From an uncultured delta proteobacterium (GTDB lineage Bacteria > Desulfobacterota > Desulfomonilia > UBA1062), in assembly GCA_963798485.1 (NCBI GenBank), contig CAWCTR010000004.1, positions 320,001 to 384,000 of the forward strand: a stretch of DNA of 64,000 nt, in the 5' to 3' direction. The translations under genes were made by a program, and so were the position numbers. Positions 1 to 64,000 of this stretch are shown in pieces. Every line of letters begins with the position of its first letter. The stretch's first letter is position 1. Under the pieces are notes generated by a model that saw only the letters and a program-made list of their open reading frames with translations, was not told where the DNA came from and did not search any database.

Positions 1-1479
1 AATGAGGATCTTTTTGGGACATTTAAAACCTGCCAGGTGTTCTTTGCAGTAGGCGATAAGTTCCTTTTCAGTTATGGATACACCCTTTTTCGGTATGACC
101 ACGGCCGCTACGACCTCGATCCATTTGGGGTCCGCAAGCCCGATGACGGCAACCTCTTCTATACCAGGATACTGGTACAGGATTTCTTCGACTTCCCGTG
201 ACGCGACGTTTTCCCCGCCTGTCTTGATCATGTCCTTCTTGCGGTCCACCACATAAAGATACCCGTCCTCGTCGAACCGGCCAAGGTCGCCGCTATGGAA
301 CCAGCCAAAGCTGAAGGCATCTTCCGTTTTCTCGGAATCGTTGAGGTATCCCGTCATGACGTGGCCCGAGCGGTGTACAATCTCTCCGACAGTGCCCAAT
401 GGGACGAAATTCCCGTCATCGTCCATCAGCCGGGTTTCAACGTTGAGCACGGGTTTTCCTGCAGAGCCGGGTTTCAAGAGCTGGTCTTCGGGCTTCAGGA
501 TGGTTGCAACCGGGCCCATCTCGGTCTGGCCGTAGTAGTTCCAGAGCTTCAGCCCTCGGAAGGTGACGGAAAGCTGCTTGATGATCTCAACCGGCATAAT
601 GCTGGCGCCGTAGGCCGCCTTTTTAAGGCTGTTGTGGTTATAGTTCTTGAATTCCTGGTGATTCAAAATTCCGATCCAGACCGTCGGCGGGGCAAACATG
701 TGGGTGATCTGATATTTTTCAATCAATCTGATCATTTCAAAGGGGTCTGCCTTGTGCATGATCACATTGGTGGCCCCGATATACAGATACGGCATGAGGA
801 AGCAATGGAGCTGGGCGCAGTGGAAAAGGGGCAGGGCATGCAGGCTCACATCGTAGGTGTCGTATTGGCCGTCGAAAATACAGCTGTGGTACTGCGACAT
901 GAGTGCCCTGTGCGAGAGCATCGCCCCCTTGGGCTTTGATTCCGTGCCGCTGGTGTAAGGGATCTGGACGATGTCTTCTGCGCTGACTTCGACCCGGGGT
1001 TCATCCAAGGACATGTTCTCCATTTCCGTTATCAGGTTGAAAAAACCGTCGGGAACCATGGAATCACCTAATGGTATGAAGCCCCACTTTTCCACACTGG
1101 TGAATTTTGCCTGGGACTGAGCAATGATCGGGTAGAGGGCGTCCTCGACGATGAAGACCCTCGAACCCGAGTGGTTTATAATATAAGCGATCTCCTCTGC
1201 ATTCAGCATATAGTTGATGGGGACCTGGATTGCACCGATCTTGGCCAGCCCGATCATACTGATTGGATAATAATGGGAGTTGTATGCATAGACCGCGACC
1301 CGGTCGCCTTTTTTGACCCCATACGTTGTCATGAGATTGGCAAAGCGCCTAGCCTCCCGCTCGAGATCAAAAAAGGAGAGCTTCAAGTCACGGAAGATGA
1401 TGGCGGTCCTATCGCCGTATTTGGTAGCCGCCCTTCTGGCCATATCGCCGATCGTATCCCTGTTGATGATATTACTCAT
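1..1479 (-). CDS. AMP-forming acyl-CoA synthetase (long-chain fatty acid-CoA ligase family), runs off window start
   Basis: Hand-translated open frame from ATG 1479 (MSNIINRDTIGD...; GAGGAG upstream). Contains YTSGTESKPKG, YGQTE, GWFHSGDLG and DRKKDMIKTGGENV. Absent from the ORF track because the stop lies outside the window. Confidence 0.92.
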   Translation of the reverse strand, partial: MSNIINRDTIGDMARRAATKYGDRTAIIFRDLKLSFFDLEREARRFANLMTTYGVKKGDRVAVYAYNSHYYPISMIGLAKIGAIQVPINYMLNAEEIAYIINHSGSRVFIVEDALYPIIAQSQAKFTSVEKWGFIPLGDSMVPDGFFNLITEMENMSLDEPRVEVSAEDIVQIPYTSGTESKPKGAMLSHRALMSQYHSCIFDGQYDTYDVSLHALPLFHCAQLHCFLMPYLYIGATNVIMHKADPFEMIRLIEKYQITHMFAPPTVWIGILNHQEFKNYNHNSLKKAAYGASIMPVEIIKQLSVTFRGLKLWNYYGQTEMGPVATILKPEDQLLKPGSAGKPVLNVETRLMDDDGNFVPLGTVGEIVHRSGHVMTGYLNDSEKTEDAFSFGWFHSGDLGRFDEDGYLYVVDRKKDMIKTGGENVASREVEEILYQYPGIEEVAVIGLADPKWIEVVAAVVIPKKGVSITEKELIAYCKEHLAGFKCPKKILI

Positions 1480-1655
1480 TGCTTCATCTCCTCTTATTAT
1501 AGGGCTCAATCCGGGCCGTCATTTTCTGGGAAGATGAATTATAACGAACTTTGACCGGAGAGTCAATTTATTGGGGAGAGATTTGTTTATTCCACAGGAT
1601 GCAAGACCTCCCAGTCAAATGCCCATATTAACTAATAAAGGGTGTAAGCCCCGTT

Positions 1656-1991
1656 TTAGGCAGTGCCTTCCGGCAGGTAATCCTCCCGTACCGGTGAAAA
1701 GACTTCTATGGCTACAGAGTCCTCAAGGATCTCTGCCCCGTGCTCGACATTACCGGGAATACACCAGCTATCGCCCGCTTCCGCCTCGAATGTCCTTCCC
1801 CTTATGGAGAGCATGATCCGCCCTGAGAGGAGATAGCCTGTCTGTTCATGGGGATGTTCATGCTTGGGCAGGACACTTCCTTTATCCAGCAGGAATTCCG
1901 TGAAAAGGGTCTTGTCGCCAAAGACAAGGGTTTTCATTCTGATACCTGCAAGGGCTTGCTTATAGCCGCGGCTGTTTCTCTTGGAGAACAT
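1656..1991 (-). CDS. Cupin domain protein
   Basis: Cupin motifs LPKHEHPHEQTGYLLSG and GDSWCIPGNVEH; GGAGG RBS. Confidence 0.88.
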   Translation of the reverse strand: MFSKRNSRGYKQALAGIRMKTLVFGDKTLFTEFLLDKGSVLPKHEHPHEQTGYLLSGRIMLSIRGRTFEAEAGDSWCIPGNVEHGAEILEDSVAIEVFSPVREDYLPEGTA

Positions 1992-2117
1992 CTGGCCTAC
2001 TTCCTCCCTTCATTTTCTGTTAGCCGTCGCAAGTTTCCCTGTAATTGATAGCATAATGTTCAAGTACTTTAGTGCCACATAGATAGCAGTTGTTATTTCT
2101 TAGTGTGAATTTTTTAC

Positions 2118-2834
2118 CTAAAACAAATTTGCCTTCTTGATGAAATCTTGAAAGCCCTCCCGTTCGCATTTGAATGCCTCATCAAAGGATACTTCATTGC
2201 GTTTCTCGATCAAGGCCTTAATCTGAAGCATGATGTCATAATTGACCGCGCATATGTCCTGTGCGATCTGCTTGGCCCGGGGCACCAACTCCCCATGGGG
2301 AACCACCTCGTTGACCAGAGCGCACCTGAGCGCATCCTGGGCTGATAGGGGCTTGCATGTGAACGACAGCTGCTTGGCGAGGCGTTGGCCGACCGAACGC
2401 TGCAGTAACTGGGTCATCCCCCACCCCGGGTGGATGCCTACCTTTGCATGGGAATCGGTGAACCGGGCATTCTCAGAGGCGATGAGAAAATCGCACTGCA
2501 TGGCAAGCTCGAACCCTCCGGTGATGGCATTGCCGTTGATAGCCCCTATGATGGGTTTGTTGCACGAAGCAAAGACATCCGGCATATCTTTCCCATCGCC
2601 CCGCGGATCAAGGAGATTATCCTTGCCGATGACACCAAGATCTATACCGGAGCAGAATGACTTGCCGTTGCCGGTAAGGATCGCAACCTTTATATCGCTA
2701 TTGCGCGCAACTTCATCGATAGAATTGTACAGGTTTATGAGCAAGTCCTGACAGATGGAATTGTGCCTTTCAGGTCGGTTCAGGGTAATCAGCGCAACCC
2801 GGCCTACTACTTCAAACAATACGGTTTTATCCAC
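2118..2834 (-). CDS. Enoyl-CoA hydratase/isomerase (crotonase) family
   Basis: ITLNRPERHN, FCSGIDL, KPIIGAING.AITGGFELAMQCD; GTG start after AAGGAG. Confidence 0.9.
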   Translation of the reverse strand: MDKTVLFEVVGRVALITLNRPERHNSICQDLLINLYNSIDEVARNSDIKVAILTGNGKSFCSGIDLGVIGKDNLLDPRGDGKDMPDVFASCNKPIIGAINGNAITGGFELAMQCDFLIASENARFTDSHAKVGIHPGWGMTQLLQRSVGQRLAKQLSFTCKPLSAQDALRCALVNEVVPHGELVPRAKQIAQDICAVNYDIMLQIKALIEKRNEVSFDEAFKCEREGFQDFIKKANLF

Positions 2835-3067
2835 GATGTGACTCCTTTCTCTAAAGGATAATGGGGACATTTATTCAAGTTTCACTTATAAACCCTTCCT
2901 TCAAATACGGGTAGGTTTTTATCGGTATAACGCATTTTCTCGCATGACGATTATCAAGAAAAAGGTACAAATTGGTTTCTGATTTAATTTTTTTTGAGTA
3001 AATGCCGAACTAGTTATGAAATTGTGAATTGTACCGTTGATACTATTAATTATGCCCAGGAGGGCGG

Positions 3068-3475
3068 ATGGAGCAGATAAAAGTAGTATTGCGTTACTTG
3101 GATGGCAGAGTTTTCAAGGGCTACACTCAGGATTTTAATCAGACACGGCCCAGTTTTCATTTTCAAAAGAATACCACTGATAGTTCAACCAATAACTCGA
3201 TGTTGATAGAGGTCAAAGATCTCAAGGCATTATTCTTTGTGAAAACATTTGAGGGTGATAAGGAATATAATGAGCGTAAAGAGTTTATCACAGGGGACCT
3301 GCCCCAAGGACGCAAGGTAGAGGTTACTTTTGTAGATGGAGAGATCATTCGGGGATCAACGGTAGGTTATGATCCGCAACGCCCTGGTTTTTTTCTATTG
3401 CCCGTAGATAAGGGCAGTAATAATATTCGAATCTTTGTGGTTACCGCTGCTGTAAAAAACTTCCGGTTTTTATAA
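3068..3475 (+). CDS. Conserved hypothetical protein (DUF6982-like, internally duplicated beta domain)
   Basis: Two similar halves (KVVLRYLDGRVFKGYTQDF / KVEVTFVDGEIIRGSTVGY); GGAGG RBS; family recognised from memory. Confidence 0.7.
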   Translation: MEQIKVVLRYLDGRVFKGYTQDFNQTRPSFHFQKNTTDSSTNNSMLIEVKDLKALFFVKTFEGDKEYNERKEFITGDLPQGRKVEVTFVDGEIIRGSTVGYDPQRPGFFLLPVDKGSNNIRIFVVTAAVKNFRFL

Positions 3476-3506
3476 TGAGAATGAATACACGATTAAATCT
3501 TAATGG

Positions 3507-5414
3507 TCAGGTATTGAATTTTGCAGCCAGTTCTTCGAGTTCATCCCAACGGCGGTAAGCCTCTTCCAGTTCTTTTTCCAGTGCCTCCAGTTTGTCGTTT
3601 GTTGCGTGAATCGTCCTGGCATCCGTGCCTACCTGGAACGCAGGATCATTGAGGGTTGTGAGGAGAAGATTCTTCTCCTCTTCCATGCCCTCAATCCTCA
3701 GTGGCAGCCCTTCAAGCTCGCGCGATTCCTTATAGGAGAGTTTTTTCTTCTCCTTGATGGGCCTTTCTCTTTTCTGCTTCTCGTCCTTTAATGTTATCTC
3801 TACTTGGGGTTCCTTCATCGGGCGCTGCATGAGCCAGTCATCATAGCCGCCCACATATTCCTGCAGGCGGCCCGCACCCTCGAATACGATGGTGGAGGTT
3901 ACAACATTGTTCAGGAAGACCCTGTCATGGCTTACCATCAGTACCGTGCCGCCGAAGTCCACCAGCCGGTCTTCAAGCATATCCAGGGTTTCGGCATCGA
4001 GGTCGTTGGTCGGCTCATCCAGGACCAGCACGTTGGATGGGGCGCTGAAGAGCTTGGCCAGCAGAAGACGGTTACGTTCCCCGCCTGAAAGGGTCCTGAC
4101 TTGTGACATGATCTGTTCGGCAGAGAAGAGGAAATCCTGGAGATAGCCCACGATATGCCGTGGCATGCCACCTACGATGACCTGGTCGCTGCCGGGCGCG
4201 ACATTCTCCTTGAGGGTCTTGTTCTCATCGAGCTGGGCCCTGAGCTGGTCAAAGTAGGCGATTTTAATTTTTGTGCCGAGACGGACATGGCCCTCTCGTG
4301 GCTTGATTTCACCAAGCAGGAGCTTCAGCAGGGTTGTCTTACCGCTCCCGTTGGGCCCCATGATGCCCACCTTGTCCCCTCGCATGATGGTGGTGGAAAA
4401 GGTTTTCATGAGGATGTTTTCTCCATAGGCAAAGCTGATATTCTTGGCGTCGGCAACCAACCGGCCGCTTCTTTCAGCCTCCTGGATCACGAGACGGGCT
4501 CTGCCCTCCTGCTCCCGCCTGAGGGCGCGTTCCTGGCGCATGTGCATCAAGGCTCGAACCCGGCCCTCGTTCCTGGTACGGCGCGCCTCAAGGCCCCGCC
4601 TGACCCAGATCTCCTCTTTGGCCAGCTTCTTGTCAAAATCAAGCCTGTGGTTCTCCTCCTCTTCCAGCATTGCCTGCCGGCGTTCGAGGTAGGTTCCGTA
4701 ATCACAGGCAAAGGATAACAAGCGGCCGCGGTCTATCTCCACGATGCGTAGTGCGAGTTTCCTCAGAAAGGCCCGGTCATGGCTGACAAACATGATTGTG
4801 TTATCATACCTGAGGAGAAAATCCTCAAGCCAGAGGATGGAGCCGATATCCAGATGGTTCGTGGGCTCATCCAACAGGAGCATGTCCGGATCGTTCACCA
4901 GTGCCCTGGCAAGAAAAACCCTGCGTTTCAATCCTGCAGAGAGATATTTAAATTCGGCGTTCTCATCCAAGTCGGTCTTCGTAATCACCGTCTCAACCTT
5001 TTGGTGATAATCCCAGGCCCCGGAGGACTCCAGATGGTGCTGGACCTGTTCAATCCTCCTGATGAGGCCCGTGTCATCACCTTGATGCGAAAGCCGCAGC
5101 GTGAGGTCGTGGTATTCCCTGAGCAGATCAATATGAACGCTCACACCTGAAGCCACGACATCATAGACAGTCCCGGCCAAGTCATCCGGTACATCCTGGG
5201 GCAGCATGGAGGTTCTGATATCGCCGTTTCTGATTATAGTGCCTTGATCCGGAGCTATTTCACCGCTGATCATCTTCATGAGGGTGGACTTGCCTGAACC
5301 GTTCCGGCCCAGAAGGCCTATCCTTTCTCCCGGTTCGATCTGAAGTGCCGCATTATCCAGGAGCAATGGGCCGCCAAAGCTTATGGAAACATTATTGATC
5401 CGTAACAGGGCCAT
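3507..5414 (-). CDS. uup: ABC-F family ATPase Uup
   Basis: Two ABC cassettes (GRNGSGKST, GPNGSGKTT, LDEPTN x2), linker ARRTRNEGRVRAL, C-terminal KKLSYKE coiled coil. Confidence 0.9.
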   Translation of the reverse strand: MALLRINNVSISFGGPLLLDNAALQIEPGERIGLLGRNGSGKSTLMKMISGEIAPDQGTIIRNGDIRTSMLPQDVPDDLAGTVYDVVASGVSVHIDLLREYHDLTLRLSHQGDDTGLIRRIEQVQHHLESSGAWDYHQKVETVITKTDLDENAEFKYLSAGLKRRVFLARALVNDPDMLLLDEPTNHLDIGSILWLEDFLLRYDNTIMFVSHDRAFLRKLALRIVEIDRGRLLSFACDYGTYLERRQAMLEEEENHRLDFDKKLAKEEIWVRRGLEARRTRNEGRVRALMHMRQERALRREQEGRARLVIQEAERSGRLVADAKNISFAYGENILMKTFSTTIMRGDKVGIMGPNGSGKTTLLKLLLGEIKPREGHVRLGTKIKIAYFDQLRAQLDENKTLKENVAPGSDQVIVGGMPRHIVGYLQDFLFSAEQIMSQVRTLSGGERNRLLLAKLFSAPSNVLVLDEPTNDLDAETLDMLEDRLVDFGGTVLMVSHDRVFLNNVVTSTIVFEGAGRLQEYVGGYDDWLMQRPMKEPQVEITLKDEKQKRERPIKEKKKLSYKESRELEGLPLRIEGMEEEKNLLLTTLNDPAFQVGTDARTIHATNDKLEALEKELEEAYRRWDELEELAAKFNT

Positions 5415-5632
5415 AGATGGGCTGGTCTTTTCAGCAGGTCATTGAAAATATAAAACAAGGATCCGATTCATCAGTTGATCACCTTCAGAAACTTCACCAG
5501 CAGAAGACCAACCAAAAAAATAAGGTAGAATCGTATGAAATACAAAGCAAACTTGCTCATCCTTGTCATCTTCACACGCGGCATATTCGTCTCTCCATAA
5601 CTGTTTGCAGGTCTCTACCCCTTGAGGGGCTG

Positions 5633-6919
5633 CTATTGCGATATGAGATTATCAATATCATTGTGATAGAGCACCCCAAGGATTCGGTCGTTCCTGTCTA
5701 CAACAGGAATCATGTGGTATTGGTACTTCACGAACATTTCCACCAGATCATCCTGTACATCATCCTCCTCTGCTGAGACCACCGGCGAGGCCATGACATC
5801 GCCCATGGTCAGATGCCCCTGTGCAAGAACCAGATCGCGGAGATCAACCACCCCGAGCAGGGTTTCGCCGTCGCCATTGACAACATAGATATATGAGATG
5901 CTCTTGGGATCTCTGCCGGAACCCCTTATCGTGACAAAGAAATCGCTGACCTTATCCGTCTTCTGTGCAACAACATAATCGGAAGACATGATATTCCTCG
6001 CCTGGATCTCACGCTGTGAAAGGATGTTGCGGACACGTTCAGCCTGATCCTTGCTCAGGTAGGCCATAAGTTCGGTTACATCGTCGTGCGGCAGGACCGT
6101 AAAGAGACCTGCCAGCTGCGGGGTCGACATCTCCGATAGGATCTTGCGGGCCTTTTCCTCCCTCAGGTTGGCGATGATCTGCCGCTGTGCCCTGGGCTCC
6201 GCCTCCATCAGGGTTTCAGCCGCCTTTTCATTATCAAGGGCCGAGAAGAGCACCTGCTGCTCGTCACCCGGCAGTTCCTCCAGGAAATCCGCCAGATCTT
6301 CACTGGGGAGTTCCAACATCTGCTTTTTCGTGACCGAGAGCGCCACCTTGTCCGTAGAGACGGCGTCCTCAACAGACAGAGGCTGTATATATTTCCATGA
6401 GATGAGGTTGCTGGTCACCAGCTCAAATCTTCCCAGGCCCCACCTTCGGAAGAAACCGCCGAAGGAGACATCGACATGGATAAGGAGTAACAGCCCCCGT
6501 GTTTCAAGAAAATGGACATCATTAACCACCTCTACCTGCCTACCGTCGATGTCGAGAACGGTCTTACCCATGAGATGCTTGTCCATGAGTATCCAACCCG
6601 CCTGATCTACAAAAGGAGGGAAGACATCGCCACTATCCGGCGGCCTGACGAAGATGGCATCATCTTCAATCTTTATTACCTTTGACCATGGTATGAACTC
6701 GGTGGGTTTTCCCCATCCGTGCTCTATATAGATACCAACCGCTTCCGGATATGGCTCTTTATGGAGGAAGACAAGGTCGGTCAGTTTTCCGATGCGGTTC
6801 TTGATCTGTTCTCTGCATACCGGCAGCTTGAGCAGCTCCGAGAAGAAGAGAAACCTGAACTGCTCGAATCCGGGATGCTGGTCAACAACTTTCGTCTTAG
6901 AGTTTTTATCCGTTATCAT
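5633..6919 (-). CDS. Soluble PRC-barrel/MgtE-N/CBS protein (MgtE cytosolic part, no TM domain)
   Basis: PRC-like segments (FIPWSKV, DIDGRQVEVVNDV), MgtE-N helical repeats (EDLADFLEEL), CBS pair (ISYIYVV, GVVDLRDL, IPVVD); no hydrophobic helices. Confidence 0.82.
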   Translation of the reverse strand: MITDKNSKTKVVDQHPGFEQFRFLFFSELLKLPVCREQIKNRIGKLTDLVFLHKEPYPEAVGIYIEHGWGKPTEFIPWSKVIKIEDDAIFVRPPDSGDVFPPFVDQAGWILMDKHLMGKTVLDIDGRQVEVVNDVHFLETRGLLLLIHVDVSFGGFFRRWGLGRFELVTSNLISWKYIQPLSVEDAVSTDKVALSVTKKQMLELPSEDLADFLEELPGDEQQVLFSALDNEKAAETLMEAEPRAQRQIIANLREEKARKILSEMSTPQLAGLFTVLPHDDVTELMAYLSKDQAERVRNILSQREIQARNIMSSDYVVAQKTDKVSDFFVTIRGSGRDPKSISYIYVVNGDGETLLGVVDLRDLVLAQGHLTMGDVMASPVVSAEEDDVQDDLVEMFVKYQYHMIPVVDRNDRILGVLYHNDIDNLISQ

Positions 6920-6938
6920 TTGCCTACCTCTCTGCTAC

Positions 6939-8246
6939 TCATGTGAATAAACTCGGGAACAGAGTTCCTATGCCCATCAAAGAGGACATGATGATAACAA
7001 AAATAACAATACCCCAATTGATGATGTTCTGTGAGCGCGTATTTACATATTCCCCCATAAATGCAGGATCATTCAGAAGAAGCAGGAGAAAGACCAGCGT
7101 AGCAGGCAAGAGAGTGACAGCCACTACCTGCACGAACATGGTGATGGTAACGAGCGGTGCATTGGGAATGAGTACGACTGCTCCGGAAGTGAGAAGCATA
7201 AACAGGTAAATCAGGTAAAACCAGGGAGCATCCTTGACTCTCTGGTTCAGGGAATGCGCCCATCCGAAGACCTCGCCTACGGCCCATGATGTGGAGAGCG
7301 ATATGCACAGTGCACCCAAAAATCCGGCATCAAAAAGACCTATGGCAAAAAGTTTACGGGCAAGATGTCCTTGTCCTAGAGGGAGGAGGGGCACAATCGC
7401 TTCAGCTGTCTGACGTGCATCTTGAATGGAGATGGGTGGCCTGTGATAGAAAAAGGCAGCGCTTGCTGCGATAATAATAAAGACGGCAACGAGGCAAGTG
7501 AGAAAAGAACCTACGAGTGTCTCCAGTTTTCCGAAACCGACATCATGGATATCGAGTCCCTTGTCCACGACGGCACTCTGCTGGAAGAAGATCATCCACG
7601 GGGCAATGGTGGTTCCGATGTTGGCTAGTATGATAAAGATAAGCTCCATGGAAAATCCGCCCATGGCCGGGTTGTAAAATCCTTTTAATACCTCGCTCCA
7701 TGCCGGTGCCGTGGGCGTTTTCATGGCCCAAAAGGCGGCCGGGATGTAGACGAGATTGAAACAGCAGAAGAAAAGGGTGAGTTTTTCAAAGGTCCAGTAT
7801 TGACCGGTGAGAACAACAGTGAAAAGGATTGCGGTCACGGCAATGAATGTCAGCCATGGAGGTATCCCGAACATGCTCATGGCAGCGATCATACCCACGT
7901 ATTCCGTAACCAGTGTGAGCCAGTTGGTAACGATCAGGTCCCCAAGGGAGAACCAGCCCCAGAAAGGACCGAAGCCTTCAAAAATGGCTTCAGCGTTGCC
8001 ACGCTTCGATACTGCACCCAAGCGGACGGTCATCTCCTGGACGTAATACGCCATGGGCAGGAGGATGACAAACATCCACAGGAGCGAGAAGCCGTATTTT
8101 GATCCGGTGACGGCATAGGTGGAGATGCCGCCGGCATCGTTGTCGGCTATCATGACGATAATACCGGGACCGAGGACAGAGAGGAAGATGATGAACCTTT
8201 TGCGGAACCTGTCAAGATAGTGGAAGGTTTTACTCAGCCAATACAT
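6939..8246 (-). CDS. NRAMP-family divalent cation transporter (probable Mg2+-type subfamily)
   Basis: LGPG...DNDAGGISTY, QEMTVRLG, GTTIAPWMIFFQQS; about 11 hydrophobic helices. Confidence 0.88.
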   Translation of the reverse strand: MYWLSKTFHYLDRFRKRFIIFLSVLGPGIIVMIADNDAGGISTYAVTGSKYGFSLLWMFVILLPMAYYVQEMTVRLGAVSKRGNAEAIFEGFGPFWGWFSLGDLIVTNWLTLVTEYVGMIAAMSMFGIPPWLTFIAVTAILFTVVLTGQYWTFEKLTLFFCCFNLVYIPAAFWAMKTPTAPAWSEVLKGFYNPAMGGFSMELIFIILANIGTTIAPWMIFFQQSAVVDKGLDIHDVGFGKLETLVGSFLTCLVAVFIIIAASAAFFYHRPPISIQDARQTAEAIVPLLPLGQGHLARKLFAIGLFDAGFLGALCISLSTSWAVGEVFGWAHSLNQRVKDAPWFYLIYLFMLLTSGAVVLIPNAPLVTITMFVQVVAVTLLPATLVFLLLLLNDPAFMGEYVNTRSQNIINWGIVIFVIIMSSLMGIGTLFPSLFT

Positions 8247-8340
8247 AGCTAAAACCTTTAATAATTATAGATTGATACGAACATCGAGATGTTTTTATAA
8301 TCTCTCCCGATACCCTGAAATAGATGAGTTGGTGTAATCT

Positions 8341-8471
8341 CAGCATACATCCACACCCCGATCGTATCTCTCGACAGGATCGACCGGATTTCGTAAGGAA
8401 TGTGTATGCTACGGATCCGGCACGATCATCTCTCCCTTGCCCTTGGACAGACGATCCATGCCGGGCAAGGG
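8341..8471 (-). promoter_or_regulatory. Structured 5' leader with mutually exclusive hairpins
   Basis: 8434-8442 pairs with 8463-8471; alternatively 8417-8427 pairs with 8453-8464. A long stem closes with 8342-8349 / 8403-8410. Confidence 0.5.
8409..8429 (-). other. Candidate leader micro-ORF MIVPDP
   Basis: ATG ATC GTG CCG GAT CCG TAG. A GGGAGAG purine tract directly upstream partly overlaps the 3' arm of a hairpin. Confidence 0.3.
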
Positions 8472-8510
8472 TTAAAATCTATGACTAGTGCTGCCTTCGT
8501 CATTACTCAT
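8472..8510 (-). other. Candidate leader peptide MSNDEGSTSHRF
   Basis: 13-codon ORF preceded by GGGAGAGG. Its stop abuts the stem CCCTTGCCC/GGGCAAGGG. Confidence 0.45.
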
Positions 8511-8675
8511 GATAGCCTCTCCCTAGCACAGTGAAAAGGGACAGTCAAAGGTGAAAATTCACAAAACATCCATCAGTAAGTTCAATCCTCTATGATAATA
8601 TTCCGGTTTGCGATTAGGTGATAATTATTCATGCTGCCATACATGTTGAATGAGGGGGGACTCTTAAAAGGTATT

Positions 8676-8708
8676 ACTACGGGTACGCGTGTTAGGCGTA
8701 CCCGTAGT
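8676..8708 (-). terminator. Hairpin after the dehydratase gene
   Basis: ACTACGGGTACGC-N7-GCGTACCCGTAGT, a perfect 13-bp stem 6 nt past the stop; no clear U-tract. Confidence 0.6.
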
Positions 8709-8714
8709 GGAGGC

Positions 8715-10205
8715 TTACAGCTTGGTGAGAGTACCCGGCTTCAGCTCTTCCACCCCTGCAAGGTAATTCACAAGATGTTCCCGTGACTTGATATCGTACT
8801 GGGACGTTATGGCGATCTCTTCCATGATGGGCGATCCGCCGCCATGGTAGTTGCCGTAGTTCATGGGCCCGGTAAAACCCGAGCATGAGTAGTCTATAAA
8901 GAGCATCCAGAATTTGATCTGGTCCTCTACGGAGGCGCCTGGATTACGGTTGAGGTACTTCTCCAGGAGCGGCTTCAGTTCCGGGTTCAGGAGGTCGCCT
9001 TCGTTGGGGAAGGTTGCAGGCAGACCGCCTGCAATACTGCAGAGCATCTCCTGCTCCTCGAAAACCGCCTCTCCGGTGAGACATCTGCCCACATTGGCAT
9101 AGATGGAATTAGGGATACAGCTGCCGGGGCCATAGGGCACCGGACCCATGCCCGGGATATAGATCTCGGGCTTGCCCATGGCTGATGCCGTGTAGCCTGC
9201 CGCATAGCCGAGTTCGGTAATCTTGATGAATTCGGCGAGCATCTTCCTGATGTGGCCGGTCTTCCGGATGCCGTTGTGCCGGGCAGCCATAGATGCCATG
9301 CCGGTCAGCACATCGCCGATGGCCGGTTTGCAGCCGGAATAGCTGTGGCGGTGGAACAGGGCGAAGAGCAGGGCACATACACCGCCGTGATCGTTCTCTC
9401 CACAGAGGAAGACCCTGTCCCAGGGCACAAAGACATCATCGAAGATCAGGTATGAATCCGTATAGCCGCCGGCGAATCCTTTGTGATAACTTTTACGCTT
9501 GCGGAAGTTGTGAATGGAGAGCACCTGCTTGACGCCCTCGTGATCGGCCGGTACCGCGAATGCCACGGCATAATCCTTTTCGTCAGGCCCGAGCGCCCTG
9601 GTGGGGATGACCAGGATTTCATCGGCTATGGAGGCCTCGGAGATATGGAGCTTGCATCCCCTGACAACGATACCGTCGCTCTTTTTCTCTACAACATGCA
9701 GGTACATGTCCGGATCGGTCTGTTCAATGGGCCTCTTCAAGCGTTCGCCCTTGACGTCGGTCTGGGCGCAGCACCCCACAAGATCTTTGTCCTGGAAACG
9801 GGTAAGCCATTTCAGGAAGTTCTTGTGATACTCGGTCTTGCCGCCGTTCAGCTTGTCGGCTTCAAATGAGGCTGCATTGATGGCGTTGATGGAGTCTATG
9901 CCCATGCAGCGCTGGATGCAGAAGCCGACTTTACGGCACAGGGCGCGTGTCATGTCCTGTTTTTTATGGAGATCCTGTGTGTTCTGGTGGATATGACAGA
10001 AGCGGTTGATGGTATTGCCCGTAAGGTGTGACTTTGCGGTGCATAGATCCTTGAGCTCCGGGTCTGTGGCAGCATCAAAAGTTACGCCCATGACCTCAAG
10101 GGTGGGCAACTGCAGCTCGTCATCACGGTCAATGATCGAACCGTTGTAGTAGAGATTCCTGCGCATCTTGCGCAACCCTTCTATGTATTGTTTCTTCGTT
10201 CTCAT
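8715..10205 (-). CDS. 4-hydroxybutyryl-CoA dehydratase / HpaB-fold FAD-[4Fe-4S] family protein
   Basis: Fe-S ligand pattern CIQRC and HRHSYSGCK, AQTDVKG, C-terminal HGGGSP, as in the AbfD family. Confidence 0.85.
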   Translation of the reverse strand: MRTKKQYIEGLRKMRRNLYYNGSIIDRDDELQLPTLEVMGVTFDAATDPELKDLCTAKSHLTGNTINRFCHIHQNTQDLHKKQDMTRALCRKVGFCIQRCMGIDSINAINAASFEADKLNGGKTEYHKNFLKWLTRFQDKDLVGCCAQTDVKGERLKRPIEQTDPDMYLHVVEKKSDGIVVRGCKLHISEASIADEILVIPTRALGPDEKDYAVAFAVPADHEGVKQVLSIHNFRKRKSYHKGFAGGYTDSYLIFDDVFVPWDRVFLCGENDHGGVCALLFALFHRHSYSGCKPAIGDVLTGMASMAARHNGIRKTGHIRKMLAEFIKITELGYAAGYTASAMGKPEIYIPGMGPVPYGPGSCIPNSIYANVGRCLTGEAVFEEQEMLCSIAGGLPATFPNEGDLLNPELKPLLEKYLNRNPGASVEDQIKFWMLFIDYSCSGFTGPMNYGNYHGGGSPIMEEIAITSQYDIKSREHLVNYLAGVEELKPGTLTKL

Positions 10206-10247
10206 ACAAACCTCCGTTTGAGATGCTCTTTTCGTTTGACCATGTTG

Positions 10248-10934
10248 TTATGACCCTTGTGTCCTTTTAGTGTTGTCTGTTTTTTTCAGCGATATGGCAT
10301 CGTCTCCGAGGTGCAGGTGGAGGGTGATATCCTTGGAGTTCTTCTGAACCCGTAACCCTTCGAGTATCAGGTCAACGAGGGGATCGACATGGTCCATCAG
10401 ATTGGATGGGGTGCCTAGGAGATGCCACCTGGTGCAGAGGTGTTCAATAGTCCCCAGGATCATGGATCGTACCAGATAGGGATCAGCGTCCTTTTTAAAG
10501 GTGCCCTCTTCCATGCCTTCCTGAATGCAGGACAGCAGCATGCGTGCGGCAGTGCGGATTACCTCGTAGGCCTTGGTCTTCAGAAAATTCCTGTTGGTCT
10601 TGAGGTGGAGCATTATCAGGGCGGAGTACTGGGGATTTTTTTCATAGAGGGTCATATAAATCTGTACAAGGGCCCTCAGTTTGGATTCAACACCCCTGAG
10701 GAACGGCAGCATCTTCTCTGCGCCTCTTAACGCCTCGTCCGTAATCTCCTCGGGAATCGCAAACAGCAATTCCTCCTTGCTCTTGAAATATTCGTATACG
10801 GTGGCGTCAGAGACCCCTGCGGCCTTGCTTATTTCAGAAATGGTCGCATCCTGGAAACCCTTTTCGGCGAAAATTTTCAGGGCGGATTCGATGATTCTCT
10901 CTCTTCGTGCGGTTTTCGGGGTTGTCTTTGTCAT
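10248..10934 (-). CDS. TetR/AcrR family transcriptional regulator
   Basis: N-terminal HTH IFAEKGFQDATISEISKAAGVSDATVYEYFKSKEELL. Confidence 0.93.
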   Translation of the reverse strand: MTKTTPKTARRERIIESALKIFAEKGFQDATISEISKAAGVSDATVYEYFKSKEELLFAIPEEITDEALRGAEKMLPFLRGVESKLRALVQIYMTLYEKNPQYSALIMLHLKTNRNFLKTKAYEVIRTAARMLLSCIQEGMEEGTFKKDADPYLVRSMILGTIEHLCTRWHLLGTPSNLMDHVDPLVDLILEGLRVQKNSKDITLHLHLGDDAISLKKTDNTKRTQGS

Positions 10935-10943
10935 GACCTCACA

Positions 10944-11008
10944 ATACTAGAGTAAGCCTCCGGTAATGTCAAGTATTAATTGACACCGACTATTATTTAA
11001 TGTATATT
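10944..11008. promoter_or_regulatory. Back-to-back sigma-70 promoters for tetR (-) and the SDR (+)
   Basis: Minus strand: TTGACA(10972-10967)-N17-TAGTAT. Plus strand: TTGACA(10980-10985)-N17-TATATT. Confidence 0.65.
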
Positions 11009-11041
11009 AATCATAGTGACACTCTAAATAAGGAGAATAAC

Positions 11042-11806
11042 ATGGAGAAGGTGGATTTTAGTTTAAAAGGGAAGATTGCACTGGTAACCGGGGCCAGCCG
11101 CGGAATCGGCGAGGCCATTGCCATTACGCTTGCCGACTACGGCGCCCACTGTATCCTCGTGAGCCGCAAGGCAGATGCCCTTGCCGGCGTTGCGGAAAAG
11201 ATCGCATCCCGGGGGGGCAAGGCCGAGGTCATGGCCTGCCACGTGGGCGACCTCAAGCAGATCGAGGGGCTCTTCGCCAGGATCAAGGAGCGCCATGGCA
11301 AGCTCCACATCCTCATCAACAACGCCGCCACCAACCCCTACTTCGGGGAGATGCTGGGCGCCGATGAAGGGGTATGGAACAAGACCTTTGACGTGAACCT
11401 CAAGGGACCGTTCTTCCTGATCAAGCATGCAGCCATACTCATGACGGAATCGGGTGGCGGCTCCATTGTGAACGTGTCTTCCATCAACGGTGTCAAGCCG
11501 GCGCCTTTACAGGGGATCTATTCCATCACCAAGGCCGGGCTCATCTCCATGACGTTAGCCTTTGCCAAGGAGCTTGCCGCCAGGAACATCCGGGTGAATG
11601 CGCTGTTGCCGGGCCTGGTGGACACGCACTTCTCCAAGGCCATCATGGGCAACGAGGCCATTCACGACTATGCGGTCAAGATGATCCCCATGAACAGGCA
11701 CGCCCAGCCCCGGGAGATCGCAGGTGTGGTGCTCTATCTGGTCTCCGATGCGGCCTCCTTCACAACGGGCGCGAGCTTCGTAGTGGACGGTGGGGCCTTG
11801 GCATAA
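11042..11806 (+). CDS. Short-chain dehydrogenase/reductase
   Basis: TGASRGIG, NNAA, YSITK catalytic motif; AAGGAG RBS before ATG 11042. Confidence 0.92.
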   Translation: MEKVDFSLKGKIALVTGASRGIGEAIAITLADYGAHCILVSRKADALAGVAEKIASRGGKAEVMACHVGDLKQIEGLFARIKERHGKLHILINNAATNPYFGEMLGADEGVWNKTFDVNLKGPFFLIKHAAILMTESGGGSIVNVSSINGVKPAPLQGIYSITKAGLISMTLAFAKELAARNIRVNALLPGLVDTHFSKAIMGNEAIHDYAVKMIPMNRHAQPREIAGVVLYLVSDAASFTTGASFVVDGGALA

Positions 11807-11860
11807 AGATATAAATCTTTGAAGAAGAGTCGAAGACGTAACCTTTGAAAGGGGATCGAT

Positions 11861-12778
11861 ATGAAGATAGATGACATCAAACGTGTGCTCATCCTGGGCG
11901 CAGGCACCATGGGACAGCAGATCGGGCTCCAGTGCGCCATGCATGGATATGAGGTTGTGTACTATGATATCTCCCAGGACATCCTGGACAATGCAGTAAG
12001 GCGTGTGGCTAAGCTCGCCTCCTGGTACGCCTCCATCGGCCGCCTCACCGATGAGCAGTTCCGGCAGACGCTGGCGAGGATCACATCCACGACAGACCCT
12101 GCCAAAGCGGCCCATGAAGTAGATTTTGTAAATGAGTCGGTGCCCGAGGACCCTGACCTGAAGGGTAAGGTGTTCGCACAGTTCAACAAGCTCTGCCCCG
12201 AGCGAACCATATTTACCACCAATACCTCCTATCTTGTTCCATCCATGTTTGCCGAGGCCTCAGGCAGACCGGAAAAATTGGCAGCACTCCACTTCCATGA
12301 CCTTCGGGCAAGCAATGTGGTGGATGTCATGCCCCACCCGGGAACAGCGCCCTACGTTACGAATCTCGTACAAGACTTCGCTAAAAGTATCGGGCAGATC
12401 GTTATCATGCTCCATAGGGAGAACAATGGTTACGTGTTCAATACCATGATATCGAGCCTCTTCTTCTCAGCTATGACCCTGGCTTCAAAAAAGGTAAGCT
12501 CAATTGAGGATATCGACCGCGCCTGGATGGGGATCACGCATATGCCCATCGGACCCTTCGGCCTCATGGACCAGATAGGCCTGAAGACCGTATGGACTAT
12601 CACCGAATACTGGGCCAAGAAGGCCGGCGACAAGCAGTCGCAGGAAAACGCCGACTTCCTGAAACAGTTCGTTGACAAGGGTGAGCTGGGGTACAAGACG
12701 AACAAGGGGTTTTATTCGTATCCGAAACCTGCATACCAGAAGGATGATTTTCTTCTTGGAGAAACGGGAAAAGAATAA
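11861..12778 (+). CDS. 3-hydroxyacyl-CoA dehydrogenase family
   Basis: GAGTMG, ESVPE, TNTS, ALHF, PIGPFGLMDQIGL, GELGYKTNKGFY. Confidence 0.92.
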   Translation: MKIDDIKRVLILGAGTMGQQIGLQCAMHGYEVVYYDISQDILDNAVRRVAKLASWYASIGRLTDEQFRQTLARITSTTDPAKAAHEVDFVNESVPEDPDLKGKVFAQFNKLCPERTIFTTNTSYLVPSMFAEASGRPEKLAALHFHDLRASNVVDVMPHPGTAPYVTNLVQDFAKSIGQIVIMLHRENNGYVFNTMISSLFFSAMTLASKKVSSIEDIDRAWMGITHMPIGPFGLMDQIGLKTVWTITEYWAKKAGDKQSQENADFLKQFVDKGELGYKTNKGFYSYPKPAYQKDDFLLGETGKE

Positions 12779-12841
12779 AGAGAGCTTAAGTAAAGGGACC
12801 AAGGTTACGGGTGCATGGAGTTCGAGCAGACATAGGAGTAG

Positions 12842-12954
12842 TTCACCACGAAGGTCACGAAGAAAGGAACCTTTTAAAATAGCGGGTCGGTTCAAAGAAT
12901 CCAAGGGTGTCTGTACTGCATTCCTAAGATCTTCCTCGTGCCCTATGTAGTGAA
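12842..12954. repeat. Degenerate inverted repeat (CACGAAG-type intergenic element)
   Basis: TTCACCACGAAGGTCACGAAGAA (12842-12864) matches the reverse complement of 12932-12954 at 18/23 positions. Confidence 0.45.
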
Positions 12955-13025
12955 AACAATGTGCCTCCAATTACCTTTATAGCCTCATAAAAAGTATGCT
13001 TAACAGGGAACTATATTTCTTATAG

Positions 13026-13690
13026 TTATCTCATTGCCGCTTCCAGCACAGACGGATGCTTGAGGATGGCCTGCTCCACATCGTAAGCCGACACGTTCTC
13101 ACCCCTTCTCCTCTTGGAGTCGGTGCTGCGGCCCACAAAGTAGATGTAACCCTGCTCGTCCTGGTACATGAGGTCGCCGGTATACTCCCATTCGCCTTTT
13201 GTCTTCTCACCCGATGCATCCGGGTTTTTGTAATACTCCACCGAGCTCTTTTTGTTCGGGTCCACCTTGAACAGGAGCTCACCCGTGGCGCCTGTTGAAA
13301 CATCATTGCCTTTCTCGTCCACGAGCCTGATGACGGAGTTCATGGGCTTGCCGAGAGAGCCCTTGGGCCCGTCGCCGAAGTTAGCGATGAACCCGGTCCC
13401 GTCGATGGCAGCATAGGCCTCCCAGATCTTGACATTGAACCTATTTTCGAAGGGCTCCCACAAGGCTGCATGGGCACCCGGCTGAAAGGATTCTTACCAC
13501 CTGATGGTTCTTTTCATACGGGCTTTCCGGCTGCTTCATGAGGATGGGGATGATGGCTCCGATGGTATTGAACACGGTTGCCTTGGACTTCACTATCTCC
13601 TCCCAGAACCTGCCGGCCGAGAACCGCTTGGACAGGGCCACCGTGCACCCCACGACCAGTGCGGAGGAGGTGGTGACATAGAGTGCGTTG
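13026..13690 (-). pseudogene. Truncated, frameshifted paralog of the CoA ligase at 16669-18237
   Basis: Internal fragment (GCTVALSKRFSAG...LEAA). A 1-nt insertion at 13471; no N- or C-terminus. Confidence 0.88.
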
Positions 13691-14034
13691 CCGCTTCAAG
13701 ATCATCCGGTTTGTTTTCAAGATAGAAATTGTGAATGTTCACCAGGATCTGGATGGGAGGCAGGCTGTAGCTGTTACCCATTCCCAGCAGTGCGTTTCTC
13801 CTGAACACATCAGCCAGTATCTGTTCTACATAGGCGAGGTCTTTCCCGAAGGCGTCAGCCACTCCCCGGGTGGAAACAAACAAACCGGGGCGCTTGAGAT
13901 TCTGGAGCAGTTCGGCTTCATGGGGTGAATAAACCAGCTTGAGATACCTGATAAATGCCGTCAGCGGCTTTCGGGGCGGTGGAGAAGAATTCATCCATCT
14001 TCTGTGCAATGGTTATGTATACGGCATCGCTCAT
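13691..14034 (-). pseudogene. 5' remnant of a gene (resembles the N-terminus of 4Fe-4S-binding proteins), frameshifted and fused to the ligase fragment
   Basis: AAGGAGG RBS + ATG 14034 (MSDAVYITIAQKMDE...). Continues in another frame (AFIRYLKLVYSPHEAELL...) and then joins ligase-like DNA near 13690. Confidence 0.55.
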
Positions 14035-14067
14035 GGTATCCCTCCTTAACGTCAAGTTTTTTCTCAT

Positions 14068-14661
14068 TTATCTTCTCTCGAAAGAGTTAACCCCTGGTGT
14101 GAAATTCTCAGTGGTATTAATCCATCCGTCCCAATGATCATAAGGTGGTGACTCCTTGAACCACTCTACAGGATAGTGATTCATGCCTGGCAAAATGCGG
14201 CTCCAGACCATGGCGACCAAGGCGAGGATCATTATGCCAAGCACAACCGGCTGCCAGAGGGAGAAGAAACCGGCATGCTAATTTATCATGATCAGGGGAT
14301 TTGCTCCGGCAGGAGGATGCACTGTCCTTGTGGAAAGCATGTATATGAGAGAGAGAACCATTGCCAGTACATATACCAGAAGCGCATCCCCGAATGCATG
14401 GTAACAGAGCAAACCGATGAGCGCGCAGCCTAAATGCCCGCCAAAGAGGGCTCGTGGTTGCGCTGCAGCAGTGTGAGTGAGACCAAAGAGGAATACAGTA
14501 GATCCGCCCAGGGAGGCCAGGAGAAATGGCGATGAGGGTATACCGGCAAACCATAATGCCAAACCGATACCTGCTGTAGCGCCCACGGCTCGCCAGAGCA
14601 GTCGCTGGAAGTCCTTAGTGAGTTGTTGTTTTTTTCTCATTTGCTCATACTTATGGGACAT
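14068..14661 (-). pseudogene. HPP family membrane protein interrupted by an in-frame TAG (14278-14280)
   Basis: AQPRALFGGH and HPPAGANPL motifs. The same frame continues after TAG with a TM helix (HAGFFSLWQPVVLGIMILALVAMVWSR) to TAA at 14068. Confidence 0.8.
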
Positions 14662-16000
14662 ACTTCTCAACCATCGAATGGTGCGCAGAGTCTTTATGAC
14701 CTTCCAAGCGATCTGCCTCAGCCTTCTTCAGACGACGATTATACAGAAAACCTTCAATCATGGATTTGGGCTCCAGGCCGAAGTACAATTTGTGGAAAAG
14801 AACGGTCGATTTAACCATATCCTTGATAATAACCCATGCACCCGGCTTTGGGAGTTGCCTTATCTTTACCGCTTCCTCATAGGTGGGCACATTCACCATA
14901 TCTCCGTTCGGTCCGCGCACCACCAGACCCCCATCGACCAGAAGCCGATAACGCTTGGCTGTCTCTTCCAATGCGGGACCGCAGATAAGGCTGCAATGCG
15001 CGCAGGTCAGTATGGTTTCGTCTCGAAGACCGGTGACCCCCGCCTTTTCCGCAAGGGTAAAAAGCGCCTTCTCTCGCTCTTCACGTCGGAGGTTTTCAGG
15101 ATGCTTATCCAGATATTCCTTGAGGACTTCATCGGGGATGATATCATGACCAATGGCCTTGACCATGCTGAATCGGCCGGAAGTATCTCCGGCCAGGTTG
15201 GCTCTCAGCGTCAGTTCCCTTACGGCGTCCCACTTCGTGATCGAATCGACCGGCTTTTCCATCCACTCCTTGTCCCAGCGATAGCCCCAGGTGGTCCATT
15301 TCCTGTCCGGTGAGATGCTGTGCAATCCGAAACAGGCGGCGCTGCACAGGTTGATGTCTCGCCGTTTTCCCCGCGGGTGGAGCGCGCCGTTCAGGAGCAC
15401 GTACTCTTCCTCGTCGTCCCGGAACATCTGCGCTGAACAGGTCTTGGCGCATATGCCACACGCGTTGCAAAAGTTGTCGATGAAATGGCGGGGTGAGTGC
15501 CGGATCGGGTCGCTTTCAAGCACTGCATCGGTCACCACAGTTCCTATATAGATGGAAGCGCCGTACTCGGCGCTCATGACATTGCCCGACCAGCCCTGCC
15601 CCGCTATCCCTGCCGCGATAGCTCCGAAGCGGTGGGAGAAGCTTGGAAGGACAGCATAGATGTATGGGTGACGGCGGTAGCTGCTGTTGGGGGGCACGCT
15701 CTCGGCTTTGTAACCCATTGACCGGATATACTCTGCCAAAGAATCACAGATGCGGTGCATCCGTTGATTCTTCTTCAATTGATCGAGCCAGTGCGGCACG
15801 GGCGACTTCTTACCCAGAAAATCATAAATGGCATTCACATCCATGGGCAATATCATTGACACTATGGACCGTGCGCCTCGCATGGTATAGGTCGGGTCCA
15901 GAGAGGGAGGCCCGTCAAGCCTATCCGGACCCGCCACACCAACAACCTCTACACCCTGATCTCTTACAAATGCTTTGATCTTCTGTTCCAGATTACCCAT
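14651..16000 (-). CDS. QueG/reductive-dehalogenase-like Fe-S (probably cobalamin-binding) oxidoreductase
   Basis: VVGVA...ARSIVS, FSHRFGAIAAGIAGQGWSGNV, GTVVTDAVL, CNACGICAKTC, CSAAC, CAHCSLIC; GGAG RBS before MGNLEQ. Confidence 0.72.
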   Translation of the reverse strand: MGNLEQKIKAFVRDQGVEVVGVAGPDRLDGPPSLDPTYTMRGARSIVSMILPMDVNAIYDFLGKKSPVPHWLDQLKKNQRMHRICDSLAEYIRSMGYKAESVPPNSSYRRHPYIYAVLPSFSHRFGAIAAGIAGQGWSGNVMSAEYGASIYIGTVVTDAVLESDPIRHSPRHFIDNFCNACGICAKTCSAQMFRDDEEEYVLLNGALHPRGKRRDINLCSAACFGLHSISPDRKWTTWGYRWDKEWMEKPVDSITKWDAVRELTLRANLAGDTSGRFSMVKAIGHDIIPDEVLKEYLDKHPENLRREEREKALFTLAEKAGVTGLRDETILTCAHCSLICGPALEETAKRYRLLVDGGLVVRGPNGDMVNVPTYEEAVKIRQLPKPGAWVIIKDMVKSTVLFHKLYFGLEPKSMIEGFLYNRRLKKAEADRLEGHKDSAHHSMVEKYVP

Positions 16001-16016
16001 TATCCCATCTCCTCTC

Positions 16017-16559
16017 CTAATTCTTTTTGTGAATCTTCTCCAAGGCATCTACGTTTTCCAGAGGAACCCGAGTGGATTCGAGGAATCTGCTGACCATGTT
16101 GAAGTGACTTACACACAGGATGAGCTCCGTCGCTCCGCGAACACCGTACCGGTCAAGGATTTGTGCAAGGGCATCGTCGCTGAGCCTCACGTTCCGGCTG
16201 ATCTCATCCGCCACCCGGCAGAGAAGATTGCATTCATCGTCGAGGGAGGTTACCGGGTCCTCGGTCATGATCTTTTCGATCTGTTCCTCGGTAACGCCGC
16301 ATTGCCTGGCTACGGTGACATGATGGGTCCACTCGTAGTTTGCCTCAGTGACCCGTGCGACCCGTAAGATTGCGATTTCACGGTTTCGCGGGTCGAACTG
16401 GCTCTCGAAAAGGATTGAACGGGCTAACGCTGCAAGGGTCATGAAGCTTGCCGGAGCGTTTGCTGCCATGCGGAAGATGTTGAGCGGCATCGCTTCGACA
16501 GCTTCCCTTATCCCGGAAGGTAGGCTCCCAATCTCGGGAAGCGGTATAGAAATACTCAT
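16017..16559 (-). CDS. Carboxymuconolactone decarboxylase/AhpD-like family protein
   Basis: LNIFRMAAN, REIAILRVA...YEWTHH, GVTEEQI. Confidence 0.85.
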   Translation of the reverse strand: MSISIPLPEIGSLPSGIREAVEAMPLNIFRMAANAPASFMTLAALARSILFESQFDPRNREIAILRVARVTEANYEWTHHVTVARQCGVTEEQIEKIMTEDPVTSLDDECNLLCRVADEISRNVRLSDDALAQILDRYGVRGATELILCVSHFNMVSRFLESTRVPLENVDALEKIHKKN

Positions 16560-16668
16560 ATAGATTTCTCCTTTCCTTTCTGATGATGGCTTCGTGCCTC
16601 AAATATGTTTGCCGAACATGCCTGCCGGCTGTTTGGCTTGATATATGGAAACGACCGCAAAGGTTTAT

Positions 16669-18237
16669 TCATGCCTCTGCATCGAATGTGTCCGTCGTAA
16701 CCCCTATTGACTTCAGTTCGCCCTTTTTGATGCGGAAGGTTTCTGTCCGGGGAAAGTCATCCACCATGCGGAGATAGCGCGGTATGGCGAATTTGGCGAG
16801 CTTGTCCTGGAGGAATCCCCACAGTTCTTTGCCGGCTATTTTTTCCCCCTCCACGAGCTTGACCGAGGCCATGATCTCGTCTTCGGTCATCTCGGATGGT
16901 ACAGCATATACAGCCGCCTCCAGTACAGACGGATGCTTGAGGATGGCCTGCTCCACGTCGTAGGCCGACACGTTCTCACCCCTTCTCCTCATGGAGTCGG
17001 TGCTGCGGCCCACAAAGTAGATGTAACCCTGCTCGTCCTGGTACATGAGGTCGCCGGTATACTCCCATTCGCCTTTTGTCTTCTCACCCGATGCATCCGG
17101 GTTTTTGTAATACTCCACCGAGCTCTTTTTGTTCGGGTCCACCTTGAACAGGAGCTCACCCGTGGCGCCTGTTGAAACATCATTGCCTTTCTCGTCCACG
17201 AGCCTGATGACGGAGTTCATGGGCTTGCCGAGAGAGCCCTTGGGCCCGTCGCCGAAGTTAGCGATGAACCCGGTCCCGTCGATGGCAGCATAGGCCTCCC
17301 AGATCTTGACATTGAACCTATTTTCGAAGGGCTCCCACAAGGCTGCAGGGCACCCGGCCGACAGGACCCTCACCACCTGGTGGCTCTTCTCGAAAGGGCT
17401 CTCCGGCTGCTTCATGAGGATGGGGATGATGGCGCCGATGGTGTTGAACACCGTGGCCTTGGACTTCACTATTTCTTCCCAGAACCTGCCGGCGGAAAAT
17501 CGCTTGGAAAGCGCCACCGTGCACCCCACGACGAGTGAAGAGGTGACCGTGACATAGAGCGCGTTCCCGTGGAACAGCTGCAAGGCGGTATAGTATACGG
17601 AGTCGGGTGTGAGTATTATGGCAGCCAACATCTTGAGCCGTTCGATGATGTTCTTGTTGTAGCGCATGACCACGCCCTTGGGCAGGCCCGTGGTGCCGGA
17701 CGTGTACATGAGCATGAGGATGGAGTTCTCGTCGAACCTCACAACAGGCTTAGAGGTGGGAGCATCGATGTGGTACGCATCCTTCAGGTTGATCATACCC
17801 TTGGGGACCTTGAAGCCCTGGGGTGCTTCAAAGGTGTTGACGAATACACGTTCGATCTTGGGTGTCTTTGCCTCCACGCTCTTGTAGATGTCTATGAGGT
17901 CGTGGTCCACCACCAGGTATTTCGTGTCGCTGTTGTCGATGGTGTAGGCGAGCTGGTCACCGCGCAGCGAGGTGTTCACCGTGTTCACATACATCCCGAT
18001 CTTCTGGATGCCGAAAAAAATGTCCAGGAACTCGGTGGAGTTGTTCATGAGGGTGGCGATACCGTCACCCGGAGCAGCCCCCAGGTTCAGGAGAAAGTTC
18101 GCTATTCTGTTGGCATTCAGGTCCATGTCCGCATAACTGATGGGACGGTCCTGGTACACGACATATACAAAGGTTTTGTCCTTCAGTTTGGCTGCTTGCT
18201 CTTCGAGCAGGGTGGCCCAGTTGGTTGCAGTAGCCAT
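16669..18237 (-). CDS. AMP-forming acyl-CoA ligase (CaiC/crotonobetaine-type subfamily)
   Basis: YTSGTTGLPKG, LFHGNA, RFSAGRFW, TGDL, RRRGENVSA, PRTETFRIKK. Confidence 0.9.
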   Translation of the reverse strand: MATATNWATLLEEQAAKLKDKTFVYVVYQDRPISYADMDLNANRIANFLLNLGAAPGDGIATLMNNSTEFLDIFFGIQKIGMYVNTVNTSLRGDQLAYTIDNSDTKYLVVDHDLIDIYKSVEAKTPKIERVFVNTFEAPQGFKVPKGMINLKDAYHIDAPTSKPVVRFDENSILMLMYTSGTTGLPKGVVMRYNKNIIERLKMLAAIILTPDSVYYTALQLFHGNALYVTVTSSLVVGCTVALSKRFSAGRFWEEIVKSKATVFNTIGAIIPILMKQPESPFEKSHQVVRVLSAGCPAALWEPFENRFNVKIWEAYAAIDGTGFIANFGDGPKGSLGKPMNSVIRLVDEKGNDVSTGATGELLFKVDPNKKSSVEYYKNPDASGEKTKGEWEYTGDLMYQDEQGYIYFVGRSTDSMRRRGENVSAYDVEQAILKHPSVLEAAVYAVPSEMTEDEIMASVKLVEGEKIAGKELWGFLQDKLAKFAIPRYLRMVDDFPRTETFRIKKGELKSIGVTTDTFDAEA

Positions 18238-18278
18238 ACTATTTACTCCTTTTCTTTTATGTGTGATTGTCGAGTGTG

Positions 18279-19349
18279 CTACTTCATCCTCGGAAGCATC
18301 AGCTTGCCGGAATCAATGGTCTTGAAATGCTCCGTGAACCGGTAGCTCGATTTCATGCGTATGGCCTCTTTCGGGCAGATGGCCATGCAGTCGCCGCATG
18401 CCATGCAAGCGCTGTCCTCTTCTATCCTCATCGCAGGCTTCTTGTCCTTCATCTCTATGCAGGATGCAGGACAGATGCGTTCACAGGTTCCGCATCCGCT
18501 GCACTTGTCATAGTCGAAGGAGATTTCTCCCCAGTGGGTCTGCGAAGCCTTGTAATTCGGAACAGTGAACTTTTCCGAAAGGCTTATACTGGACCCGGTC
18601 GTGCTGGCGTCCCTGATGGTTGTCTTCCCGTTCTCTATCCAGGAGATACTATGCGTCGGCCGCTCCACGAACCCGTCAGGCTTTCCCATGGACCAGCCTA
18701 CCGCCAGGCTGGTGATGAACTTGTAGGGGTACTTGATGCCGAACACCTTGTTCCACTTGAAGCCGAGATAGTCGAAAGCCACGCTGGCGAAGCTCACCCA
18801 GCAGGTGGACAGACCCATGCTGTGGGCCGCCAGAACCATGTTCTGGCCCGCGATCCCGCAGTCGAGGTCCGGGTTGGACACCCCGCGCGTATCCTTGAAT
18901 ATGAGGATGGCAGTCGGCGCATCATGATACAGCTTCAGCTTCCCGTCCGCTATCAGGGAGATGGCGCTGAACGGCACGGGATGCAGCTTTTTCGGCATCA
19001 GATGGGTATAGAGCTTCGCTATGGGGAACTTCCAGAAATTCCCGGGCGTGCGGTATTCGAGGATCGCCTTGAACAGCTTGCAGATCATGACGACACTGTT
19101 CGTGAGGTCGCCGATGACCTGAGGATCCCTGATCACCACGAACTTCCACGGCTGGCAGTTCCCGGCTGACGGTGCGAACCGCCCGGCTTCCAGGATCCGA
19201 TTCACCATGAACTCAGGCACCTGATCCTTTTTGTACCAGCGAGTGCTTCTGCGGCTCAATATTATCTTTTCCGTCTCCGTGAAGTTCTCTTCCAGATTTT
19301 TCAGGAACTCCGCTTTGTCCTTTTTCACTTCTTTTATCTCCACTGCCAT
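18279..19349 (-). CDS. Nitroreductase-family flavoprotein with C-terminal 2x[4Fe-4S] ferredoxin domain
   Basis: RRSTRWY, APSAGNCQPW, QNMVLAAHSMGL; CSGCGTCERICP and CMACGDCMAICP. Confidence 0.88.
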   Translation of the reverse strand: MAVEIKEVKKDKAEFLKNLEENFTETEKIILSRRSTRWYKKDQVPEFMVNRILEAGRFAPSAGNCQPWKFVVIRDPQVIGDLTNSVVMICKLFKAILEYRTPGNFWKFPIAKLYTHLMPKKLHPVPFSAISLIADGKLKLYHDAPTAILIFKDTRGVSNPDLDCGIAGQNMVLAAHSMGLSTCWVSFASVAFDYLGFKWNKVFGIKYPYKFITSLAVGWSMGKPDGFVERPTHSISWIENGKTTIRDASTTGSSISLSEKFTVPNYKASQTHWGEISFDYDKCSGCGTCERICPASCIEMKDKKPAMRIEEDSACMACGDCMAICPKEAIRMKSSYRFTEHFKTIDSGKLMLPRMK

Positions 19350-19445
19350 ATGTCTATCCTTCCTTTCGCTTTTCATGCATCCCTGTTCAAGGGATGCGGC
19401 CGAATTCCCGGCCCTGCCGGAACCGGTTGATATCCATGATCCGCC

Positions 19446-20567
19446 TTATGCGATGAGTTCCTTTATGAACGCGAGCTTCTTGAGCGGCGCCAACCCAAGG
19501 AGGGCCTGCACCTGCCGGGCATCGCGGTAGCGCTTCTCCTGGCCGTAGTCCTTCATGTAGCCGTTGCCACCCAACAGCTGGACGCCATCGTTGACGAGCT
19601 CGCACGCTAGTTCGTGGACATGAAGGGCAGATGCCATACTAAACTGGCCCCAGTCCTTGATACCCTCCTCGACGGCCCGGCATCCCTGGGCAACGCAGAG
19701 ATCCCCCACCTTTGTCTTGACCGCCATATTGGCCAGGATCATCCTGGTCTCTGACCAGTTGATGATCTCGCGGCCGCCCTGGAAGCGCTCCTTGGCGTAG
19801 GCCAGGGCCTCATTGAACGACCCCTTCATGATGCCTGCTGACATGGCTGCAGCAGCCATGTGCAGTTTCTTTGAGGCTGCCTCGAAATAGGCATTCCCTT
19901 TGCCTTCCTCGCCGAGGAGAAAAGCCTGTGCCTTGTCGAAAGTAACGTCGAGGGCAGGGCATGCGTGCAGACCGAGGCTGAAGATGGGGTCGCTCTTGTT
20001 CACGCCCGGCTCGGACAGGTCCACCAGGAAAAAGGTGTATCCATCGGTGTTGCTGATACGTGCCGGTATGAGGGACATGGAGGCGATAGTGCCCAGCACG
20101 AGGTACTCGAGTTTGCCGGAAAGGGAATAGACCTTTCCTGTGCGCTTTGCGCTCGGCAGGATCGAGGCCTGGCCAGGGTTGCTAAAGGTGGGGAAGGCGA
20201 CGAGGAACTCGGAAGCGACTTTGGAGTTGGGGAAGACCTTCTTGAGAAGGGTTTCATCCTTGGATTGGAGCATGATCTCCTGGGAGAGCGCATTGGTGAA
20301 GATGATACCGCCCAGCGAGCTGTCCACCTGGCAGATGTGGTCGAGCACCGTGCACAGGGTGCTGATCCCCTGGCCGATACCGCCAAAGTCCTCGGGCAGG
20401 GTTATGCCGAGCAGCCCCACCTCGTAGGCCTTGTCGAGCACCCCGTTGAAAAACTCAACGAAGGGGTAGCGGTCGTGTTCCTCGACATTCTTCTTGAGCT
20501 CCTTGGCTGCAAACGATATGGCTAATTCCTCGAACGGTTTCAGATCCGGATTGAATTCGGTTATCAT
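19446..20567 (-). CDS. Acyl-CoA dehydrogenase family (degenerate, probably non-catalytic subunit)
   Basis: LPEDFGGIG, YAKERFQGG, VQLLGGNGYMKDYGQEKRYRDAR. The IYEG motif is replaced by ALLG. Confidence 0.85.
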   Translation of the reverse strand: MITEFNPDLKPFEELAISFAAKELKKNVEEHDRYPFVEFFNGVLDKAYEVGLLGITLPEDFGGIGQGISTLCTVLDHICQVDSSLGGIIFTNALSQEIMLQSKDETLLKKVFPNSKVASEFLVAFPTFSNPGQASILPSAKRTGKVYSLSGKLEYLVLGTIASMSLIPARISNTDGYTFFLVDLSEPGVNKSDPIFSLGLHACPALDVTFDKAQAFLLGEEGKGNAYFEAASKKLHMAAAAMSAGIMKGSFNEALAYAKERFQGGREIINWSETRMILANMAVKTKVGDLCVAQGCRAVEEGIKDWGQFSMASALHVHELACELVNDGVQLLGGNGYMKDYGQEKRYRDARQVQALLGLAPLKKLAFIKELIA

Positions 20568-20581
20568 GGCTTCCTCCTCTC

Positions 20582-22087
20582 TTATTCTTCAAAGACTTTG
20601 GCCTGCGGGCATGCAGGGGCTATGAGGGACTTGAACAGATTGAGCCGGTTGAGCTGGTTGGTTCCCTCGTAAATCTGGAGGAGCTTGGCGTCACGCAAGA
20701 TCTTCTCCACGCCGTTCTCGTGCCTGAGGCCTTCCTGGCCCATGAGCTCGAGGGCCATCTGGCAGTTCCTGACGCCGAAGTCCGTGCCGCTGAACTTGGC
20801 CAGAGAGCCCAGGCCGGTGCAGCAGTGCTGGTCCTTGGGCTTCTGCCAGTCCAGGTACCACTTGCTCAGGAGCCATGTGGCAAAGCCCTTGTCGAGCAGG
20901 GGGGAGATAACCTTGTCGAAGTATGCCTTGGGGAGATACTTCAGGTAGTAGTATATGGGCTTCATCTGGAGGATGTTGTACACCCCGCGATGGCTGTTGG
21001 CGTAGTTGGCCTCGACATAGGCGAGCCTGCCGAGCCTGACGTTCTTGTACATCTCTGCCAGCATGCACTGGACCCACTCGCTGTTGATCATGGGCTTGCC
21101 GTCGAGCTCGGTCTCGTTCGCAAACTTGAGCGCCGCCTCAAAGGCCCCGCGTGCAGCCGACGTACCGAAAGCACCTACTGCCGGGCGGGTAATGGAAACG
21201 ATGTAGTCGATGTGGCGCATGGTGATGTCACGGACAGGCTGTCTTGAGAATTTCCTCACCTTTTCAGGGTCAAACATCACAAGCTCATCCGGGACAAAGC
21301 AGTCTTCGAAATTCAGCACGCTGGCCGGGCAGATCCTCTGGCCCATCTTGTTCTCGTGCGTGCCGAAGGTAAAGCCCTTCATGCCCTCCTTGACCATCAT
21401 GACCACGGTGGACTCGGAGGCCTTTTTCAGATCCGTATACCCATAGAGCACGGTCCATTTGGAGAGATGACCCATGGAGATGAAGATCTTGCTGCCGTTG
21501 ACGATGTAGCCGCCTTGGACTTTCTTGGCGTGGCAGGTGATCTTGCCCTGGTCCTCCAGGTCCACCTCCTCCACGTCAGTTCCTGCTGTGGGCTCGGTGA
21601 TGGCAAGCGCGATGATGCATGGATCACCTGTCTTCTCGCCTTGAGCCACCTCGCCCATCACCTTCTTGATGACCTTGGCGTTGCCTGCCATCATGAGGCC
21701 TGAGACACCGAGGTAGTGCACACACAAAACATTCGCAATACCGAGACAGACGGATCCGATTTCCTCGACAAAATACGACAGAGACGGCATATTGTATCCC
21801 TTACCCCCGAAGATCTTCGGAACCCACATGGTGTAGAAGCCCCATTCGTTGGCCTTCTTCACCAGGTCCCAGGGAAAATAGTTGGGATCTTCATGGGTCT
21901 TCCGGTCGAGCTCGAGATATAAAGGCCGTGCCACCTCGTCATTAAACTTCCGTGCAATAGCGACGACTTCCTGGGTCTCCTTGACCATGGCCTTGGGCAT
22001 CCGTGGTGCGTAATGGAGAGAAAGGGTTGCATCCTCGAACTCGGGATACCGTGAGATGAATGATTTCACCTGAGAGCGTGTTAACAT
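20582..22087 (-). CDS. Acyl-CoA dehydrogenase family
   Basis: AITEPTAGTD, NGSKIFIS, KMGQR, EKILRDAKLLQIYEGTNQ. Confidence 0.9.
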   Translation of the reverse strand: MLTRSQVKSFISRYPEFEDATLSLHYAPRMPKAMVKETQEVVAIARKFNDEVARPLYLELDRKTHEDPNYFPWDLVKKANEWGFYTMWVPKIFGGKGYNMPSLSYFVEEIGSVCLGIANVLCVHYLGVSGLMMAGNAKVIKKVMGEVAQGEKTGDPCIIALAITEPTAGTDVEEVDLEDQGKITCHAKKVQGGYIVNGSKIFISMGHLSKWTVLYGYTDLKKASESTVVMMVKEGMKGFTFGTHENKMGQRICPASVLNFEDCFVPDELVMFDPEKVRKFSRQPVRDITMRHIDYIVSITRPAVGAFGTSAARGAFEAALKFANETELDGKPMINSEWVQCMLAEMYKNVRLGRLAYVEANYANSHRGVYNILQMKPIYYYLKYLPKAYFDKVISPLLDKGFATWLLSKWYLDWQKPKDQHCCTGLGSLAKFSGTDFGVRNCQMALELMGQEGLRHENGVEKILRDAKLLQIYEGTNQLNRLNLFKSLIAPACPQAKVFEE

Positions 22088-22215
22088 AGAGCCTCCTTTT
22101 TGTTGGTATGTCTCATGATGCTAAAACATGTCCTGTCCCTAGGATTGAATAACAGAGCAATTTGGTCGAAATGCCTTAAGGGCATTGTATATCCTTTCAT
22201 GTGATCAATTCCCCC

Positions 22216-23043
22216 TTAAATCCCCAGTATCTTATCCAGGATGCCTCGTGAGTACAGGAATGCATTGACATTGTAGTATGTGTTCGGTGTCATTCTCTTT
22301 AAGAACCAGAAGAGCTTGGAATCCGGCTGGGGAAGCACGTACAGCTTGTTCTTCTTAATGGCTTTTAAGGTCGCTCTGCTGATACTCTCGACCGTGCCGA
22401 ATGCGAATTTATCGAAAAAGGCATCAGCCATCTTGCGCTGATGCTCATCCGTGACACGTACCTGGTCCATAAGGTTAGTCTTGAAGAAGGTCGGGCACAC
22501 GACCGTGACCCCGATATTGCTTCCGCAGACCTCCCCTCGGAGGGTCTCTGAGAGCGAGATGACCCCGGCCTTTGTCACATTGTAGGGTGACATCTCGGGT
22601 AATGAGCAGATCCCGGCTGACGAGGCCACGTTCACGATGTGCCCCCATCCCTGCTTCTTGAAGGTGGGGATAAAGGTCCTGCACCCGTAGATGACGCTCA
22701 TGAGCATGATGTCGATCTCGAATTTCCAGTCTTCCAGGGGGATCTTTTCCATGAACCCTACGACCGGTACACCTGCGTTGTTGATGATGATATCCACAGT
22801 GCCCCATTTGGAAATTACGGCATCAGCCAGTCCCTGCACCTCTTCGGGCCTGGTGACATCGCACTTGACCACAAGACCCTGGCCATTCCCGTTCATGAGC
22901 CGCACCGTCTCCTCGGCCCTGGCCAAATTGATGTCACTTACTGCCACCTTCCAGCCGAGCTTGGCAAAATCAAGTGCAAGCCCGCGGCCGAACCCGCTGC
23001 CCGCGCCGGTTATCACGACTGTTTTCGTTTTGAATCGGTCCAT
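22216..23043 (-). CDS. Short-chain dehydrogenase/reductase
   Basis: TGAGSGFG, NNAG, YNVTK. Confidence 0.9.
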   Translation of the reverse strand: MDRFKTKTVVITGAGSGFGRGLALDFAKLGWKVAVSDINLARAEETVRLMNGNGQGLVVKCDVTRPEEVQGLADAVISKWGTVDIIINNAGVPVVGFMEKIPLEDWKFEIDIMLMSVIYGCRTFIPTFKKQGWGHIVNVASSAGICSLPEMSPYNVTKAGVISLSETLRGEVCGSNIGVTVVCPTFFKTNLMDQVRVTDEHQRKMADAFFDKFAFGTVESISRATLKAIKKNKLYVLPQPDSKLFWFLKRMTPNTYYNVNAFLYSRGILDKILGI

Positions 23044-23167
23044 GAAACACTCCTTTTTCGGTCTGATCTGCAATACAATGCTCTTTTATTGTTACCTAAA
23101 AATGATCCGGTGACGCCGGAGGGCTGCCACCGGATCAAAGAGGGTATTAATAGTGGGGTTATTCTCT

Positions 23168-24430
23168 TCATTTATTGTCCATCCGTTCAAGGATGTGGAT
23201 AGTCATGGATGCCTCTTCAAAGGCTATGTTCCCGCCGCCATTTTCCCCGAGTGCAACCCTGCACCCTTGAACCTGCCTGGGGCCTGCCTCATGCCTGAGC
23301 TGCGTGACCAGCTCGTGAATCATGCCGAGCCCTGAAGCACCCACCGGGTGCCCGCGCGATTCGAGCCCGCCCGAGGTGTTCATGGGTATCTTCCCGCCCA
23401 GTTTCGTGGCACCGCTCTCTGCAAAGGGTCCGCCTTCTCCGAACTTACAGAAGCCAAGTGACTCGCACTGGTGCAGCTCACCGAACGAGGTGGCGTCATG
23501 GACCTCTGCCACGTTGATATCCTCAGGCCCGACCCCGGCGATGTCATATGCCTGCAGGGAGAGCCGAACCGCGATATCCAGATCCACCTGGTCATGTCTC
23601 CGATTGGTGCCCGACCCCAGCACCGATGCCAGGATCTTCACCGGACGGGCCGACTTAAGCTTCTTCAGGAAATCCCCCGAGCATACGATGGCTGCAGCTG
23701 CGCCGTCACCCACCGGAGCGCACATGGGCACGGTCAGCGGCCAGATGACAGGCCGGCCCTGCAGAATCTCGTCCACGGTCATGGTGTTCTGGAACTGGGC
23801 GTTGGGATTCATTGAGCTGTGGAAGTGATTCTTTGAAGCAATAACTGCCAGCTGGCGCTGGGTAGTTCCGAAGGTTGCCATATGCCACCTGAGCATATTG
23901 GCATACACGTCCATGAAGGCGCTCCTGGTCTGTCCGGCACCGGCCCCGCCGTCATCGACCGGGATATCCAGCTTCACACCATCCATGATGCCCCTCAAGG
24001 CCTTCATGTGTTCTTTCATGTTGGAGACATCTATCCCGGCATTGAAGGCCATCATGGTCTTTGCCTTGTCCTCGTTGTGGAGCTTCTCCATACCGATGGC
24101 CAGAGAGCATTCGTACATGCCGCTGGCAACATCCTTATATGCGCAGTGGAGTGCTGTGGAGGCACAGGCGCAGGCATTCTCCACATTGGTGATGGGGATA
24201 CCCTCGATCCCCAGTGGCCGGAGCGCCACCTGTCCCTTGATGGAATGCTGCATGTTGAAGAACCCCCAGGCCGTATTGGAAAAGAACACAGACTGGATAT
24301 CTGTGATCTTGACCTCAGGGGTGTCATCCATGGTTTTGGCAAATGCCTCAGCGACAAGTTCCTTTTCCGTGCGGTCCAGGTGCTTGCCGAAACGGGTCAT
24401 ACCCACTGCAATAATATATGCATCACGCAT
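23168..24430 (-). CDS. Thiolase family (SCP-x/SCP2-type)
   Basis: VENACACASTA, DGAAA, AEVHDAT, GHPVGASG; AAGGAG RBS. Confidence 0.9.
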   Translation of the reverse strand: MRDAYIIAVGMTRFGKHLDRTEKELVAEAFAKTMDDTPEVKITDIQSVFFSNTAWGFFNMQHSIKGQVALRPLGIEGIPITNVENACACASTALHCAYKDVASGMYECSLAIGMEKLHNEDKAKTMMAFNAGIDVSNMKEHMKALRGIMDGVKLDIPVDDGGAGAGQTRSAFMDVYANMLRWHMATFGTTQRQLAVIASKNHFHSSMNPNAQFQNTMTVDEILQGRPVIWPLTVPMCAPVGDGAAAAIVCSGDFLKKLKSARPVKILASVLGSGTNRRHDQVDLDIAVRLSLQAYDIAGVGPEDINVAEVHDATSFGELHQCESLGFCKFGEGGPFAESGATKLGGKIPMNTSGGLESRGHPVGASGLGMIHELVTQLRHEAGPRQVQGCRVALGENGGGNIAFEEASMTIHILERMDNK

Positions 24431-24457
24431 CCGATAACTCCTTTCATGATTTTTGCT

Positions 24458-24592
24458 TCAGCCTGCAATACCTGCTATACGGTCTTCCCAGTAGCGCTCA
24501 AACCGGCGGCACTCGGATTTGATTCTCGACAACCCGTACACGCCTTGTCTCATGAGGCCTTCGATAATCTCTCTGCGACTCAATTTGAACAT
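24458..24592 (-). CDS. Unannotated 44-aa protein MFKLSRREIIEGLMRQGVYGLSRIKSECRRFERYWEDRIAGIAG
   Basis: GGAGAGGA RBS; fills the space between the sigma-54 promoter and the thiolase RBS. Confidence 0.55.
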   Translation of the reverse strand: MFKLSRREIIEGLMRQGVYGLSRIKSECRRFERYWEDRIAGIAG

Positions 24593-24644
24593 CTCAGTCC
24601 TCTCCGGCTTCCCGTAAGCTCCTTTCTCATTGTGCCTTCAAATG

Positions 24645-24660
24645 AGCAAGGAGCATGCCA
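24645..24660 (-). promoter_or_regulatory. Sigma-54 (-24/-12) promoter of the thiolase-ACAD-ligase operon
   Basis: TGGCATGCTCCTTGCT matches TGGCAY-N5-TTGC. Confidence 0.8.
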
Positions 24661-24729
24661 TGATAATCATCATCCTAACTAACTGTTAAATAAGGTTATT
24701 ATTTATCAGTGGCTTGATTGTGTTTTTAT

Positions 24730-24759
24730 TAAGACATACTTTGACTGCAATCAGTCATT
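24730..24759. promoter_or_regulatory. Candidate enhancer (UAS) copy 1
   Basis: TAAGACAtactttGACTGcAaTCAGtCATT, containing the palindrome TGACTG-N4-CAGTCA; AAGACA lies 71 bp upstream of the -24 box. Confidence 0.6.
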
Positions 24760-24849
24760 CTTGATGTTACTATCTGCCAATCATTAGAATGAATGAAATG
24801 CATCCGCTTACTCTTACTCACTCTCGGATTCAAGGAAGATCATGACAGC

Positions 24850-24889
24850 AAAAAGGGGGCGATCCCTCTTGAAAAAGGATTGCCCCCTT
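24850..24889 (-). terminator. Intrinsic terminator
   Basis: GC-rich stem AAGGGGGCGATCC...GGATTGCCCCCTT with a short U-tract on the minus strand, just after the 24908 stop. Confidence 0.7.
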
Positions 24890-24907
24890 ATGTGGTTATG
24901 AAATCAG

Positions 24908-25645
24908 TTACATCTCAGCAAGGAGCCGTTTTGCCCAGTCTGCCCAGTACTTGTCGCTGGAGGTTTCCGCCTTCTGGAGAAGGACCTTTGCCTCATCCTT
25001 GCCGCCCGTCTTTATGAGGGTCTCGGCCAGGAATACCTGACCCTCGGCGTTATTAGGGAATAACTTCTGGTATTCCCTGAGATAATTCAAAGACAATTTC
25101 TTATCCTGCATAGGCCAGGGCAGCACGAACCAGAAGCGGCCCAAGGCCTTGATGGGACCGCCATCCTCATACATCTTGTTGATCTTGTATGCCGCTTCAA
25201 AGCTGGTCTGGGTCTTGCCCTTGAGCCCTTCCTTCAGGGCGGTAAGGATGCTGACGCCGTCCGAGTAATTGCCTACCGAACATCCATACCAGTGATTACC
25301 TTCTACGCCATTCGGATTCAGGGCAATGGCCTTTTCCCCATATTTCATGCCGAGTTTTCCATATTCCTTGCAGGTGGTCTTCCAATTTGGGGCATTATTC
25401 TTTTTTGATTTGTCGGCAAATTCCCTGTATGAGCGTGCTGCCTTCCAGGCTGCTTCATAACTGCCGGGCGTTGCCTCGAGTGCCTTTACAAACATATCTC
25501 CTGAGGCTTTGAAGCTTTCATAACTGGTCGCTTTACCCTTGTCGTAAAGGGCATTCCCCTGGGCCATGAAATCTTCGGCCAGTAGGGCCATGGGAAGAAC
25601 CAGCCAAACACACAGGCACAGCCCGATCGTGAAAACTCTCTTCAT
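24908..25645 (-). CDS. Exported all-helical TPR-like protein
   Basis: Signal peptide ending ALLA-E; helical repeats (YEAAWKAAR, KAIALNPNGVEG, PNNAEGQVFLAE). Confidence 0.75.
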   Translation of the reverse strand: MKRVFTIGLCLCVWLVLPMALLAEDFMAQGNALYDKGKATSYESFKASGDMFVKALEATPGSYEAAWKAARSYREFADKSKKNNAPNWKTTCKEYGKLGMKYGEKAIALNPNGVEGNHWYGCSVGNYSDGVSILTALKEGLKGKTQTSFEAAYKINKMYEDGGPIKALGRFWFVLPWPMQDKKLSLNYLREYQKLFPNNAEGQVFLAETLIKTGGKDEAKVLLQKAETSSDKYWADWAKRLLAEM

Positions 25646-25721
25646 GTCATTTTCTCCTTTATGTCATTCATTTTAATGTGTGAGCGCATCATTCACCAAT
25701 CATTGCTCTTGCCCCGGGATG

Positions 25722-25982
25722 TCATGCCTGCGCGTTTACGCGTTTCCTTGAGATCACAAGGAACATGATCGCGGCTATGAGGAGCTTGCTGCCCCAGAGC
25801 AGAGAGAAAATCGATCCAACAAGCCGCAAAGTAATCTTCACCCCGATAAGGCCCAGCAGGACGATCCCTGAAGCCTTCACCCACTGCCTGACAGGCGAAA
25901 GCCTGTGTAACAGCTCTTTCCTGACCTCCAGGAGTTCCCGGACAGTCTCGTCGATCTCACGGCTCAGCTTTTTTTCAGCCAT
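25722..25982 (-). CDS. Small membrane protein (N-terminal coiled coil + hydrophobic C-terminus)
   Basis: AGGAGG RBS, MAEKKLSREIDE...; overlaps the end of the upstream gene. Confidence 0.65.
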   Translation of the reverse strand: MAEKKLSREIDETVRELLEVRKELLHRLSPVRQWVKASGIVLLGLIGVKITLRLVGSIFSLLWGSKLLIAAIMFLVISRKRVNAQA

Positions 25983-26347
25983 CGCATGTCCTCCTGAATG
26001 CAGCGTAGGTGTTTCCGCGCCTCTCCGGCCCCCTTCTTCGCCATCAGAAGTGCCGTGCCGCCAAAAAGCAAGCCTGTCAGCATGAGAGAAGCGGTCATAA
26101 TGAGCGCAGATATCCACGGCAGAAACCACGTGTTCAGCAGGAGCACAATGGTCACCAGGGCAAAGACACCGGCCAGCGCCATGAGCACAAGGCATGCACC
26201 TCCCAGGGCAAGCACCGGAAGCCCGGTCTTCAGGGCACCATTACCCACCTCTTTCACATAACCCTTTTCCTGCTTCAGAAATCTCCTGACCAGGCTCACA
26301 AAGCGCCCAATCAAGCTGAATATTGACTCTCCTTCGAAGTTACCCAT
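25964..26347 (-). CDS. Holin-like/YqjE-type two-TM membrane protein
   Basis: GGAGG RBS; N-terminal amphipathic helix (SIFSLIGRFVSLVRRFLKQE), two TM helices, C-terminal IQEDMRWLK typical of the Phage_holin_3_6 family. Confidence 0.7.
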   Translation of the reverse strand: MGNFEGESIFSLIGRFVSLVRRFLKQEKGYVKEVGNGALKTGLPVLALGGACLVLMALAGVFALVTIVLLLNTWFLPWISALIMTASLMLTGLLFGGTALLMAKKGAGEARKHLRCIQEDMRWLKKS

Positions 26348-26396
26348 GACGGAACCCTCCTTCTGAAAAGAATACAGACCAAAGCACACTATCAAC

Positions 26397-26440
26397 AGCA
26401 AGGAATGTGCCAGACAAAATCTCTTTTCAACTACTTGATA
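26397..26440 (-). promoter_or_regulatory. Sigma-54 promoter plus IHF site
   Basis: TGGCACATTCCTTGCT (26412-26397); TATCAAGTAGTTG (26440-26428) fits WATCAANNNNTTR. Confidence 0.8.
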
Positions 26441-26481
26441 TCAAATATATCATTTTTACATTGCGCATGTATTGATTTTAA

Positions 26482-26511
26482 TAAGACACCTATAGACTGT
26501 ATTCAGACATT
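26482..26511. promoter_or_regulatory. Candidate enhancer (UAS) copy 2
   Basis: TAAGACAcctataGACTGtAtTCAGaCATT; AAGACA lies 71 bp upstream of the -24 box. Confidence 0.6.
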
Positions 26512-26572
26512 AAGCTTATTGATTATATCTGAAAATATGTTATTTTTATGATCATCTGTTGCGAGGTGAACG

Positions 26573-29500
26573 ATGAGAGAGTCAACCCCTGACCTTGGTG
26601 CGGAACAATGGAGATTTCTTGCTGCCCTGGAGGCCCTCGGCGGAGCTGTGCATATAAATATTCTCGATAAAATCGCCCCGCTCACAGCAGGACAGCTCAT
26701 CGATCTCATGAAAAAGACAGCTGACTCCGACCTGCTCCAGCAGGACAGCGATGACCTGTTTTCCCTGGACTCATCACTGTACGGGTCTGTGCAGAAAAAG
26801 ATCGCAAAAATGAATTCGAAAAAGAACCTCTCCGCCCTGGTGGACACCATCTATGCAAATAAAATAGATAAGGAACTGGACCCGCACGTTCTCACAAGTC
26901 TTCTGGAGAAGGCAGGCAGGGCCATCGAGGCCAGCAGCGTTGAATTCGATTTGGCGGATCGGGAACTGGCAAAGGGCAAAAACCTGGAGACAGCTCACAC
27001 CCACCTTCTGAGTGCCGTCAGCAGACTGAAAAGGCTGGACCTGGATCCGGATATAAGCGCTCTTTACTTATCACGTGCCTTGAAGCTTTCGAATCTCTGC
27101 TATGTCCTGGGCAGGGGAATCACTGAACTTGGCGAGATCTTGGATACAGCCCAGGCCATGGCAACCAGGCTTGGTGATAAACGTTCTCAGGCGTTAATCA
27201 ACCTCCATGTGGGCATGCTCTACTATTTCACAGGACGAAGGGACGAGGCCTTTCTGACCTTATCCGTGGGCCTGGAGAAGGTCAACGAGCTGGGCGATGA
27301 GGATATCCTTTCCCAATCCGCCGAATTCCTCGCAGTGTTCTATTTCATGAAAGGCCAGCTCCGGGATGTGATGAAACACCTGGAACATCTGGAAAACCTC
27401 GTCGACATCAATGAGGAGACCATCCAGACACTGACCTATATCCTCTTCAGCTACAGCGCACTGTACCTCGGCCAGTTCCACCGTGCCTTCGGATTCCTCG
27501 ATTCCAATCTCCGCCTGGCCGAGGAGAAATCCAACAAGGCCCTGGCTTCGGTTTTGAGGAGCGTGCTGGGCACGACGCTCATCCTGGTGAGAAAATTTCA
27601 TGAGGCCGAGTTCCATCTCAAAAAGGCCCGGCAGGAGTCCCTGGACAGCAACAATGCATTTGGATACCATTATTCCGGTGGCGGGCTTGCCCTTCTCTAT
27701 TATACGACTGGTGACCTTGATAAGAGCTATGAGGCCATGAAGGATACCGTTGAAAAAGCAGTACAGACAGGGCTCATCCAGCAGTATTCATCACCATGGA
27801 TCATCGAGATCTTTTACGAGTTCCATAAACACGGATTTGCGCCCCTCCCGCACTGGAATTATCTGGATATCATGGAAACAACCCTCAACGGGATCAACGT
27901 GCATCTGCGAGGCGTGGCGCTCCGCCTGAGGGCACGGGAGAAGATGGACCAGGGACACACGGAGAAGGGACCGTTAATGGCCGACCTCGAAGCAAGCAGG
28001 ACATGCCTCGAGCTGTCGGGAAACCATATACAGCTGGCAAAGACCATCCTCGAGATGGCGCACATCGAGCTCCTCTGCGACAACAAGGAAGCTGCGAGCG
28101 GATATGCCCAGGAGGCATGGCGTCTGTTCGGCGGACATGCAGCCGATTTCTTCCCGGACCAATATAAGACGCTCCTGGAAAAAAAGCTGCTCTCCCCGGA
28201 CATGCAGACTGCCAGGGACGATTATCTCAGGCGATATTTCGAGGAGATGACCTCCATAAAATCAAGCATGGGTCAGGAAGAAACACTGAACAAAACCATC
28301 AGGTCCACGAACCGGTTCTTCGGCGCTGAGCGGGGCGGCCTTTTCTGGTTTTCCGAGGGCAAGTATACCCGGAGCCCGGAGCTGAGGGCCGCAAGCAATC
28401 TGACAAAAGAGGAGGTGGAATCGTCACAGTTCGGACCGTATATGGAGCATGTACTCAAGGCTTTCCGTACGAACAAACCGCTGGTTGTCAGGAATGACCC
28501 TTCAGAACGCACCAGGAAGGGCGGGAAGATCCGGTCTGTCCTGTGCATCCCGGTGGAGGTGCAGGGCATGCCGCGGGGCGTCTTGTACCACGACAATTCT
28601 TACATGCAGGACGCTTTCGATTTCCTGGACCCAACTATGATGACACTCCTGGGCAGACACACATCAGACATAGTCGATTTCCTCCTGAACACCATGCGGA
28701 TCAAGGAAGAGAAAGAAAAGCTTTCCAGAGAGCGGGTTACCTCTCAGCAGGAGTTCAAGAAGCTTCAGCTCATCGCCGAATCCCGGATAATGAGAGAGCA
28801 GCTGTCCATGGCAGGACAGGTCGCCTTGACGGACACGACTGTGCTCCTCCTGGGTGAGACAGGAACCGGCAAAGGGGTGTTCGCCCGGTGGGTCCACGAA
28901 AACAGCCGCAGATTTGATGGACCTTTCATTGTGGTGGACTGCACGACAATCCCGGAGAACCTGGTGGAGAGCGAACTGTTCGGCTATGAGAAGGGGGCCT
29001 TTACCGGAGCGGACAGACAGAAGCTTGGGCGTATCGAGCTGGCGCATGACGGCACCCTCTTCCTGGACGAGATCGGCGAGCTCCCGCTTCATCTCCAGAC
29101 AAAGCTCTTGAAGACCCTGGAGGAAAAGACCTTTGTCAGGATAGGCGGCGGTCGGGCCATCAGGTCGGATTTCCGTCTTATTGCGGCCACCAATCGCAAC
29201 CTGAAGGACGAGGTGGCTGCTGGCCGTTTCCGGGAAGACCTCTATTACCGACTCAATGTCTTTCCCCTATCCATACCGCCCCTGAGGGAACGTGAAGAAG
29301 ACATCATCGAGCTGGCGAGGTATTTTGTTGATCTCTATGCGAGGAAAAACGGCAGGACCGGTCTTGAACTTTCACGGAAAGACCACCACATGCTGATAAG
29401 CTATACCTGGCCCGGCAATGTCCGGGAGCTCCAGAACGTCATCGAACGGGCGATCATCCTCTCAAAGGGCAACGAGCTTCAGATACCTCTGTTCCCGGCA

Positions 29501-29692
29501 GGACCCCATGCAGGTGTAAAGGGAACCTTCGATGACCTACCCACACTCGACGAGCTGCAGCGGCGGTATATCAGGCATATCTTCGAATACACGAAGGGCA
29601 GGGTCAGCGGGTTGGGCGGTGCGGCTGATATTCTTGGCATGAAACGCACGAGCCTTTATTCCCGCATGAAGGCGCTGGGAATGCAGAAATAG
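26573..29692 (+). CDS. Large sigma-54-dependent activator (helical/TPR-like sensor + GAF + AAA+ + HTH)
   Basis: [48 protein letters not shown]; GAF-like SVLCIPV...GVLYHDN; C-terminal GAADILGM. Confidence 0.93.
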
Positions 29693-30052
29693 AATTCTAC
29701 TCACAAAATCACATTATAAACAGCAATTTCCCAGCATGGAAAAGCATAGATTCATGCCATTTGTTATGGTTATCCCAAAGCGTTGATTCCGATAAATGAT
29801 CGTTTTCAATATGGCCTGAAAAGTATATGTTCTCGGATGTAATTTATACTTGGTCAGATCGCATATCAAAGTCCACAGTATGGAACGTTTACTATCCTAT
29901 GAAGCGAAAAATAATTTGTGCTTACAGCCCCATGTATCTCCCAGTCTCGGCAAGGCAGTTTTGTTTTTGCATAAAATCTCTGTTGCCACCGGGTTCAAAG
30001 CAAGTTAACTTTACCGACAATTGCAACTAAACAGATCAGGAGGTTTACAAGA

Positions 30053-30481
30053 ATGAAGCAATACAGCAAAATTGTAGCGTTAATTATTTTGGTTGCGTTT
30101 CTTGCTGTCCCCTCCTTTGCCGCACAGGATGCAAAGAAGACAGTGACAACCAAATCCGGCCTCAAATATGTCGATGTTGTTGTCGGCAAGGGTGCATCAC
30201 CAACTGTGGGTAAACAGGTCACGGTGCATTACACCGGGACACTTGAAAACGGCACAAAGTTTGACAGTTCTGTTGATCGCAAAGAGCCGTTCTCGTTCAC
30301 TATCGGTGTCGGCCAGGTTATCCCGGGATGGGATGAGGGGGTCATGTCTATGAAAGTCGGCGGCAAACGCAAGCTGATTATCCCTCCCAATCTCGGCTAT
30401 GGCGCACGGGGAGCCGGCGGAGTTATCCCCCCGAATGCCACCCTGCTGTTTGATGTTGAACTGCTCGACGTCGCAAAGTAA
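30053..30481 (+). CDS. FKBP-type peptidyl-prolyl isomerase, exported
   Basis: Signal peptide; [34 protein letters not shown]. Confidence 0.95.
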
Positions 30482-30557
30482 TCCCCCCTCACATCGCATT
30501 ACTATCTGATAGTCCGCGCGATCGGGTGGTTTTTTTAAGACTCATTGGAGTTGGTCA

Positions 30558-31028
30558 ATGACGAATCTGATTTCTGCAGATGGCTTGAAGAAACTGCGTG
30601 ATGAATATGACTACCTCTGGAAAGTGGAACGCCCTAAGGTTGTGCAGGGGGTTGCCGACGCCGCAGCTGAAGGTGACCGTTCGGAGAATGCGGAATACAT
30701 CTACGGTAAAAAGAGGTTGCACGAGATTGACCGCAAACTGAAACACCTCGGTTCTCGCCTAAAGGTGCTGAAAGTGGCCGTTCCTCCTCCAAACCCGACG
30801 ATGGTTTCATTCGGATGTTGGGTCACGTATACAGAGGAGACAGGGGATGAACGCTGTTATCAACTCGTCGGCCCTGAGGAGATAGATGTCGGTATCGGCA
30901 GGATCAGTATCGATTCACCTATCGGTCAGGCGCTGTTGCACAAAAAGCTTGATGATGAAGTAGTTTTTCATAAGCCTAACGGCAAGATAACGGCTTATAT
31001 TACCGGGATATATTCTTCTCGGCCGTAA
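30558..31028 (+). CDS. greB: Transcription elongation factor GreB
   Basis: LWKVERP, AAAEGDRSENAEYIYGKKRL, ISIDSPIG. Confidence 0.9.
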   Translation: MTNLISADGLKKLRDEYDYLWKVERPKVVQGVADAAAEGDRSENAEYIYGKKRLHEIDRKLKHLGSRLKVLKVAVPPPNPTMVSFGCWVTYTEETGDERCYQLVGPEEIDVGIGRISIDSPIGQALLHKKLDDEVVFHKPNGKITAYITGIYSSRP

Positions 31029-31104
31029 TCGATCATCTCCTTATGCAAATAAGGCGTTCCTGCACGTACATCCGATACCTAGGCCCTTCTGGTACAAGTG
31101 TTTC

Positions 31105-32274
31105 TCACATCATTTCAAGCATAGCCTCCACCCGCGTGCGGATCTGGCGTACATCTCCATCCGAGTAGTCGGTATCTATCTTCAGGAAAGGAAGGTTATG
31201 CCGGGTCTTTACGTGCTCACCGACCTTATAGGATTCCACATTATAACTGTGGCATGCATGAAGGATCACATCGATGAGCGCATCGGGCTTGAAGCGCTTG
31301 ATGAGCCTGTCGAGCTGATCTAGGCGCCTTGTATTCGGCGACATGCATGAGCAGGGCAGTTTCAGGTACCGCTCGGCCAACGCAGTAATGGGGTTATCCG
31401 AATCTTCTTCGATGGTATCCAGGAAGGCCTTCATGCCGGTGCAATTATCAATTGCCACAATAGCCCCGCCTGCCTCTTCGATGACCGTAAACACCTTGGC
31501 GGCATCGCCGCCCACCGGACACCCGGTAACGAGAATTCGGGGTGCACCCGGCTTCCCGACGCCTATGCCGTCTTTTTTACGTTTCTCCAGGGCCTCGATA
31601 CAGCTGATAAGGAGCGGCTTGATATCAACAAAGCTTGCCGGCTGGGCAAGGAAGGTAAGGTCGTACATCTCCTGCCAGGTGATGAGGGAGGGTGTGTGTG
31701 CAGCATACTCGAAGATCCGGTCCATCATGGAATTCTTCCGGTTCGAGTCCTTGATGGCCGACTCGATTGCCCTGTCTGTAATCGTTTTGTTGAAGGTCTT
31801 TTCCAGGAAGCGTTTAAGCTTTCTGATCACGGCCGCCCAGTTTTCTCCGGCCTCTGCCTCATCCGGCATCTGGGGGAGGTCCATGACAAACATGGGTTTT
31901 CTGTCTGCAATGAGCTCGAACATCTTCTTCTTTCCATCGCAGGTCGTCTCTGCCACGACTGCATCTGAAAGGGCGAAGAACGGGCAGGTGTCTGTTATGA
32001 TATAGCCGTAGCTTGATTTGATAAGCGGGCACAGATTTCCGGGCAGCACTGCCTCGGAGGCCTCAATGGTGCTGTTCGAAAAGGCGCACAGCACCGCAGG
32101 CACAGCATCCATGGCCCTGATGAGTTCAAAAGGGGCATACCCGCAGTAGGCACCCACCACGTTTTTGCCCTGCTCCCGCTTGGATTGAACATATGCAAGG
32201 GCCCGCTTGCTCGGTGCGCCTCTATATTGATCATTGATAAGTGGTTCCCACACTGTCATGGCCTCTGAAGACAT
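31105..32274 (-). CDS. 2-hydroxyacyl-CoA dehydratase family / double-cubane-cluster-type protein
   Basis: YCGYAP, LCPLIKSSYG, CPFF, ETTCDGKKK, NCTG, CSCMSPN, CHSYNVE, DTDYS. Confidence 0.82.
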   Translation of the reverse strand: MSSEAMTVWEPLINDQYRGAPSKRALAYVQSKREQGKNVVGAYCGYAPFELIRAMDAVPAVLCAFSNSTIEASEAVLPGNLCPLIKSSYGYIITDTCPFFALSDAVVAETTCDGKKKMFELIADRKPMFVMDLPQMPDEAEAGENWAAVIRKLKRFLEKTFNKTITDRAIESAIKDSNRKNSMMDRIFEYAAHTPSLITWQEMYDLTFLAQPASFVDIKPLLISCIEALEKRKKDGIGVGKPGAPRILVTGCPVGGDAAKVFTVIEEAGGAIVAIDNCTGMKAFLDTIEEDSDNPITALAERYLKLPCSCMSPNTRRLDQLDRLIKRFKPDALIDVILHACHSYNVESYKVGEHVKTRHNLPFLKIDTDYSDGDVRQIRTRVEAMLEMM

Positions 32275-32410
32275 TGCACTCTCCCTCCCTTGTCAAAACC
32301 TAAGGGGCATCATATGCAATAGCTTTCGAGAGATCAAATAGGGAGAAGTTATAGAACGTGCCCGGCCATTCCTAAAGCTTATGGCTTATATCGAATAATT
32401 CCTGACCTTT

Positions 32411-33646
32411 TTAAAATTCCGTAAGCCCTGGCCCGACAACACCCTTGAGGTAGCCCTGTATGATGCCCATTGCCCGCTCGAAATCCGTGCGGGAAGGTGT
32501 CAGCAAAGAGAGCCTAATATAGTCTGACCAAAGCGATCCATAGATGTCTCCCGGGGTAATCCTGATACCTTGCACAAGGAGTTTTTCCTGGCTGATGCGG
32601 CTGGGTACCGATGTCTTTAACCACAGGCATGGGCCGTTTGTGGTCCAGGTTGTGGCCTGAGACAGGTAGGCCAGGCGTGTTCTCAGCTCTGTCTTGAGCC
32701 GCCTGACGTGCTCTTCCAGATCGGAAGAATCGAGCATGGCAAAAAGGCATCGCTGGAGTATGCCTGAGAGCGAGAGGTCGTTGATCTCCTTGAAGTGGAT
32801 GAAGCGGGAGTACATTAGGCTCGGAACCACGGCAAACCCGATGCGCAGGCCAGGTCCCAGGATATTGGAAAGACTCTTGATATAAACGACCCTCTCATGG
32901 GTATCCCGGACCTTCAACGGGGCAATGCCGACAACCTCGGAGAGCGGATCGTCCTCGATGATGAAGAAATCTTTCTTACGGGCGATTTCCAGGAGCCTGT
33001 CCCTTAGGTCATCGGGGATGGATCCGCCTGTCGGGATGTGTCCCTGGGGCATGGTGTAGAACAACCGGATACCAAGGGTGCTCAGCCGGTCAAGGTCCTT
33101 TTGGCTTGAGATATAGGGCACGGTCTTGACAATGGCCCCAAGGGATTCAAAGATCCGTACCGCACCCCTATAGCCCGGGTCTTCCACTGCAACGACATCG
33201 CCTTTTTTTAATAGCGCAAGCCCGACCAGGAAAAGGGCCTGCTGGGACCCGGCAGTGATAATAGGGGTATGATCGATGCCCAGGGATATCATCCATTTCC
33301 TTGCCTGCTGCCTCAAGGGTTCATAACCCTGCGGGGGGTCATAGGTATGGAGGCCATCAATGGTAATGTTCAGATGCTTGCCTACCCACAGCATCAGCTC
33401 TTCGGGCGGGCGGATGGTCGCCAGGTCAATGATACCTCCGGAAGAACCGTAAGCGACAAAGGTGCCCACCCCCTGGCGGCTTATCACGAGGCCTTTTCCC
33501 ATGAGGTGCTGATACACGTTTCTTGCCGTGACAAGGCTTATGTTCTCTTGCTTTGACAGTTCCCTCACCCCCGGCAGGCGATCTCCGGGCCTCTTTCTCT
33601 TCAGGATATCGCCGGCAAGCCTCTCGGCCACCTCTTTGTACCTCAC
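32411..33646 (-). CDS. pdxR: MocR/GabR-family regulator, probable PdxR
   Basis: GntR wHTH (RLPGVRELS...GVGTFV) plus aminotransferase-like domain (EDPGY, IIEDD, PGLRIG); divergent from pdxST. Confidence 0.8.
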   Translation of the reverse strand: MRYKEVAERLAGDILKRKRPGDRLPGVRELSKQENISLVTARNVYQHLMGKGLVISRQGVGTFVAYGSSGGIIDLATIRPPEELMLWVGKHLNITIDGLHTYDPPQGYEPLRQQARKWMISLGIDHTPIITAGSQQALFLVGLALLKKGDVVAVEDPGYRGAVRIFESLGAIVKTVPYISSQKDLDRLSTLGIRLFYTMPQGHIPTGGSIPDDLRDRLLEIARKKDFFIIEDDPLSEVVGIAPLKVRDTHERVVYIKSLSNILGPGLRIGFAVVPSLMYSRFIHFKEINDLSLSGILQRCLFAMLDSSDLEEHVRRLKTELRTRLAYLSQATTWTTNGPCLWLKTSVPSRISQEKLLVQGIRITPGDIYGSLWSDYIRLSLLTPSRTDFERAMGIIQGYLKGVVGPGLTEF

Positions 33647-33677
33647 CACACTCCTCCTTGACTTTATTGAGAATAAG

Positions 33678-33720
33678 TATAACATTAATTAAGATAAAGA
33701 GTATATTGTTATATAACAAT
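33678..33720. promoter_or_regulatory. Candidate PdxR operator
   Basis: Two direct TATAACA repeats plus one inverted copy; perfect palindrome ATTGTTATATAACAAT at 33705-33720. Confidence 0.5.
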
Positions 33721-33733
33721 AAGGAGAGAGAAC

Positions 33734-34621
33734 ATGGGTGGATTATCGGAACGAATTCTCGTAAACAGGGGGCTTGCCCAGATGCTCAAGGGCGGCGTGA
33801 TTATGGATGTTACAAACGCAGACCAGGCCAGGATTGCCGAAGATTCCGGCGCTGTTTCGGTAATGGCTCTGGAGAGGGTGCCTGCGGATATCCGGGTTCA
33901 GGGCGGTGTTGCACGGATGAGTGACCCCCTTATCATCAAAGGCATCAAAGAGGCGGTAACCATACCGGTCATGGCAAAGGTCAGGATCGGTCACATTGTT
34001 GAGGCCCAGATCCTTGAGGCCCTTGAAATCGACTATATAGACGAAAGCGAGGTATTGACGCCTGCCGATGAGGAACACCATATCAATAAGCAGGCCTTCA
34101 GGATCCCGTTTGTTTGCGGTTGCCGCGACCTGGGTGAGGCCTCACGAAGGATCGCCGAAGGTGCAAGTATGATCAGGACCAAGGGAGAAGCCGGTACCGG
34201 CAATGTTGTAGAGGCTGTCCGGCATATGCGGACCCTCATGAAGCAGATACGCGAGCTGTGCTCCATGAGTGAAGACGAGGTCTTCAGTTATGCAAAAGGC
34301 CTTGGTGCCCCGCATCAAGTCCTCATGGAAATCCGGGAGCTCAAGGGTTTGCCGGTTGTGAACTTCGCAGCCGGAGGCATCGCCACCCCGGCGGATGCCG
34401 CGCTCATGATGCAGCTCGGGGCTGACGGTGTGTTTGTGGGCTCAGGCATCTTCAAATCATCCGATCCCGCAAAACGGGCCAGGGCCATTGTTGAGGCCGT
34501 GGCCCATTATGAAGACCCTGCATGGATTGCGCGCGTATCCGAAGGTCTGGGTGATGCCATACCGGGCCTTGATGTCAGAACCATGCCGGATGAAGAGCGG
34601 CTTGCCAAACGAGGATGGTAA
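33734..34621 (+). CDS. pdxS: Pyridoxal 5'-phosphate synthase lyase subunit
   Basis: [41 protein letters not shown]-terminal RGW. Confidence 0.97.
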
Positions 34622-35199
34622 TGATAATCGGGATCCTTGCGCTCCAGGGCAACATCCGCGAGCACAGATTAAACCTCGAGCGTCATGGCGTACTTTGCCG
34701 GTGTATCCGGACCCCCTTTGAGCTTGATGGGATTGACGGACTTATTCTTCCCGGCGGAGAAAGTACGGCCATGAGAAAGCTCATCGTGTCTTCAGGGCTC
34801 AAAGAACCTGTGCAGGGCCTGATCCGGCAAGGATTACCCGTCTGGGGCACCTGTGCGGGCGTCATCCTTCTTGCAAAGGGAGGCATATGGCAGAGCGTGG
34901 ATATTGAGGTTCAAAGAAATGCTTATGGCTCCCAGGTTTATAGCAGGGCTGCAAAGGGGAGATCGATTATAACGGATAGAGAGTTCTCCATGGTGTTCAT
35001 CCGTGCGCCACGGATTTGCTCTATCCCGGCAGATGCCCTGATCCTTGCCGAGTTCGATGGCGACTTCGTGGCCGTTCGCTGCAACAATATCCTGCTCACC
35101 ACGTTCCACCCTGAGCTTGCGGAAGACAGCCCTTTCACTGAATATTTTCTCGATATGGCCATGAATAACAACTCTTTCACCCAGTGTCTTGCACCCTGA
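34621..35199 (+). CDS. pdxT: PLP synthase glutaminase subunit
   Basis: GILALQG, PGGEST, GTCAG, FIRAP, FHPEL; TAATG overlap with pdxS. Confidence 0.95.
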   Translation: MIIGILALQGNIREHRLNLERHGVLCRCIRTPFELDGIDGLILPGGESTAMRKLIVSSGLKEPVQGLIRQGLPVWGTCAGVILLAKGGIWQSVDIEVQRNAYGSQVYSRAAKGRSIITDREFSMVFIRAPRICSIPADALILAEFDGDFVAVRCNNILLTTFHPELAEDSPFTEYFLDMAMNNNSFTQCLAP

Positions 35200-35201
35200 G
35201 T

Positions 35202-36146
35202 CTAGCGTGTTTCATTAAAAAAACGCCAGGCCTCTTGAGCCGTATCCATGTCCCGGCTCACCCTGCCCACAAGAAATTCGGGCAGATACTGCGATCCTGA
35301 AGGGACGGTATGACCGCCGCCATGTATGATATAGAGGCACACCCTCGAGCCGGGCCAGGAAAGGCGCTCGATAAGTGTCTCATCAGCCGGGTCACGGTCA
35401 GGCATCTGCTCAACCTTGGGGTGTTGTTCGCGGTCTTCGGGCTTCAGCCAGGCGTGGGCGGATTCCATGGAAGACACCACCTCTCCTTTTGAGAACACAT
35501 AGAAAAGCCTTACCATGCCCCCTTCAAAAGGGTTGATGGGGTCATCTGTCCCGTTCACTATCATCACAGGAATGCCTGCGTGCGGGGCCGCGCACTTTGA
35601 ATTGCCGCTCGCGGGCATGCTGGCCCCGATTACGACAATGCCTGCTATCCTGTTACGAATTTCAGTGGCGAGACGGAAGCACATGTGGCCTCCGTTTGAC
35701 AGGCCCACTGCATAGACCTTTTTCTGGTCTGCATGCCACTTTGTGCAGCAGGCCTCGATGAGCTTGGTTATAAACCCTACATCATCGATGTTCTTGGTGT
35801 GGGCATCATCCTTTGGTACGGTTCGGCAGTCGTTCCAATACGTCTGATACCCGTCCGGGTAGACCACAATACACTTCTCTTTCTCGGCAAGGCGCTCGAA
35901 CTGATCCCCGCATATCTCCCTCATCTTCTTGCCCGTACCCCTGGATCCATGCAGTGCTATGATCAGCGACGGGGCCGAGAGCTCCCCTGAGGGGATGTAT
36001 GCAAGGTAAGTTCGATCCATCCCGCCCATCGAGAGGGTCTCCTCTATGACCTTACCCGGTAATTCCGGCTCTGCTGCATGGAGATAGTTCCCAGTGAAAA
36101 ACGCGGCTACTATGATTAAGTGAGTGAACAAATGACGGTAGTGCAT
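35202..36146 (-). CDS. Exported alpha/beta hydrolase (PHB depolymerase/LpqC-like esterase)
   Basis: Signal peptide; ALHG, VYPDG, DDVGFI, GLSNGG nucleophile elbow, GTDDP, GGGH. Confidence 0.85.
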   Translation of the reverse strand: MHYRHLFTHLIIVAAFFTGNYLHAAEPELPGKVIEETLSMGGMDRTYLAYIPSGELSAPSLIIALHGSRGTGKKMREICGDQFERLAEKEKCIVVYPDGYQTYWNDCRTVPKDDAHTKNIDDVGFITKLIEACCTKWHADQKKVYAVGLSNGGHMCFRLATEIRNRIAGIVVIGASMPASGNSKCAAPHAGIPVMIVNGTDDPINPFEGGMVRLFYVFSKGEVVSSMESAHAWLKPEDREQHPKVEQMPDRDPADETLIERLSWPGSRVCLYIIHGGGHTVPSGSQYLPEFLVGRVSRDMDTAQEAWRFFNETR

Positions 36147-36295
36147 ACGTGCCCCCTGTTTTTTCTGTATGAGAAAAGAGTACAGATATAACAATCCATT
36201 TGTGTGTCTATGGTAATACCCCAATCCACGTTTCAATTGAAGCAAAATCCATATGACTGTTGACATCCTCGTGCCTTCAACCACATAGATACAGA

Positions 36296-36586
36296 ATGAA
36301 TTCCCTGGTTGTGAGATGTACCTTCTGCGGGAAGCGGCACCTGCTGGATATCGAAGACCTGGATTTCTGGTATGAAGAATGTGGATGCGGTGCCTGCGGG
36401 TTCGTTCAGGACGAGTTAGAGCTTGATGAGAGCGGGCATAAGGGTGTTGGGTTTATTGTGCATGAAGTTCCGAACATTTTCGGTACGTTTGTCCACCTGG
36501 CCGACCCTCTCCCTGTCTTTGTAAATGAGAGGGGTTGTTGGGTGTATGTCTGTTGGTATAAAAAAGATAGCAGACATTATGTCTAA
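36296..36586 (+). CDS. Small Cys-rich hypothetical protein (possible zinc ribbon)
   Basis: CTFC...CGCGAC; fills the gap between two genes. Confidence 0.5.
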   Translation: MNSLVVRCTFCGKRHLLDIEDLDFWYEECGCGACGFVQDELELDESGHKGVGFIVHEVPNIFGTFVHLADPLPVFVNERGCWVYVCWYKKDSRHYV

Positions 36587-36652
36587 GTTCTTAGGCCGCA
36601 TGCCACCTTATTTTTAAGGTGTTGCGCAATTCTTTTGTTAAGGAGGACCTTG

Positions 36653-37807
36653 ATGACCAAAAGAGTTCTCAGGACAAAACTATGCGACATGCTGGGTATC
36701 GAATACCCTATTGTATGCGCAGGTATGGGCCCGGTTCTCATCGGCGAGCAGGCAGGTTCGCCTGTGGATCTCGTGGTGGCCGTGTCTGAAGCGGGCGGAC
36801 TCGGTGTGCTTGGCGGCAGCGGGTTTACCGTGGATGAGCTTAGGAAGGCCATCCGCAATATCAGGGCGCGCACAGGCAACCCTTTCGGCGTGGACCTCCT
36901 GCTGCCTAGGAATGTGGTTGAGGGCAAGGGAGTTGATTACGGCGATATCAAGGAGATCCCCCTGAGTGCGGCATTAAAGACCCTGCCCAAGCCTCACCAG
37001 GACTGGATAAGCAAGGTAAGAACCGAACTGGGATTGCCCGGGGTGGAAGTCATGGTGAAGCTCAATACCACTACGATGCGGCCCCTTGATGCCGTGAAGG
37101 TGTGTATCGAAGAGAAGGTCCCCCTTTTCTGCGCAGGACTGGGGAATCCGGGCTTCATGGTGGAGGAGGCACATGCGAACGGCATCAAGGTGCTCGCCAT
37201 CACCGGCAATGTGAAAAATGCCGTGCGCATGGTGGAAGCCGGGATTGACCTGCTCGTGGCCCAGGGATTTGAAGGCGGGGGCCATACAGGCAGGATAGGT
37301 ACCATGGCGCTGCTGCCCGGGGCATTGGATGCGGCAGGCAACGTCCCGGTGCTTGCAGCCGGTGGCATCGGCGACGGCAGAGGTCTTGCTGCCGCCCTTG
37401 CCATGGGGTGTGCGGGTGTCTGGGTGGGTACCAGGTTCCTGGCAACGAATGAGGGTGGCGCATTGGAGGTGAACAAACGGCGTATCCTTTCTTCCACTGA
37501 AGAAGACACCCGTGTGAGTTATGCAATAACGGGAAAGACATCACGGACGAGCTACAGCCTGTTCCATGATTTGTGGAACTCATCCGGACTTGAGCCGCTC
37601 CCATTCCCCATGCAGGTGCTGGTCTCTTCAGCCCTGTTCGCAGATTTAGTAGAGAACGGCAAAGACGAGTACATGGGTGGCTTTGCAGGTCAGGTCTCGG
37701 GTATAATCCATGATATCAAGCCTGCCAAGCAGGTGGTGGAAGATATGGTTGATGAGGCTGCCGACATACTTACCCGGGGGCTGCCGGAACGAGTGAAGGT
37801 GCAGTAA
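36653..37807 (+). CDS. Nitronate monooxygenase/FabK-like FMN oxidoreductase
   Basis: PIVCAGMG, AGGLGVLG, AQGFEGGGH, AAGGIGDGRG, GTRF; AAGGAGG RBS. Confidence 0.9.
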   Translation: MTKRVLRTKLCDMLGIEYPIVCAGMGPVLIGEQAGSPVDLVVAVSEAGGLGVLGGSGFTVDELRKAIRNIRARTGNPFGVDLLLPRNVVEGKGVDYGDIKEIPLSAALKTLPKPHQDWISKVRTELGLPGVEVMVKLNTTTMRPLDAVKVCIEEKVPLFCAGLGNPGFMVEEAHANGIKVLAITGNVKNAVRMVEAGIDLLVAQGFEGGGHTGRIGTMALLPGALDAAGNVPVLAAGGIGDGRGLAAALAMGCAGVWVGTRFLATNEGGALEVNKRRILSSTEEDTRVSYAITGKTSRTSYSLFHDLWNSSGLEPLPFPMQVLVSSALFADLVENGKDEYMGGFAGQVSGIIHDIKPAKQVVEDMVDEAADILTRGLPERVKVQ

Positions 37808-37864
37808 ATAAGTGAAGGGACATATAAGAAAAGGCCAGTAGGGTCTAAGGTGAGCTGAAACAAG

Positions 37865-37895
37865 AAGGCCCCGTCTTGCTAAAAGACGGGGCCTT
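37865..37895. terminator. Probable bidirectional terminator between convergent genes
   Basis: AAGGCCCCGTCTT-N5-AAGACGGGGCCTT perfect stem. Confidence 0.75.
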
Positions 37896-37905
37896 GTATT
37901 ACTTA

Positions 37906-39195
37906 TTAGTCTTCATCGTCATAGCCCTGACCGGGAGGGGCTTCTGATTTTATTGACCTGTTGATCCCCTTTGACAGTATGGCTGCAATGGAGAAGAGTA
38001 TTACCATTGCGCCAAAGAGGATCAGTATGATCGTGGTCAGCCATGACTGCGCTTCCTTTTCTACCTTGCCGGAAGCAATCTTGGCCTGTTCGTTGAACTT
38101 CTCAACATCCACACCCATCCCGACCCATCCGAATCCGGCCGGCTTGGGGTAATCCTTTGCATAGAAAGGTATGGGAGCATACGCCACTATCTTTGTACGG
38201 CCTTCGAATTTATAGGTCTTTATTCCCGATTTGCCCAGTGCGGCTTCTTTGGCAATCTCCGGCATGACCGGGTCAATGCCGCCAAGCTGATTGAGGTTCA
38301 GCACCTCTTCACCCTTTTTCTTCATTTCCTCAGCGGTAGCCGAGGTGATGGGTGGAACAGGTGTACCATCCTTATAGAGGCCTTCTATATGATAATCATT
38401 AGGGTGTGAGATAACAAACCCTCGGTTATCAACCATGTATGCGTAATTTCCCGTGGAGGCATCCGCCTTGATGACATAATTCGCCTCGAACGGAACGATG
38501 TTATCCGTGTATTTGGAAAGGGCCCTTGCATCAAGTGCAAGCTCTATGACCCCGGTAAAACCCTGCTTATCGAACAGCGGAGTTGCTATCCGGATAATCC
38601 CTTCGAATCTCTTCCCTTTTTCAAAATCAGCCTTGTTAACATACCACCCAGTGACAGGAGAGATATACATCTCACCCTTGTTGAGCTCTTTTGTCTTGAG
38701 GAAGTACTCCTCAGACTTATACGTTGTGTTGGCAGGATTGCTCACGTTTACCAATTCGTTTTTGGGCGCTATCTTGCCATCCTTGATCTTTATGAGCTCA
38801 TTTCCTTTGGTGTCTATGAGTGACATTTCCACATAGAGTGGCAGCTGTTCCTTTACGATGCCTGTATCTTTTTTAACCCAGAGGTCATATGTCTTGGTAT
38901 CCAAGAACTGTCTGTATGTCTCCTGGGTTGATGGAAGGATTGTGGTGGTTAACACATCCCTCTGACGTTCACGCAAGAAATCGGCGATATTCTCTGCCAG
39001 ATCAGTTGCGCGCACACTGAGCTCCTGTTGCGATTTAGCATCAAGAGCGTTCATCGTACCTTTTTTGGACAAGCCGCCAATATTGAAAATGCTGAAGGCT
39101 ATGAGGGAAGCGATCAGTAATAAGGGGATCACGACAAGCAGGAAAAATAACCTTGCAACCGTTAATAAACGAGTTCCTTTAATCGATTCAGGCAT
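37906..39195 (-). CDS. Two-TM membrane protein with extracytoplasmic dCache-like domain and no cytoplasmic output domain
   Basis: TM at both ends; Cache hallmarks (EEYF, MYISPV, IATPLFD..GFTGVI, YAYMVDNRGFVISHP, IVAYAPI, GWVG). Only a ~20-aa tail after TM2, followed by a terminator. Confidence 0.8.
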   Translation of the reverse strand: MPESIKGTRLLTVARLFFLLVVIPLLLIASLIAFSIFNIGGLSKKGTMNALDAKSQQELSVRATDLAENIADFLRERQRDVLTTTILPSTQETYRQFLDTKTYDLWVKKDTGIVKEQLPLYVEMSLIDTKGNELIKIKDGKIAPKNELVNVSNPANTTYKSEEYFLKTKELNKGEMYISPVTGWYVNKADFEKGKRFEGIIRIATPLFDKQGFTGVIELALDARALSKYTDNIVPFEANYVIKADASTGNYAYMVDNRGFVISHPNDYHIEGLYKDGTPVPPITSATAEEMKKKGEEVLNLNQLGGIDPVMPEIAKEAALGKSGIKTYKFEGRTKIVAYAPIPFYAKDYPKPAGFGWVGMGVDVEKFNEQAKIASGKVEKEAQSWLTTIILILFGAMVILFSIAAILSKGINRSIKSEAPPGQGYDDED

Positions 39196-39249
39196 TTTTT
39201 CCCCCTTATTCTTTGAATCGTTCTGTTAAAAAACCCTCTGTCGAAAAGC

Positions 39250-39627
39250 TTATCCAAACAGGAAAGTCTTGAATGGGTTGGCGAAGATGAGGATGAGCGT
39301 AATAACCAGCGCATAGATAGCGATGGATTCGGCCATGGCCATACCGACCATCATGGTCATCATGATCTTTCCCTGCGCTGCTGGGTTTCTGCCGACTGCC
39401 TCAGAAGCACCTGCTGCTGCCGCACCAATTCCTGCACCTGCCCCGATGCATCCCAGGCCGATGGCAAAGCCTGCTCCGAGCATTGCGCCTACCGAGAAGA
39501 TCACCTTGATGAGCGGATCCTGTGCAGCCGGGATTGCATCAGCTGCGAAGACACCCTGTGACGCTAGAAGCGAAAGGGCCACTGTTGCTGCAAATGTGAA
39601 CAAGATTTTGCTTGCGTTACGGAACAT
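39250..39627 (-). CDS. atpE: F0F1 ATP synthase subunit c (orphan, with signal-peptide-like N-terminal extension)
   Basis: GxGxGxG helix, loop GRNP, ion-binding AESIAIY, C-terminal ANPF; AAGGAG RBS. Confidence 0.93.
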   Translation of the reverse strand: MFRNASKILFTFAATVALSLLASQGVFAADAIPAAQDPLIKVIFSVGAMLGAGFAIGLGCIGAGAGIGAAAAGASEAVGRNPAAQGKIMMTMMVGMAMAESIAIYALVITLILIFANPFKTFLFG

Positions 39628-39704
39628 GTTTATTCTCCTTTCTTACTGATAAATTTTTCGTATGCACTTTCTTGACTGAGTCCTCATTTCTCTCTTTCAA
39701 GAAG

Positions 39705-39720
39705 AGCAATAGCTATGCCA
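39705..39720 (-). promoter_or_regulatory. Sigma-54 promoter of the atpE-Cache unit
   Basis: TGGCATAGCTATTGCT, about 80 bp upstream of the atpE start. Confidence 0.75.
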
Positions 39721-39818
39721 CCCTGTCCTAAGTATTGACATATATCCTATACCAATTTGATATTAATATCTAATTTGGCTATGGATTCTGAGTGCCACCC
39801 TCTGTGGATGAACGGCAA

Positions 39819-39839
39819 TATTAAACGTATCGTTCAATA
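39819..39839. promoter_or_regulatory. Candidate activator-binding palindrome
   Basis: TATTAAACGTATCGTTCAATA, an imperfect palindrome about 100 bp upstream of the -24 box. Confidence 0.35.
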
Positions 39840-40132
39840 GAGCCACATGAGGTTGAACAAAAAGTGCTATATGCCCCATGATCCTTATTGGATTGAATAA
39901 TGATAAGCAGATGCTGATGGTTTTACAAGGGGGAAGGTGCGAGGGATTGAGTTGGTTTGTATCCGGGCTTTAGACAAGAGAATGGGGTGATAGGTCAGGC
40001 CGAAGTAAGCATGAACCGGTAGGCAGCAGATACCCTTTTGAAGACTGGTAATATTACAGACAGTTCGTGACTTTATTGAAGCCGTATACTATAAGATAAG
40101 GAAAAGAACTTACTACTTAAAAAGGTATTGAG

Positions 40133-40303
40133 ATGAGGGAAATTGCCTCCATTGCAGCATATCTTGTATCCTGGTTATTCTGCGAACTGGTAATCGGTAT
40201 TAAAAGCGGGTTTATTACACTCATGATATCCCTGCTCTTTGCCTTTGCCATCTATGCAATGATCGCATATGCTGAACACGAAGAAGGGGATAAGAACGCG
40301 TAG
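40133..40303 (+). CDS. Unannotated 56-aa membrane protein
   Basis: MREIASIAAYLVSWLFCELVIGIKSGFITLMISLLFAFAIYAMIAYAEHEEGDKNA: two hydrophobic segments and an acidic tail; AAAGGT upstream. Confidence 0.55.
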   Translation: MREIASIAAYLVSWLFCELVIGIKSGFITLMISLLFAFAIYAMIAYAEHEEGDKNA

Positions 40304-40384
40304 AGAACCCCTCCTCTTCTTTTTTATACACAGACGAGCTTATTCATTGCATCTAAGATAAGGATAAGACAAAATCATCGAAGC

Positions 40385-42949
40385 ATGAAAAAGAAGATAT
40401 CCAGCATATACCTGAGATACTCCATATGGTTGACTGCATTAACCGTTATTGTACTGATAGTCCTTCTTGCCCTGACCGTTTATTATGTCCGCGAACGGGC
40501 CATAATAGAGCTTTTCAGCGACCAACAGGCCTTTATTGCAGACCAGACGGCATCCCACATAGAGGACTCTATTGCCAAGTGCGAGAAGGGTGTGAGCATG
40601 CTCTTGAAGCTGTTACCCTCTCAAGGGGCGGACGAGAAGAGGAAACAAGAGGAGATAAAGGACCTTTATGATGAACTCAAGGAGAACGTACTCACTATTT
40701 TGGAGATTGATGATAATGATGTTGCCGTCTACGGGTATCCGGAAAATATTTCATCAAGGATGTATGGGAACAAGATAGAAGACCTTGCCCTCTACCATGT
40801 TCTGAAGAAGATGAATCAAAGATTTATCGGGGAGATCAAAGGTCTCAATATCATGGACAACAAAAACCAGGTATCTCCAGGTAAAAAAATTGGAATCGGA
40901 CTGCCTGTTATTACCTCGGACGGCACCTATACCGGGGCGATATTGGCAGTAATCTCTCCTGAGTTACTCATCAAGCGATTCATATCCCTCGATCAAACCC
41001 GCACTATGAATACGTACTGGTTGGTTGATGAATCGGGCACCATAATCTATCATCCCGACCAGGTCAGTATTGGGAAAAACATTGCGGAACTGACGCCTGA
41101 GGGAAATACGCCTTTTAAGATGTTTTCCTACACTTCGAAACACTACAGCGAGATGATTCTTTACCAGAAAAACAAAGAGGAAAAGTGCATTATTGCCTAT
41201 GCCCCCATTAGCATAGGCATTGCCAAGTGGTGGATCGTTCTTGTTACCCCCTATGAAGATGTTTTAAAACCTATTCGCAGTGCATCATTAAACATCATCC
41301 TCGGTGCAATAGGACTTATTGCAGTTGTCATCATCACCGCCATATCCATCGCACGTTCCGATGTAAAACGATTGCGGCTCAAAGAAGAGCTTAAAAGGCT
41401 CAAGGAGCGGGAGGTATGGCAGGGGAAGCTTTTACGGGAGAAGATGACCATTGAGGGGATCGTTGAAGGATCTCCGGTCCCCATGTTTGTGCTGGATCAA
41501 AATCATACGGTTATCTTGTGGAATCGCGCATGCACTGATCTTACGGGGTACAGTGCAGCCGAGATGATCAATACGGATAATTACTACAAGCCATTCTATG
41601 ATGACAAACGGCCATTCCTCGCCGATTTCATCATCGATCATAATGTGGAAGACTTTGAAGCATTTTACGGAGAAGGCAAGGTCTTGAAATCCGAATCCAT
41701 TAAAGGGGCATATGAGGCGGTAAAATTTTTTAAAAACCTAAGCGGTAAAGAACGACACCTGCATTTCCTTGCTGCGCCGATCTTCGATGAAAAAGGCGAA
41801 ATTGTTGCCGCCATAGAAACCTTTCTCGATGTATCAAAAGAAGTGGAGCTCACGAGGAACCTCCAGGAATATGCTGAAACCCTTCAAAACGAGCTGGATG
41901 AGAACATCAGGCTTACAAAAGAGGTGGAAGAACTCTATAGTTATCTCCAGAGCATCTTAAACAGTCTGCCTGATAAGATTTATGAACTGAACAAGGACGG
42001 CATTATCAATTATGTCAGCAGGCAGATACGCAGAGGCACGTACGATCCCAAGGGAAAACACTTCACGGAATATGTGGCCCCGGAGCACAGGGCTTATGCC
42101 ATCTCCAAATGGGAGGATGTAAATAAGGGCATTTTCAAGCCTTATGAGCTCGAGATGGTAACCAATAAAGGTGCAAAGAGGCACCTCCTGATGACGCCAA
42201 GCCCTGTAAAGGGTACAGACAGATTCGTCTTGGTGGAGCGTGATATTACCGAACTGAAAGACCTTGAGAAAAAATATTATGAGAGCCAGAAACTTGCAGC
42301 CATAGGCCAATTATCAGCCGGGATCGCCCATGAAGTGAGAAACCCCCTTTCCTCGATAAAAATGAGCCTGCAGATTTTGGAAAAACGCATGCAGCCCGAG
42401 GGCAATGACCTTAAGCGATTCAAGATTGCCCAAAGAGAGGTCGAGCATCTTGAGAAGCTTGTGAGTGATGTACTCATTTATGCAAAACCCACAGCCCCCC
42501 ATAAAGACCTTTGCGATTTAAGGTCAATCATTGAGAGTGCCCTTGCCATGGTTGAAAAATCACTTAAAGACAAGGATATTGATCTGCAGAAAATATATAC
42601 AGACGGCAATGATGCTATCCCTGTGGATTCACAAATGATCAAACAAGCGCTTATCAATATTTTCCAGAATGCTATCGATGCAATGGAGCCGCAGGGAAGA
42701 CTCTCTATCTCTTTGCGCAAAGAAAATGAATCTCTCCTCCTAGAGGTTGAAGATAATGGTTGCGGGATAGATGAGGAAGACATCCCCTACCTGTTCAATC
42801 CTTTCTTTACCAAGAAGAATTATGGAACCGGCCTCGGACTTACCCAGGTGAAGAAGATCATTGAACAGCACAATGGTGAAATAGAGATAATAAGCAAAAA
42901 AGGTTCAGGCACACGATTTATTATTACCCTTCCGAAGGGTAATACTTAG
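40385..42949 (+). CDS. Sensor histidine kinase (TM-Cache-like-TM-PAS-PAS-HisKA-HATPase)
   Basis: AGIAHEVRNPL H-box; NAIDAM, DNGCGI, FNPFFTKK, GTGLGL; PAS motifs WNRACTDLTGYS. Confidence 0.93.
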   Translation: MKKKISSIYLRYSIWLTALTVIVLIVLLALTVYYVRERAIIELFSDQQAFIADQTASHIEDSIAKCEKGVSMLLKLLPSQGADEKRKQEEIKDLYDELKENVLTILEIDDNDVAVYGYPENISSRMYGNKIEDLALYHVLKKMNQRFIGEIKGLNIMDNKNQVSPGKKIGIGLPVITSDGTYTGAILAVISPELLIKRFISLDQTRTMNTYWLVDESGTIIYHPDQVSIGKNIAELTPEGNTPFKMFSYTSKHYSEMILYQKNKEEKCIIAYAPISIGIAKWWIVLVTPYEDVLKPIRSASLNIILGAIGLIAVVIITAISIARSDVKRLRLKEELKRLKEREVWQGKLLREKMTIEGIVEGSPVPMFVLDQNHTVILWNRACTDLTGYSAAEMINTDNYYKPFYDDKRPFLADFIIDHNVEDFEAFYGEGKVLKSESIKGAYEAVKFFKNLSGKERHLHFLAAPIFDEKGEIVAAIETFLDVSKEVELTRNLQEYAETLQNELDENIRLTKEVEELYSYLQSILNSLPDKIYELNKDGIINYVSRQIRRGTYDPKGKHFTEYVAPEHRAYAISKWEDVNKGIFKPYELEMVTNKGAKRHLLMTPSPVKGTDRFVLVERDITELKDLEKKYYESQKLAAIGQLSAGIAHEVRNPLSSIKMSLQILEKRMQPEGNDLKRFKIAQREVEHLEKLVSDVLIYAKPTAPHKDLCDLRSIIESALAMVEKSLKDKDIDLQKIYTDGNDAIPVDSQMIKQALINIFQNAIDAMEPQGRLSISLRKENESLLLEVEDNGCGIDEEDIPYLFNPFFTKKNYGTGLGLTQVKKIIEQHNGEIEIISKKGSGTRFIITLPKGNT

Positions 42950-43016
42950 AAGATGAACGCACAGACACAAGAGAATATGATCAAATCAAGCAACAAGGAA
43001 AAAAAGGGCCCGTAGC

Positions 43017-44396
43017 ATGCCGAAGATACTTGTCATTGATGATGATAGCTCTATTCGCGAGACACTGGATCTCTATCTGACGGAAGAAGGGTACGATGTC
43101 TATACTGCGCCCACAGGAACGGACGGACTCAACACGTTCACACAACAATCACCTGATGTAGTCATCCTGGATATCAGGCTTCCCGATGTAAACGGCTTTA
43201 TGATCCTTGAAGACCTCAGAGAAGAGGATGAGAACGTAAAGGTCATCATGATCACTGCCCATCATGACATGGAATCCACCATTAAGGCCATGAAAGAGGG
43301 TGCCTTTGACTACATACACAAACCCGTGGATGTCGATGAACTCGATATCGCCATTAAAAAGGCCATCCATGCATTGGAGATGGAGAAAAAGATAAAGGGT
43401 CTTCTTGTTGAGTCCTCACGGGATTACAAGGTCGGCGACATCATTGGCGAAGGCCCCCGGATGAGGGAGATATTCAAGACCATAGGTGTCGTATCTCAAA
43501 GCAGGACCCCGGTGCTTATTCAAGGCGAAAGCGGAACAGGCAAAGAACTCATTGCCAAGGTGATTCATACAAACACCGCGGCAGATGAGCCGTATATTGC
43601 AATAAACTGCTCTGCAATTGTTGAGACCCTGCTTGAATCGGAGCTGTTCGGCCATGAGAAGGGGTCGTTTACCGGGGCCATCACGCGGAAACCCGGCAAA
43701 TTCGAACTGGCCCGCTATGGCACGGTATTCCTCGATGAAATAAGCGAGATGTCCTTGAATCTTCAGGCAAAGCTCCTTCGGGTCCTTCAGGAAAGGGAAT
43801 TCGAGCGTGTAGGCGGCAAAGACCGAATCAAGGTAAATGCCCGGGTCATTGCAGCCACCAACAAAGACCTCAAGGCAATGGCAAAAGAAGGGCTGTTCAG
43901 GGATGATCTGTACTACCGGCTGAACATCGTAACCATATTTATTCCGCCGCTCAGGGAAAGAAGGGAAGACCTCCAGCCGCTCATCAATTATTTATTATCC
44001 AAGATCAACTTCGATCTCCATAAGCATATCGCCGGGGTTTCCGATGATGTGCTCGAGATCTTCAAACACTACAGCTGGCCCGGTAACATCCGGGAGCTTG
44101 AAAACCTCCTCGTTCGTGCAGCAGTGGTTGCCAAGGGGCAGGTCTTGATAAAGAGCGACTTTCCCGACTTGAACGAGACTTCCGGGTTCCAAAAAACAAG
44201 GGAACCCGAGGTTGATTGCAGCCATGACGCCTCGGGCAGAATCCTCACCCTTGATGAAGTTGAAGAGATGCATATAAGGAAAGTGATCAAAGAAACAAAA
44301 AAGAACAAGGGTGAGGTCTGTGATATCCTGGGGATCTCCAGGCCGACATTCGAGAGAAAGCTTGAGAAATACAATATCCAGTTCGAGCGGGACTAG
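43017..44396 (+). CDS. NtrC/AtoC-family sigma-54 response regulator
   Basis: Receiver domain (IDDD, LDIRLPD, KP), GESGTGKE, GSFTGA, WPGNIREL, Fis-type HTH. Confidence 0.95.
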   Translation: MPKILVIDDDSSIRETLDLYLTEEGYDVYTAPTGTDGLNTFTQQSPDVVILDIRLPDVNGFMILEDLREEDENVKVIMITAHHDMESTIKAMKEGAFDYIHKPVDVDELDIAIKKAIHALEMEKKIKGLLVESSRDYKVGDIIGEGPRMREIFKTIGVVSQSRTPVLIQGESGTGKELIAKVIHTNTAADEPYIAINCSAIVETLLESELFGHEKGSFTGAITRKPGKFELARYGTVFLDEISEMSLNLQAKLLRVLQEREFERVGGKDRIKVNARVIAATNKDLKAMAKEGLFRDDLYYRLNIVTIFIPPLRERREDLQPLINYLLSKINFDLHKHIAGVSDDVLEIFKHYSWPGNIRELENLLVRAAVVAKGQVLIKSDFPDLNETSGFQKTREPEVDCSHDASGRILTLDEVEEMHIRKVIKETKKNKGEVCDILGISRPTFERKLEKYNIQFERD

Positions 44397-44623
44397 ATCC
44401 TTACGATAATCTGCATTAGTTACAATTTGATCATACAAATAGAGAATCAAGACCCCAATAAGAACTGACAGAAGTCCCTTTTGAATATTGAGAGCCATAT
44501 GATTGGGCTATAAGCTCAAACCGCAGAAATTTCCATCAAAAGGCAATCGAAGAGCGCGCTGCTTTTACTCCACCTTAGCAGGACAGATAGCGACGATAAC
44601 GCATCTGTGATATCCTTCCAGTC

Positions 44624-45894
44624 GTGGACATGTGTTACAGATGGTTTCATGCAGCGCTTCCCCTTGCCATAGGGGCACTTCTTTTTCTTGCGAACCCTGC
44701 CTACGCAGCGCTCAGACCCGATCAACTCATCCTTGTGGTGAACAAAGCGGCGCCGGAGGGTCTGCGAATAGCCCGGTACTACATGGAGAAGCGATGCGTG
44801 CCCCGGCAGAACATGATAGTGATCGAGACCTCCAGAGAAGAAGAGATCGGCAGGGAGGAGTATGATAAGGAGATAGCCGCGCCGGTCCGCAGCTTCCTTT
44901 TGAGAAATGATCCTGAGGGGAACAGGTTTTCGTGCCTTTTGCTGCTCTACGGTATCCCTCTGCGCGTCGGCCCGCCTCGTCCGGGCCTTTCTGGATGAGA
45001 TACGCATCCACGAGCTGCGCATGCATCTTTCAAGCCTCAAGGAGAAGGTGAAAGCGGCAGCGGGCAAACCCCCGCAGGAGACAAAAGGTCTTAGGGACGA
45101 TATCTCCCGGACAGAAAAGGAGATCTTGCGTGTGAGTAAGGCATGGCAGGGCGCCTCCGTCGACTCGGAGATCGCCCTTGTGAGGGAAATCAAGTATCCC
45201 CTGGAAGGATGGCTTCCGAACAAATATTATGTCGGTTTCCGGGGGAAAAACGTGCCCGGTATGCCCCAGAAAGTCCTGCCTGTGTGCCGCCTAGACGGGC
45301 CTACGGAAGCTACTGTATATCGCATCATCGACGACAGCCTTTATGCGGAAGATCACGGCCTGGCAGGCAAGGCATACTTCGATGCGCGGTGGCCGGATAA
45401 AGGCGGTAAGGACCTGTCGCCTTACCAGATCTACGACCGGGCGATCCACGATACGGCCCGCATCGTGGAAAAAAGCGGAAGGATGCCGGTCGTTCTCGAT
45501 GAGCGCGAGGCCCTTTTCGGACAGGGTGAAGCGCCGGACGCGGCATTGTACTGCGGCTGGTACAGCCTGGGGAAATACATCGATGCCTTCACCTGGGTCA
45601 GGGGGGCTGTGGGATTCCACGTGGCAAGCGCTGAGTGCACCACTCTCAAGGCAGCCACGAGCACCGTCTGGTGCAAGAAAATGTTGGAGAAAGGGGTAGC
45701 GGCAACGCTCGGTCCGGTGGCTGAACCCTATCTCCAGTCCTTTCCGGCGCCTGAGGTCTTCTTCGGCTGCCTCCTCGACGGAGGCACCCTCGTCGAATGC
45801 TACACCGTCTCAGAACCCCTTCTGGTCATGGCAGATGGTCCTGATCGGCGACCCCTTGTACCGCCCCTTTAAGCCCTTACTTGAAAGGAGGTAG
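44624..45894 (+). pseudogene. TIGR03790-family exported protein split by two frameshifts (real or sequencing error)
   Basis: ARYYMEKR..P..N, LLYGIPLRV, ASVDSEIAL, RLDGP, LYCGWYS, GPVAEPYL, WQMVLIGDPLYRPF occur across shifting frames; shifts near 44980 and 45812. Confidence 0.75.
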
Positions 45895-46017
45895 CCTGAG
45901 ATCCATCCGATTTTTAAAACTCGTGTATACCCGATTACTCATTTGTGATGATTATCATGATATATTCAGTAGGCATAAAGCGGAGGTCATCACACCGAAA
46001 TCAATGTTTATCGAACC

Positions 46018-46128
46018 AATTGCAAAACTACCAGAATGTCATTCCCGCGAAGGCGGGAATCCAGTCTTTTCCGGGACTTCTGGACCCCCGCCTTCGCGGG
46101 GGTGACACCTTTTATTAGTTTTGCAATT
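46018..46128. repeat. REP-like palindromic element (GTCATTCCCGCGAAGGCGGGAATCCAG type) with outer 13-bp inverted repeats
   Basis: Inner inverted pair 46038-46064 / 46080-46106; outer AATTGCAAAACTA / TAGTTTTGCAATT. Confidence 0.75.
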
Positions 46129-46364
46129 AGCTCTTATCGATATAATTTTTTAATGCATATCGTGCCAACATATGCACTTTATGTGAATGGGTATTTTGAT
46201 TAGATATCTTCTGAAGATGTAATTAATGAAAATGAAAAAAGACAGGGTGGTGGGCCTTTCGTTATAACATTTCATCAATGGTATTGACACGCCTACATAG
46301 TCTTCTTAATAGTTACATGACAACAGTGTATTATCTGCCCCATGTTTTTGCCAAAGGAGACAGT

Positions 46365-49115
46365 ATGGACCCCCAAATTTTATTTACACAGGCACAACAG
46401 CCACGCCAGCCGTATAAGGGGGGTCGGGGCCTCCTGATATTTATCATCATATTGGGCCTGATAATCCTTTCCTGGCAGTCCGTGGGGTTGATTACGGACT
46501 GGTTCTGGTTCCAGGAAGTGGGTTATGAACAAGTTTTTACTATAACGCTTATGGCCCAGCTTCTCATGGCGCTCCTTTTTGGTGGAACTTTTTTCCTGAT
46601 ATTCTATACCAATCTGAATCTGGCCAGCCGCTTGCCCGAACGTATGCAAATCATCTACCGCCAAGGCGCCATTACTTCGCCACCTTTCGAAATTGATACA
46701 CGCTTGCTTAAGAGGATCATCCTGATCGCCTCATTGATCTTGAGCCTTTTTGCTGCCCAACTGGCCAGTGCGGGGTGGGAGCAACCCTTACGGTTTATCA
46801 AGGCCACTCCTTTCGGGATCAAAGACCCCCTGTTCGATCGCGATATCGGTTTTTATGTCTTTCAACTGCCATTCCTGCATCAGGTCTATGGCTACTTGAT
46901 GGCGGTTCTGATGATTACGACCCTGGCAACAGGCCTTATCTACCTCTTGCGCCGTGCACTTCTGTTTATCCCGCCCAAAACCTTGCAACTTGCTGCGGCC
47001 GCTCGCACGCACCTGTTGGTCTTGCTCGCGGCGCTCTTCCTGGCGGCCGCGTTTGGCTTCTGGCTGGATCTGGCGGATATCCTCTATGTAAAACGTGGCG
47101 TGGTTTTCGGCCCCGGCTATACGGATGTGACAACGCAGTTGGGTGTTCTGCGGCTGCTCATAGTTCTATGCCCACTGGTGGCGGCTTCGCTGCTATTTTA
47201 TATCTTCAATCGTTCCTGGCGTATTCCGGCGGTGTTGATCGTGTTTTTCCTGGCAGTACTGATAGTAGGTCGTGGGGCTTATCCCGCCTTTGTCCAGAGC
47301 TTCAAGGTGGTTCCCAACGAGATGGTATTGGAAAAGCCCTATCTAGAACGAAACATCAAATACACCCGCCTGGCATATCGTCTTTACAATATTGAAGACC
47401 GAATGTTCCCGGCTGATGAAAATCTGACCAAGGAAGATCTGAAGCGCAACGCTCCGACGGTGAAGAATATCCGGCTCTGGAATCATGCCCCGTTGCTCCA
47501 GACGTTCGCCCAGATTCAAGAGATCCGAACCTATTACAAATTCATCGATGTGGATAACGACCGCTATACTATAGGAGGCGACTACCGACAGGTGATGCTC
47601 TCTCCTCGCGAGATCTTGTACGCCGCACTGCCGTCTCGCACATGGGTGAATGAACACCTCACCTATACGCACGGGTACGGTGCCGTCATGGGACCAGTGA
47701 ACCGCGTCACGAGCGAAGGCCTGCCGGAATTTTTTATCAAAGATATCCCACCGGTGGCCTCCACGAATATCAAGATCACTCGCCCTGAAATCTATTTCGG
47801 CGAACAATCCAATGAGTACGTCTTTGTGAAGGCCAAGCGTCCGGAGTTCGATTACCCTATCGGCGATAAGAATGTCTATTCACGCTATGCGGGCAAGGGT
47901 GGTGTTCCCCTGTCCTTCTTGCGCAAGATACTTTATGCCGTGCGTTTCGGCGCTTTCACCATCATGCTTTCGAATGATATTACGTCCGAGAGCCGTGTCA
48001 TGTACTACCGCAATATCAAGGAGCGGGTCGGTCGTGTCGCGCCCTTTGTGCATTTCGACTCCGATGCCTATCTGGTTATCTCTGAGCAGGGGCGGCTTCT
48101 GTGGATTGTTGACGGTTATACGATTACCGATCGCTTCCCCTACTCGGAGCCAACCCCGCAGATCGGTAATTATATCCGTAATTCCGTCAAAGCTGTGGTA
48201 GATGCTTATGACGGATCGGTGACCCTCTATGCCAGTGACAACGAGGATCCTATTCTGAAAACCTATACCAAGATCTTTCCGGGTATTTTCAAGCCGCTGA
48301 CCGACATGCCCGTGGAGCTTAAGCGTCATGTGCGCTATCCACCGGGCATGCTTGCCATTCAGGCCCGCATGTACCTCACTTATCACATGCAGGACCCTCA
48401 GGTTTTCTACAACAAGGAAGATCTCTGGGCCATACCAACCAAGGCCGTGCCGGGCGGTGAACAGCAGATGGAGCCCTATTACACGATCATGAAACTTCCT
48501 GAGGAACACGCTGAAGAATTTATCCTGATGCTGCCCTTTACTCCGCGTAACAAGGACAACATGTCGGCTTGGATGGCCGCGCGCTGTGATGCACCCAATT
48601 ATGGCAAGGTCATTGTCTATAACTTCCCCAAGCAGAAACTGGTGTATGGTCCGAGCCAGATCGAGGCCCGTATCGATCAGGAAACAGAGATCTCCAAACA
48701 ACTCACACTCTGGAATCAGGGCGGCTCACAAGTGATCCGCGGCAGCCTTCTGGCGATTCCTATTGAAAAATCAATCTTGTATGTAGAGTCGCTCTACCTG
48801 GCGGCGGAAAAAGGACAGTTGCCGGAACTCAAACGAGTGATCGTGGCCTATGGCAACGCCATTGCCATGGAGCAAAATCTAGATCTTGCCCTGCAGAAAC
48901 TCTTCGGTGGTGAAGCCGAGCAAGAGCAGGAAACCGAGGCAACACCAACAATCACCACAACAGGTCAGGTACAGACCGACCGCCAGATGGCCATTGAGGC
49001 TCTATCCCATTACCGCAAGTCTCAGGAATTTCTGCGCCAGGGAAACTGGGCCGGTTATGGGGAAGAACTCAAGAAGATGGAGGATATGTTACGCGCTATT
49101 GAAAACAAAAAGTAG
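46365..49115 (+). CDS. UPF0182 family membrane protein
   Basis: DWFWFQEVGY, DPLFDRDIGFYVFQLP, NIRLW, YTHGYG, PEIYFGE, YIRNSVK, PELKRVIV; AAGGAG RBS before MDPQ. Confidence 0.92.
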   Translation: MDPQILFTQAQQPRQPYKGGRGLLIFIIILGLIILSWQSVGLITDWFWFQEVGYEQVFTITLMAQLLMALLFGGTFFLIFYTNLNLASRLPERMQIIYRQGAITSPPFEIDTRLLKRIILIASLILSLFAAQLASAGWEQPLRFIKATPFGIKDPLFDRDIGFYVFQLPFLHQVYGYLMAVLMITTLATGLIYLLRRALLFIPPKTLQLAAAARTHLLVLLAALFLAAAFGFWLDLADILYVKRGVVFGPGYTDVTTQLGVLRLLIVLCPLVAASLLFYIFNRSWRIPAVLIVFFLAVLIVGRGAYPAFVQSFKVVPNEMVLEKPYLERNIKYTRLAYRLYNIEDRMFPADENLTKEDLKRNAPTVKNIRLWNHAPLLQTFAQIQEIRTYYKFIDVDNDRYTIGGDYRQVMLSPREILYAALPSRTWVNEHLTYTHGYGAVMGPVNRVTSEGLPEFFIKDIPPVASTNIKITRPEIYFGEQSNEYVFVKAKRPEFDYPIGDKNVYSRYAGKGGVPLSFLRKILYAVRFGAFTIMLSNDITSESRVMYYRNIKERVGRVAPFVHFDSDAYLVISEQGRLLWIVDGYTITDRFPYSEPTPQIGNYIRNSVKAVVDAYDGSVTLYASDNEDPILKTYTKIFPGIFKPLTDMPVELKRHVRYPPGMLAIQARMYLTYHMQDPQVFYNKEDLWAIPTKAVPGGEQQMEPYYTIMKLPEEHAEEFILMLPFTPRNKDNMSAWMAARCDAPNYGKVIVYNFPKQKLVYGPSQIEARIDQETEISKQLTLWNQGGSQVIRGSLLAIPIEKSILYVESLYLAAEKGQLPELKRVIVAYGNAIAMEQNLDLALQKLFGGEAEQEQETEATPTITTTGQVQTDRQMAIEALSHYRKSQEFLRQGNWAGYGEELKKMEDMLRAIENKK

Positions 49116-49230
49116 GGTGGCTTATTTTGCCAAAGTCACTTTGTTTAAGTACCTGAGGAGGATAGAGCTCAGAAGGTGCAGCGTAAACGAATTAGCGCAG
49201 GAATTTACACTTATTCTTTATAAAAAGATC

Positions 49231-51429
49231 TTAATGATTTTTTATCAATTCATTTATAAAAACGGTGTTTCTAATGCTAGCAAGATCAGGATCTTTCTTG
49301 ATCTGATCCCAATTATTAAACCCCTTATCAATAGCCTGTTTAAGCCAACTAATTGATTCATTAACTTTCTTCTGTTTAGCATAGATACAAGCGATCTTAT
49401 AATAGACTTCTGGATTTCCAGGCTGGAACTGCCTTATGCCCTGTAACATATCAAGTGCCTTTGCATACTCCTGACGGGTAGAATAAATGAGTGCTAACCC
49501 ATAGAGGGCCTTTGTGTAATCTGGTTTAATGGATAGCGCCTTTTGATATAGGAATGTTGCCTCATCGAGTTCCCCCAGCTGGCGGTGAAGATCAGCTAAT
49601 TGCTCATATAGGGCCTGATTCCTGGGTTGGGCCTCCAATTCCTGTTTGAGCATGGAAATTGATCCTTCAATCTTAGACTGGGCGATTTGTACATTGTCAA
49701 GGCTCCTATGTGCCTCAACATAATCAGGGTTTATCAGAATAGCTGCCTTGAAACAATCAGCGGCCTTTTTAAGATCTGCCTTATGAATGTAGGTATTTCC
49801 GAGATTGTTATAAACCACTGGCTGATATGGATCCAGTCGCAATGACTCAGCATATTGTTTGATTGCCTCATCTGTTTGGCCCGTCAACACAAGAAGAGCC
49901 CCTAATTCGTTATGGCTGGTTGGTAAGTAAGGATTAATTTGCAACCCTTCTAAATAGTACTCAATGGCCATGAGTGGTTCTCTCCTTTTTGTATATGCAC
50001 GACCAAGATCGAAATACACGTGAGAGAAATTCGGATTTAACAGCTGAGCCTTCTGAAACTCCCTGATCGCCCCCTCTACATCACCCCTATTATAATAAAG
50101 AACAATTCCAAGTTGGTCGTGCGCCACATAGTTGTTCTCGGTCACTTCTGTTGCATGCCTAAAAAGATTTTCCTCGTTCTTCCAAAAACCTACCTGGTTC
50201 CATGTAAGCACCATCAAAATGAGAATGACTCCAGAACCTGCAGTAATGATGATAGAGCGGTAGTATTTCCATCTTATAAGCAGGTCAGGGATTCCCCAAG
50301 ATAGAGCTATAAATATACCTATGTACGTGAGGTATGCATATCGATCCGCCATCTCAGGCCATGAGCCTCCCTGAACAAAGCCAAGGACTGGAACAAGGCC
50401 CACCAGGAACCAGAGCCAACCCACGAGACAATACGGACACTTGAATATGGCCCTCATAGCGAGTATACTTATCAGCATAAGCACAAGGCCTGCGCCTATT
50501 ACATGCCACCAGGGGATCATGGTCGGGTATGGATAGAAAATGGCCATGTCATGCGGCCAGAACAATTTCCCCAAGTATTTCAAAGTGGAGACAATCGCAT
50601 TTGAAATTCGAAGACTTATAGGTACAATTTCTGGGCTATAGAGGGGCATTAGCTTGGTGGCTTTAAGGGGAATGCTTGCGAAGGCCACGAATGATAGAAT
50701 CAGGAATGGAACCTTCTCCAAGAGAAGTCGGGTGAAGGATACATCCAGGGTCTTAAGCCCCAAAGCCTTTCCATTATCTCCTTTCCTCTCTACGTGAATC
50801 CTCTTGAGCGGCCAGAGATCTAATAGGATCAACATGAATGGGAGGGTCATAAGAATGGGCTTGGCAAGCAAACCAAGCTCGAATAAGAGTAAGGCAAGGA
50901 TATATCTCTTCCAAGTTGTGTGCTCCGTGTAGAACTTGTATGCCAATAGTGTCAGCATAAAGAAAAGACCGCTCAATACATTGTTCAACTCGGCAACCCA
51001 TGCAACCGACTCCACGTTCATGGGATGGAGTGCGAACAAAGCCCCGACAAATGCGCTCTTCCAGAACTCACCTGTCATTCTCTTCAATACGGAAAAGAGC
51101 AGTAAACTGTTTGCGATATGAAGGATGAGGCTCATTACATGGAAAAAACCTGGATTTAATCCGAACATGGCATGGCCTGCTGTGTAAACAATCCCTGTAA
51201 GCGGCCAGCAAATCGAATCAAGCCCAAAAGACCAAAGGATATTTTTCCACGTGAGCCCTGAAAGAACATGGCTATTATAAATAAGTTGCCGTTGGTCATC
51301 AAAGGAAATAAAGTCATGACCTATGATATGGTAATAGACAATAATGGCGGATAAAATAAGGAAGAGATAATAAATGAAATCTCTATATAAAATATTAAAC
51401 TTATGAATTACTGTTCCCACCTTAATCAT
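49231..51429 (-). CDS. TMTC-like GT-C glycosyltransferase with C-terminal TPR repeats
   Basis: FDD luminal motif, LFALHPMNVESVAW, LLAKP, ADRYAY; multi-TM N-terminal half followed by TPRs. Confidence 0.85.
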   Translation of the reverse strand: MIKVGTVIHKFNILYRDFIYYLFLILSAIIVYYHIIGHDFISFDDQRQLIYNSHVLSGLTWKNILWSFGLDSICWPLTGIVYTAGHAMFGLNPGFFHVMSLILHIANSLLLFSVLKRMTGEFWKSAFVGALFALHPMNVESVAWVAELNNVLSGLFFMLTLLAYKFYTEHTTWKRYILALLLFELGLLAKPILMTLPFMLILLDLWPLKRIHVERKGDNGKALGLKTLDVSFTRLLLEKVPFLILSFVAFASIPLKATKLMPLYSPEIVPISLRISNAIVSTLKYLGKLFWPHDMAIFYPYPTMIPWWHVIGAGLVLMLISILAMRAIFKCPYCLVGWLWFLVGLVPVLGFVQGGSWPEMADRYAYLTYIGIFIALSWGIPDLLIRWKYYRSIIITAGSGVILILMVLTWNQVGFWKNEENLFRHATEVTENNYVAHDQLGIVLYYNRGDVEGAIREFQKAQLLNPNFSHVYFDLGRAYTKRREPLMAIEYYLEGLQINPYLPTSHNELGALLVLTGQTDEAIKQYAESLRLDPYQPVVYNNLGNTYIHKADLKKAADCFKAAILINPDYVEAHRSLDNVQIAQSKIEGSISMLKQELEAQPRNQALYEQLADLHRQLGELDEATFLYQKALSIKPDYTKALYGLALIYSTRQEYAKALDMLQGIRQFQPGNPEVYYKIACIYAKQKKVNESISWLKQAIDKGFNNWDQIKKDPDLASIRNTVFINELIKNH

Positions 51430-51684
51430 ATTATTTATAGCAGATGTGGTTGTTTATCAAGTTGTACTTAACAAACACCTCTTGTACCAAATTATTGTAC
51501 TAAATTTTATATCGAATGAATTTGGGGGAGAAGATTAAAGGAAGAAGTGAAGATTTTGTGCCAAACTGTGATATTTGAAATAAGATGCCCTATGTGTAGC
51601 TTTCGTGATGCGCCAGAGAAGCTTGGCTTGAAGGGAGAGGAGGTGAGAGATCACATAACGGGTATCTCCTTGAATATCTCCAGC

Positions 51685-52352
51685 CTAGCCCTTGATCCTT
51701 ACGATCTCGTCCACGGGCCTGCGGGTGGTTCTGAATGTGTTTTGCGGAGTGGCAGAATCAATATGGCCGATTGCTATGCCGATGCACACGGCCAGATTCT
51801 CAGGGACACCAAGTTCCTGGCGGACCAAATCGGGATACGATGCCAGCTGGACCGCCACTGCTGTGCCCAACCCGTACTCGCAGGCGAGGAGCATGATGCT
51901 CTGCGATATTGAGCCCAGGTCGAAAAGGGACCAGGGTGTTAAGGAGCGGTCCATGCAGAGGAAGATGACTGAAGGCGCATCGAAAAAGGAAAAGTTGCGC
52001 ACCATAAGGGAGCGCATGTCCTTCTGGTCATCACGATCAAGTCCCAGGAAATCGGCGCGGTCATTCCTCAATTTTTCGTATCGTTCCTTGAGCGCCTGAG
52101 GCCAGTCCTTCGGAAGCGGCCTGGAGATGTCTGGGTTTACAGGCACATCATGAGCGAATCTCTCAGAATAGGCTTTTCGCAGCCTGTCAGATGACTTGCC
52201 GCTGGCCACGAATATCTCCCAGGGCTGTGTGTTCCCCAAGAAGGGGCCTTAAGCGCAGCCTCCATGATCGTAAGTATCGTATTTTTGTCCACAGGCTCAG
52301 AGGTAAAGGCACGGCATGTAAAGCGTGATTTCATGGCATCTATTACGTTCAT
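51685..52352 (-). pseudogene. Nitroreductase family, single frameshift in a G-run near 52235
   Basis: SRFTCRAF...APSWG in one frame and GNTQPW...FFDAP...GLGT in the next. Confidence 0.8.
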
Positions 52353-52764
52353 ATATTCCTCCCGAAGGTTTTCATTTATTATAATGAGATAAAAAATAAA
52401 ATCAGCTGTAATTTGCGCAGAGCTCTATCCGTTTCATACTGCAAAGGAGTGGTTATATACCTTCAGGATACAAGAACCTTTGTACATACCACTTTTTGCC
52501 TCTGACTGGATCTCTACTCCCAGGAATAGGGCATAAAAAGTACCGATATTGAAACATAATCTTTACTCGTCGATGAACGAGATGAAGTAACGATTACTAT
52601 AAGATATCTAAGTTCTAAAAAGATTCCAAGTTGCATCACCTGCATGCCAATATTGCAGCTAGCTAAAGTGTTTTATTTGTAAGCGACTTTTTAACCCCAT
52701 GTTGACAGAGAATTAAAAATCTGGGTGAAAAAATACCTGCAGTGGGCGTCTGAAAGTTTACCAC

Positions 52765-54342
52765 TTACGAGTTTATCGCGAGAATAGTCGGATCAATATT
52801 CTGAGGCATCAACGCCTTGTACTCTTCTGCGGTGTAAGCGAAGGGAAGACGCTCGAACAGATGCCTCAGGTACATGTACGGCTCAAGACCATTGGCCTTG
52901 GCTGTCTCTATAAGGGAATATAGAATGGCACTGGCCTTCGCACCTTCCGGGTTTCCGGAAAACAGCCAGTTACGCCTTCCAACCGCAAACGGCCTGATAG
53001 CATTCTCTACCAGGTTGTTATCTGGCGTAATAATACCATTATCGATATATTTGATCAAACGGTCCCATTGGCCAAGGGTATAGGCCACCGCCTTGCCCAC
53101 CAGCCCCTTGGGTGGAGTCTGCAATTTCTTCTTGTCGAGCCAGGCCTTGAAGTCATCCAGAATCGGCTTTGCCTTCTGCTGCCTCAGCTGGCACAGATCC
53201 TCAGGCCCAAGCTCCTGTATCCGGGCATCCTTCTCTATTTTGTATAGATTCCGTATGTATTCGATGGCTACATCAGCGCTTCCCGCCTTGCGGTTCTTCC
53301 CTTGAGCCTTGATGACATCCATGAACTTCCGCCTGACGTGCGCCCAGCACCCCACATGCACCACCCCAGGCTGCTCGTCCAGAAAATTATACCCAGCATA
53401 CCCGTCGGTCTGAACATAGCCCTTATAACCTTCGAGATACTTCTCCGCCACCTCCCCGGCCCGGGTCGGATGATATTGATATATCAATACGGGTTTCTTG
53501 GGTGGTCCTCCACGGGCTACCCACATGTAAGACTTCGTCTGGTTCGGCCGGTCTTGTTCTCCCAACACCTGCACCGTGGTCTCATCAAGGTTGATCAGTG
53601 GACCTGAGAGCATCTCTGTGTGCAGCATATCCATGAGCGGAGTGCTCTGCTCGGCCACCTTCATGGCCCAGGATGACATGCTCGTCCGGTTTATCTCTAC
53701 GCCAAGCCTCTCGAACTGCTTCTCCTGCCGGTAAAACGGCATCGCATCCACAAACTTCGCTGTGAATATATGGGCCAAAAGTCCAGGGGTCGCTATGCTC
53801 TTCGGTATGATCTGCTCCGGGACAGGAGCGATCTGTACTGCCGGGCCTTCACTCTCCGTTCCCCCGCATCCCTTGCAGGCGTACTTGTACCGAATGTTGA
53901 CTATTACCTGCACCTTCGCGGGGATGATATCGAGCTGCTCGGATCTCTCCTCTCCGATACGGACCTTCTCAAGTCCGCATCTGCATATCTTGTCCTCGTC
54001 TTTCAGATCGTGGATTACTTCTACTCTCGGCAGGTCTGCCGGCAGTGGCTTCCGCCCACTCTTCTTCCTCGTGTGCGCTGGAACCTCAACTACCTCTTCC
54101 TTCTTAGCGCTCTTCTCTTCCGCCTCACCTGCCGGCTCATCGAAGAGGATCTCCTGGATCGCCCCTTCTGAAGAGGGCAGCTTCTCCGTCTTCCTCCCGT
54201 ACAGCTTCGACCTCATGAGCAGAAGCTGCTCCCTAAGCAGCTTGTTCTCTATCTCGTAATGGTGTTTCTCATCGGAAATAGATGCGATCATCCCCTTGAG
54301 TATTGGAATGTCATCAGGCAGGTTTTCGACTTCTAACTGCAT
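52765..54342 (-). CDS. tnpC: IS66 DDE transposase
   Basis: GRKPLPADLPR, Cys-rich region, DETTVQVL, TDGYAGY, CWAHVRRKF, DNNLVENAIR. Confidence 0.95.
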   Translation of the reverse strand: MQLEVENLPDDIPILKGMIASISDEKHHYEIENKLLREQLLLMRSKLYGRKTEKLPSSEGAIQEILFDEPAGEAEEKSAKKEEVVEVPAHTRKKSGRKPLPADLPRVEVIHDLKDEDKICRCGLEKVRIGEERSEQLDIIPAKVQVIVNIRYKYACKGCGGTESEGPAVQIAPVPEQIIPKSIATPGLLAHIFTAKFVDAMPFYRQEKQFERLGVEINRTSMSSWAMKVAEQSTPLMDMLHTEMLSGPLINLDETTVQVLGEQDRPNQTKSYMWVARGGPPKKPVLIYQYHPTRAGEVAEKYLEGYKGYVQTDGYAGYNFLDEQPGVVHVGCWAHVRRKFMDVIKAQGKNRKAGSADVAIEYIRNLYKIEKDARIQELGPEDLCQLRQQKAKPILDDFKAWLDKKKLQTPPKGLVGKAVAYTLGQWDRLIKYIDNGIITPDNNLVENAIRPFAVGRRNWLFSGNPEGAKASAILYSLIETAKANGLEPYMYLRHLFERLPFAYTAEEYKALMPQNIDPTILAINS

Positions 54343-54421
54343 GATGAATCATACCATAAGACGCTAATTTATCAATAAGAATCTTGTCTATTTTCCATAA
54401 ATAATGCACTTTCTAAAAGGC

Positions 54422-54775
54422 TTAAACCATGCTGTCGTAAGAAAGTTCCCTCCGAGCTCTCCGGGGTGGAAGACTCATCCCGTCTAGCAACCATAATAGC
54501 TCCCGGTGCGTAAGGTCCATTACCTCCTCACTCGACTCCGGCCAGCTGAATCTTCCCTTCTCCAGCCGCTTCTCCCACAGACAAAATCCGTTCCGGTCCC
54601 AATACAATACCTTCACGATGTCACGCTTCCGGTTGCAGAAGGCATACAGAGACCCGGATAAGGGATTGTGCTGCATCTGCTCCTCTACCAGGAGGGCCAG
54701 AGTGTTGATCGATTTTCGCATGTCCGTGATCCCCAGGGCCAGATAGACCTGCGCGTTCACAAACGAATGCATCAT
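54422..54775 (-). CDS. tnpB: IS66 accessory protein TnpB
   Basis: TDMRKSIN.L, FCNRKR, LYWDRNGF.LW.KRLE.GRF.WP. Confidence 0.93.
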   Translation of the reverse strand: MMHSFVNAQVYLALGITDMRKSINTLALLVEEQMQHNPLSGSLYAFCNRKRDIVKVLYWDRNGFCLWEKRLEKGRFSWPESSEEVMDLTHRELLWLLDGMSLPPRRARRELSYDSMV

Positions 54776-55110
54776 ACCCGGTCCAGCACCTGGATCACCC
54801 TGCCAAGGGTTGCCTGGTCAAATCCGGTTCCTATCTCAACCTTGTATTGCCCAACAATAAGAACCAGGGGCGTCGCAATTGATCCTGCCTGATGAACTCG
54901 GATCGGATGCATTCCAACCGGTACTAACTTCACTCCGGCTTCATGCTTCTCCTTGTGCTTCCTCTTCCAATAGTAAAATAGCTTGGGACTCAGTCCATTC
55001 TCACGGCAATACTCGGCCTGGCTCTTACCGCTTTCTTTCCATCTCTCTATATGCTTCGCCCACTTCTCACGCTTCTGTTTCTGCCAACTCGCATGCTCGT
55101 GCTCTCCCAT
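54772..55110 (-). CDS. tnpA: IS66 accessory protein TnpA
   Basis: W..SG.SQAEYCRE.GL....FYYWKRK HTH. Confidence 0.88.
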   Translation of the reverse strand: MGEHEHASWQKQKREKWAKHIERWKESGKSQAEYCRENGLSPKLFYYWKRKHKEKHEAGVKLVPVGMHPIRVHQAGSIATPLVLIVGQYKVEIGTGFDQATLGRVIQVLDRV

Positions 55111-55222
55111 GGCAATACCTCCTCGGTCATCACCATGGCATGTCGCTCTTGATATGGATAGATGCGGTTTCTCAGGCGCTTACTTTTATTTGATCAAATA
55201 ACAACTTATACAGATAACCGGA

Positions 55223-56173
55223 TTATTGAGGCCCTCCATGCTCCGCCCCGCTCCCCGGCTCAGGGGCAGGGCTCTTATCGTCGCCTGTCTCCGGGGTGGT
55301 GGTAGTGGGAAGGTTCGGGGTTTCAATTTTTGGGGTTGATTCGCCGGGTGCCTTGTCTTGAGGTGCCTCCCCGGAAGGAGGCTTAATGCCTGCCGTACTT
55401 GTCTCGCTGATGGGTGTCCCTGCCGTTACAACGGGCGCCGCCTCTTCCGGTGTTGTCATGACCTCATCAAATTCGGGTATCACGATGCCGCGGGCCACCA
55501 TGACCTGATAGATCCGCTCCGAGCGGTTCTGGACGTACCTGGAATCCCCGTTTACATGGTACACAATCGGGTTGGGAAGGACGGTGGCAAGCCGGGCCGC
55601 CTCTTGGGCGGTCAGCGACGATGCATGCTTCCCATAGTAGTGCTTGGCTGCGGCCTCAATGCCGAATATGCCATCACCCCATTCCGCCACATTGAGATAG
55701 ATCTCCACGATCCGTCTCTTTGACAGGGCATGTTCCATCCGCCAGGTAAGGATGGCCTCTTTGATCTTGCGGATGGGGTTTTTGGATGGGGAAAGGTAGA
55801 GGTTCTTGGCCAGCTGCTGGCTGATGGTGGAGCCCCCTGCCTTGAACTGCCTTTTTTTGATATCCTTTTCCAGGGCCTGCTGCATGGCCTCGAAATCAAA
55901 CCCTTCATGTTTCCAGAATTTGTCATCTTCTGCGATTATCACCGCCTTGATAAGGTACGGGGATATCCTCTTCAGGGGCACCCATTTCTGTACGATAGAC
56001 TTCCGGATACCCTCTTTGGCCCATTGTTTTTCACGGTATTCCATGAACGCAGTCTTCTGGGGAGTTTCTTTCTTTAGGGTCGAGACTCTAGGGTATACAA
56101 AACTCATCGCTATATCTGTCGCAAGCAGGGCAAGGAAAAGGACTGTTGAATAACCGATTAGCTTTTTCAGCAT
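55223..56173 (-). CDS. mtgA: Monofunctional peptidoglycan transglycosylase
   Basis: AEDDKFWKHEG, GGSTISQQLAKNL, RKIKE, KRRIVEIYLN; Pro/Thr-rich tail. Confidence 0.9.
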   Translation of the reverse strand: MLKKLIGYSTVLFLALLATDIAMSFVYPRVSTLKKETPQKTAFMEYREKQWAKEGIRKSIVQKWVPLKRISPYLIKAVIIAEDDKFWKHEGFDFEAMQQALEKDIKKRQFKAGGSTISQQLAKNLYLSPSKNPIRKIKEAILTWRMEHALSKRRIVEIYLNVAEWGDGIFGIEAAAKHYYGKHASSLTAQEAARLATVLPNPIVYHVNGDSRYVQNRSERIYQVMVARGIVIPEFDEVMTTPEEAAPVVTAGTPISETSTAGIKPPSGEAPQDKAPGESTPKIETPNLPTTTTPETGDDKSPAPEPGSGAEHGGPQ

Positions 56174-56176
56174 CGT

Positions 56177-56998
56177 TTAATACACCACGGCCGCGAGGTA
56201 ACCCACTACCGATGCGTTATCGCCGGTGATATTGCCTGAGTGGGCATAGCGAAGGACCTTGGCCGTTATCCTAGATGCCTGCTTCGAATAGAGTAGGGCC
56301 GCCAAGATGGGGCCGCCGCCGCAGGCCTCGCTGTAGGCCCTTTCAAGATCAAGGCTTAGGCCCGAGATATCAAATGCCTCAATGCGCTTGGCTACTTGCT
56401 GATCCATCTTTTCTGCCTTTATCGAGGAATGGAAGTGGGAGAGGTCAGAGCTCGCAACTATCAGGGTGTTATCAGGGTCTTTAATACTCTTATGGAGTGA
56501 TTCCGCCAGGGCCTCACATAAGGAGAGATCCTGCCTGCCCATGATGAGCGGACAGAGCTTGAATGGTTTAAGCACGCTCTGGAGGAAGGGGAGCTGGATC
56601 TCAAGTGCGTGCTCCTCGGTGTGGGGGTGGGTGTCATCCTGGATATCCCCGAATTTAAGGAGCCTGTCGCAGAGGTCTTCATCCACGTCGATCATGCCCA
56701 GCGGGGTTTCATAAGAACCCTTGGACCAGATAGAAATGAAGGGGAAGTATGCCCGGTGGGATGGACTGATGACTACGACGCTTGAGTAATCATATCCGGC
56801 AAGGGCCTTGTATGCATAAGCCGCCACTGGCCCGGAATACATATAGCCTGCATGGGGGGTGACAATGGCAATAGGCTTTTGGGGGATCTCAGGGATGAAT
56901 GCATCTTTCAGATACCGAGCGATATCCCTTTTCAAGGTGTCCTGATTGCCCGGATACCAGCTGCCTGCAATAACCGGTCTGCGCACAGGTCCTGTCAT
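56177..56998 (-). CDS. MEMO1 family protein (AmmeMemoRadiSam protein B)
   Basis: AGSWYP, PHAGYMYSG, EHALEIQLPF, ASSDLSH, ACGGGP, VVGY. Confidence 0.92.
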   Translation of the reverse strand: MTGPVRRPVIAGSWYPGNQDTLKRDIARYLKDAFIPEIPQKPIAIVTPHAGYMYSGPVAAYAYKALAGYDYSSVVVISPSHRAYFPFISIWSKGSYETPLGMIDVDEDLCDRLLKFGDIQDDTHPHTEEHALEIQLPFLQSVLKPFKLCPLIMGRQDLSLCEALAESLHKSIKDPDNTLIVASSDLSHFHSSIKAEKMDQQVAKRIEAFDISGLSLDLERAYSEACGGGPILAALLYSKQASRITAKVLRYAHSGNITGDNASVVGYLAAVVY

Positions 56999-57057
56999 AA
57001 AATCCCTCCTTGATCCCTTCAGTGCCTGTTTGGCGGCCCCAGGAACCTACATTAAAA

Positions 57058-58085
57058 TTAAGGGAATACCGGGACGTAGTCAAGACCGGTTGCCTCGTCG
57101 AGGCCGAACATGAGGTTCATGTTCTGAACGGCCTGGCCCGAAGCGCCTTTGGTAAGGTTGTCAATGACACTTATGATGGTGGCCCTCCTGGAGGCCTTGT
57201 TCTTTGCCACGCCCATGAGGCACCTGTTGGTGCCGCGGACATCCTTGGTGGCAGGGAACCCATCAATGAGGCGGACAAACCTCGAGCCCTGGTAGAAGTT
57301 CTTGATACAGTCCTTCAGGTCCTGTTCGTTTGCCGATGTATTCACATAGATCGTGGAGAGCATCCCGCGGCTGATGGGTATGAGGTGTGGTGTGAACTCG
57401 ATCGTGACATTTTCCCCTGCAGCCCTGCTGAGCTCCTGCTCTATCTCGGGTATGTGCCTGTGGGAGCGGCCGACCTTATAGGCCGAGAACGATTCCCCTG
57501 ACTCGCATATGTGGGTCTTCAGGCTTAAGCCCCGGCCTGCGCCCGAGACGCCGCTCTTGCTGTCTATGATGATGTCGTCTTTTTCCATAAGACCAGCCTT
57601 TAAGAGCGGTATGAGCGGAAGCAGCACGCTGGTCGGGTAACAACCGGGGTTTGCTACAAGCCTGGCATTCCTGATCTCTTCGCGGTGGATTTCGCACAGG
57701 CCATAGACTGCTTTCTTGAGCAGCTCGGGGTTCGAGTGCTCCTGATACCACTCCTTGTAGACTTCTGTATCGCGGATGCGGGAGTCCGCACTCAGGTCCA
57801 CCACCTTCACCGCGTCAATGATCCGGGCGATAAAGCCCATGCTCACCCCATGGGGAAGGCAGCTGAACACGACATCGCACCGGGTTTTTATGGTCGAGCG
57901 TCAAACTCCTCAAGGTCAAACTCCGCTGATCCCTTCAGGAATTCGAGGATTTCGGAAATGGGCTTGCCGTTGTATTGGCGGGACGAACAATAGGTAATCC
58001 TGGCCTCTGGGTGCGAGTGCAATAGTCGTATTAGCTCCGCACCGGTATACCCTGTGGCTCCCAGGATACCTATGGAGATCGTCAA
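57058..58085 (-). CDS. argC: N-acetyl-gamma-glutamyl-phosphate reductase, frameshift near 57895 (probably sequencing error)
   Basis: GATGYTGAEL in one frame; CLPHG, DLSAD, ANPGCYPT, KSGVSGAGR, DNLTKGASGQAVQN in another. Confidence 0.9.
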
Positions 58086-58092
58086 TGAAATA

Positions 58093-58485
58093 CTACCTCT
58101 TGGAGAACTGAGGCCTCTTGCGGGCCTTGTGGAGGCCGTATTTCTTACGCTCAACCATACGGGGATCCCTGGTGAGGAACCCGGCGGCCTTCAGCTTGGA
58201 CCTGAATTTCTCGATGTCAAAGGTTGCAAGAGCCCTTGAGATGCCGTGGCGCAAAGCCCCGGCCTGGCCGGAAATACCACCGCCACTGACCGTGGCGTAG
58301 ATATCGAACTGCCCCCTGGTATCGGTAATTACAAAGGGCTGTGAAGCCGATATCTGTAGTGTTTCCCTCGGGAAATACTCATCGATGGGTCTGCCGTTTA
58401 CGGTCATATCGCCCTTACCCGGGGACAACCATACCCGCGCGGTTGCGTTCTTACGACGTCCGGTGGCGTATATCTTCTCTGCCAT
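58093..58485 (-). CDS. rpsI: 30S ribosomal protein S9
   Basis: [33 protein letters not shown]. Confidence 0.98.
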
Positions 58486-58497
58486 ACCAATACCCTC

Positions 58498-58926
58498 TTA
58501 CTTACTTAATAGCTGAGGCATCTGCGCCTCGTGCGGATGGTTCTCTCCCGTGTAGACCTTGAGTTTCTTGAACATGGCCCTCCCAAGAGAGTTCTTTGGG
58601 AGCATCCCCTTTACGGCGTGTTTGATGACATCCTCGGGTTTTTTCTTGAGGAGCTCCCGCATGGTTGCACTCTTGATGCCGCCCATGTACCCGCTGTGGT
58701 GGTAATAGGTCTTCTGCTCCAGTTTGTTGCCCGTAACCTTGATCTTGTCGGCATTGATTATGACGACGAAATCACCCACATCGGTGTGGGGTGTGAATTC
58801 CGGTTTTGTCTTTCCCCTGAGGATAGAGGCAATCTGAACAGCCAGCCTGCCGAGTACCATGTCAGCCGCGTCCACAAGGACCCACTGCCTGGCCACCTCG
58901 TCCTTTCTTGCTTGAAATGTACCCAT
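58498..58926 (-). CDS. rplM: 50S ribosomal protein L13
   Basis: [37 protein letters not shown]. Confidence 0.98.
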
Positions 58927-58960
58927 ACATACTACTCCTTAGCACGATAAATAGGGCTCG

Positions 58961-58989
58961 GATATATCTGAAGACTTGCAGGATGTCAA
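58961..58989 (-). promoter_or_regulatory. Sigma-70 promoter of rplM-rpsI
   Basis: TTGACA-N17-TATATC. Confidence 0.55.
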
Positions 58990-59009
58990 GTGCCGAAGGA
59001 ATCTGGTTA

Positions 59010-59490
59010 CTATTCGCTCTTTCCAAGGGCCTCCAACGCCTGCCCGGCCAGCATGCGCTTTTTCACATGAGGCAGATAGAGCCTGGATATGTTGCCGGTG
59101 TTTATATCGAAGATGTTCACATAGTTCCTGCCCGTGAGTTTGCGTCCGTATATCCCCACCTGGATAATGGCAGGCTCTTTTCTATTGCCTGAGGCTCCTC
59201 GGCGAGCAGAGCACGTAGGACTGTAACGGGACCCTATAGAGCTGTACCGTAATGCCTAGGATGGGGTTCACCTCCATGGCGACAAAACGACGTGCAAGCT
59301 CTTTTTTCAGTCGGCCTATGCCCTCGTTCAGATGCCAGGCCATGTCATCCTTGGCCAATCCCAATAAATTTTTAACCTCAGTCGGAGGCAGAATGAATCC
59401 CTGGCATTGGAATTTCAGAAGCTCCATGATGGAGGCTGCAGCACTTTTGCATCTTTTCCCTGATTCCGTCATTACATGTTCATTCAACAT
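59010..59490 (-). pseudogene. Hypothetical protein, apparently frameshifted near 59200-59235
   Basis: MLNEHVMTES... ends early; a protein-like continuation in another frame (LAEEPQAIEKEPAIIQVGIYG...KSE) runs to 59010. Confidence 0.45.
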
Positions 59491-59785
59491 CGCACCACCC
59501 CTTTCCACCCCGATGGGGTATGTACTATAAAAAGAAACAGCTTCAATGTGATAGAGAGCAATGTCCATGCCATTAAAATTAGTATATATATTCAATATAT
59601 TAAACACAATGCACTGGGTAAAACAGTGGGCGAGAGAATATGTTTACCTATACCTGGGATAATTAATTACCACTATCGATTTAATTATATAATATTAGAC
59701 AGTTCAACGCGTTATTTTAAGGCACATTAGACTGCTATATTTAAGTGATCTATATTCCATGCATTGCATGTCTCTTCATGTCTCT

Positions 59786-61000
59786 TTATGTTGACACCCG
59801 ATTCCTTCCCTGCTTCTTGGCTCTGTAGAGCGCCTTATCCGCATCCTTAAGCACGTCATTCGGTGTCTTGGTGCGCACATTCGGCCATGCCGCACCGATG
59901 CTTATGGTGACCGAGACCCTTTGGGGCGTCATTGTGCGTCTTCGCGGCGTCTTGGGTTTGCGCTTCGGCCTCATACGCGAACGGATGGCGAATTCTGCAT
60001 GGGCTACCTCTTTTCTAAGATCCTCAAGATGAACCAGCGCATCACCGGCATACCTGCCCGGGAAGATCACCGTGAATTCCTCCCCGCCATAACGGAAGGC
60101 CTTTCCCCCACCCGTGACCTGTGCAAGCCTTGAAGCAACCATCCGCAGCACCTGATCGCCTATATCATGGCCATGTTTATCGTTGAATTTCTTGAAGTGA
60201 TCGATATCGAGCATGGCCAGGCAATATTCGCCCCCCATCTTCAGAAGGTCTTCTTTCAGTGCCCTGCGGGCCGGAAGGCCTGTCAGCTCATCCTTGAAGG
60301 CCATGGCATGGGACATCTCGATTACCGACACCAGCAGGATAAAGGAGGCTGTGGCAAAGTGGAAACCCATCCGGAGCCTGTTATCCGCGCACGTAAGGGC
60401 CATGAAAATGACGCCGATGGCCCAGAAGAACCCGCTCTCCTTGGCGCTGCGGCCCCTGATGTACATGAGGGTAATTACCATGAGCGACAAAAGACACGCC
60501 ATTGCCGGTATCTGGGGCACCCCTAACACGTGTAAAAACGGCCAGGGAAAAATGTCATACCCCAGCAGCTCAACATATCGCTCGGGATTCCGCCCGGCAA
60601 TGATGCCCACGAAAAAGGGCTGGACCAGGATAAAGGCAAGCCGGGCCATGCCCCTTGGCGTGAAGATCCCCCGCTCGCTCACCAGGGACAAGACAAGCAG
60701 GTTAAGCGGCAGGAGCAGGGCTGCGGAGACATAGGCAACGCGCCAATAGATGTCGCCGCTTGACTGCCCTGCGCCATAGTGCATAAGGCACCAATGTGTC
60801 AGGGCAATGGCTACCGCGGCGAATACCAAGGCTGACCGGTTGAATCTCCATCCGAAGACAACTGCAACCAGGTAGGTAACATAGGGGTATATCTGCACGA
60901 TAGTACCCAGGTTCGTTTGAACCCCCTGAAGGTGCACGAGGATCAGGGAAGCAAGCAGCAGCATAGCCCCGGGCAGAAAAAAAGATAGAACAGCCTTCAT
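59786..61000 (-). CDS. Membrane-bound diguanylate cyclase (GGDEF)
   Basis: Multi-TM N-terminus, DELTGL, DIDHFKKFND.HGH..GD, RYGGEEF, ADKALYRAK. Confidence 0.92.
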   Translation of the reverse strand: MKAVLSFFLPGAMLLLASLILVHLQGVQTNLGTIVQIYPYVTYLVAVVFGWRFNRSALVFAAVAIALTHWCLMHYGAGQSSGDIYWRVAYVSAALLLPLNLLVLSLVSERGIFTPRGMARLAFILVQPFFVGIIAGRNPERYVELLGYDIFPWPFLHVLGVPQIPAMACLLSLMVITLMYIRGRSAKESGFFWAIGVIFMALTCADNRLRMGFHFATASFILLVSVIEMSHAMAFKDELTGLPARRALKEDLLKMGGEYCLAMLDIDHFKKFNDKHGHDIGDQVLRMVASRLAQVTGGGKAFRYGGEEFTVIFPGRYAGDALVHLEDLRKEVAHAEFAIRSRMRPKRKPKTPRRRTMTPQRVSVTISIGAAWPNVRTKTPNDVLKDADKALYRAKKQGRNRVST

Positions 61001-61152
61001 GCGCCAACGCCTCTTCACAGGGGGTCTTTGTATTGCTAAGGATCTTTTATGACCACCCGAGATATGTTACGGCGTTCCCCGGAAAGAACTTGAATGAATG
61101 AGGGCTCTACGCGCCGATTGTCATATTCAAAGAAAATCGGTACACTCTGACC

Positions 61153-62118
61153 ATGGATATTTTCTTCTTTGAGGCCTTTTCCGAGGAGGAAGAAGCCCTT
61201 CGCAGATACCTCCCGCACGATATCAGGGCAGGGTTCACCCATGAGACCATCCAGGAGTCCGGGCATACCTTACCGCCTGCCGCCCTTATCAGTACCCGGA
61301 CCCAGTCTTCCATGCCACGTGAGTGGGGCCGGCACATCAAGGGCATCCTGACCAGGAGCACAGGGTATGACCACGTCGTCCCCTTCCTCACCGGCTCAGG
61401 CAAACAGATCCCGGCAGGTTATCTGCCCCTGTACTGCAGCCGGGCCGTGGCCGAACAGGCCCTGCTGCTCTGGCTCGGACTCATGCGGAAGATACGCTCT
61501 CAATTGGCCCACCTGCCCCATTTTAACCGTGACGGGCTCACGGGTACGGAGTGTGCCGGTAAGACCCTTCTTGTGGTAGGGGTAGGCAACATCGGGTCAG
61601 AGGTGTGCCGCATCGGCGAGGCCCTTGGTATGAACGTCATCGGGGTGGATATTGTGGAGAGACACCCTTCCGTCTGCTACATCCCTATTGAGGAGGGCAT
61701 CGTAAAGGCGGATGTGATCTGCTGCTCCATGAACCTGACTGACAAGAATCATGGTTATTTCACCTATGACCTCCTAAAAAAGGCCAAGCCGGGTGCGGTC
61801 TTCGTGAACATCGCCCGGGGAGAGCTTTCACCTGCATCCGTACTCCTGCGCCTGCTGGTCGAAGGGCTTCTTGGGGGTGTGGGGCTCGATGTCTATGAGA
61901 ACGAAGGTGATCTTGCAGTAGCTCTGCGCTCGGGCATAACCATTAATAATCCTGCAATGCGCTCCGTTCTCGATCTCGCAGGACACGAGAATGTCATCCT
62001 GACCCCGCACAATGCCTTCAACACCAAAGAATCAGTGGAACGCAAGGCCCACATGAGCATAGAGCAGATAGGGCACTTTTTGAAGCACAGGGAGTTCATC
62101 TGGAAGGTTCAGATCTGA
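61153..62118 (+). CDS. D-isomer-specific 2-hydroxyacid dehydrogenase
   Basis: RSTGYDH, AVAE, GVGNIG, NIARG, LDVYENE, TPHNAFNT. Confidence 0.9.
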   Translation: MDIFFFEAFSEEEEALRRYLPHDIRAGFTHETIQESGHTLPPAALISTRTQSSMPREWGRHIKGILTRSTGYDHVVPFLTGSGKQIPAGYLPLYCSRAVAEQALLLWLGLMRKIRSQLAHLPHFNRDGLTGTECAGKTLLVVGVGNIGSEVCRIGEALGMNVIGVDIVERHPSVCYIPIEEGIVKADVICCSMNLTDKNHGYFTYDLLKKAKPGAVFVNIARGELSPASVLLRLLVEGLLGGVGLDVYENEGDLAVALRSGITINNPAMRSVLDLAGHENVILTPHNAFNTKESVERKAHMSIEQIGHFLKHREFIWKVQI

Positions 62119-62182
62119 GTATTTTCTATACCATGGTTGGTCAAGATCCAAGACACCTATTCCTCTGTGCTACCCTACAATA

Positions 62183-63022
62183 CTAAAAGGTATATACTAA
62201 TGTCAGGCTCGGTCCATAGGTGACATCTTTATAATCACCAGGAGCATAAGTATATTTAGGGGAAAAGTACCATTGCTGATACCTGTATCCAATCTGAATG
62301 ATCATTTTATCAATGGGTAAATAACTCAGGCTTGCTTCAGCATTATATACTATTGAATTATCAGATTTAATTTTCATTTGATTGATAAAAGCCCAACCTA
62401 ATCCACCCTGCATTCCTACAGCAATCTTATCGGAAACAGGGTATGCTACACCAACACCGGCAGTCGGCATATTTACATTGTATTTTATTGTATTTGGAAT
62501 CACTATGTTAGGGTACCCGGGCTCATAAACTGTGAAATTTTCATCAATTTTAACATTTTGATACTTATATCCTGCAAATATTTTGCAATATTCAAGGAAT
62601 GGATAATTATCCTTAAATTGAGAAAGTGAGTAGGAACCAGCTAGATCATAGTCATAGCGTGTGGTGTCTATGTGCGTGTTACAACCTACTGGTAGGCCAA
62701 CGGCATACTGGTTAAGCTTTTGGGAAAAGTTGCTGATTACCATGGGGGCAAAGCTGATATTCCATTTCCCATCCGTGGTTTGATATCCCAATAGAGGTCC
62801 GGCTAAAAATCCAGTTCCAGTTCCTGTACTAGAGTGTATATCCCAATCATAAAGGTTTTTCAAACCTTTAACCGTATTTTGGCTAATCCAGTCTAAAACA
62901 CCCGAATCCCATTTGGTATACCAATACTTGGCCCCTAACAAGAAGGTCCCGGCTTCTGCTTTTGCGAGTGGAAAAGCCAGAAAGAAAACCAATATCCATA
63001 CAATACTGCAAGTTTTCTTCAA
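62183..63022 (-). CDS. Outer-membrane beta-barrel protein
   Basis: Signal peptide, alternating aromatic strands (GYKYQ, GYRYQ), C-terminal VYTF BAM-type motif. Confidence 0.75.
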   Translation of the reverse strand: MKKTCSIVWILVFFLAFPLAKAEAGTFLLGAKYWYTKWDSGVLDWISQNTVKGLKNLYDWDIHSSTGTGTGFLAGPLLGYQTTDGKWNISFAPMVISNFSQKLNQYAVGLPVGCNTHIDTTRYDYDLAGSYSLSQFKDNYPFLEYCKIFAGYKYQNVKIDENFTVYEPGYPNIVIPNTIKYNVNMPTAGVGVAYPVSDKIAVGMQGGLGWAFINQMKIKSDNSIVYNAEASLSYLPIDKMIIQIGYRYQQWYFSPKYTYAPGDYKDVTYGPSLTLVYTF

Positions 63023-63084
63023 TGTATTATCCCCCCTTTAAATTTTATTATCCCCACAAATCTGCATGTTATCATGATAATGTA

Positions 63085-63909
63085 TTATAAAGTCATGGGT
63101 ATGGCCATCACTAGCTTAGCAAGATTCTTTTTTGCCCTCTCATAGTTTGGATCATATTCCAAGGCCTCTTTAAACTTTTGCTTCGCATCTTTTTCATACA
63201 TGGTTGCATCTTTTTCTTGACCCATTTTTTTCGATTCGTCTGCTTTCATCAATGCTATTTCACCGGAGTAGTTCTTCAATGAGGCATCCACCGATTTGGT
63301 TTCAATAGTGTTCAAGATTTTGCTTTGCTTCTCTTCATCCAGCATGACTTCCAAGACCTTTGTAACTTTAGTGAAAAGATTCTTCTCTACTATAAAAAAT
63401 TTATCGGTTTTACCGGTAGCCGAAGTCGCACATAGCTGGATACCTTTCTCTACAGAAAAAACCTGTGCCGATATTTTAAGTTGTCCTCCCATTTCCATGA
63501 AGGTACCTGTGAGAATGTATTTGGCAGCAGTTAATTTTCCTATGGTTACTGCGGATTTTTTATCAACAAGACCTGACTGCTGCAACTGGATTTCCTTAAG
63601 AATTTCATTAATCCTCTCTCGATCTACGATGTTGAACATCGCGGTTTCTTCTAAGTCAGTGGTAAGCATAGCTGCAATGCCGTATTCCCAAGGTTCGAAA
63701 TAATTCGCCCGTTCTTTTGATGTGGTGTTTACAAATTTTAATACGGCAAGTCCGGATCTTTCCGATCGAGGTAATATGGTACTAGTTGCTTCTACGATAT
63801 CGTAAAACTGAGAGGGCTTTCCATTACTGTCAAATGCTAAGGCGGGCGTAGTTAATAAAAAGGACTCTATCAAAAACAGTATAATCAAATGATATGTATT
63901 AATTCTCAT
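63085..63909 (-). CDS. CsgG/HfaB (TolB-N-like) domain protein with C-terminal TPR
   Basis: Signal peptide, LAVLKF, IVDRERINEILKE..LQQSG, IGKLTAAKYILTG, ALEYDPNY. Confidence 0.8.
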   Translation of the reverse strand: MRINTYHLIILFLIESFLLTTPALAFDSNGKPSQFYDIVEATSTILPRSERSGLAVLKFVNTTSKERANYFEPWEYGIAAMLTTDLEETAMFNIVDRERINEILKEIQLQQSGLVDKKSAVTIGKLTAAKYILTGTFMEMGGQLKISAQVFSVEKGIQLCATSATGKTDKFFIVEKNLFTKVTKVLEVMLDEEKQSKILNTIETKSVDASLKNYSGEIALMKADESKKMGQEKDATMYEKDAKQKFKEALEYDPNYERAKKNLAKLVMAIPMTL

Positions 63910-63924
63910 AGAATCACATCAATT

Positions 63925-63954
63925 ATATGACATCCATCTATATGACATCCATCT
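63925..63954. repeat. Tandem 15-bp direct repeat
   Basis: ATATGACATCCATCT x2, just upstream of the CsgG-like start. Confidence 0.7.
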
Positions 63955-64000
63955 TAATTTAATCATTCTTCATTAATTACTTGAAAATTACATCGTGTCA

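Follow-up and report, generated by a model that had tools for sequence, protein, structure and literature searches.

An extra F-type c-subunit gene paired with a Cache-only gene and a divergent two-component system in a syntroph-like anaerobe

Introduction

The c-ring of an ATP synthase sets both its coupling ion and its ion-to-ATP ratio. Whether syntrophic anaerobes, among them Smithella, Syntrophus and their Desulfomonilia neighbours, can grow at all is decided by these rotor parameters. To our knowledge, the known ways of varying the rotor are fixed differences between species and a single hybrid ring, that of the Na+ F1Fo ATP synthase of Acetobacterium woodii, which combines c1 with c2/c3 (PDB 4bem) and whose c genes lie within the atp operon. 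The locus described here resembles that system in so far as, by our proposal, more than one c gene product would serve one enzyme and ring composition would set the number of ion sites. Unlike the A. woodii case, its c subunit is an ordinary single hairpin that retains the Glu, is encoded outside any atp operon, appears to stand under its own sigma-54 two-component control, and is always followed by a gene for a Cache-only protein.

Paralogous c genes are also found in eukaryotes, and mammals have three of them. In Podospora anserina, two differentially regulated c-subunit paralog genes are described (PMC4956034). Condition-dependent expression of paralogs that all feed one ATP synthase is the likeness we propose for the present c subunit, although the eukaryotic genes are nuclear-encoded, unlike their bacterial counterpart. 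We know of no eukaryotic c paralog with a companion sensor-like membrane protein or a dedicated two-component system.

Two kinds of ring-associated membrane protein offer further comparisons. AtpI (UncI), encoded beside c in atp operons, is a proposed helper of c-ring assembly, and the two extra c genes of the present genome have a Cache-only gene where the canonical locus has atpI. However, AtpI is small, polytopic and devoid of a periplasmic domain, whereas the Cache-only protein carries a Cache domain of ~345 aa and has no similarity to PF03899 (AtpI). ATP6AP1/Ac45 and ATP6AP2/PRR (Voa1 in yeast) place transmembrane (TM) helices inside the V-ATPase c-ring, which their large extracytoplasmic domains cap, as seen by cryo-EM. 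They could serve as an architectural precedent for a Cache-only protein seated in a ring, but the resemblance is only a lead: these subunits are eukaryotic, belong to another enzyme class, are not Cache proteins and bear no sequence relation to the Cache-only protein. On the regulatory side, AtoS/AtoC and other NtrC-family systems have the same architecture as the control genes of the locus, namely a sensor kinase, a REC-AAA+-HTH activator, upstream repeats and a -24/-12 promoter; the locus differs from AtoS/AtoC in its N-terminal dCache sensor, its small membrane partner and its target genes. A literature search found no published description of such a c/Cache-only/two-component arrangement.

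Organization of the locus

Judged from its sequence, the locus is a self-contained, conserved five-gene module in a syntroph-like anaerobe, located within a stretch of 64,000 nucleotides that was analysed as a whole (the window). The minus strand encodes an extra F-type ATP synthase c subunit of 125 aa (39250-39627; PF00137 match), hereafter module c, and, starting 54 bp past its stop, the Cache-only protein of 429 aa (37906-39195), in which dCache_1 is the sole Pfam domain. Divergently, on the plus strand, lie a 56-aa two-helix membrane ORF (40133-40303), a sensor histidine kinase of 854 aa (40385-42949) and an NtrC-family sigma-54 activator of 459 aa (43017-44396), the latter two assigned by their Pfam domains. 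A hairpin search and reading of the sequence revealed a bidirectional, intrinsic terminator-like hairpin with a 13-bp stem containing 8 G-C pairs (37865-37895, both strands), which would end the c/Cache-only operon and can serve the convergent upstream gene too.

These elements, and the promoter discussed below, all lie where an earlier note on this DNA had placed them. That note also called the c gene an orphan, which holds in one sense only. Module c is alone in the window, where no second atp gene occurs (contigs C7 and C21 carry the a-subunit genes), but it is not the sole c gene of the genome, in which four exceed the PF00137 cut-off: those of the canonical atpI-atpB-atpE locus, the N-ATPase operon, the module, and a second c/Cache-only pair. 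Separate atp genes with their own atpE, for which the note had proposed a check, do exist. The canonical locus, which includes an atpZ-like gene, reads atpZ-atpI-atpB-atpE, and the N-type operon is complete in the order atpDC-Q-R-B-E-F-A-G; module c is therefore an extra copy.

The extra c subunit

In profile searches, module c scores 62.6 bits against PF00137 (ATP-synt_C) over residues 50-113, for a gathering cut-off of 24. Its TIGR01260 (ATP_synt_c) score of 43.3 bits falls slightly below the NCBIfam equivalog cut-off of 43.95; in the same genome, the canonical c scores 50.7 and the paralog on contig C32 43.9. An N-terminal extension that by eye resembles a Sec-type signal peptide precedes the two-helix hairpin. 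The hairpin possesses the helix-1 Gly packing motif, the R-N/Q-P cytoplasmic loop and the helix-2 carboxylate, and its critical residues align with those in the c-subunit structures 4bem, 2wie and 4mjn (best match 4bem_J, E = 2.7e-24). Across 26 c sequences from the module and from the second type of c/Cache-only cassette (group 2, as opposed to the group-1 loci of the module itself), G57, G59, G62, G68, G79-R80-N81-P82, E100-S101, Y105 and N117-P118 are invariant. By these alignments, module c retains all rotor-critical residues. In a tree of c paralogs, the module sequences form one separate clade (support 98/99), as do the N-type c subunits (100/100). Module c was rejected as an N-ATPase c subunit: it scores 68.1 bits against TIGR03322 (alt_F1F0_F0_C; cut-off 130.85) and no atpDCQRBEFAG operon is present at its locus, while the c subunit on contig C21 scores 151 and is encoded within such an operon.

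The Na+-binding signature of c subunits, established in work on Ilyobacter tartaricus, consists of a helix-1 Gln/Glu followed by Glu-Ser/Thr-Thr...Tyr in helix 2. In module c, the helix-1 ligand position is occupied by Ile, where the aligned A. woodii and Spirulina c subunits have Gln, and helix 2 reads E100-S101-I102-A103-I104-Y105, retaining the Ser and Tyr with Ile at the Thr position; the earlier description of this subunit as having ESI and lacking the Gln was correct. The same helix-1 position is Gln in the canonical c of family f1, Glu in N-type c and Met in group-2 c. Because Ile replaces the Gln of the family f1 housekeeping c, module c is probably of the H+ type, although sequence alone does not fix ion specificity.

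No other Fo or F1 gene is co-encoded with module c, and potential partners in the genome are few: there are only two a subunits (contigs C7 and C21) and two gamma subunits (C28 and C21). A single a subunit is found in three of five Syntrophales genomes checked, all three of which combine module c with one housekeeping-like c (and, in two, a V-type proteolipid); in the Syntrophales genomes checked, the housekeeping-like c also lies apart from atpB. Across these gene inventories, the only partners on offer to module c would be the housekeeping F-type a subunit and F1.

Promoter and regulatory genes

Upstream of the c gene, a motif match identifies a sigma-54 -24/-12 promoter, TGGCATAGCTATTGCT (39705-39720, minus strand), from which we infer a transcription start near 39693-39695. 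The window contains four matches to TGGCAY-N5-TTGCW where 0.17 are expected, a number reached by none of 100 shuffles. In 72 of the 74 upstream regions of group 1, at least 9 of the 11 sigma-54 consensus positions are retained, with the motif placed at -87 to -134 relative to the ATG. Farther upstream, a block conserved in the anchored upstream sequences, GTTCAAC-N13-TTGAAC-N5-GTTTAA (39821-39858, minus strand), is a candidate activator site situated 100-140 bp from the -24 element. Its three half-sites, in the form GTTCAA-N14-TTGAAC-N5-GTTYAA, occur just once in the whole 4.3-Mb genome; a relaxed version is found in 54 of 74 group-1 regions, compared with 0.5 in shuffles, and in none of five group-2 regions. 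At the sequence level, the promoter thus combines the GG and GC elements, their spacing, a conserved position, an rpoN gene in the genome and a candidate upstream site.

The 56-aa ORF is the first gene of the divergent kinase/regulator operon. Its product has no Pfam or NCBIfam match of note, and the core of an alignment of 19 orthologs is gap-free, with E3, Y10, W14, C17, S25, G26, L30, S33 and A37 invariant. The kinase is ordered TM, dCache_1, TM, PAS, PAS, HisKA, HATPase_c. The regulator belongs to the NtrC family, as evidenced by its Response_reg (110 bits), Sigma54_activat (AAA+, 228.5 bits) and HTH_8 (34.8 bits) domains and a GSFTGA loop recognized by eye; at 72-78% identity in Syntrophales loci, it is the most conserved protein of the module. 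The best NCBIfam models are AtoS for the kinase (248 bits, cut-off 646) and AtoC for the regulator (479.8 bits, cut-off 714), and an AtoS/AtoC identity was discarded on account of these sub-cut-off scores. The one RNA-library run with related sequence yielded contigs, only 90-95% alike, that cover the kinase and regulator genes and a portion of the Cache gene but leave the c gene uncovered; we regard this as neutral evidence.

The Cache-only protein and its association with c genes

The Cache-only protein comprises a short N-terminus, TM1, a ~345-aa periplasmic double-Cache domain, TM2 and a tail of ~20 aa (GINRSI...DDED). The two TM segments were read from the sequence as hydrophobic stretches at ~12-37 and ~385-409, and dCache_1 (PF02743) matches residues 51-344 with 53.2 bits (gathering cut-off 45). 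Pfam detects no output module of the HAMP, HisKA/HATPase, MCPsignal, GGDEF or similar kinds, and the chain ends ~20 residues past TM2. No NCBIfam family covers the protein. Its 787 relatives of ~430 aa (373-458 aa among the 120 listed) bear only the names "cache domain-containing" or hypothetical, and in the Atlas the homologue P0004 has only dCache or MCP-like PDC clusters as neighbours. The paralog on contig C32 is 36% identical. Fused kinase forms occur in family f2 only, where the homologous sensor domain, at 35-37% identity, constitutes the N-terminus of 1053-aa Cache-HAMP-GAF-PAS kinases. To the sensor of the adjacent kinase there is merely generic similarity (E = 0.021), and over the same loci mean column identity is 0.62 for the Cache-only domain versus 0.29 for the kinase sensor. 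Alignments further reveal a conserved juxtamembrane stretch, RGIxRSI, and, by eye, no conserved charged TM residue that would fit as a stator Arg. A ligand-binding-type domain of this size and conservation exceeds what an assembly chaperone needs, which suggests a more specific role.

In all 76 distinct group-1 loci for which 500 nt or more of upstream sequence are available, and in all six group-2 loci, the Cache-only gene is immediately preceded by a c gene in the same orientation. The pairs are spread over Desulfomonilia and Syntrophales, and carriers of the module include Smithella and Syntrophus assemblies. Of the 35 loci whose upstream flank reaches 6 kb or more, 33 have the kinase syntenic with and divergent to the c/Cache-only pair, and 32 have the complete set of small ORF, kinase and regulator. 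The synteny of the atpE-Cache pair with the small ORF, kinase and regulator, one of the points on which the earlier note's reading hung, is hence conserved across two orders, and the consensus -24/-12 promoter it had recognized is phylogenetically footprinted along with the upstream repeat in a genome that has rpoN. Some loci (e.g., L058 and L075) have the pair, promoter and repeat without a neighbouring two-component system; adjacency is therefore not obligatory. Group-2 cassettes are set differently: a sigma-54 promoter is present in none of the five upstream regions, no two-component gene is conserved among the neighbours in 15 loci, and in 8 of these 15 the cassette is directly upstream of rnf genes. 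In the present genome it adjoins NfnAB-like genes. Because the group-2 cassette retains c and Cache-only genes without sigma-54 promoter or two-component system, the Cache-only protein is tied to c, not to the kinase.

Proposed mechanism and alternatives

The reading that accounts best for the locus, and to which we assign about an even chance, is an alternative rotor subunit, induced through its own two-component/sigma-54 control and accompanied by a dedicated partner in the periplasm. Its biochemical steps, which we infer, go beyond the observed gene content, synteny, promoter and repeat conservation and paralogy. A signal would be sensed by the dCache-PAS-PAS kinase, probably in concert with the 56-aa membrane protein, and the kinase would phosphorylate the NtrC-type activator. 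Bound to the GTTCAA/TTGAAC repeats, the activator would open the sigma-54 promoter, and the two-gene operon for the extra c subunit and the two-TM double-Cache protein would be transcribed. Module c would then enter the F1Fo c-ring, alone or mixed with housekeeping c, altering rotor properties upon induction. We propose this destination because module c retains what a rotor needs and would have no partners to choose from other than the housekeeping F-type a subunit and F1. The Cache-only protein is proposed to be a dedicated partner of this c isoform and to stand outside the kinase circuit. It may help to assemble or stabilize this particular ring, or it may bind a ligand in the periplasm as an accessory to the ring.

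The latter idea can be taken further, tentatively and with the expectation that it will probably prove too bold. The Cache-only protein might be an unprecedented ATP synthase accessory subunit whose TM helices sit on or inside the cognate c-ring while its double-Cache domain binds a metabolite, such that an extracellular small molecule would directly control rotor assembly, ion access or rotation. Syntrophs, which live close to the thermodynamic limit, would then possess two ligand-coupled rotor isoforms, one sigma-54-induced and the other Rnf-linked.

Much of the same evidence can be turned toward a membrane complex of its own, without ATP synthase, in which a c-type ring is capped, plugged or gated by the partner's two TM helices and Cache domain as a ligand-controlled ion-conducting or ion-sensing device. 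The strict pairing in both paralog groups, the lack of an a-subunit or F1 gene beside either cassette, a Cache-only domain far better conserved than the kinase sensor, as expected of a fixed ligand or partner, and the missing output domain for signalling all agree with such a device. We nevertheless consider it unlikely. The RNP loop on the cytoplasmic side, the contact site for the gamma and epsilon subunits in known enzymes, would be superfluous in an F1-free ring, yet it is invariant together with the Glu and the packing glycines; no substitute for the stator Arg is apparent in the Cache-only TM helices; and we know of no free-standing bacterial c-ring device. Slightly less likely still, in our view, is the earlier note's version, which makes the extra c the circuit's output and casts the Cache-only protein as co-receptor or feedback partner of the neighbouring kinase; the protein would then pair with the kinase's sensor or compete for its ligand. 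Co-induction from a promoter presumably under kinase/regulator control, a divergent position beside the kinase in 33 of the 35 sufficiently flanked loci, a clear kinase-sensor origin (the f2 kinase N-termini) and the retained RGIxRSI stretch would all suit a co-receptor. Against this stand the group-2 cassette, which dispenses with both promoter and conserved two-component neighbour, the marginal similarity to the adjacent kinase sensor and the very different rates at which the two sensor domains evolve. That module c is a redundant or decaying duplicate with chance neighbours has next to no probability: the slightly sub-cut-off TIGR01260 score points that way, but an intact frame, functional residues invariant across two orders, conserved gene order, promoter and repeat, and a well-supported clade of its own refute it in practice.

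Returning to the alternative rotor subunit with its periplasmic partner, entry of module c into the F1Fo ring would mean that bacteria can alter rotor composition in a regulated manner, and binding of the Cache-only protein to the ring would give F-type ATPases their first regulator or assembly factor that is periplasmic and binds a ligand. Across an entire lineage, extra c genes persist outside the atp operons, one with its own signal circuit and one beside rnf, each coupled to a sensor-like periplasmic protein. Family f1 genomes have 4-11 c matches each, versus 1-2 in family f2, and some f1 genomes encode a six-hairpin c. In the multi-hairpin c subunits of relatives, most hairpins lack the carboxylate.

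Gene layout of the module

The module consists of two divergent halves. On the minus strand, the gene of a 125-aa F-type c subunit (39250–39627; PF00137, 62.6 bits against a cut-off of 24) is followed after 54 bp by that of a 429-aa, two-TM protein whose sole Pfam domain is dCache_1 (37906–39195; 53.2 bits against 45), termed here the Cache-only protein, and then by a hairpin with a 13-bp stem (37865–37895). The plus strand carries a 56-aa small ORF (40133–40303), an 854-aa kinase with dCache_1, two PAS, HisKA and HATPase_c domains, and a 459-aa NtrC-type regulator of REC-Sigma54_activat-HTH_8 architecture. A sigma-54 promoter motif, TGGCATAGCTATTGCT, lies upstream of the c gene at 39705–39720 and would place the transcription start near 39693. 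All of these elements are present as the earlier note had described them from the bare sequence, and an Rfam search of 37700–40500 gave no match up to E = 1. Examined by eye, the N-terminus of the c protein comprises a positive stretch, a hydrophobic stretch and the residues VFA-AD, and looks like a Sec signal peptide. The pattern TGGCAY-N5-TTGCW occurs four times in the window against 0.17 expected, a count never reached in shuffles, and because of this excess the window may contain more sigma-54 promoters. The three further exact matches, all on the minus strand, lie at 24645–24660, 26397–26412 and 59557–59572.

The window c gene is not the only atpE of its genome, where the earlier note had proposed looking for a separate atp locus. 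The assembly (4.3 Mb in 32 contigs, 97.5% complete, 7% contamination) holds four PF00137 genes over the cut-off, together with two a subunits, two gamma subunits and one rpoN. Besides the module c, there is a canonical c on contig C7, in the order atpZ-like gene, atpI, atpB, atpE; a c on contig C21, which scores over the TIGR03322 cut-off (151 bits against 130.85) and sits in an N-type operon of beta, epsilon, two small ORFs, a, c, b, alpha and gamma; and a second orphan c on contig C32. The last has 58% identity to the window c and is followed by a 431-aa protein with 36% identity to the window Cache-only protein over 425 residues (E = 7e-99). Contamination is an unlikely origin of these four genes, since six other assemblies of the genus (G001–G003, G007, G008 and G011) likewise have four. 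In another assembly of the genus, a 3.2-kb locus (L141; G005:C43:2200-5400) holds a canonical-type c with 87.5% identity to the atpB-linked c of the window's genome and no atpB; housekeeping c genes in this genus are therefore also detached at times.

Conservation of the c/Cache-only pair

The Cache-only protein is present in 45 of the 61 genomes searched (G000, one of the genomes, counted), and within the window's own family in 35 of 36. In a neighbouring Desulfomonilia family, matches occur in 9 of 24 genomes and lie within open frames of 828–1418 aa; in those inspected, the match forms the N-terminal part of a 1053-aa Cache-HAMP-GAF-PAS-HisKA-HATPase kinase whose gene precedes that of an NtrC-type regulator. 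A one-genome-per-species scan found 245 relatives, and the best 80 of these 245, which were used further, come from Desulfomonilia and Syntrophales. Some of their assemblies bear the names Smithella and Syntrophus, and L120 and L087 are carriers of the module among these. After removal of identical copies across both sets of loci, 84 distinct loci of the window type (group 1) were left. A c gene lies directly upstream on the same strand in all 76 that have at least 500 nt upstream; the other eight, which show no c gene, all begin too near a contig edge. The same arrangement holds in six of six loci of the C32 type (group 2).

One locus (L021:706-2538, identical with L051) places c and Cache in a single frame, with the last five c residues replaced. 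As a true gene this fusion is doubtful: it would turn the topology of the Cache domain around, and the frame is shifted at the 3′ end as well. Misassembly or a damaged copy is the probable cause. In another MAG, two contigs (L063 and L055) each carry a group-1 c/Cache copy with the same promoter; one copy has the two-component system, and the other, whose Cache gene falls into two tblastn pieces, has none within 7 kb.

The regulatory half and its promoter

Small ORF, kinase and regulator are all found in 32 of the 35 group-1 loci whose upstream flank reaches 6 kb or more, the exceptions being L063 and L093, which have none of the three, and L112, in which no small ORF is detectable. With c upstream in 76/76 and the regulatory genes in 32/35, the synteny of c, Cache, kinase and regulator genes that the earlier note had singled out for comparison is conserved. 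In Syntrophales, the regulator is the best conserved member (72–78% identity), followed by the Cache-only protein (54–62%) and the kinase (about 45%). The small ORF is a genuine gene, with 19 alignable orthologs and nine invariant residues; searches with it against Pfam (19 orthologs, E up to 10) and NCBIfam returned scattered, chance-level matches and no kinship to AtpI or AtpZ.

Conservation extends to the noncoding DNA between the two halves. In 72 of 74 group-1 regions, a sigma-54 motif matching the consensus at 9 or more of 11 positions lies 87–134 nt ahead of the c start codon; L080 matches at 8 positions and L085 at 7. When these regions are anchored on the motif, a conserved block appears 100–140 bp further upstream: GTTCAA, 13–15 nt, TTGAAC, 5 nt and GTTYAA. 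Its strict form occurs in 39 of the 74 regions and a relaxed three-site form in 54, against 0.5 in mononucleotide shuffles, and in the window's own genome the three-site pattern has a single occurrence, at 39821–39858. This joint conservation of repeat and promoter is the apparent imprint left by an NtrC-type activator dedicated to one target. A predicted chain from the kinase through the activator, the repeat and the sigma-54 promoter to the two-gene operon is well supported by comparison of sequences.

A second cassette in a bioenergetic setting

Neither element is shared by the second cassette: the sigma-54 motif and the relaxed repeat are each found in none of five group-2 upstream regions. 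Across 15 group-2 loci (L007 and L159–L172), an ORF filter hid some genes, leaving the c visible in 12 and the Cache gene in 14. In 11 of the 15, a 522-aa MshEN/T2SSE-like gene lies ahead of the pair; in 8, rnf genes directly follow it, with the Pfam families Rnf-Nqr, Fe-S RnfB-like, RnfC_N/Complex1_51K, NQR2_RnfD_RnfE and FMN_bind. In the window's own genome (C32, L007:4423-10020), NfnA- and NfnB-like genes follow the pair, which faces a PHO4 phosphate transporter. The setting is membrane bioenergetics. Two-component genes are absent from the conserved neighbours of the 15 group-2 loci, and for this reason the constant association is that of the c subunit with the Cache-only protein, the sigma-54 circuit being an addition to one of the two cassettes.

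The Cache-only protein

Cache-only proteins form a sizeable family, with at least 787 clusters at E ≤ 1e-5 among the 8000 candidates scored; the 120 relatives listed are 373–458 aa long and are named merely as cache domain-containing, PDC sensor domain-containing or hypothetical. No NCBIfam family covers the protein. A PDB profile search with a 67-row alignment of the family gave no match at E ≤ 0.01 and noise alone up to E = 10, so no ligand can be transferred from a solved sensor, and an ESM Atlas search with a stored homologue (P0004) as query returned generic dCache/MCP-like clusters only.

What, then, does the protein do beside a c subunit? The earlier note had offered it as a possible feedback partner in the sensing circuit. 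This idea is disfavoured, since the protein is tied to c and not to the kinase. Nor is it a copy of the adjacent kinase's sensor, a candidate rejected at E = 0.021. Over the same 29–30 loci, mean column identity is 0.62 in its periplasmic domain, which spans about residues 38–384, against 0.29 in the kinase sensor, whose periplasmic domain spans about residues 36–295. A domain so large and well conserved speaks for a particular ligand or a protein partner. Conservation is higher still in TM1 (0.73 against 0.62 in the periplasmic domain), which might be read as a sign of intramembrane contacts; the kinase TM helices, at 0.49 and 0.44, likewise exceed the kinase sensor (0.29), and the argument was dropped as non-discriminating. 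After TM2, the protein keeps RGIxRSI followed by a short acidic tail. Taken with the existence of kinase-fused relatives, this retention points to a truncated sensor kinase as the ancestor. A role for the Cache-only protein as a novel kind of accessory subunit of ATP synthase is possible but rather unlikely.

The module c subunit and its proposed enzyme

Among 26 module and group-2 c sequences, the helix-1 glycines, the G-R-N-P loop, Glu100-Ser101, Tyr105 and an Asn-Pro near the C-terminus are invariant. A maximum-likelihood tree was computed from 58 c sequences, with the 69 distinct module c rows thinned to one in three (n = 23) and with the fused L021 and L051 and three multi-hairpin loci (L156–L158) omitted. 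It places module c in one clade (98/99) and group-2 c in another (85/80); both group with Syntrophales housekeeping-like c (81/87). Separate from these stand the c subunits linked to atpB in the two Desulfomonilia families (98/98 and 98/97) and those of N-type (100/100). The deep branches are weak, as the c protein is short. The earlier note was right that the window c lacks the Gln of the Na+ signature: at the helix-1 position aligned with the Gln of A. woodii and Spirulina c, module c has Ile. The canonical c of the window's family has Gln there, group-2 and Syntrophales housekeeping-like c have Met, and N-type c has Glu. H+ specificity of module c is plausible on these residues.

The simplest reading is that module c would join the F1Fo ring, because its rotor features are fully retained and there are no other partner genes. 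Five Syntrophales genomes bear on the choice of enzyme. Each has module c and one housekeeping-like c apart from atpB; a single a subunit is present in three, and the remaining two add an N-type one; a V-type proteolipid is found in two and an N-type c in two. In one genome (G065), the module c and a housekeeping-like c are the only c genes; any ATPase function of module c in this genome must therefore lie in the F-type enzyme. In two Syntrophales assemblies, the sole F-type a gene adjoins the module regulator gene (L069:809-2886, L070:844-2967), with no space for a c gene after it and the housekeeping-like c on a different contig. In three Syntrophales loci, the housekeeping-like c lies convergent to, and immediately 3′ of, the module Cache-only gene (L083:4979-5194, L085:3783-3998, L094:8618-8773).

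Transcripts and published systems

Twenty sequencing runs contain part of the stretch, and one of them, X20 (share 0.05), is the only one recorded as RNA. Its contigs, collected at a 90% likeness threshold, cover portions of the kinase, regulator and small ORF, plus a single piece of the Cache gene; no contig lies over 39126–40009. Since they are only 90–95% alike, they come from a relative; they are uninformative on transcription starts, strand and level, and the RNA library may contain DNA. Full-text literature searches yielded no paper in which a c subunit is coupled to a Cache protein or controlled by a sigma-54 two-component system; PMC1950547 and bioRxiv 10.64898/2026.10.01.756066 are unrelated to the module. 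Its parts are of known kinds, and module c would be a regulated c isoform, a kind already known; their combination, strictly conserved and duplicated, has to our knowledge no earlier description.

Rotor variety in the lineage

The number of c matches per genome is 4–11 in the window's family against 1–2 in the neighbouring one, and the lineage clearly varies its rotors. Several genomes of the family possess a further atp operon, absent from the window's own genome, that encodes a 483-aa c of six tandem hairpins (L156:1152-5999 on G021:C137; L157 on G016:C297; L158 on G022:C41). The helix-2 Glu is present in its first hairpin only, the other five having Gln, and the protein resembles the A. woodii c1 principle taken to an extreme; a bacterial six-hairpin c is not otherwise known to us. 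The gene order in L156 is atpZ-like, atpI-like, a, the 483-aa c, a single-hairpin c, two b, delta and alpha, and this single-hairpin c has a Glu in its first helix and ESTGIY in its second.
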